From assembly GCA_964462705.1 (NCBI GenBank), contig CAYWYV010000003.1, positions 3,588 to 35,852 of the forward strand: a stretch of 32,265 nt of DNA, written 5' to 3'. The position numbers and the translations under genes were made by a program. Under the pieces are notes generated by a model, which worked only from the letters and a program-made list of their open reading frames with translations, did no database searches and was not told the origin of the DNA. Every line of letters starts with the position of its first letter. Within the stretch, counting starts at the first letter, position 1. Below are positions 1 to 32,265 of this stretch, one piece after another. This DNA is from an uncultured Dehalococcoidia bacterium (GTDB taxonomy: Bacteria; Chloroflexota; Dehalococcoidia; Lucifugimonadales; UBA826).

Positions 1-2
1 AT

Positions 3-470
3 GAGAAATCGGATTGTTTGTATCACTGTGGGGAGGTGAGGAAAGGTGCTCGACCTTGTGATAACGCAGCTGAAGGGGTTTTGGACAGAGATCTAATGTC
101 TGTGATTGTGAAAGATGGAGAGAGATCTGAACTTTTCAGTAGTAACTTTCAGATGGCCAGGAATTATTATGGAGAAAATGAAATAACTTTTTTTTATTTA
201 AACACCGGATATGAAATGGCGAGAGTGGAAATGCCATCTTGGGCATCATCAAAGCAACAAAATGTAGATCTTGTTCATTCTGTTGTTATGGAGCAATGCA
301 GGAAAGGTAGAGGATATCCAACAGCCCTGATGGAGGCTCATGAACAGGCGGTTATATCCACAGCAGATCGCCGCTACTTCCTCAATCTTGTCGAAGAGGT
401 TTTGGAGAACAATGGAATAGAGTTCACAACATCCCAGAAGGACAGGTCAAAACGTTTAAGATGGTTGTAA
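3..470 (+). CDS. nurA: NurA-domain 5'-3' nuclease, C-terminal part (5' truncated by window)
   Basis: Frame is open from position 3 (EKSDCLYHCG...). It has ARVEMP and the C-terminal GYPTALMEAHEQAVI motif typical of NurA, and lies directly upstream of HAS-barrel and HerA genes. Confidence 0.85.
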   Translation, partial: EKSDCLYHCGEVRKGARPCDNAAEGVLDRDLMSVIVKDGERSELFSSNFQMARNYYGENEITFFYLNTGYEMARVEMPSWASSKQQNVDLVHSVVMEQCRKGRGYPTALMEAHEQAVISTADRRYFLNLVEEVLENNGIEFTTSQKDRSKRLRWL

Positions 471-471
471 T

Positions 472-1086
472 ATGGTTGACATGAACACCCAATCCAATGA
501 ACACACCACGAGAATTGGGGAAGTAATCGAAAGTGATACCAATGAATTCACAACTCAATGCTATGAATTGTATGGTGCCCCTGCACTTGGATCGTTAGTA
601 AAAGCAGGAGAGTTGGATTCTGTTTATGGTGTTGTCAGCTACTCTCATACTTCCGGATTAGATCCAACAAGGCGACCCGTCGCTAGAGGTGAAGGATTGG
701 CTTCTGAAGAATTGGTTTATGACCAAAACCCTCAGTTGAACAGGTTGCTTACCACAAACTTCAAAACCACGATCGTTGGGTATGAAGTTGCTTCTCAAAT
801 AACAGCATATTTACCACCGAGGCCGCCAAGAATCCACTCTTTTGTTATGCGTTGTGATAAGAGTGAAATTTTGACTTTCGCGAAATCACTCGATTTTATG
901 AGTTCAATACTAGCTGCTAACTTACCTCAGTCCGATGACGTAGTGGCGGCGTTCGTTAGACATGCCTGCCAAGCATTACCAGAAGAGACGGAACTTCGGG
1001 CTGAGTCGGCAAGGCGCTTGGCTTTGCTCCTTGGAAATGACACAAGACGCCTAGAAGGGATTCTGAGGAGGATTCCAAATGACTGA
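472..1086 (+). CDS. Stand-alone HAS-barrel domain protein (HerA/NurA-associated)
   Basis: N-terminal IGEVIES...PALGSLV...VYGVV beta-barrel pattern and YLPPRPPRIH; sits between nurA and herA with 1-nt gap and 8-nt overlap. Confidence 0.7.
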   Translation: MVDMNTQSNEHTTRIGEVIESDTNEFTTQCYELYGAPALGSLVKAGELDSVYGVVSYSHTSGLDPTRRPVARGEGLASEELVYDQNPQLNRLLTTNFKTTIVGYEVASQITAYLPPRPPRIHSFVMRCDKSEILTFAKSLDFMSSILAANLPQSDDVVAAFVRHACQALPEETELRAESARRLALLLGNDTRRLEGILRRIPND

Positions 1087-2698
1087 CTCGAATAGGCTTG
1101 GATTGGTTGTAGCCGGGTCACTGGGGGATGGAGTAAAAGTGCGCTTAAGTAGTACCTCTTCCGTGGAAGGGGTAAAAGTAGGTTCTAATGTTGTTATTCA
1201 GGGTCAAGAAAGTAGATTTTTTGGCGTCGTAACCGATATAGCATTGGAATCATCCGATCCATCTTTGCAATTTAATCTTCCGGATGTCTCAGACAAATTC
1301 ATAAGAGATACTTTAAGTGGCACCTCAGCATATGGGGCTATAACTGTGGAGCCGATGTTGACTATTGGTATTGATCAACAAGCAGATTCCACAGGTCCAA
1401 TGCCTGCAAAAACTATTCCGGCTCATTTCTCCGAAGTGATGGAAGCCAGTGAAGAGGATATAAACAGCGTTTTTGGTTCTGAGGCTGATGGAGGATTCTG
1501 GATTGGTAGCCCTCTGGATATGGAGGCGAAACTTTGCCTTAATCTTGATGAGATGGTCAAAAGAAGTAATGGCGTTTTTGGCAAAAGTGGGACAGGTAAG
1601 ACCTTTTTGACTAGGTTGCTTTTGATTGGCATTCTGCAAAGTGGTAAGGCGAGTAATCTGATCTTTGATATGCATAATGAATACGGCTGGAAAGGCACCA
1701 GTGAGAGAAATCATGATGTAAAAGGCCTGAAGCAGCTATTTAGCTCGAAAGTATCTGTTTTTTCTATGGATTCAGAGAGTGCGGAAAGGCGGGGATTTGT
1801 CCCTGACCACGTAGTCAGTTTTGGGTATTCGGACATAGCACCTGAGGATATACAACTTCTCAGAGAGACCCTAGATTTAACCTCGATAGCGGCTGATGCT
1901 GCATATTCACTTGAGGCTCATTTTGGACCGGGTAGATGGTTCAACTCATTTATAAACTTATCGAGTGAGGCAACCAATGAACTGGCTAGTGAAATCAATG
2001 TTAACAGTTCCGCTTTGGCAGCCCTTAGAAGGCGTCTTGAACGTTTGACGCGGTTCGATTTTGTTTCTCAGGATAGAGTTGAGGATTCAGCTGAGATGAT
2101 TTTGCAGAGACTTAACGCTGGTCAACATGTTGTACTTGAATTTGGAAAGCACGGCAATAACCCGACTGCGTATATGTTGGTTGCCAATATACTCACAAGG
2201 AGGATATATAACAGGTATCAGAGGCAGAAAGAACTTGCAATGGGAGATAAACTTGCTGAACCTCCTAACTTAGTGATCACGATTGAGGAGGCTCATAGGT
2301 TTTTGAGTTCATCTATGTCTGGACAGACTATATTCGGAACTATCGCTCGTGAAATGAGAAAATATAATGTAACTCTTTTGGTGGTTGATCAGCGTCCCAG
2401 TGATATAGATGAGGAAGTAATGAGTCAGATAGGTACCAAAGTGTCATGTCTGCTTGATAGTGGAAGAGACATAGACTCTGTTTTATCAGGGGTGTCTGGA
2501 AATAGAAAATTGAGAGGGGTACTCGCCAGATTAGAATCCCGACAACAAGCTCTAATATTTGGACACTCTGTGCCAATGCCAGTGGTCGTTCGTACAAGAG
2601 ATTATGGAAGCGCGCAATCATATTCTGATTTGGGGGATGTATCTGTTAGTAACGGAGATTCAAAGAAGGCTTTAGAGGACCTTTTTGGACCTTCTTAA
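1079..2698 (+). CDS. herA: HerA-family ATPase/DNA translocase (HAS barrel + DUF87 P-loop)
   Basis: Walker A GKSGTGKT, IFDMHNEY, Walker B ITIEEAH, arginine-finger region AREMRKY, DQRPS. Confidence 0.88.
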   Translation: MTDSNRLGLVVAGSLGDGVKVRLSSTSSVEGVKVGSNVVIQGQESRFFGVVTDIALESSDPSLQFNLPDVSDKFIRDTLSGTSAYGAITVEPMLTIGIDQQADSTGPMPAKTIPAHFSEVMEASEEDINSVFGSEADGGFWIGSPLDMEAKLCLNLDEMVKRSNGVFGKSGTGKTFLTRLLLIGILQSGKASNLIFDMHNEYGWKGTSERNHDVKGLKQLFSSKVSVFSMDSESAERRGFVPDHVVSFGYSDIAPEDIQLLRETLDLTSIAADAAYSLEAHFGPGRWFNSFINLSSEATNELASEINVNSSALAALRRRLERLTRFDFVSQDRVEDSAEMILQRLNAGQHVVLEFGKHGNNPTAYMLVANILTRRIYNRYQRQKELAMGDKLAEPPNLVITIEEAHRFLSSSMSGQTIFGTIAREMRKYNVTLLVVDQRPSDIDEEVMSQIGTKVSCLLDSGRDIDSVLSGVSGNRKLRGVLARLESRQQALIFGHSVPMPVVVRTRDYGSAQSYSDLGDVSVSNGDSKKALEDLFGPS

Positions 2699-3069
2699 CC
2701 TGATTCTAGTTGGTTAAGATGCTCGTCATCCAAACCGAAATGATGAGCAATTTCGTGGATCAGAGTTTTCGATATTTCCTCTGCCACTTCTTCCTCTGTA
2801 TCGCATATGGATTCAATAGGTTTTTGGAATATCGTTACCTTGTCCGGCAATACCATGTCATAACCGTATCGCTCTGTTAAGGGTATACCTTCGTAGAGAC
2901 CAAGGAGGTCCATCGCGTTCTCGATGCCTGTTCCGACGATTTGGTTCGTCGAAGCGACATCATCGACCACGATATCGACATTTTGGAGCGAGTGGCGAAA
3001 CTCGTCAGGCAAATCAGACAGAGCCTGGCTAACGAGTCTTTCAAACTGTTCACGAGAGATTGAAGTCAC
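2695..3069 (-). CDS. Minimal zincin metallopeptidase (DUF1025/Zincin_1)
   Basis: LLGLYEGIPL, PDKVTIFQ, HEIAHHFG (HExxH). Confidence 0.88.
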   Translation of the reverse strand: MTSISREQFERLVSQALSDLPDEFRHSLQNVDIVVDDVASTNQIVGTGIENAMDLLGLYEGIPLTERYGYDMVLPDKVTIFQKPIESICDTEEEVAEEISKTLIHEIAHHFGLDDEHLNQLESG

Positions 3070-3119
3070 TAACTAATGGTATCAAAAAAAGCCGTTCTTG
3101 AAAGCGTCAAATAATTCTG

Positions 3120-3148
3120 TTGACCCTTCAGGTAGTCTGGGATATCTT
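3120..3148 (+). promoter_or_regulatory. Putative sigma70 promoter for the dehydratase gene
   Basis: TTGACC (3120-3125)-N17-TATCTT (3143-3148), upstream of SD AGGAG (3173-3177) and ATG 3183. Confidence 0.5.
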
Positions 3149-3182
3149 GACTTATGTTTCTAATGGATTACTAGGAGTAAAT

Positions 3183-4349
3183 ATGAAAGTTACAAAAATT
3201 AAAAGCTTTCCGATTACAGATGATGCGGGTCGACTTTATTTCATCGTGAAGGTCGAAACTGATTCTGGAATTTACGGTCTTGGTGAAGTAGGAATAGCTC
3301 GCTGGGGTGCCGCAATAGGGAAGGCTATAGATCATTTATCGGAGATTGTTGTGGGTGAAGACCCATTTAGCACTGAAAAATTGTGGCAGAGGATGTTCAG
3401 AGGTAGCTTTTTCCCCGCTGATAAAGTTTATTCATGCGCAATTAGTGGCATAGATATAGCTTTATGGGACATAAAAGCCAAGGCATTAGATATGCCTCTT
3501 TATAAGCTATTGGGAGGCCCGGTGAGAGATAAGGTAGTGTGTTATCCACATACTGCTGGGAGCAACATTTCAGAATTATTAGAGAGCTGTAAGAAACACA
3601 TCGATGAGGGTTGGAAGTTTGTTAGATGGCACCAACCTGAGACTGGGCCAACTTTTGATTATGTTGATAATTTTAATACGCTTGAACCGGTTGAGTCTAT
3701 TAAAATTGCTGAAGAACAGATGGGTGTTATTAGAGATGCCGTTGGAAAAGATATTCAAATCTGTTTTGACGTTCATACTCGATTAGATACCGCTCATGCT
3801 GTAACTTTGTGTAGAGCTGTGGAGCAATTTCGTCCGTTTTTTATGGAGGATCCCTTAAGGTCAGAAAATCCTGCCAGCTATAGAACCATAGCAAGACATG
3901 TAGCAGTGCCTATTGCTGCTGGTGAACAGTGGGCGAGTAAATGGCCTTTTAGGGAGGTGATTGAAGAGGAACTTATAAACTATGCTCGTATAGACTTGTG
4001 CATAGTCGGAGGTCTGACAGAGGCTTTAAAAATAACTCATTGGGCCGAAACGCATTATATTGATATTGTCCCTCATAACCCATTAGGTCCTGTCAGTGCG
4101 GCAGTTTGTGTAGCTTTATGTATGGCTTCAACGAATGTAGGGGTTCAGGAAATGCCGCAGAGACCAGGAAGCTATGCTACAGATCTATTCCCTAAACAGA
4201 TTGAATGGGAGGACGGATTTGCATGGTGTCCTGACGAGCCTGGTATGGGGGTGGATTTTGACGAAAACGTTGCTGAAACTCGAGTTGTAGATCCAACCGG
4301 TTGGACACCACAACTAAGACGAAATGATGGATCCTTCACAAATTGGTAG
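3183..4349 (+). CDS. Mandelate racemase/muconate lactonizing enzyme family acid-sugar dehydratase (ManD/RspA- or DgoD-like)
   Basis: SGIDIALWDIKAK, metal ligands in DVHTR/EDP/GEQ, PHNP, C-terminal DGSFTNW. Start moved from TTG 3120 to ATG 3183 because of the AGGAG SD. Confidence 0.88.
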   Translation: MKVTKIKSFPITDDAGRLYFIVKVETDSGIYGLGEVGIARWGAAIGKAIDHLSEIVVGEDPFSTEKLWQRMFRGSFFPADKVYSCAISGIDIALWDIKAKALDMPLYKLLGGPVRDKVVCYPHTAGSNISELLESCKKHIDEGWKFVRWHQPETGPTFDYVDNFNTLEPVESIKIAEEQMGVIRDAVGKDIQICFDVHTRLDTAHAVTLCRAVEQFRPFFMEDPLRSENPASYRTIARHVAVPIAAGEQWASKWPFREVIEEELINYARIDLCIVGGLTEALKITHWAETHYIDIVPHNPLGPVSAAVCVALCMASTNVGVQEMPQRPGSYATDLFPKQIEWEDGFAWCPDEPGMGVDFDENVAETRVVDPTGWTPQLRRNDGSFTNW

Positions 4350-4380
4350 CATCAGAAGTAATCACATGTTGTTAGCATAG

Positions 4381-4422
4381 CCATTTGCGTTGTATCCTAA
4401 GCACCGTTTTCAACGCAAATGG
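4381..4422. repeat. Perfect 12-bp inverted repeat with 18-nt spacer
   Basis: CCATTTGCGTTG (4381-4392) / CAACGCAAATGG (4411-4422). Confidence 0.8.
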
Positions 4423-4472
4423 AATAAATAGAGAATTCCTTTAGTAATAGCCAATCTAGGAGGATTAATGAA

Positions 4473-5615
4473 ATGACCGATCTTCGTAAAACGGTCGCCA
4501 TTGTCGGAGTTGATGAGTCCGATGAGATAGGCAAAGTACCTGATAAATCGAACTTAACCCATCATGCTGAGGCAGCCTACAACGCTCTGGAAGACGCTGG
4601 GATGTCCATTAAGGATGTTAATGGATTGTCCACCGCTGGGACTTCAACCTTGAATTTAGCTGAATACCTTGGTATTGAGCCAAGTTTCACCGATACCACT
4701 GCTGTAGGTGGGTCTTCGTTTATCATTCACATTGCTCATGCTATGGCAGCTATTAATGCTGGTTACTGTGATGTGGCACTCGTCACGCACGGAGAAGCTG
4801 GGCGAAGCCGGAGAAGCCGCCCAGGTGGAGATGACGCAGATCCGGGGTCTCAGTTTGAAACCCCATATGGATTCCTGGGAGCGCCAATTAACTATGCTAT
4901 GGCTGCTCGCAGGTACATGCACCAATATGGTGAAGAATATGCTAGACAAGGGATGGCTGAGGTAGCAGTAGCGACTCGCAAATGGGCTCAGCTTAACCCT
5001 AAGGCATACATGAAAGACGATATGTCATTTGATGATTACCATAATTCGCGATGGATTTCTGAACCCTTCCATCTCTTTGATTGCTGTCTTGTAACCGACG
5101 CAGGAGGTGCTTATGTCATTACCTCTGCTGAGAGAGCGAAAGATGCGAAGAAAAAACCTGTCTGGGTTCTGGGCGCTGCCGAGTCGCATGACCACAACCT
5201 AATCAGCCAGATGCCTGACCTCACAAGGACAGTTGCGAAAAATACCGGTCCGGCTGCTTTGGAGAGATCGGGAGTAACTCACGACGATATTGATCTTGCC
5301 ATGATTTATGACTCATTTACTTACACGGTTCTTGCTACCTTAGAAAGCCTTGGTTTTTGTGGGCCAGGAGAGGCTCCGGACTTTGTGGCAAATCAGAGAA
5401 CAGCTCCAGGTGGCGACTTTGCAATGAACACTTCGGGAGGTGGGCTCTCGTACACTCACTCTGGGATGTACGGTATGTTTTTGGTTCTGGAGGCTGTTAG
5501 ACAACTCAGAGGTGAATGTGGGGATCGCCAACTAGATGACCCCAAGCTTTGTCTTATCAATGGCACGGGAGGATCTCTTTCCTCTACCGGTACAACCGTT
5601 CTGGCAATAGATTAG
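4473..5615 (+). CDS. SCP2/Ltp2-type thiolase-fold protein (probable aldolase or non-canonical thiolase)
   Basis: VAIVGV start, VGGSS, NPKA, DCCLVTDAGGA, IYDSFT, NTSGGGLSYTH, EAVRQLRG; SD AGGAGG; followed by a DUF35 gene. Confidence 0.88.
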   Translation: MTDLRKTVAIVGVDESDEIGKVPDKSNLTHHAEAAYNALEDAGMSIKDVNGLSTAGTSTLNLAEYLGIEPSFTDTTAVGGSSFIIHIAHAMAAINAGYCDVALVTHGEAGRSRRSRPGGDDADPGSQFETPYGFLGAPINYAMAARRYMHQYGEEYARQGMAEVAVATRKWAQLNPKAYMKDDMSFDDYHNSRWISEPFHLFDCCLVTDAGGAYVITSAERAKDAKKKPVWVLGAAESHDHNLISQMPDLTRTVAKNTGPAALERSGVTHDDIDLAMIYDSFTYTVLATLESLGFCGPGEAPDFVANQRTAPGGDFAMNTSGGGLSYTHSGMYGMFLVLEAVRQLRGECGDRQLDDPKLCLINGTGGSLSSTGTTVLAID

Positions 5616-5637
5616 GAGCAACTAGGAGTAATTTAAC

Positions 5638-6048
5638 ATGGCTTATAACAAACCTATACCAGTACCACAGGGAGAATCGGACGTATATTGGCAGAAGGCT
5701 AAAGAACATGAGCTCTGGCTTAGGAAATGCAATTCCTGTGACACGGCCTACTTTTATCCCCGAGATATATCACCTTGCTGTTTCTCGAAGGATACTGATT
5801 GGATCAAGGCTAGTGGAAAAGCGTCATTGTTTACCTACGGTATTGTTCAAAGGGCTCCACATCCAGGATTTGTGGATGATGTTCCCTTCGTGACAGCGAT
5901 CGTGGAGTTGGAAGAGGGCCCTAAGATGGCTACTAACATAGTTATAGATAATCCCACTTTTGACAATTTGCAGATCGGAATGGACCTTGAAGTAGTATTT
6001 GAAGATATTACAGAGGAGCTTGCACTTCCCAAGTTCAAACCAGCTTAA
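5638..6048 (+). CDS. DUF35 Zn-ribbon/OB-fold protein (ChsH2 C-terminal-like)
   Basis: CNSC...PRDISPCC zinc ribbon, SGKASLFTY, VELEEGPKMATNIV OB fold. Confidence 0.9.
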   Translation: MAYNKPIPVPQGESDVYWQKAKEHELWLRKCNSCDTAYFYPRDISPCCFSKDTDWIKASGKASLFTYGIVQRAPHPGFVDDVPFVTAIVELEEGPKMATNIVIDNPTFDNLQIGMDLEVVFEDITEELALPKFKPA

Positions 6049-6058
6049 TTTTTTTGTG

Positions 6059-6098
6059 AAATGAGAAGGTACTTCTATGTCGGGGTACTTTCTCATTT
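6059..6098. terminator. Hairpin between convergent genes, probable terminator
   Basis: AAATGAGAAGGTACTTC (6059-6075) pairs with GGGGTACTTTCTCATTT (6082-6098), 17 bp including G-U pairs, 6-nt loop. Confidence 0.65.
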
Positions 6099-6130
6099 AG
6101 TTGGTGAGCTGTGAAAAAGATAGTCTAATT

Positions 6131-6466
6131 CTAGGAAGTCTTTTCTTCTCGAGTATTTTTGCAGGTGGTGCAGGGGCATAAACTCCTCAGCACATCAAAA
6201 GGGAATATTCCAGTGTAGTGAGCGTCACTCCAAAGGAACTGAATAGCGTAATTCCCGATCATTAGATTGTCTTCGACCTTCAGATCGTTGGGCACCGATG
6301 CTGGATCCAACAGCTGTCTTTTACTCCATTCTTCAACACATTCAGCACATTGACAGCTTATTCTTACTTCTCGAGCACCGTAACTGCTTTCATGCCCGTC
6401 ATTCCATCTAATGAGAATTTTTTCACCATACAACCCGACTTTGGCTATTGATATTTGATCTGGCAA
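6131..6466 (-). CDS. DUF971 / gamma-butyrobetaine-hydroxylase N-terminal-like metal-binding protein
   Basis: IRWNDGHES, CQCAEC, IGNYAIQFLWSDAHYTGIF, CPCTTC. Start reassigned to TTG 6466, behind a perfect AAGGAGG SD. Confidence 0.85.
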   Translation of the reverse strand: MPDQISIAKVGLYGEKILIRWNDGHESSYGAREVRISCQCAECVEEWSKRQLLDPASVPNDLKVEDNLMIGNYAIQFLWSDAHYTGIFPFDVLRSLCPCTTCKNTREEKTS

Positions 6467-7046
6467 TTTTGTCCTCCTTTGTCCTCCATGGTGGTGGTTT
6501 TGAATCTGAGTTCGGGCAGTGCATCGACGGTGACAAAGTGATTTTGGTGGGGACCCCAATGTAGGGCAAGTTCCTGAATCGATCTTTGAAGTCCATGCCA
6601 TACCCTACGACAAAAAGATCTTGGATTGTATGTCCAAGGTAGTCTATTGTAACGGGAATTTCTCTTCTTGACGGCTTATCAAGTAGGACACATGTTTGGA
6701 GAGTTTTTGGGTTCAATAGTTTTACCTGGTTTATGAGAAAATCCAGTGTTTTCCCTGTATCTACAATGTCTTCTACGATAATCACATTGGAGTTAGATAT
6801 ATCTTCTAGGTTGGGACTGGCATAAGATATTTCACCACTTGATTTCCCGGAATAACTAGAAACGGTAGCAAAACTTACTTTTACTTCGCCATCTAATTCT
6901 CTCATGAGGTCAGTGGTGAAACATATTGAACCTTTTAACACGGATAACAGAGTAACTGGACCTGTGTGGTTTGCACGTATTTCTTTTCCCAGTCTTGATA
7001 CTGTGGAGGATATTGTAGATTTACTTAAGAATGTACGTAATTTCAT
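6423..7046 (-). CDS. hpt: Hypoxanthine phosphoribosyltransferase (with ~40-aa atypical C-terminal tail)
   Basis: VLKGS, VSSY, PRPP motif IIVEDIVDTGKT, FVVGYGMD, RNLPYIG. Confidence 0.92.
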   Translation of the reverse strand: MKLRTFLSKSTISSTVSRLGKEIRANHTGPVTLLSVLKGSICFTTDLMRELDGEVKVSFATVSSYSGKSSGEISYASPNLEDISNSNVIIVEDIVDTGKTLDFLINQVKLLNPKTLQTCVLLDKPSRREIPVTIDYLGHTIQDLFVVGYGMDFKDRFRNLPYIGVPTKITLSPSMHCPNSDSKPPPWRTKEDKIARSNINSQSRVVW

Positions 7047-7265
7047 GGCAATATATAATCACATTTTAGATACAATTGTTGGTTGGAAAGTTAATAGAAA
7101 GTGAGATCGGACTTCCAAAGACCTCTACGATACTAAACGACGCAAATATCTATTGAAGGTGAATTGGTTTAGGCGGAACGGAGGAAATCATGTTTCCCTT
7201 GAAAAATGAGGAAACATATCTCAAGGTAGATTTCACTTAAAGAATTTTATGCTGAGTGGATATAT

Positions 7266-7556
7266 ATGATTGTGAGAGTGAGTAGAATAACCTTGATTCT
7301 TCCATCTCGTTCTTTGAAAGAAAAACGAGGGATAGTTAAATCCATCATCGAGCGTGTTTCTAATAGATTCAAGGTGTCAATAGCTGAAGTAGATAGTAAT
7401 GACATGCCAGATATAGGAGTTCTTGGACTGGCGGTTGTTAGCACAAAGTCTAGACATGCTGAGTCGGTTCTAAATAAGAGTATTATGTTTCTTGAGAACT
7501 CTCGGCCTGACGTTGAAGTATCAAATATTCAGAGTGAAACCGTTTCAGGATTCTGA
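7266..7556 (+). CDS. DUF503 (YlxP-like) protein
   Basis: SLKEKRGIVKS...RFKVSIAEV...LGLAVVS signature. Confidence 0.88.
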   Translation: MIVRVSRITLILPSRSLKEKRGIVKSIIERVSNRFKVSIAEVDSNDMPDIGVLGLAVVSTKSRHAESVLNKSIMFLENSRPDVEVSNIQSETVSGF

Positions 7557-7622
7557 AATATTTGGGGTCTTTACCACTGTATTGAAATAATAAAAATTTT
7601 AAAATGATGTGAGCTTATACAA

Positions 7623-8915
7623 ATGGGACGCCGTAAACTCGGTTTGGAAGTTAATAGGCCTGGCAGGACTCCGGGAGATCCAGATATATCCATACCAGTC
7701 GCACAGGACCTTCTTAAGGTAAAAGGGGTCCCTATTCGGGATCCGGAGGTTTCTTATTACAGCAGGGAATTTCCTCTTGAAAGCTATTCCCTGACTGAAA
7801 GCGCCTCTGCTGCATGGGCTGAGAAGGAAAGAGAGAAGGTTAGTCCAGAGATATCCAAACTTTATTCGGATTATCAGAAAAAAATACTTCCGTGGGTCGA
7901 TAGATTAGCGGATATTTCAAAACGTTCACCTTCATTGAGTTCCGATTGCACGGATATTTCCAATGCTGTGAGAGCTAAGGCCAGAGAATTGGGATATGGA
8001 GAGGTAGGGTTTGTTCGATTCGACAAAAGATACATTTACAGCAGTAGGCGGTCTCATGTTAGACAGGATCTACCTAATGCAATATGCCTTGCTGTAGAGC
8101 AAGACTACGTTAAGACTCAGGAAATACCTGGTATGACCGCAGAAGAGGCTCAAGGGGATGCCTATTTAAAACAGGCAGAGCTATCAATCATGCTGGCAGA
8201 ATATTTGCTCCAAAGTGGATATAGCGCCCAAATATCTGGGCCAGTATGGCATTTTGGACCTGTGATCCCCATGTTTGTGCAGGCGGGTTTAGGGCAACTT
8301 GGAGTTAACGGGCAACTATTATCTCCCCACTTTGGGTCTAGGGCGCGCCTACAGGTCCTCATAACTGATGCTCCTCTCACCTATGACTCGCCGGTTGATT
8401 ATGGGATATATAAGCTGTGCGAAACATGCCAGATTTGCTTTATGCGATGCCCGGGTAAGGCTATCCAGGCTCAAAGAGTCTGGTTTAGGGGAGTTGAGAA
8501 AAACAAACTAATAACCCGAAGGTGTCGTCCAGTTATGACGAGATTTTCTGGATGTGGAATATGCATAAAAGTCTGCCCAGTTCAAAAATATGGAATGGCT
8601 CCCGTTATGGAGCATTACCTGGAAACAGGAGAAATATTGGGAAAGGGCAGTGACGACTTGGAGGCGTTTGAACTTCAAGGTAAAGGATATTATCCATCAG
8701 GGAAACTTCCATCGTTTGATAGGGAATTTTTTGATATGCCTGAAGGGACTCAACAGGATCTTGCTTTGGATGAATTAAACACTCAATTGAGCGTTTCTGA
8801 AGATCTTACAGTGACTCAAAAAGAAGAAATATGGTCTCGTTTTCAGGAAAGAGTTGAAGCAGGAGCTTCCAAAGAACGGCGGATAGTTGATATGGGAATG
8901 GATATAGATGTATAA
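7623..8915 (+). CDS. Reductive dehalogenase-like / QueG-superfamily cobalamin-dependent 2x[4Fe-4S] protein
   Basis: KARELGYGEVG, AGLGQLGVNGQLLSPHFGSRARLQVLITDAPL, CETCQICFMRCP and C-x9-CGICIKVCP. Confidence 0.78.
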   Translation: MGRRKLGLEVNRPGRTPGDPDISIPVAQDLLKVKGVPIRDPEVSYYSREFPLESYSLTESASAAWAEKEREKVSPEISKLYSDYQKKILPWVDRLADISKRSPSLSSDCTDISNAVRAKARELGYGEVGFVRFDKRYIYSSRRSHVRQDLPNAICLAVEQDYVKTQEIPGMTAEEAQGDAYLKQAELSIMLAEYLLQSGYSAQISGPVWHFGPVIPMFVQAGLGQLGVNGQLLSPHFGSRARLQVLITDAPLTYDSPVDYGIYKLCETCQICFMRCPGKAIQAQRVWFRGVEKNKLITRRCRPVMTRFSGCGICIKVCPVQKYGMAPVMEHYLETGEILGKGSDDLEAFELQGKGYYPSGKLPSFDREFFDMPEGTQQDLALDELNTQLSVSEDLTVTQKEEIWSRFQERVEAGASKERRIVDMGMDIDV

Positions 8916-8952
8916 AATTGCCTAATCCCTTACATCACGATTGCAAAGTGGA

Positions 8953-8981
8953 TTGACCACAAATCGATGGTGTGTTAATTT
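8953..8981 (+). promoter_or_regulatory. Putative sigma70 promoter for the Rdx selenoprotein gene
   Basis: TTGACC (8953-8958)-N17-TAATTT (8976-8981) with extended -10 TG. Confidence 0.5.
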
Positions 8982-9014
8982 TCGGGTATTACTATTCAGA
9001 GTAAGGAGAGTTAT

Positions 9015-9290
9015 ATGGCTGGAGAAGGAAAGTTTGAGGTAGAGATTATCTATTGCGTCCCTTGAGCGCATCATGGTACGGCGGCCTGGATGGCCAACGA
9101 GTTTTTCGCAGAGGGTGGCAAAGATATAGCTATTAAGATAACCCCTGGTACGGGTGGAATCTTGCAAGTATTTGCCGATGGCGACAAGATATATGACAAG
9201 GCTGAAGAGGATGGACAGTTCCCTAATTTGCCCAGAGTAAAAGAGCTTAGGGCTGTTATAAGGGAAAAATTAGAGGCAGTGCCAGTCTAG
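9015..9290 (+). CDS. SelW/SelT/SelH (Rdx) family selenoprotein, 91 aa, UGA at codon 17 read as Sec
   Basis: SD AAGGAG then ATG 9015. Translation MAGEGKFEVEIIYCVP-U(TGA 9063-9065)-AHHGTAAWMANEF... continues in frame into the 9090-9290 ORF (PGTGGILQVFADGDKIYDK...FP), giving the Rdx fold with CxxU. Confidence 0.88.
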
Positions 9291-9321
9291 GCTTTTACTT
9301 GGTAAGAGTGAGATCTGAATT

Positions 9322-9357
9322 AAAAGGCCCCCGGGTTGCAGACCCGGGGGCCTTTTT
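9322..9357 (+). terminator. Intrinsic (potentially bidirectional) terminator
   Basis: AAAAGGCCCCCGGGT-TGCAG-ACCCGGGGGCCTTTTT: perfect GC-rich stem with U tail and A lead. Confidence 0.92.
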
Positions 9358-9390
9358 CCAACCCTTTTGTAATTCACCATTTGTAATATT

Positions 9391-9729
9391 ATGCAGCAGT
9401 TTGGGCAAAACAAAACGCCTTATTGGTTAGTATTTATAGCGGTGGTATTAGCAGGATTTTCATTCTCCCTGTTTTCAAATGGGAGATATATATGGGCTCT
9501 AACGCCGGCGTTTGTTTCAGTCATATTAGTGGGGATACTTTTTCTTCAATCTCTGAATAGTTCGAGAGTCCGCGGTACACTTTCTTTCCTGACTATTCTC
9601 CTAGCCGTTGTCTCGTATTTGTTATTTTCATATTGGGGATATATTTGGGCTGTAACTCCGGCCGTTGTGTCCGTAATTCTATTTATCATATCGGTGCGAA
9701 ACACAGAACCGATCAATTTATATGATTGA
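9391..9729 (+). CDS. Hypothetical 4-TM membrane protein with internal duplication
   Basis: Four hydrophobic segments; YIWALTPAFVSVIL and YIWAVTPAVVSVIL repeat 51 aa apart; overlaps the next gene by 8 nt. Confidence 0.7.
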   Translation: MQQFGQNKTPYWLVFIAVVLAGFSFSLFSNGRYIWALTPAFVSVILVGILFLQSLNSSRVRGTLSFLTILLAVVSYLLFSYWGYIWAVTPAVVSVILFIISVRNTEPINLYD

Positions 9730-10468
9730 TATATTGCCCGAAATCATAATAACTGTTTTGGCTTTACTATTCGGGTCGTTTGTATTGAGCTCTGCGGGAT
9801 TCGGAATTGCGTTAGCGGCGTCTCCCTTAATGTTGATTATATTAGATCCAAAGACCACCGTCGTAGTTATTAACACTGTTTCACTCGCAGTATTCGTTTT
9901 CATGATTGTTCAGAATAGGTGCCAAGTTCGATTCAGAGAAATGACCGTTCCAATAATTTGTGGAATGTTAGGCGTGCCGTTTGGGTTGTTGATTCTTGAC
10001 TTCATGTCTTCCACCCTATTGGGTATTTTTATATCTGTATCGATTATAGGGTTGGGGATTTATGTTGGGTTTTATCGGTCCCACACTTTTATAAGCAACC
10101 CATCTTCATTTAACGTGATTTCCTTTGTTGTTGGAGCGCTGCTGACATCTACTGGAATAGGTGGCCCATTGATGGCTATTGCAGCTGTGTCGAGGAATTG
10201 GGAGCGTGATTCTTTACGAGGTTCATTACCTCTCTATTATCTTGTAGTTGAAGGAACTGCGGTTTCCGGATATATATTTTCAGGGATGTTTACTAAAGAA
10301 GCAGCAGTGTTGACTATCTTTGGAATATTCCCTGCTTTTGTTGGATTTGTTTTGGCTACTATAGTCGTTAAAAAAGTTGAAGAGGCTCAGTTCAGGACGT
10401 ATCTATTGGCAGTTATAATTAGTGCTGGAGGGATCTCCTTAGCTAAGGAGATAAGCACCTTATTTTGA
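9722..10468 (+). CDS. TauE/SafE (TSUP) family permease
   Basis: 248 aa, ~8 TM, with AGFGIAL..P, GVPFG and TGIGGP motifs. Confidence 0.82.
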   Translation: MIDILPEIIITVLALLFGSFVLSSAGFGIALAASPLMLIILDPKTTVVVINTVSLAVFVFMIVQNRCQVRFREMTVPIICGMLGVPFGLLILDFMSSTLLGIFISVSIIGLGIYVGFYRSHTFISNPSSFNVISFVVGALLTSTGIGGPLMAIAAVSRNWERDSLRGSLPLYYLVVEGTAVSGYIFSGMFTKEAAVLTIFGIFPAFVGFVLATIVVKKVEEAQFRTYLLAVIISAGGISLAKEISTLF

Positions 10469-10723
10469 GATATATCAAAATAAGTAGAGGAAGCATGCAA
10501 AAAATTAAAGTCGCGCTTTTCGCTATGGATCGACTTTTTGCAACTAGGTGCCCGATTAGGAAAAGACTTCCTGAGTATGGATCTGTATCAGACCAATAGT
10601 AGGATATATTCTTCAAGGTTGAATTGCATACTTCTAAGATCGACAATATAACCATTACAGGTTGGAGATTTTTAAATAATGGAGGTTTTGTCCAAACAAA
10701 TCCTTCCGAATATTGAGGTAAGA

Positions 10724-12460
10724 ATGGGAGAAGATGAACTAGAGGACCTTAGACATCGTATAAGACATTCTGCAGCACATGTTATGGCTGATGTGGTGAC
10801 AGATATGTATCCAGATACAAAATTGGCCATCGGTCCGCCTACGGAAGACGGGTTCTACTATGATTTTTTAGTAGAAGATCCTTTATCTGACGATGATCTT
10901 CAAAAGATAGAACGTCAGATGAAAAAAACGATTGCAAGAAATTTATCCTTTGAATATTCTGAATATTCTCTAGAAGAAATCCTTGCTATGAATGCTGATG
11001 AACCTCTGAAATTAGAAGTTATCGCGGAAATACCTGAAGGGGAAATTATTAGTACATACAGTCATGGTTCTTTCGAAGACTTATGTGCCGGTCCACACGT
11101 TTCATCTACGGGAGAGATTCCCGCATTCAAACTCTTAAATGTTGCAGGTGCGTACTGGAGAGGGGATGAGAATCGTCCCATGTTGCAGCGTATATATGGA
11201 ACAGCCTGGGAAAGCCAGGAAGCATTGGATGAGCATATTGAGAGGTTGAATGAGGCCCGAAAACGTGACCATAGGACCCTTGGCCGAGAGTTAGACCTTT
11301 ATTCCATTCATGAGGAAACTGGTCCTGGACTAATTATATGGCATCCTAAAGGAGCTCGAGTAAGATCTATATTTGAGGATTTCTGGAAGAGTGAACATTA
11401 CCGTAGAGGATATGATCTTGTTTATACTCCGAATATTGGTAGAGCCAATTTATGGCAGACAAGCGGTCATCTAGATTTCTTTAACGAGAATATGTTTGCT
11501 CCTTCTGAAACGGATGGGCAAGACTATTACCTTAAGCCCATGAATTGTCCGTTCCACATAATGTATTACAAGTCAGATTTGAGAAGTTATCGTCAGCTTC
11601 CAATGAGGGTTGGTGAACTCGGTACGGTGTATAGATATGAGAGAGGTGGAACTTTACACGGCATGTTGAGGGTCCGTGGATTGACTCAGGATGATGCTCA
11701 CATATTTTGTACTTCGGATCAGATAGAGGCTGAAATAGACGGTGTTTTGGATCTCACATTTGATCTACTTGGAGCATTTGGATTTGAGGATTTTGCACTG
11801 AGTCTTTCCACACGGCCGGAAAAAGCAGTTGGCTCAGACGATCAATGGGATTTAGCTGAAAAATCACTCAAGAACACTCTGGATGCTCGTGGTTTGGAGT
11901 TTGAAGTAGAGGAGGGAGGAGGAGCGTTCTATGGACCCAAGATCGATATACATATCAGGGACGCTATTGGTAGGTCATGGCAATGTACAACCGTTCAGTT
12001 TGACTTTAATTTACCGCAACGCTTTGGGCTCTCATACATTGGTGAGGATGGTGCAGAACATCAGCCTTTCATGGTGCACCGAGCCATATTCGGTTCACTA
12101 GAGAGGTTTATGGGAATTCTAATTGAGCATTATGGGGGGGCATTTCCTGTGTGGCTTGCTCCAGTCCAGGCGACAATAATTCCTATTTCTGATCGACATT
12201 TAGAATATGCTCAATTGGTGAAGGATAAATTGTCAGATGTTGGGATACGTGTAGAGACAAATGATGGAAATGAGAGGATGAATGCTAAAATTAGAGAAGC
12301 GCAGCTTCAAAAAATCCCCTATATGCTTATCGTTGGTGATAGAGAAGTAGAAGCTGAAGCGGTTGGAGTGCGCTTAAGATCTGGTGAGGATCTGGGCGCC
12401 CTATCCCTCCCGGACATTACTAATAGAATACATAGCGAGTCTGCAAATAGGGTTCTCTAA
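10724..12460 (+). CDS. thrS: Threonyl-tRNA synthetase (short form lacking TGS domain)
   Basis: RHSAAH, DLCAGPH, RDHR, KPMNCPFH, AFYGPKID, HRAIFGSLERF. Start is ATG 10724 (GAGGT SD) or 10679. Confidence 0.97.
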   Translation: MGEDELEDLRHRIRHSAAHVMADVVTDMYPDTKLAIGPPTEDGFYYDFLVEDPLSDDDLQKIERQMKKTIARNLSFEYSEYSLEEILAMNADEPLKLEVIAEIPEGEIISTYSHGSFEDLCAGPHVSSTGEIPAFKLLNVAGAYWRGDENRPMLQRIYGTAWESQEALDEHIERLNEARKRDHRTLGRELDLYSIHEETGPGLIIWHPKGARVRSIFEDFWKSEHYRRGYDLVYTPNIGRANLWQTSGHLDFFNENMFAPSETDGQDYYLKPMNCPFHIMYYKSDLRSYRQLPMRVGELGTVYRYERGGTLHGMLRVRGLTQDDAHIFCTSDQIEAEIDGVLDLTFDLLGAFGFEDFALSLSTRPEKAVGSDDQWDLAEKSLKNTLDARGLEFEVEEGGGAFYGPKIDIHIRDAIGRSWQCTTVQFDFNLPQRFGLSYIGEDGAEHQPFMVHRAIFGSLERFMGILIEHYGGAFPVWLAPVQATIIPISDRHLEYAQLVKDKLSDVGIRVETNDGNERMNAKIREAQLQKIPYMLIVGDREVEAEAVGVRLRSGEDLGALSLPDITNRIHSESANRVL

Positions 12461-12480
12461 CAATGAAGATAAGAGATCTG

Positions 12481-12509
12481 TTGAAGTAGCTATTCCTGTG
12501 TGCTATATT
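12481..12509 (+). promoter_or_regulatory. Putative sigma70 promoter for infC-rpmI-rplT
   Basis: TTGAAG (12481-12486)-N17-TATATT (12504-12509) with extended -10 TG. Confidence 0.55.
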
Positions 12510-12567
12510 CAGTGTGGTCCAGTGACTAGGCTGGGCTTTTTATATTTAAGTAAATTGGAGAAAAACA

Positions 12568-13134
12568 ATACCAAAAAATTATAGGGTAAACGATCGTATT
12601 CGTGTCTCATCAGTGCTCCTCATCGATGATAAAGGAAACCAACTGGGTGAGATGCCCACTCCTGATGCATTGAATTTAGCAACTGAAAAAGGGTTAGATT
12701 TAGTGGAAGTAGCACCCGCTGCTAACCCTCCGGTTTGTAGACTGTTGAACTATGGGAAGTTTCGGTATGAAGCAACCAGAAAAGAGAGACAGTCAAGGAA
12801 ATTCAACAAAACTAAGACCACTAACCAACTTAGGGAAGTTCGCATGAAAACCAGGATAGGTGAACATGACCGACTTGCTAAAACCAGGATGGTTAAGAGA
12901 CTACTTTCACAAGGTTCTAAGGTGAAAGTGTCCGTTATGTTCAGAGGGAGAGAAATGCAACACCCTCAAATAGGTATGGGGCTTCTGAATAATGTTGCAG
13001 ATGACCTTCAGGAAGACGCCATGCTGGATAAAGCCCCAGGCTTTGAGGGCAGATCCCTCACCATGATTTTAGCGCCGAGCGTAGCCCTCAAGAAAGAAAT
13101 TTTGAATAAGGATAAAGAACGTGCCAAAGCTTAA
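12568..13134 (+). CDS. infC: Translation initiation factor IF-3, non-canonical ATA start
   Basis: SD GGAG 12557-12560, then ATA-CCA-AAA-AAT-TAT-AGG-GTA-AAC-GAT-CGT-ATT (xPKNYRVNDRIR) in frame with the 12613 ORF; LDLVEVAP, PPVCRLLNYGKF, FRGRE. Confidence 0.93.
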   Translation: MPKNYRVNDRIRVSSVLLIDDKGNQLGEMPTPDALNLATEKGLDLVEVAPAANPPVCRLLNYGKFRYEATRKERQSRKFNKTKTTNQLREVRMKTRIGEHDRLAKTRMVKRLLSQGSKVKVSVMFRGREMQHPQIGMGLLNNVADDLQEDAMLDKAPGFEGRSLTMILAPSVALKKEILNKDKERAKA

Positions 13135-13307
13135 AACCCATAAGGGAGCTAAGAAACGCTTTAAAGTCACTGGTTCGGATGAAGGGAATGAGTAGTCATC
13201 TTCGAAGGAAGAAGCCTAAAAAAGTAAAAAGACTTTATACCGCTAAGCTTCCCGTAAGTGAGGCTGATGTGCCAAGACTTAAGAGATTGTTACCATACAT
13301 TGATTAG
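13121..13307 (+). pseudogene. rpmI: 50S ribosomal protein L35, frameshifted (pseudogene or assembly error)
   Basis: GTG 13121 gives MPKLKTHKGAKKRFKVTGS then DEGNE* (TAG 13193). The +1 frame gives RMKGMSSHLRRKKPKKVKRL...LKRLLPYID* (13307). Confidence 0.88.
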
Positions 13308-13346
13308 AATCGTAGTAGATTTACAGCATTAGGACTAGGAGAGGAC

Positions 13347-13715
13347 GTGACCAGAGTAAAAACCGGCGTTACACGGCGCCGAAGGCATAAAAAGACTCTT
13401 GGAATGACAAAAGGTCATCAAGGGGTTAGACACAGGTTGTATAGACGAGCCCACGAGTCTCTTATACATGCAGGACAGTATTCTTTCGATCATCGTAAGA
13501 AGAAGAAAGGTGACATGAGGCGACTGTGGAATATAAGAATCAACGCTGGAGCTCGAGCTAATGGCGTTACATATAGTAAGCTTATGCATGGATTGAGGCT
13601 TGCTGGTATTGAGATAAATAGAAAAATGCTGGCTGAGCTAGCGGTTGCTGATGAAAGCGCCTTTACTGAAATCGTGACTCAAGCGCAGGCCTCATTAGAA
13701 GCGGAAGCTGCCTAA
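13347..13715 (+). CDS. rplT: 50S ribosomal protein L20
   Basis: MTRVKTG...RRLWNIRINA...INRKMLAELAV; canonical position after rpmI. Confidence 0.97.
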   Translation: MTRVKTGVTRRRRHKKTLGMTKGHQGVRHRLYRRAHESLIHAGQYSFDHRKKKKGDMRRLWNIRINAGARANGVTYSKLMHGLRLAGIEINRKMLAELAVADESAFTEIVTQAQASLEAEAA

Positions 13716-13731
13716 GTATCATAAATTTTGC

Positions 13732-13792
13732 TGATAAATGAAAGAAGCCAGGCTACTCAAAGGCTTGGCTTCTTTCATTTATCATTTTTTTT
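13732..13792 (+). terminator. Long intrinsic terminator ending the infC-rplT operon
   Basis: TGATAAATGAAAGAAGCCAGGC (13732-13753) / GCTTGGCTTCTTTCATTTATCA (13763-13784), followed by T8. Confidence 0.75.
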
Positions 13793-14403
13793 AAGTCGCC
13801 AGCGACTTCATTAGGGTCGATCGGACTTGTGTGAACTACTCGCGCTTTTCCTAGACGATCAAGTATGTACACTGGGGAAGTGTGCGTGACCTTATATTTC
13901 CGATTAAATGAGTTCTCCAGAGAATTCTTAGTTGATTGAGCTATTTGAGGGCTTACAAAGTAGGACATCCATATCGGCTTGACCAGTTCTTCTGGTCCGG
14001 TAATGTACGACCAGTTGTCTCCTAGGTCCCATTTCGAAATATAATTTTGCACGGCGGCCGGAGTATCACCGCTTGGATCTACTGTAACAATCACCACAAC
14101 AACGTCAGAAGGGTTTTCGAGTAGGTTAAGGGCCTTTTTAATAGACGACGTTACTATAGGGCAAACATCGGTACATTGTGTAAAAAGAAAAGTCAGTAAG
14201 GCAGCATTCCCATTGTGTTCTAGATTAGATACCTCCCGTCCCTTATGATCAAGGGCAGAGAACTCACTTGCCTCGTGGTTCGACAAAAAAGTTCCTTCAT
14301 ATTCGGATACTCTAGAGTTATTGCATCCGGAACATAACAGGACTATGAGTGAGCATATTAGCAGAAAAAAAATTCTGGCCAAACACTTGTGTGCAATTGG
14401 CAC
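13753..14403 (-). CDS. SCO1/SenC copper chaperone (lipoprotein)
   Basis: FTQCTDVCP (CxxxC), VTVDP..DT, conserved His in VTHTS, lipobox-like LCSGC. Confidence 0.9.
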   Translation of the reverse strand: MPIAHKCLARIFFLLICSLIVLLCSGCNNSRVSEYEGTFLSNHEASEFSALDHKGREVSNLEHNGNAALLTFLFTQCTDVCPIVTSSIKKALNLLENPSDVVVVIVTVDPSGDTPAAVQNYISKWDLGDNWSYITGPEELVKPIWMSYFVSPQIAQSTKNSLENSFNRKYKVTHTSPVYILDRLGKARVVHTSPIDPNEVAGDLKKMINERSQAFE

Positions 14404-14433
14404 AGTCGTTGACCTCTCTGTATGTTAAAAGGT

Positions 14434-14637
14434 CTATTTTTCGGTTCTTTTTTCCAAGATAAAAGCTATTACGGGAGTGAGGATAAGTAGGGCTAAACCA
14501 ATTACAATGACCCCGTAAGTTCCGAGATCCGTGTGGTGATGCACTTGATAAAATACGTATCCCAAAACAATCGAGAACGCTGCTATTACTATAAATGAAA
14601 TCACCGGAACTACGGCGGATAGAGCAACTTTATTCAA
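14434..14637 (-). CDS. Small 2-TM hypothetical protein within the oxidase cluster
   Basis: AGGAG SD, TTG start, two hydrophobic helices with VHHHTD loop; co-oriented with cta genes. Confidence 0.7.
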   Translation of the reverse strand: MNKVALSAVVPVISFIVIAAFSIVLGYVFYQVHHHTDLGTYGVIVIGLALLILTPVIAFILEKRTEK

Positions 14638-14686
14638 TTTCTTTATCTCCTGATAGCAATCTGCAATTTACAGTTAACATCCTACG

Positions 14687-15511
14687 TTAATTTATCCCCT
14701 TATTATACCCTTTTTTATCATTTTTGGAGCCCTCACTGAACCAACGTAAGAAAGCCGTTATTATTAGGCTAAGGAATAAGAAACCACTTCCCACTTTCAT
14801 GATTATTCCACCAAGTTGTTGGTCGACCAAAGCGCTAACCCCAAAAAATTTGGGAGTGTCCAAGTAATGATTATAAATGGGCTCGGGAGCAAATGTAACG
14901 ATGCCAAAGACAATGATCTGAGCCAATGACATTACAAATAAATAAATAATTTGTAGCGGGTAAGAGAGTCTAGGCACAGCGGCTGCATTGCTACATAACG
15001 GCCACCACATCACGAATGAAGCGATCATAAATAGCATATGCTCAAAAATGTGAACTGAGTGGTGTGTTACAGACAATCCATAGAGGATGGGGATGTGCCA
15101 AATCGAAAATATCACGTTGAAAATGACGATGGCTGATATTGGATGAAATAAAATTCTTGCTAATTTGCGAACGAGGTCTCGTTTAAATATTGGTGATATT
15201 AACCAATCAGGTATGCCCAGAATAAGTAGTGGGGGAGAGGCTAGAGTAAGTAATACGTGTTGCACCATGTGAGCACTGAACATGTAATCATCGCTCAAAG
15301 CGTGCAAGGGCGAAAGTAAAGCGATGAATATAACGAAGACGCCCGACGAAAATAGTAGTGTTTGACCTGGGTCTACCGTTTGTGACAGATTGAACTTTTT
15401 TCTTGCAGGTCCAATCCCAATTAAATATCCGGCTTGTAGGATAAATAATCCAATTAAAACGTCAGGGTGCCCATGCCAGTGAAGTAAGACGGAAGTCGCA
15501 AGATCACTCAT
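14687..15511 (-). CDS. ctaG: Cytochrome c oxidase caa3 assembly factor (Caa3_CtaG)
   Basis: FSAHMVQHVLL...PPLL, WHIP, EH, DQQLGGIIMK. Confidence 0.9.
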   Translation of the reverse strand: MSDLATSVLLHWHGHPDVLIGLFILQAGYLIGIGPARKKFNLSQTVDPGQTLLFSSGVFVIFIALLSPLHALSDDYMFSAHMVQHVLLTLASPPLLILGIPDWLISPIFKRDLVRKLARILFHPISAIVIFNVIFSIWHIPILYGLSVTHHSVHIFEHMLFMIASFVMWWPLCSNAAAVPRLSYPLQIIYLFVMSLAQIIVFGIVTFAPEPIYNHYLDTPKFFGVSALVDQQLGGIIMKVGSGFLFLSLIITAFLRWFSEGSKNDKKGYNKGIN

Positions 15512-15588
15512 TGGTTCTAGAAAGTATCCTTGTGATAGCTGCTTCCAATAAAACTAGATTTGCAGACGGGATGATTATTTCTGCGTTC

Positions 15589-15897
15589 TTATAGCCAGAC
15601 TTGAAACAGGAATATAAGGGCGAATATAACGGAGGTCGCTAGAACAAACCCCCCGACAAACATAAGACTAAATAGTTTATGGTCAAACTTCAGGTGCATG
15701 TAATACATTGCAACGAGAGCAAATTTCCCCGCTGACAGCACAAATAAGATGGGTATAATCCAGTATCCCAACCACGTCAGATAGAATATTCCAACTTCGA
15801 TAGCCGTGACTACCGAGAGAATCATAGCGATTCTGAAATATAAACCTGCCGTAGGATGTGCGTTATGGGCCTCGGAAGGATTCATCTCCTGACTCAT
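15589..15897 (-). CDS. Cytochrome c oxidase subunit IV family protein
   Basis: 3 TM, TAIEV, KFALVAMYYMHLKFD. Confidence 0.88.
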   Translation of the reverse strand: MSQEMNPSEAHNAHPTAGLYFRIAMILSVVTAIEVGIFYLTWLGYWIIPILFVLSAGKFALVAMYYMHLKFDHKLFSLMFVGGFVLATSVIFALIFLFQVWL

Positions 15898-15920
15898 TTA
15901 ATCTCCATTGGGTTAAGTTT

Positions 15921-16688
15921 CTAGAAACCCTCAAATACTCCGAATAGATAAACAACCGTGAAAATCACGATCCAAACAACGTCCACAAAGTGCCAGTAAA
16001 GCGCCGCTAGATCGACATCTAGATTCTTCTCTCTAGTTATAACCCCTTTCTTGAAAGACAGGAAGAAAATTGAGAGCAGCCAAACTACACCAAGAGTAAC
16101 GTGAGCTCCATGGAAGCCGGTCAGAGTAAAAAATGTCGTGCCGAATAAATTAGTCTGTGGCTTTAAACCATATTCTTCGTCTATGTGGTGGTCAGCCTTG
16201 AGAATTCCATTCTGATCTAGACATTCGTTCTGGTAGAAGTAATTGTGTCCGGCCTTTACGTATTCCCCGTGCTGTATTTTCTCCGCAACTTCACTACATT
16301 CAAAGTGTATATGGTGGGTTGAGAAACTACTGAATTCATAAACTTGAAACCCTATGAATGTGGAGCCCATAATGGCAGTGGATACCATCCATATGCGGAA
16401 ACCCTTCATGTTTCCACGAGTCAAAGCTGAATACGCTAAGACCATGCTCATACTGCTCATTAAGAGCACAAAAGTGCTTACGGAGGTTACGGGTATGTCG
16501 AATACGTCAATCGGTAGGGGACCCGAAAGACTTTTACCTTGATATACGAGATAGGTAGCGATCAGAGAGCCAAAGAACATGCAATCCGAACCAAGAAATG
16601 CCCACATGAGCATTTTTCGATGGTTTAAACCGGTTGTAGTAGCTTCGTGCTCACCATGATCTGCTGTCGCTGTGTGTTCCTGTGCCAA
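15921..16688 (-). CDS. ctaE: Cytochrome c oxidase subunit III (5-TM form) with loop insertion
   Basis: WAFLGSDCMFF, VLLMSS, FFTLTGFHGAHV, LYWHFVDVVW. Confidence 0.93.
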   Translation of the reverse strand: MAQEHTATADHGEHEATTTGLNHRKMLMWAFLGSDCMFFGSLIATYLVYQGKSLSGPLPIDVFDIPVTSVSTFVLLMSSMSMVLAYSALTRGNMKGFRIWMVSTAIMGSTFIGFQVYEFSSFSTHHIHFECSEVAEKIQHGEYVKAGHNYFYQNECLDQNGILKADHHIDEEYGLKPQTNLFGTTFFTLTGFHGAHVTLGVVWLLSIFFLSFKKGVITREKNLDVDLAALYWHFVDVVWIVIFTVVYLFGVFEGF

Positions 16689-16702
16689 TTGACCAGACTC
16701 CC

Positions 16703-18559
16703 TTAGTGGGCCGAATCTTCGTCGGGATCATTTACTGGTTCTAAGGACCAAGCGTAAACCCCCACGAAACCTATAAAAGTACCTATGATAGCGATAGCCC
16801 AAGGAACGAACAATTGATTGAATACAACGCCATAAGCAGCGATGAATAATCCGAGTGCCGTTACCAGGGGCCAGTAAGAAGGTTGAGGAAGATGAATGTT
16901 GTGTTCTTCATCACCTGATCCACCTGCGACAGGAACCTCTTTAAAGTTTCCACCCTGTTTAGTATTCCACCAGTCGTCTAGAGATCTGACCACAGGTATC
17001 TCTTTGAAATTATATTCTGGTGGTGGAGAGGGTATTGACCACTCTAAGGTCCTTGCGTCCCAGGGATCTCCAGGGGCTTCTGGTCCACTTTTCCAACTTT
17101 TCACCATGTTCAGGATGAATATTACGAAAGCAGCGATAAGTATAAACACCCCCAATGTTCCCACAAGATTCCACAGATCCCAACCCATTCCCTCTGCATA
17201 TGTGTAGATACGCCTCGGCATTCCATCAAGCCCCACAAAGTGCATAGGGAAGAATGTGACATTTTGTCCAATAATCATGAGCCAGAAATGAAGCATTCCC
17301 ATTTTCTCATCAAACATTCTCCCCGAAAATTTGGGGAACCAATAATAGATCCCAGATGTCAGCGCCATGATTGCTCCACCGAATAACACATAATGTATGT
17401 GTGCCGGTATAAAGTACGTATCTTGCTGCTGGGCATCTGATGCGGATACGGCATGCATTACACCGCTGATCCCTCCAATGAGGAACATGGCTATGAATCC
17501 GAGTGCAAATGCCATGGGAGTGGTAATTTTAATAGATCCCCCCCATATAGTTGCTATCCAGTTAAAAACTTTAATTCCAGTTGGTACAGCTATAAGCATG
17601 GTTGTTATGGTAAAGACAGCATTCGCTACTGGACCTAGCCCTACTGTAAACATGTGGTGGCTCCAAACCATCCATCCCATGACAGCAATTATTGCTCCAG
17701 CCAAGACGACCGTTGTATATCCAAACAAAGGTTTTTTTGAAAAAACCGGTAGTATTTCCGACACAATGCCCATTGCAGGTAGTATCAATATGTATACCTC
17801 TGGGTGTCCAAACACCCAGAACAAGTGTTGCCAAAGTACTACACTTCCTCCTCTTGCTACGTTGAAGAAGTTGAAACCAAAATAGCGGTCAAGAGTTAGT
17901 TCTATCAACGCCACTGTAATAACAGGGAAGGCGAGTATTAGCAGAATAGCCGTGATGAACGACATCCACGTGAAAAGAGGAAGTCTCATCATTGTCATTC
18001 CTGGAGCACGCATATTTATTATGGTGACAATGAAATTGAACGATGCTGCCAGTGAAGCAACACCAAGAACCTGGAGGCTAATTATCCAAAAATCGATTCC
18101 TTTTCCCGGGTTTTGGTCTATGGATGTAAGGGGGGCGTATCCAAACCAACCGGCGTCAGTTGCTCCTCCAATCCAGCTTAACTTTAGCATCACCGCACCG
18201 GCGAGAAACGTCCAGTAACTGAATGCATTGAGTCTTGGGAACGCAACATCTCGGGCTCCAATCTGTAGTGGGATGACGAAGTTAAAGAACGCTGCTCCCA
18301 GCGGCATTATCGCTAGGAAAATCATTGTTGTTCCATGCATTGTAAAGAGCTGGTTAAAGACAGCGGCGCTGACGATATCTAGTTCAGGTTGAGCTAATTG
18401 TACGCGCATTAGGGTTGCCTCAATGCCGCCAGATATGAACATTATGAACGCAGTTACGCCATATAGGATCCCTATTTTCTTGTGGTCTATGGTGGTTAGC
18501 CAATTCCACAAGCCAGCGGGATGTACTGGTCTTGGTATAGCTATTGGTAATGTGCTCAC
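16703..18559 (-). CDS. ctaD: Cytochrome c oxidase subunit I, A1-type
   Basis: DHKKIG, TMHGTTM, WVFGHPEVY, WSHHMF, AHIHY, GMPRR; two extra C-terminal TM helices. Confidence 0.97.
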   Translation of the reverse strand: MSTLPIAIPRPVHPAGLWNWLTTIDHKKIGILYGVTAFIMFISGGIEATLMRVQLAQPELDIVSAAVFNQLFTMHGTTMIFLAIMPLGAAFFNFVIPLQIGARDVAFPRLNAFSYWTFLAGAVMLKLSWIGGATDAGWFGYAPLTSIDQNPGKGIDFWIISLQVLGVASLAASFNFIVTIINMRAPGMTMMRLPLFTWMSFITAILLILAFPVITVALIELTLDRYFGFNFFNVARGGSVVLWQHLFWVFGHPEVYILILPAMGIVSEILPVFSKKPLFGYTTVVLAGAIIAVMGWMVWSHHMFTVGLGPVANAVFTITTMLIAVPTGIKVFNWIATIWGGSIKITTPMAFALGFIAMFLIGGISGVMHAVSASDAQQQDTYFIPAHIHYVLFGGAIMALTSGIYYWFPKFSGRMFDEKMGMLHFWLMIIGQNVTFFPMHFVGLDGMPRRIYTYAEGMGWDLWNLVGTLGVFILIAAFVIFILNMVKSWKSGPEAPGDPWDARTLEWSIPSPPPEYNFKEIPVVRSLDDWWNTKQGGNFKEVPVAGGSGDEEHNIHLPQPSYWPLVTALGLFIAAYGVVFNQLFVPWAIAIIGTFIGFVGVYAWSLEPVNDPDEDSAH

Positions 18560-18607
18560 TTAAGCGCCTCCGGCTTTAGGAAAATTGCCATGTATAAATA
18601 CACTAAC

Positions 18608-19759
18608 TCACTTAAGACTTGTTAAATATGCAACAAGCGCAGATATCTGCCGCTCTGTTAGAGATTTGTCAGGATCCGTGTATACGGCGGCCTGGCTAGA
18701 CATTATGTTGCCAGGCTTAATATCGGAAGGATTCTCAAGCCATTTGCGTAGATTCTCTTGGAGATATGCATCATTTACGTTGCCAGCTCCATCAGAGCTA
18801 TCCATCATTCCAGCAGCCAAATGTCTCCTGGAGGCGACGTGGGCCAGATTGGGTCCTACTCGACCCTTTGATCCAGATCTAGCAATAGTTTTTAAAGAAT
18901 GGCAGCCTGAACAGCCTGCACTTTTGAACACCTTCGCACCCTCCAGCGCCAGTGGATCTTGTGATTCCACAGCTGGAGCGGACTGATCAGAAAGCCATGC
19001 GTCGAACTCAGCAGGTTCTACTGCAACGACCTTGAATTTCATATTGGCATGCGATGTTCCACAATACTCAGCACACTGACCAAAGAATTCGCCAGGTTCG
19101 TCAGCCTGGAACCACATATGATTCTCTTCCGAAGGAAGCATATCTGCCTTTCCAGCTAGTTTTGGAACCCAAAAGCTGTGGATAACATCCACTGATTCCA
19201 ATTTTATCCTGACTGGAATCCCGACGGGTATATACACTTCATTCGCTGTTACGATTTCATTTCCCTCGTCATTTGGAGACGGATACCTGAATTCAAACCA
19301 CCATTGGTGCCCGATGGCGTTCAGCGTAAGTGGGTTGTCTGGCACATCCGAAGACCAGTTTGGGTCTGCATAGAATAAAGTTTTTATAGATAATATAGAC
19401 AGTGCGATAACTATAATTGCCGGAACTATTGTCCATGTGATTTCCAGCCTTGTATTGCCATGAATCTGTTTTGGTGACTCCTCATCATTCCTACGTCGAA
19501 ACCTGAAGAGAGCATATATAAGTGCTGCCTCCACCAGAACAAACACTACTGCACCGGCACCCGTAATCCACCAGAATATCGTCAACTGTCTATCAGCAAC
19601 AGGTCCCAATGCTTCAAAGGTGGACTGGTTAGCATTTGGGTCAATGACGAAGCAGCCGGTTGCGACAACGCCGAAGATCAAGGATGCCAATAGCAATAAA
19701 ACTTTTTTAGTGCCGGAAGAAGTTATAAACACGCTCCCAAATACACCTCTATTTTTCAT
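18608..19759 (-). CDS. ctaC: Cytochrome c oxidase subunit II with fused cytochrome c (caa3-type)
   Basis: LEITWT, HQWWFEF, CuA ligands DVIHSFW and CAEYCGTSHANM, C-terminal CSGCH...GPNL...KPGNIM, lipobox-like ATGC. Start is uncertain (ATG 19759 preferred over TTG 19786). Confidence 0.93.
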   Translation of the reverse strand: MKNRGVFGSVFITSSGTKKVLLLLASLIFGVVATGCFVIDPNANQSTFEALGPVADRQLTIFWWITGAGAVVFVLVEAALIYALFRFRRRNDEESPKQIHGNTRLEITWTIVPAIIVIALSILSIKTLFYADPNWSSDVPDNPLTLNAIGHQWWFEFRYPSPNDEGNEIVTANEVYIPVGIPVRIKLESVDVIHSFWVPKLAGKADMLPSEENHMWFQADEPGEFFGQCAEYCGTSHANMKFKVVAVEPAEFDAWLSDQSAPAVESQDPLALEGAKVFKSAGCSGCHSLKTIARSGSKGRVGPNLAHVASRRHLAAGMMDSSDGAGNVNDAYLQENLRKWLENPSDIKPGNIMSSQAAVYTDPDKSLTERQISALVAYLTSLK

Positions 19760-19786
19760 AGTTAACCTATCTCGTACCAGTTTCAA

Positions 19787-19816
19787 AATTTATCAAACCA
19801 CTAGGGATAACGTCAA
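19787..19816 (-). promoter_or_regulatory. Putative internal promoter for ctaC-D-E
   Basis: Minus strand TTGACG-N18-TAAATT with extended -10 TG. Confidence 0.4.
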
Positions 19817-19864
19817 GGCGAAAATTTCCTGATTCATCGTCGAGGACAGTGTATTGAATATAGA

Positions 19865-20725
19865 TCATTGGAAGCTTCCATCGATGATTATCGCAAGAAA
19901 TAGTAATGCTATGTATGCCAACGAGAACATATATGTAGCCTTAGCAAAGCCAATCCCATCTTGTTTTAGGAGTTTCCAGGTAAATCCAATGAAAATAATT
20001 GTTAGTGAAATTGAAGTAACACCATAAATGACTCCCAAACCGGGTGCTAGTAGGACGGTGCCAATCATTAGCACTAGTAATATCCAAGTGTAGGCAAAGA
20101 TCTGTTTTTTTGTGCTTTGCACACCTGCTACGACGGGAAGCATAGGAATTCCAGCTTGTTCGTAGTCATCTTTCAATATGAGAGATAAAGCCCAAAAATG
20201 TGGGGGGGTCCAAAAAAATATTATGGCGAATAATAAGAAAGGGGAAGGATCCAATATATTGCCGGTCACAGCCGCCCAACCAACCATAGGTGGTATGGCC
20301 CCAGCGGCTCCTCCTATGACAATGTTTTGTGGTGTTGTCCTTTTCAGTCCAATTGTGTACACGAAAACATAAAATAGCGTTGCAATAAGAGCTAAGAAAG
20401 CACTCAGTAGGTTGGCCATTTGCCAAAGGAGTGCAAAAGCCACAATGTTTAGAAAGATGCCAAATAGTAATGCAGGTATGGGGGTGACCTGGCCAGATAC
20501 CAGGGGTCGTTGGCTGGTTCTACTCATTTTCTTATCTATGTCGCGGTCTAGGAAATGGTTGATTGCATTAGCGCCGCCTGCGGCGAGACTTCCTCCAACT
20601 AAAACCACCAAAGTCGTTATTGCACTTGGAAATCCCTCAGAGGCGAGAAATAATCCTCCCAAGGCTGTTACAAGGAGTAGAGATATGATCCTAGGTTTGG
20701 TTAGTGCTATATACCCGTTAATCAT
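19865..20725 (-). CDS. ctaB: Protoheme IX farnesyltransferase (heme o synthase)
   Basis: LTKPRI, DRDIDKKMSRT..RP, LKRTTPQNIVIGG, WTPPHFWAL. Confidence 0.95.
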   Translation of the reverse strand: MINGYIALTKPRIISLLLVTALGGLFLASEGFPSAITTLVVLVGGSLAAGGANAINHFLDRDIDKKMSRTSQRPLVSGQVTPIPALLFGIFLNIVAFALLWQMANLLSAFLALIATLFYVFVYTIGLKRTTPQNIVIGGAAGAIPPMVGWAAVTGNILDPSPFLLFAIIFFWTPPHFWALSLILKDDYEQAGIPMLPVVAGVQSTKKQIFAYTWILLVLMIGTVLLAPGLGVIYGVTSISLTIIFIGFTWKLLKQDGIGFAKATYMFSLAYIALLFLAIIIDGSFQ

Positions 20726-20729
20726 GTGT

Positions 20730-21656
20730 TCAGACTTTCTCTACAGGCATATCACTATCAAAGACGATTTTGGAAAACGATCTTTCAACTAGGATACTCA
20801 TCAATATTGCAGACAACCAAACTAGCGTTGCTACACTGAGGTGAGTCACTTTCATGTGCGATGAAAACCCCGACCAAACCGTTATAGCTCCAAGAATAAT
20901 TTGAACCCCAATTAAACCTAATACGGAATGAGTAATTCTTTTTATTAATCTGCTGCCATTTGAATGGGTTATTAGTTCTATTGCCACGTATCCCACGAAG
21001 GCTAATGACAAAACCGAAATGTATCTGTGTCCCATATTTACCTGATACGTAAATCCCTCAGGAATGGAGAGACCTTTGCATAGTGGCCAACTACTACAAG
21101 AAGAGCCGGCACCAATGCCCACCATGTATGAACCGCTTAAGATCAGAAGAAACACCAGGGACACGCACAATACCATTTTCCATTTCCAGGCCCTGATTGG
21201 ACTCAGGTCAATATGAACATTTCTAACGTTAACAAATAGAAATTCCCAAACGATATACATGAGGCATGCAGTTAAGATCTGTGCTATTCCTAGATGAATT
21301 AATCGTATCCACCAAGCCAGCTCTGTAATGACGGTGATTCCGCCAAGGATTCCTGCACCTACAACCAATCCGAAAGCACTGTAATTCGCTATGGTAAGTC
21401 GTTTTTCGGACCTGTAATTCATGAGACATATAATCAAAAGTATGGTTACTAATACTCCAAGAACTGACCCATTTAGGCGATGAGAGTATTCAATCAATGT
21501 ATGGAATTCCATGGGTGGGATAATTTGCCCGTGGCATAAAGGCCAATCGGGGCAGCCAAGCCCAGACTCAGATGCCCTAACGAAGCCACCAAGGGTGATT
21601 TGAGTGAAAGAGACAACCAAGCTCAGAAGTGCCACTATTTTATAAATTAGGGCCAT
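20730..21656 (-). CDS. ctaA: Heme A synthase (COX15/CtaA)
   Basis: SGLGCPDWPLC, EYSHR, second Cys pair CSSWPLC, conserved His in HR/HL motifs. Confidence 0.92.
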   Translation of the reverse strand: MALIYKIVALLSLVVSFTQITLGGFVRASESGLGCPDWPLCHGQIIPPMEFHTLIEYSHRLNGSVLGVLVTILLIICLMNYRSEKRLTIANYSAFGLVVGAGILGGITVITELAWWIRLIHLGIAQILTACLMYIVWEFLFVNVRNVHIDLSPIRAWKWKMVLCVSLVFLLILSGSYMVGIGAGSSCSSWPLCKGLSIPEGFTYQVNMGHRYISVLSLAFVGYVAIELITHSNGSRLIKRITHSVLGLIGVQIILGAITVWSGFSSHMKVTHLSVATLVWLSAILMSILVERSFSKIVFDSDMPVEKV

Positions 21657-21750
21657 TCTGAGTTTCCCTGCTTACGAGAGAGAATAGAGTGCCTCACACG
21701 TTCAAATCGGCTTCCCAAAGTTATTGCTGTGTGCATTTTTTCACTAATGA

Positions 21751-21780
21751 ATTTTACTATAGGGGTTACAACAAGGTCAA
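21751..21780 (-). promoter_or_regulatory. Putative promoter of the cta cluster
   Basis: Minus strand TTGACC-N18-TAAAAT, ~95 nt upstream of the ctaA start. Confidence 0.45.
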
Positions 21781-21901
21781 AGCACTTTATTAGGTTTTTT
21801 AGACTTAGTTGGCTGGGGTCCCGAATAAGTGCCTCAGTTATGGAACTTAATCTTGTTTGGGTAGTTCATTTACTCAGGGTAGTCCATAATAGTAGCGGAA
21901 T

Positions 21902-21974
21902 CGGGGCGTAGCGCAGTTGGTAGCGCGCCACGTTCGGGACGTGGAGGTCGCTGGTTCGAGTCCAGTCGCCCCGA
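21902..21974 (+). tRNA. tRNA-Pro (anticodon CGG), CCA not encoded
   Basis: Acceptor CGGGGCG/CGCCCCG, D arm GCGC-AGTTGGTA-GCGC, anticodon stem CCACG/CGTGG with loop TTCGGGA, T loop GTTCGAG. Confidence 0.97.
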
Positions 21975-22077
21975 TTTTGCCGATCGTTCTGGGCTTTTGC
22001 AATTCTTATAATCCGCAGTGTTTTGATTGGGCATAAAGATAGTTTAATTGAGACGTGGATAATTATAATGTCTGAAT

Positions 22078-23307
22078 ATGGCTAGTCTTGAGCTTGAACG
22101 AAACTCGATCACAATAACCGCTTGGGTTATTTATGATATGGCAAATACTATGTTCTCGGCAGGGTTAGTTGGACTAGTGTTTCCTCTGTGGGTAATAAGC
22201 CATTCTGGGGAAGATGACGCAACAATTGGCTACACTTTGACCGTTGCTATGACTCTGGTTTTTCTCATCTCACCCATAGTTGGATCTTTGTCTGACAGAT
22301 TCAAAAGGAGAATGCCATTTCTACTGTTCTTAACTTTGTGTTGGATAGTGAGTACAGTGCTGATCGGGACATGGGGGTTAAAGATATCACTTTTATTCGT
22401 GATCACATCGTTAGTTTTTGTTCAATTAGCAAATATCTTTTATAACGGTTTATTGGGCGATCTTTCTACAAATGGTAATGCTGGACTTATTGGTGGAATT
22501 GGTGTTGGGTTCGGATATACAGGTGCAATCATTGCAGTACTTATGTCGATTTTCCTTTTGGAGGATATTGGCCACGTAAATCTTTTTCGTTTAATGGGTT
22601 TTTGTTCGCTTGGTTTTACTGTTCCGCTGCTTATTTCAGGTAAGTATCGAATTAGAGTGACCAGAAGATCAGTATTTGCCGAAGCCATTGCTAAAACAAT
22701 CAGGTTGATGAAGAACTCATTCCAACGATCAGTGTCTAATACAAATTGGCTGAGATTTCTAATATCTCGTTTTTGGTACCTGTGGGCGGTAAATGCTGCC
22801 TCTTCGTTTGCAGTTTTATACGCAGTGCAAACAATTAAAATGTCTAAAACCGAAGTCCAAATGATTCTAATAATCGGGATAGCCACAGGTATACCCATGG
22901 GAGCGTTTTGGGGCTGGCTGGTCGATAGAATTGGTGCTTCAAATGTCCTTAAAATTAATGTTTTAGGGTGGGTTATACTACTTGCGATTGCAGCTGCTAT
23001 TCCACTCATGAATTGGTCGTCGGGTGTATGGTGGTTTGTGGGATCTTTTAGCGGAACAGTTCTATCTGGGCTCTACGTTGCAGAAAGACCAATTGTGCTG
23101 GCAATGGCTCCTTTGGATAAAAGGAGCGAGTATTTTGCCATGTTTACTATGTCCGGTAGGTTAGCGGCGATAGTAGCCCCTTTTTCCTGGGGAATGGTGT
23201 CAACAACCATGGGCTTTGGTCAACCGGCAGCTATGGCAACCTTGGCAATTTGTGCTTTTGTCGCTTTAGGGTTTATTTCCCTGGTTAAATCACCGCGGGC
23301 CATATAG
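22078..23307 (+). CDS. MFS transporter (UMF1/Atg22-like)
   Basis: AWVIYDMAN, motif A GSLSDRFKRR, FYNGLL, GWLVDRIG; 12 TM. Confidence 0.88.
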   Translation: MASLELERNSITITAWVIYDMANTMFSAGLVGLVFPLWVISHSGEDDATIGYTLTVAMTLVFLISPIVGSLSDRFKRRMPFLLFLTLCWIVSTVLIGTWGLKISLLFVITSLVFVQLANIFYNGLLGDLSTNGNAGLIGGIGVGFGYTGAIIAVLMSIFLLEDIGHVNLFRLMGFCSLGFTVPLLISGKYRIRVTRRSVFAEAIAKTIRLMKNSFQRSVSNTNWLRFLISRFWYLWAVNAASSFAVLYAVQTIKMSKTEVQMILIIGIATGIPMGAFWGWLVDRIGASNVLKINVLGWVILLAIAAAIPLMNWSSGVWWFVGSFSGTVLSGLYVAERPIVLAMAPLDKRSEYFAMFTMSGRLAAIVAPFSWGMVSTTMGFGQPAAMATLAICAFVALGFISLVKSPRAI

Positions 23308-23340
23308 AACTTGAACACAGTTATGTAAGAACTTTTTAGA

Positions 23341-24231
23341 CTATGGAGCAACTGCCAGCTCTGAAAGAAGTTTCTTTGTGGAAACAATGTGTTTGTTTAG
23401 GCGCATTTTTTCGGGGTCTATACCGAGTGATAGGCCGACTAGTTGAGGGAGATGGATGATTGGCAAATCGATATCTCTTTTTGCTGCTGAAGATGCGTTT
23501 GGTTGGTATCCATCTAAATTGAGATGGCACAGAGGGCATGGGGTGACCATAGCATCAGCTCCTCTATCTTTCGCGTCAATAGTGTGATTGGCTACCATTT
23601 TCACTGAGTTCTTAGGATTTATCGTCAATATGGGAAAACCGCAGCAAAGAGTCTTGCCTGGAAAGTCAACAACTTCGGCGCCTACTGCTTCAATAACTGC
23701 CTCCAATGAAGTTTCCCGTTCAGGATTTTCATCGAACCCTAATGCTTCTGTGGGTCTAACTATGTAGCATCCATAGAAAGGAGCTAATTTCAATCCTTCA
23801 AGTTTTCGTACGACCTTTGAATGGAAAAAATCCATACCGAGATCCTCGACGATAATCCAAAGCAAATGTTTTGGGTTAATTGTTCCCTTGTATTCAAGTC
23901 CTTCTTCTTTGAGATCTTCATTGATTGATGCGCGATATTCAGGGTCTGATACAAGGCGTTGGTTGGCTTGTGACATGACACCTTGGCATGTACTGCAAAT
24001 CGTCATCAAAGGTAGTCCAGCTTTTTCGGCCATTGCAAAGGTTCGGGCATTCAGAGTGTCACCAAGTCGAAGATTTTTCTCTTGAAGAACTCCAGCACCG
24101 GTACATGAGGCTGATCTCAGGGAATCTTCGTCGAGCTCTATTCCGAGTATATTGCATACTTCAAGAGTGGCTGTATAAAGCTCTGGGCATGCACCTCTAG
24201 ATACACATCCGGGATAAAAGGCATATTTCAT
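23341..24231 (-). CDS. HdrB-like CCG-domain subunit of type-E succinate dehydrogenase
   Basis: YPGC...SCTG...CSTC and FYGC...CCG...CPLC; overlaps the sdhB stop (ATGA). Confidence 0.88.
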   Translation of the reverse strand: MKYAFYPGCVSRGACPELYTATLEVCNILGIELDEDSLRSASCTGAGVLQEKNLRLGDTLNARTFAMAEKAGLPLMTICSTCQGVMSQANQRLVSDPEYRASINEDLKEEGLEYKGTINPKHLLWIIVEDLGMDFFHSKVVRKLEGLKLAPFYGCYIVRPTEALGFDENPERETSLEAVIEAVGAEVVDFPGKTLCCGFPILTINPKNSVKMVANHTIDAKDRGADAMVTPCPLCHLNLDGYQPNASSAAKRDIDLPIIHLPQLVGLSLGIDPEKMRLNKHIVSTKKLLSELAVAP

Positions 24232-25184
24232 TTTTCGTTCTCAACTTTATCGAAAATCCTTCGTACGTTTTCGACCTCTGGGATGTTTTTATGAATTAAT
24301 GGGGGAACTTTCCCGGCCCTTTGGGATCTTATAGCAAGCGGGATTAGGCTTATCATGGCCTTCAAATTGAAGATTCCGAAACTTTTTATTGGGAGTTTGA
24401 GCTCATCGAGCCAACCGCTATGTCTAACTGAATCAACGAAAGCAGTAGCATGTCTCGCACCATTTGTATTTGTGTGACCTGCATCCATTACTTTTTCTCT
24501 GAGTGACATAATTCTATCCATGGGAGCGACTCCCTTGGGGCAGACCTCTACGCATTTCATACACCTTGTGCAATCCCACACGCCTCCTTCCTCGTTTAAA
24601 GCCTTGAGCCTTTTTCCGTCTGCATCGTCTCTTGGGTCTCCAACGAATCGATAGGCTTTGGCTAGAGCCGCAGGGCCGAGAAAATTTGAATCGACCTCTA
24701 AAACGGTGCAGTCAGAGACACATGCACCGCAAAGTATGCATGAAACCACTCCGGCTAAGTGAAGCATGTCTTCATCTGGTGCTAGATATTCCCCTTCAGG
24801 CTCTTCTCCGGCAGGTTGGAGCCACGGTTCGATGGATTTGACTTGATTCCAGAAAGGTTGGAAATCGACTACCAAATCTTTGATTACTGGAAGATTGCCA
24901 GCTGGTTCTATCACAATCGCTGTTCCATCCGAAGGGAGTACGTCTATTACTTTCGTATTACATGCTAAGCCGGCTTCGCCGTTTACTCTCATAGCACAGG
25001 AGCCGCAAATCGCACTTCTACAAGAACACCTCAGGCTAAGCGTTCCGTCCACATCCTCCCGAATTTGGATCAGCGCGTCTAAAACTGTTGCTGCCTCGTC
25101 CATGTCCATCTGGTATTCTTGGAAATGAGGAACGGTATTTGTCGATTCGGGATCGTATCGCCGTACGCTGAGTTTTACTTCCAT
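24228..25184 (-). CDS. sdhB: Succinate dehydrogenase/fumarate reductase Fe-S subunit
   Basis: SCRSAICGSC...AC, CILCGACVSDC, CTRCMKCVEVCP. Confidence 0.93.
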   Translation of the reverse strand: MEVKLSVRRYDPESTNTVPHFQEYQMDMDEAATVLDALIQIREDVDGTLSLRCSCRSAICGSCAMRVNGEAGLACNTKVIDVLPSDGTAIVIEPAGNLPVIKDLVVDFQPFWNQVKSIEPWLQPAGEEPEGEYLAPDEDMLHLAGVVSCILCGACVSDCTVLEVDSNFLGPAALAKAYRFVGDPRDDADGKRLKALNEEGGVWDCTRCMKCVEVCPKGVAPMDRIMSLREKVMDAGHTNTNGARHATAFVDSVRHSGWLDELKLPIKSFGIFNLKAMISLIPLAIRSQRAGKVPPLIHKNIPEVENVRRIFDKVENEK

Positions 25185-25208
25185 ATCGTTGGTTCCTTTG
25201 ATTCCCGT

Positions 25209-26882
25209 TTAATATTGCCTCACGGTTGGAGTCCAATCCGTTATCACTACATCCTGGTATGAGATATTGGGTTTTCCATCCTTGTCCGAGACCACTATGT
25301 GCTTTAGCCAGTTTTCATCGTCTCTATCCGGCATATCCGTTCTGGTGTGGGCCCCTCGGCTTTCCGTTCTGTCAAATGCACTGGAGGCTATGGTCTCTGC
25401 ACATTCGATCATAAACCCAAGTTCAAGTGTGAATAATAAATTCGTATTGAATGTGTTGGTTTTGTCAGCTACATAAACAGATTGTGCCCGTTCCTTAATC
25501 AAACTAAGTTTGTTAATACCTTCCGCCATGCTAGAGTTTTCCCGGAATACGCCAAAGTGCTCTTTCATGGCCGTTCCCATATCAAACCTAATTTTTCCAA
25601 ATGATTCATTTTTGTCATTCAATAGTAGTCTGTCGATGTTTTCTCTATCGGATTTAGCGGCGGAGTCATCTATGGATAAATGTGAAGTGTTTTTTGCCCT
25701 CTCTGCTGCATGCACCCCGGATCTCCTACCAAATACGAGCGTGTCCAAAAGTGAGTTTGCTCCGAGCCTATTTCCACCATGAACACTTACGCAGGCAACT
25801 TCCCCCGCTGCGTAAAGTCCAGGAACTCCAGTTTCTCCATCCACATTGGCTTTAACTCCCCCCATTTGGTAATGCATTCCAGGCATAATTGGCACAGGTT
25901 CTTTAGCCATGTCGACGTTGGCAAAATCCATTGCCAATTCTCTTATTTGTGAAAGTCGCTCACTGATGTATTTTTCACCTAGATGCCGTACGTCTAGGAG
26001 GACGCAACCATCAATTCCTCTTCCCTCATTGATCTCTGTTTGTTCACATCTAGAAACAACGTCACGTGATGCTAACTCCTTAAATTCGGGAGCGTATTTG
26101 AGCATAAATCTATCATTCTCGGAATTTAGAAGATAGGCACCCTCTCCTCTCGCTGCTTCGCTTATTAGGACGCCACTTCCCTTCAGGGTGGTCGGATGAT
26201 ACTGGACCATTTCCATGTCCATAAGAGAAGCTCCGGCCTTATAAGCCAAACTCATTCCGTCCCCAGTGCAAATCATGGCGTTTGTACTGGGTTCAAATAC
26301 CCTACCCAGACCCCCAGCCGCCATAATTACGGCTTTAGCTCTTACTACTTCAATTTTCCCAGTTCTTATGTCCATCATTACCACACCACCGCATTCACCA
26401 TCCCGTTCAATAAGGGAGAGCACGAACCATTCCTCGTAAACAAGAGCCCCTGCTTTTACGATTTGCTCGTATAGCACATGGAGTAATGCCTGACCCGTAA
26501 AGTCAGCCACAAAAAATGTTCTCGCTTGGCGTTGGCCACCAAAATTTCTGGTCCCTAGTCTGCCTTCTTCATCTCTGTTAAATATTGCTCCCATGTGTTC
26601 CATGGCAATTACTTCGTCACCTGCTTCTCGACACATAATCTCGATGGCATCTTGGTCACCTAGGAAATCACTTCCTTTGATGGTGTCATAAGCATGGTCT
26701 CGCCAATCATCGCCGCGATCAGTCAATGCTGCGTTGATTCCCCCCTGGGCCGCATTGGAGTGGCTACGAACGGGATGCACTTTGGTAACAACAGCAACAT
26801 CCACGCCAGCCTCCGTAGCCGCTAAAGCCGCTCTCATACCGGCAAGGCCGGCACCTATAATAAGAACATCGTGGTCATACAT
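25209..26882 (-). CDS. sdhA: Succinate dehydrogenase/fumarate reductase flavoprotein
   Basis: GAGLAG, covalent-FAD [44 protein letters not shown]. Confidence 0.95.
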
Positions 26883-27004
26883 CTGTGTACCCCCTAAAGG
26901 TCAAACAACTCAACAGGCAACGATAGCATAGGGGTGTCTGCCTAACAATCTTTATTTAAATATTGTCTGGTTGAATGTTCCAACACTGTCCGATAGATTA
27001 TCGA

Positions 27005-27034
27005 TTGACTGAAGAGCATCTGGAATGGTAAAAT
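27005..27034 (+). promoter_or_regulatory. Putative promoter of the T-box/ilv operon
   Basis: TTGACT (27005-27010)-N18-TAAAAT (27029-27034) with extended -10 TG. Confidence 0.6.
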
Positions 27035-27065
27035 GTATCGTCTTAGTTTAGTTAAATATTTCAGA

Positions 27066-27392
27066 TGCTGAGAAAGGGAGTAGTAGCTAGTTTAGAACTG
27101 ATTTAGAGAATTGGGTAATAGCTGAAAGCCTGATATCGGAGTCACTAGCGAACTCGCCCCGGAGCACCTACCCTGAAAGAAAAAGTTGAGGTTTTAGCCT
27201 TATGCGAGATGTTAGGAGATATTACCTGACCTTCGCAGAAGGTACTGTATAACCCAGCTGAAATAGGGGACGGGCGATAGTTACGTTATAGCTTAATGAG
27301 TGGCTTTGAGGAAGTATTTCCTAAAGGCAACGTGGGTGGTACCACGGGAATTATAAATGCAATCCCGTCCCGTTTATAGGGCGGGATTTTTT
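27066..27392 (+). ncRNA. T-box riboswitch, Leu specifier (CUC), transcriptional
   Basis: Stem I with GA motif, AGTA, AGAGA and GCTGAAA; specifier GAA-CTC (27153-27155); IIA/B pseudoknot AGTTA-CGTTA-TAGCT-TAATG; stem III; T-box AACGTGGGTGGTACCACG (UGGU fits tRNA-Leu discriminator A); terminator follows. Confidence 0.95.
27361..27392 (+). terminator. T-box attenuator terminator
   Basis: AATCCCGTCC / GGGCGGGATT followed by a T-tract. Confidence 0.88.
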
Positions 27393-27436
27393 GGTTTTTG
27401 GCATTTTGATTTAACTCCGAGGAAAAGGAAAATAAT

Positions 27437-29131
27437 ATGAAGATGAGAGGAGCACAGATAGTCTGCGAAAGCCTTCTCCGTGAAGGCTGCGACGTTGTTT
27501 TTGGTATTCCCGGTGGGGCTATATTGCCGCTTTATCAAACGTTGCCTGAATTTCCTAATCTGCGCCACATATTAGTTAGACATGAGCAAGGTGCTGCACA
27601 CGCAGCGGATGGATATGCAAGAGTCACTGGAAAACCTGGAGTGGCTTTCGCGACTTCAGGCCCGGGGGCAACAAACCTTGTCACCGGCATTGCTGCAGCA
27701 CAGATGGACTCTGTGCCCATGGTGATAGTGACGGGTCAGGTAGGTCGCCCTGCTATTGGCACAGACGCCTTTCAAGAGACCGATATTACGGGAATTACTC
27801 TACCGATTACTAAACATAATTTTCTCGTAATGGATGCTAATGACATAGCTAGAGTAATAAGAGAGGCATTCTTTATTGCAAATAGTGGTAGGCCAGGCCC
27901 TGTTCTTGTAGACATCCCCAGAGATGTGTTTATGGAAGAAGTAGACTATGAGGAACCTCAAAAACTTGATTTGCCCGGATATAAGCCAACAGTTTCTGGA
28001 AACAATCGACAAATAAAGAAGGCAGCAGGCCTCATACAGTCAGCTAAAAAGCCTGTAATCCTGGCGGGTCATGGTGTCATCATATCCCGAGCCTATGATG
28101 AATTGAGGGAATTGGCTGAAAAGGCTCAAATCCCCGTAATAACAACTCTGCTCGGCATAAGTTGTTTTCCAGAGGATCATGTTCTTTGGACGGGTTGGCC
28201 TGGTATGCATGGAATGGCCTATTCTAGTCTTGCGCTGGATGAGGCAGATTTGATAATTGCATTGGGTATGAGGTTTGACGACAGGATTACTGGTAATGTT
28301 GAAAAATTTTCTTCTAAATCCAAAAAGATACATGTAGATATTGATCCTTCTGAGATTGGGAAAATTGTTTCCGTAGACGTACCGATAGTTGGGGATGTCA
28401 AAGAGGTACTTCAAAAGCTTAATAAGCATGTTGATGCTTCTACTCACGTTGATTGGCTTAAGAGGATTGAAATCCTGAAAGAGGATCATCCTTCACTCAG
28501 ATTGCCCGATACGGACAAGTTGATTGCTAGGCAAGTTATAAGGGATATTTCTGATGTAACTGATGGCGATGCCACTATTGTCACAGGTGTTGGCCAGCAC
28601 CAGATGTGGGCAGCCCAGCATTATGAGTTCAAAAATCCATGCTCTCTCCTGACATCTGGAGGGTCTGGCACCATGGGATATGAAGTTCCAGCTGCAATGG
28701 GTGCCCAAGTGGCCAAGCCGGAGGGAACCGTATGGTCTATTGCTGGAGATGGTGGGTTCCAGATGACCTTGTGTGAGTTGGCGACCATTGTAGAAAATAA
28801 ACTTCCAGTCAAGTTTGCAATTTTAAACAATGGATTTCTGGGTATGGTGAGACAGTGGCAGGAGATCTTTTTTGAAAGTTCCTATGTGTCGACTGGCTAC
28901 TCAGGCAACCCTGACTTTGTAAAGTTGGCTGAAGCGTACGACATTAAGGGAATAAGAGTTACAGATAAAACTCAAGTGAAAACTGCGATACGTGAAGCAA
29001 TGGAACATGACGGTCCTGTTCTCATCGATTTTATAGTAGAACAAGAGGAAAATGTTTATCCGATGATCCCATCGGGGATGACGGTTAAGGACATGATTGA
29101 AGAGCCTTCAAGCGAACGGGTGACGGCATGA
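27437..29131 (+). CDS. ilvB: Acetolactate synthase large subunit
   Basis: FGIPGGAILP, RHEQ, TSGPGATN, RFDDR, GQHQMW, GDG...NN TPP motif, GMVRQWQ. Confidence 0.96.
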   Translation: MKMRGAQIVCESLLREGCDVVFGIPGGAILPLYQTLPEFPNLRHILVRHEQGAAHAADGYARVTGKPGVAFATSGPGATNLVTGIAAAQMDSVPMVIVTGQVGRPAIGTDAFQETDITGITLPITKHNFLVMDANDIARVIREAFFIANSGRPGPVLVDIPRDVFMEEVDYEEPQKLDLPGYKPTVSGNNRQIKKAAGLIQSAKKPVILAGHGVIISRAYDELRELAEKAQIPVITTLLGISCFPEDHVLWTGWPGMHGMAYSSLALDEADLIIALGMRFDDRITGNVEKFSSKSKKIHVDIDPSEIGKIVSVDVPIVGDVKEVLQKLNKHVDASTHVDWLKRIEILKEDHPSLRLPDTDKLIARQVIRDISDVTDGDATIVTGVGQHQMWAAQHYEFKNPCSLLTSGGSGTMGYEVPAAMGAQVAKPEGTVWSIAGDGGFQMTLCELATIVENKLPVKFAILNNGFLGMVRQWQEIFFESSYVSTGYSGNPDFVKLAEAYDIKGIRVTDKTQVKTAIREAMEHDGPVLIDFIVEQEENVYPMIPSGMTVKDMIEEPSSERVTA

Positions 29132-29664
29132 CGACTCGTATAGATAAACACACTATTACTGCCCTAGTAGAAGACCAACCTGGTGTCCTTAATCGTATTT
29201 CGAGTATGTTTAGACGTAGAGGTTACAATATCTCGAGCTTGGCTGTTGGGCAGAGTGAGACCGATGGTCTGTCGAGGATGACGTTTGTGGTGGAGGGTGA
29301 TCCTGAAACAGTCGAAATGGTCGCAAAAAACCTTCATAAGCTTGTTGAAGTTATCAAAGTGGTAAACATTTCTTCTGATAACACCGTGTCTCGTGAACTC
29401 GCCCTGGTCAGAGTTAATGCCGATTTGACGACTAGGAGCGAGATAATGCAGATTGTCGATATTTTTCGCGCTAAGATCGTCGATGTATCCCAAGGAACTT
29501 TAATTGTGGAAGTGACCGGAGATGAAAATAAAGTAGATTCTCTTGTGGATTTGTTACGAACATTTGGGGTACACGAGGTTATGAGAACTGGGACCATAGC
29601 CATGAGTAGGGGAGTTTCATTCGAGGGTGATACCTCAGGAATCACATTAGGGAAGCAGTCTTAA
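29128..29664 (+). CDS. ilvN: Acetolactate synthase small regulatory subunit
   Basis: ACT domain [29 protein letters not shown]. Confidence 0.95.
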
Positions 29665-29701
29665 AACAAGGGAAATTAAAAAATCAACGGGAGAATCGCC
29701 A

Positions 29702-30703
29702 ATGCCTGCGAATATATATTATGAAACCGATGCTGATATGTCGCTACTTGAAGACAAAAAAATAGCCATCATTGGGTACGGTAGTCAGGGACATGCACAT
29801 GCCCTTAATCTGAAGGACTCAGGTCTTAATGTTGCAGTGGGACTGTATGAAGGTAGCAAAAGTTGGGAAGCGGCTGAAGAAGAAGGTCTAGAGGTGGGAA
29901 CTGTTGCGGATGTTTCTGCTAAGTCCGATGTCATCATGATCCTGATTCCTGACCATTTGCAATCGACGGTCTATAAAGAGTCCATATTACCTTACCTCCT
30001 TCCTGGAAAGACGCTTATGTTCGCCCATGGATTCAATATTCACTACGATGCTATTGTTCCTCCTGAAGGAGTGGATGTTTCCATGGTGGCGCCTAAAGCT
30101 CCAGGTCACAGAATGCGGGAGATATATACCAAGGATTCGGGAGTTCCAGGCCTATTGGCTATACATCAGGATGCAAGTGGGAACGCCCATAGTATTGGAT
30201 TGGCATATGCTCGTGGTGTTGGCTGTACAAGAGCGGGTGTTCTTGACACAACCTTCAAGGAAGAGACTGAGACAGACTTATTTGGGGAACAAGCAGTATT
30301 GTGTGGAGGGGTTGCCGCACTCGTCAAAGCCGCATTTGAAACTCTTGTGGAGGCTGGGTATCAGCCCGAGTCAGCCTATTTTGAATGTATGCATGAACTT
30401 AAGATGATTGTGGATCTTTTTTACCAAGGGGGTATGGAGTATATGCGTTATTCCATCAGTGACACCGCTGAGTACGGAGACTATACACGAGGCCCAGTCG
30501 TTATAGATGAGAGAGTAAAAGAAAACATGCGTAAAGTATTGGATCAAGTTCAGGATGGTACTTTTGCCAGAGAGTGGATAACTGAGAACGATGAAGGTAG
30601 ACCAACATTTGATCGACTAAGGAGTGAGAATGCTGGTCATCCTATTGAAAGTGTTGGTAAAGAGCTAAGAGGTATGATGGCTTTCCTATCAGATGCGGAT
30701 TAA
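29702..30703 (+). CDS. ilvC: Ketol-acid reductoisomerase
   Basis: [44 protein letters not shown]. Confidence 0.97.
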
Positions 30704-30920
30704 TTTTTTTGTGACAGCCAGTTAAAAGAGTTTAAAGATATTGAGTCTTAGTATAAATAATAAACTTGAAGTTTTTTCCACTACGGAGGAAGAACACGCA
30801 GTTCGCTACAGTGTTTTGGTCTTGGCGAGGCTGAAGCCGGCGTACTGCGTTGTCCTGTGAAACTTAATTGTAATTACGTAATCAGATAGAGGCTTGTTAG
30901 CGAATTAAAAGGAGCCCCAA

Positions 30921-32265
30921 ATGTCACAGGACAAGGTAACAATTTTTGATACGACGTTGAGAGACGGAGAGCAATCAGCTGGTATAGGTCTTACCACCCA
31001 AGAGAAGTTGGAGATTGCCCGTCAGCTTGAGAGACTAGGTGTTGATGTAATTGAAGCTGGATTTGCCGCCAGTTCTCCGGGAGATTTGGAAGCCGTTCAG
31101 AAAATTGCGGCTGAAATCAGAAAACCCATTATTACCTCTCTCGCACGATGTTATATTCCCGACGTTGATGCCGCTTGGGAAGGAGTGAAAGGGGCTGAAA
31201 AGCCAAGAATCCACGTTTTTATTTCTAGCTCAGATAATCACATCACAAATTTGCTTAGGAAGAACCCAGAGGAGGTGATGGATACTTCTGTGGCTTCGGT
31301 AGAAAGAGCAAAGAGTTACTGTGATGACGTGGAATTTTCTCCTATGGACGCAACTAGAACTGATCCTGAATACCTTTTTAAGATGCTTGAGGCAGTGATA
31401 GACGCGGGTGCCACTACCGTGAACATAGCGGATACAGTAGGCTACACAATCCCATCTGAATTTGCTCAACGGATAGAAGATATAAAGCAAAATGTACCTA
31501 ATATCGATAAAGCCGTCATTAGTGTGCATTGTCACAATGACTTGGGATTGTCTGTATCAAATAGCCTAGCGGCAGTGAGAGCGGGGGTAAGACAGGTTGA
31601 GGGATGTATTAACGGGTTGGGAGAAAGAGCCGGAAACGCAGCACTCGAAGAGATAATCATGGCTATAGAAACGCGAGACGATCTTTTCAATGTTACAACT
31701 AACATTGACACTACTCAGATATATCGGACTAGTCGTCTTGTTAGCGACATTACTGGTTTTCCTGTGCAACCTAATAAAGCCATAGTTGGCGCCAATGCAT
31801 TTAGGCATGCATCAGGTATACATCAGGATGGAGTTATTAAAGACACAAGTACCTATGAAATTATTGACCCAAGGTCCGTTGGGTGGCCAAGTAACTCACT
31901 CGTTTTAGGCAAACTCAGTGGCAGAGCGGGTCTTAGGTCTAGGCTGGAGGAGTTGGGTTATCAGCTCGAACAAGAAGAGCTGAATGAAGTATTTGATGCG
32001 TTTAAGAATCTAGCGGACAGGAAACGTGAGGTTACTGATCAAGACTTAGAGTCTTTAATGTCATCCAGAAGACGTATTGCAGATGTGCCCACAATATATG
32101 AACTGGAACACGTGCAGGTTTCTACTGGCGATCATGAAGTTCCCACTGCAACCGTAAAGCTGATAGACCCTGATGGGCAAATAATTGTTGATGCGGCTAC
32201 AGGAACTGGCCCTGTTGACGCTGTCTACCAGGCAATAAACCGACTTATCGGCGTAGACAACAAGT
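30921..32265 (+). CDS. leuA: 2-isopropylmalate synthase (3' truncated; absent from ORF track)
   Basis: SD AAGGAG then ATG 30921: [19 protein letters not shown]..., [41 protein letters not shown]; runs to the window end. Confidence 0.95.

Follow-up and report, generated by a model that had tools for sequence, protein, structure and literature searches.

The frame at positions 9015–9290 of the window, the whole 32,265-nucleotide stretch of DNA analyzed here, is a genuine and ordinary small SelW-like selenoprotein gene of a marine Chloroflexota genome. We consider it very probable that this frame encodes a 91-residue Rdx protein and that the UGA at codon 17 is read as selenocysteine. The observations behind this reading are the frame itself, the family and fold of its product, the conservation of the UGA among relatives with cysteine as its alternate, the coding-type conservation of the segment that precedes it, a hairpin that follows it, and the presence of selA and selB in the genome.

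The gene is read directly from the sequence as 91 codons on the plus strand, from the ATG at 9015 to a TAG at 9288–9290, with a single TGA inside (9063–9065). A Shine-Dalgarno-like AAGGAG (9003–9008, plus strand) lies 6 nt 5′ of the ATG. Translated with TGA as U, the N-terminus is MAGEGKFEVEIIYCVPUAHHG, and translation and orthologue alignment together place a C-V-P-U redox motif at codons 14–17 (TGC-GTC-CCT-TGA, 9054–9065, plus strand), with the TGA as the selenocysteine codon. A preliminary description of this DNA had already recognized the Shine-Dalgarno motif, the start codon, the EIIYCVP-TGA-AHHG stretch and a frame that stays open through an Rdx domain, all of which we recover. The same description proposed a promoter-like element and a strong terminator for the gene. 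The promoter finds no backing, as a sigma-70 scan of 8700–9600 returns 0 sites; by eye, a TTGACC at 8953–8958 is followed after 17 nt by TAATTT, which agrees with TATAAT at just three of six positions. For the terminator, folding with ViennaRNA yields a perfect hairpin at 9322–9356 (−31.3 kcal/mol), 32 nt 3′ of the Rdx stop, built from a GC core (GGCCCCCGGG/CCCGGGGGCC) with an A4/T4 extension and followed by T, so that the terminator-like element occupies 9322–9357 on the plus strand. A consensus terminator scan of 8700–9600 lists 0 terminators and leaves this hairpin out, probably because its T-run pairs into the stem. Contigs from marine RNA libraries (four runs from four studies) span the gene from 9005 or 9023 onward with the TGA unchanged, and their differences 5′ of it (at 9044, 9047, 9050 and 9059, and at 9048 together with 9050) are synonymous or exchange Ile for Val. 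In two runs the contigs end at 9005 or 9006, positions that cannot be taken as transcript ends. Such contigs are a hint of expression, since the libraries can contain DNA and assembled contigs show neither ends nor levels.

The 91-residue product is a thioredoxin-fold protein of the Rdx (SelW/SelT/SelH) family, an assignment that draws on its translation, Pfam, profile searches, an AlphaFold model and Foldseek. With U scored as C, the Pfam Rdx profile (PF10262) matches residues 8–77, across the TGA, over its positions 1–70 of 74; the match scores 50.3 bits (cut-off 22.6) with an E-value of 2.9e-13. Two narrower NCBIfam models score below their cut-offs, TIGR02174 (CXXU_selWTH) with 32.0 versus 34.2 and NF041051 (SelTWH_Campy) with 37.4 versus 88, and the protein is therefore filed as Pfam Rdx/SelW-like. 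A profile built from 27 orthologues matches six solved bacterial SelW-related proteins at E-values of 2e-15 to 2e-13. The AlphaFold model, computed from the alignment of the 27 orthologues, has a mean pLDDT of 89 and the element order β1 (7–14), α1 (20–37), β2, β3, β4, α2 (72–88), with the CxxU motif between the strand at 7–14 and the helix at 20–37. Searched against the PDB with Foldseek, the model retrieves SelW-related structures in all of its top 11 matches (TM 0.72–0.87, and 0.76–0.87 for 2fa8, 2p0g and 2obk), then mouse SelW (TMq 0.78), then thioredoxins. Cys14 and position 17 are invariant across the 27 aligned orthologues, and Met26 is almost so.

The TGA is kept by most relatives. A six-frame search of 40 related genomes from the same genus, family and order recovers an Rdx orthologue in 29, and the aligned codon is TGA in 27 and TGT (Cys) in the other two, both from one genus; with the own locus included, the figures are 28 and 2 of 30. 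These counts refer to the 30 best loci, three weaker paralogue rows being left out. The homologues with TGA or Cys at the aligned position that the preliminary description would look for are thus in hand. The TGA forms come from 27 independent genomes in 19 genera and range from 99% down to 39% protein identity to the query. The 10 codons 5′ of the TGA evolve as coding sequence: counted for first, second and third codon positions, the columns that vary number 3, 0 and 9 in the 19 close Sec-form loci and 6, 4 and 10 in all 28. An ATG with an AGGAG-like motif is found 14–17 codons 5′ of the Sec site in 28 of the 30 loci, the remaining two offering GTG or TTG candidates only, and purifying selection persists on the codons 3′ of the TGA. 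The TGA is a conserved codon and not a defect. A sample of 300 further genomes from across the phylum yields matches with E-values up to 1e-5 in 101 of them; of the 109 match rows, the own row included, 86 contain one in-frame TGA, a count that disregards the position of the TGA and takes in two genomes flagged unpublished with one row apiece. Three orthologues (L034, L035 and L042) contain TGA twice in the same gene, once for Sec inside the frame and once as its final stop.

A putative SECIS-like hairpin lies inside the coding sequence at 9079–9099 (plus strand), with a stem of GGCC (9083–9086) and GGCC (9092–9095), a UGGAU loop (9087–9091) and outer pairs between 9079–9080 and 9098–9099. In an alignment of the 28 Sec-form loci that covers 72 nt around the TGA, RNAalifold proposes these six pairs, four of which have compensatory changes. 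In an eight-pair version, 76.9% of cells are paired, none of 500 shuffles attains the pairing or the covariation score of the real alignment, and no slid register scores as high. The most distant Sec forms carry the most weight: L048 has changed on both sides and its minimum-energy structure is a seven-pair stem with an identical loop, and L046 has its minimum-energy fold in the hairpin register. L044 and L045, two distant orthologues, are poor fits to the register. A corresponding hairpin is absent from both Cys forms. The own hairpin is short, with four GC pairs and two outer pairs, and in single-sequence folding the own sequence is no more stable than its shuffles (z +0.85 for 66 nt, z +0.25 for 48 nt); for the 48-nt piece, the energy minimum belongs to another structure. 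Backing for the putative element comes from comparative analysis, not from single-sequence folding, and the conservation is in part a protein constraint because the stem sits in codons for a conserved A-A-W-M-A. An Rfam search of 8900–9400 with E-values up to 10 finds nothing at the SECIS position and returns sub-threshold chance matches only, all of them over the terminator hairpin. Bacterial SECIS elements commonly have a small apical loop in which a guanosine is present, according to the accessible text of PMC1088965, and the hairpin at 9079–9099 fits that description.

The preliminary description had proposed that this organism inserts selenocysteine and had named selA, selB, selC and selD as the genes by which to judge it. 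The proposal gains support from the TGA and Cys forms described above and from two of these genes, found in an own assembly of 1.55 Mb in 172 contigs that is 73.65% complete and holds 27 tRNAs. The selA gene scores 547.1 bits (cut-off 267.9) and is on contig C1, not the window's contig. A full-length selB (353.7 bits, cut-off 242.25) is on the window's contig (G000:C3:382-2223, plus strand), ~1.4 kb before the first base of the window and ~10 kb upstream of the Rdx gene. The other two components were found only in relatives. No selD was found in the 73.65% complete assembly, where the best matches to the selD model (86.6 and 67.2 bits against a cut-off of 125) are AIR-synthase-family proteins that do not have a selD-like N-terminus; no tRNA-Sec was found among its 27 tRNAs, and an Rfam tRNA-Sec match just above threshold (47.1 bits) is a tRNA-Leu(taa) according to ARAGORN. 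Of the 40 relatives (G001–G040), 39 have selD, among them all three same-genus genomes, and 29 have tRNA-Sec, among them one of the three same-genus genomes (canonical, 65.9 bits). All 42 selD matches listed for these 39 relatives (for example L050–L055) contain one in-frame TGA each, and selenophosphate synthetase is thus itself a selenoprotein throughout this order. In the own genome, another frame with one in-frame TGA (L069, G000:C85:805-990, minus strand; ...FRCDYUVPF...) is AhpD-like (Pfam CMD, 27.4 bits), and its R-C-D-Y-U makes it a second candidate CxxU selenoprotein; the CxxU type is listed for AhpD-like selenoproteins in the accessible text of PMC1088965.

We propose that the Rdx codon is decoded by the standard bacterial mechanism. 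SelA would convert Ser-tRNA(Sec) to Sec-tRNA(Sec) with selenophosphate supplied by SelD. SelB-GTP carrying Sec-tRNA(Sec) would bind the small hairpin with the UGGAU loop, which starts 13 nt 3′ of the UGA, and would compete with release factor 2 in delivering its cargo to the ribosome, so that selenium enters the protein at codon 17. The resulting Cys14-x-x-Sec17 pair would sit at the end of strand β1 and before helix α1, the position of the CxxC center in thioredoxin-like proteins. The product would most likely be a small thiol-linked oxidoreductase that alternates between selenenylsulfide and selenol/thiol states.

Elsewhere TGA is an ordinary stop codon, as the preliminary description had stated. 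It ends 203 of the 887 stop-to-stop frames of at least 250 codons in the own genome, as well as the neighboring DUF503, TauE, phosphoribosyltransferase and 112-aa membrane genes, and it closes the ilvB frame at codon 584 of 587. The window contains 92 TAA/TAG-bounded frames of at least 90 codons with at least one TGA; we scanned the 51 with one or two TGAs for Pfam domains, and only in the Rdx frame does a domain cross a TGA 3′ of the start codon. No further selenoprotein gene was found among these 51 of 92 frames, and a PF00578 search of the own genome returned no frame with an internal stop.

Three other readings of the locus can be weighed against selenocysteine insertion. Standard gene callers report a 66-aa ORF that starts at the ATG at 9090 (9090–9290, plus strand), which would turn the upstream 16 codons and the TGA into an untranslated leader. 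Translation table 11 yields this ORF, public collections contain it from 615 contigs, and its start is the almost invariant Met26. The upstream codons, however, vary as coding sequence does (3/0/9 by codon position in the close loci), the Shine-Dalgarno-like motif precedes the ATG at 9015 and not the one at 9090, the Cys-form orthologues run through the same frame without a stop, and the shortened piece has neither strand β1 nor the CxxU center of the Rdx fold. We therefore regard the 66-aa ORF as an artefact, a C-terminal part without the active site, and as a real product it is extremely improbable. The TGA might alternatively stand for an original TGC or TGT, altered by nonsense mutation or misread in sequencing or assembly, leaving a pseudogene or a plain Cys protein. 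It is a single base away from either codon, and two orthologues do carry TGT; against this, the identical TGA recurs in 27 independent genomes of 19 genera at protein identities as low as 39% and in contigs from RNA-library runs of four studies, and the codons downstream of it are under purifying selection. The relatives' loci have in practice already refuted a mutation or an error, and we give it a negligible chance.

A third reading accepts that the UGA is translated and assigns it a residue other than selenocysteine, either cysteine delivered by a tRNA-Sec-like tRNA-Cys or whatever a general UGA suppressor would insert. Recoding of UGA to cysteine by a tRNA-Sec-like tRNA-Cys is a phenomenon on record, cysteine is functionally tolerated at the site in two relatives, and neither tRNA-Sec nor selD was found in the own, 73.65% complete assembly. 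The genome nevertheless retains an intact selA (547 bits), for which making Sec-tRNA(Sec) is the sole known role, and a full-length selB on the very contig of the window; relatives of the same genus have selD, itself TGA-bearing, and one of them has the canonical tRNA-Sec. General suppression conflicts with the 203 of 887 long frames that end in TGA. UGA-to-Cys recoding in Chloroflexi is not treated in the accessible text of PMC5424206. On balance, recoding to another residue is very improbable.

The preliminary description implied novelty, which the Rdx selenoprotein does not have, since it belongs to the best-known marine bacterial selenoprotein family. In their accessible text, two studies of marine SelW-like selenoproteins (Zhang, Fomenko & Gladyshev 2005, PMC1088965; Zhang & Gladyshev 2008, PMC2398784) present SelW-like proteins as the selenoprotein family of greatest abundance in marine metagenomes, with gene counts of 48 for the Sargasso Sea and 427 for GOS, with Cys homologues forming a minority and with a higher frequency in marine than in non-marine samples. 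Our protein shares with them the Pfam family (then pfam05169, now Rdx), the CxxU motif, the marine habitat and a SECIS element (here putative) that follows the UGA directly and has a G in its small apical loop. As far as these texts go, there is no difference in kind; the present copy comes from Chloroflexota and has the motif Y-C-V-P-U-A-H-H. The solved bacterial SelW-related proteins 2fa8 (Agrobacterium Atu0228), 2obk, 2oka, 2ojl, 2p0g and 3dex have 27–34% identity to it at TM 0.72–0.87 and share the β1-α1-β2-β3-β4-α2 layout with the redox motif after β1; their structure titles name no substrate. In two alignments, 2fa8 and 2obk read Y-C-T-Q-C, with Cys replacing Sec, where the present protein has Y-C-V-P-U. 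Mouse SelW (2npb) shares the fold (TMq 0.78) and the CxxU motif but just 16% identity. Eukaryotic SelW depends on a SECIS in the 3′-UTR and a different insertion machinery, whereas the putative element described here lies inside the coding sequence right after the UGA. Mammalian SelW is described in the accessible text of PMC1088965 as a CxxU protein that interacts with glutathione.

The biology is thus already known: the protein is an ordinary representative of a family described long ago, from a lineage already known as a selenocysteine user; the gene marks this lineage as selenium-dependent. According to the accessible text of the 2026 paper on the BSepDB database (PMC13326102), the ten bacteria richest in selenoprotein genes include two Dehalococcoidia genomes, which have 46 and 49 of them; the same text describes truncation at Sec-UGA codons as a systematic annotation error. 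Among papers found on SAR202 and selenocysteine, none deals with the present topic by title or abstract. The value of the present analysis is one of annotation. The preliminary description had predicted that gene callers would cut the protein to 66 aa and lose the active site, and the exact truncated sequence is indeed what the public protein collection contains on its 615 contigs. Members of the 90% cluster of this piece are named 'hypothetical protein [Chloroflexota bacterium]' or, in IMG, 'predicted Rdx family selenoprotein', so the family has already been recognized on the fragment; from the public records, residues 1–25 are missing, as is the catalytic Cys-x-x-Sec center. With its records truncated in this way, the Rdx gene is missed by called-gene censuses of selenoproteins or redox proteins in abundant marine Chloroflexota.

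Just one observation has some novelty: the Rdx gene is kept next to an RdhA-like gene. Positions 7623–8915 (plus strand) of the window encode a 430-aa cytoplasmic-type protein of the reductive-dehalogenase/QueG superfamily (cobalamin, two 4Fe-4S clusters), which scores 108 bits with the NCBIfam RDH model, under its cut-off of 160, and has NpRdhA (4ras, E 2e-22) and PceA as its best PDB matches. An RdhA-like gene, 61–94% identical, lies directly upstream of Rdx, co-oriented and ~100 nt away, in 16 of the 18 same-family relatives with an Rdx gene; the two exceptions make up the Cys-form genus. On the downstream side, genes are conserved within the genus but not beyond it, apart from TauE, which is also kept in one further genus. 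In this Chloroflexota family, the SelW-like protein could be a dedicated redox partner of the upstream RdhA/QueG-superfamily protein, which would make the latter the first defined partner for a bacterial SelW-like protein; we rate such a partnership as unlikely. A search for a common partner gene at 12 further loci (11 order-level and one same-family Cys-form) gave heterogeneous neighbors and none that is shared: CoA-transferase III is found at two loci, 2-hydroxyacid dehydrogenase at three, and QueG, a DsbA-like gene and others at one each, the true QueG occupying the upstream position at the order-level locus L044. On the other side of the Rdx gene, positions 9391–9729 (plus strand) encode a 112-aa predicted membrane protein that has no Pfam or NCBIfam match and diverges fast, with 50–70% identity within the genus. 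It looks like the result of an internal duplication, with GRYIWALTPAFVSVILVG in its first half and WGYIWAVTPAVVSVILF in its second.
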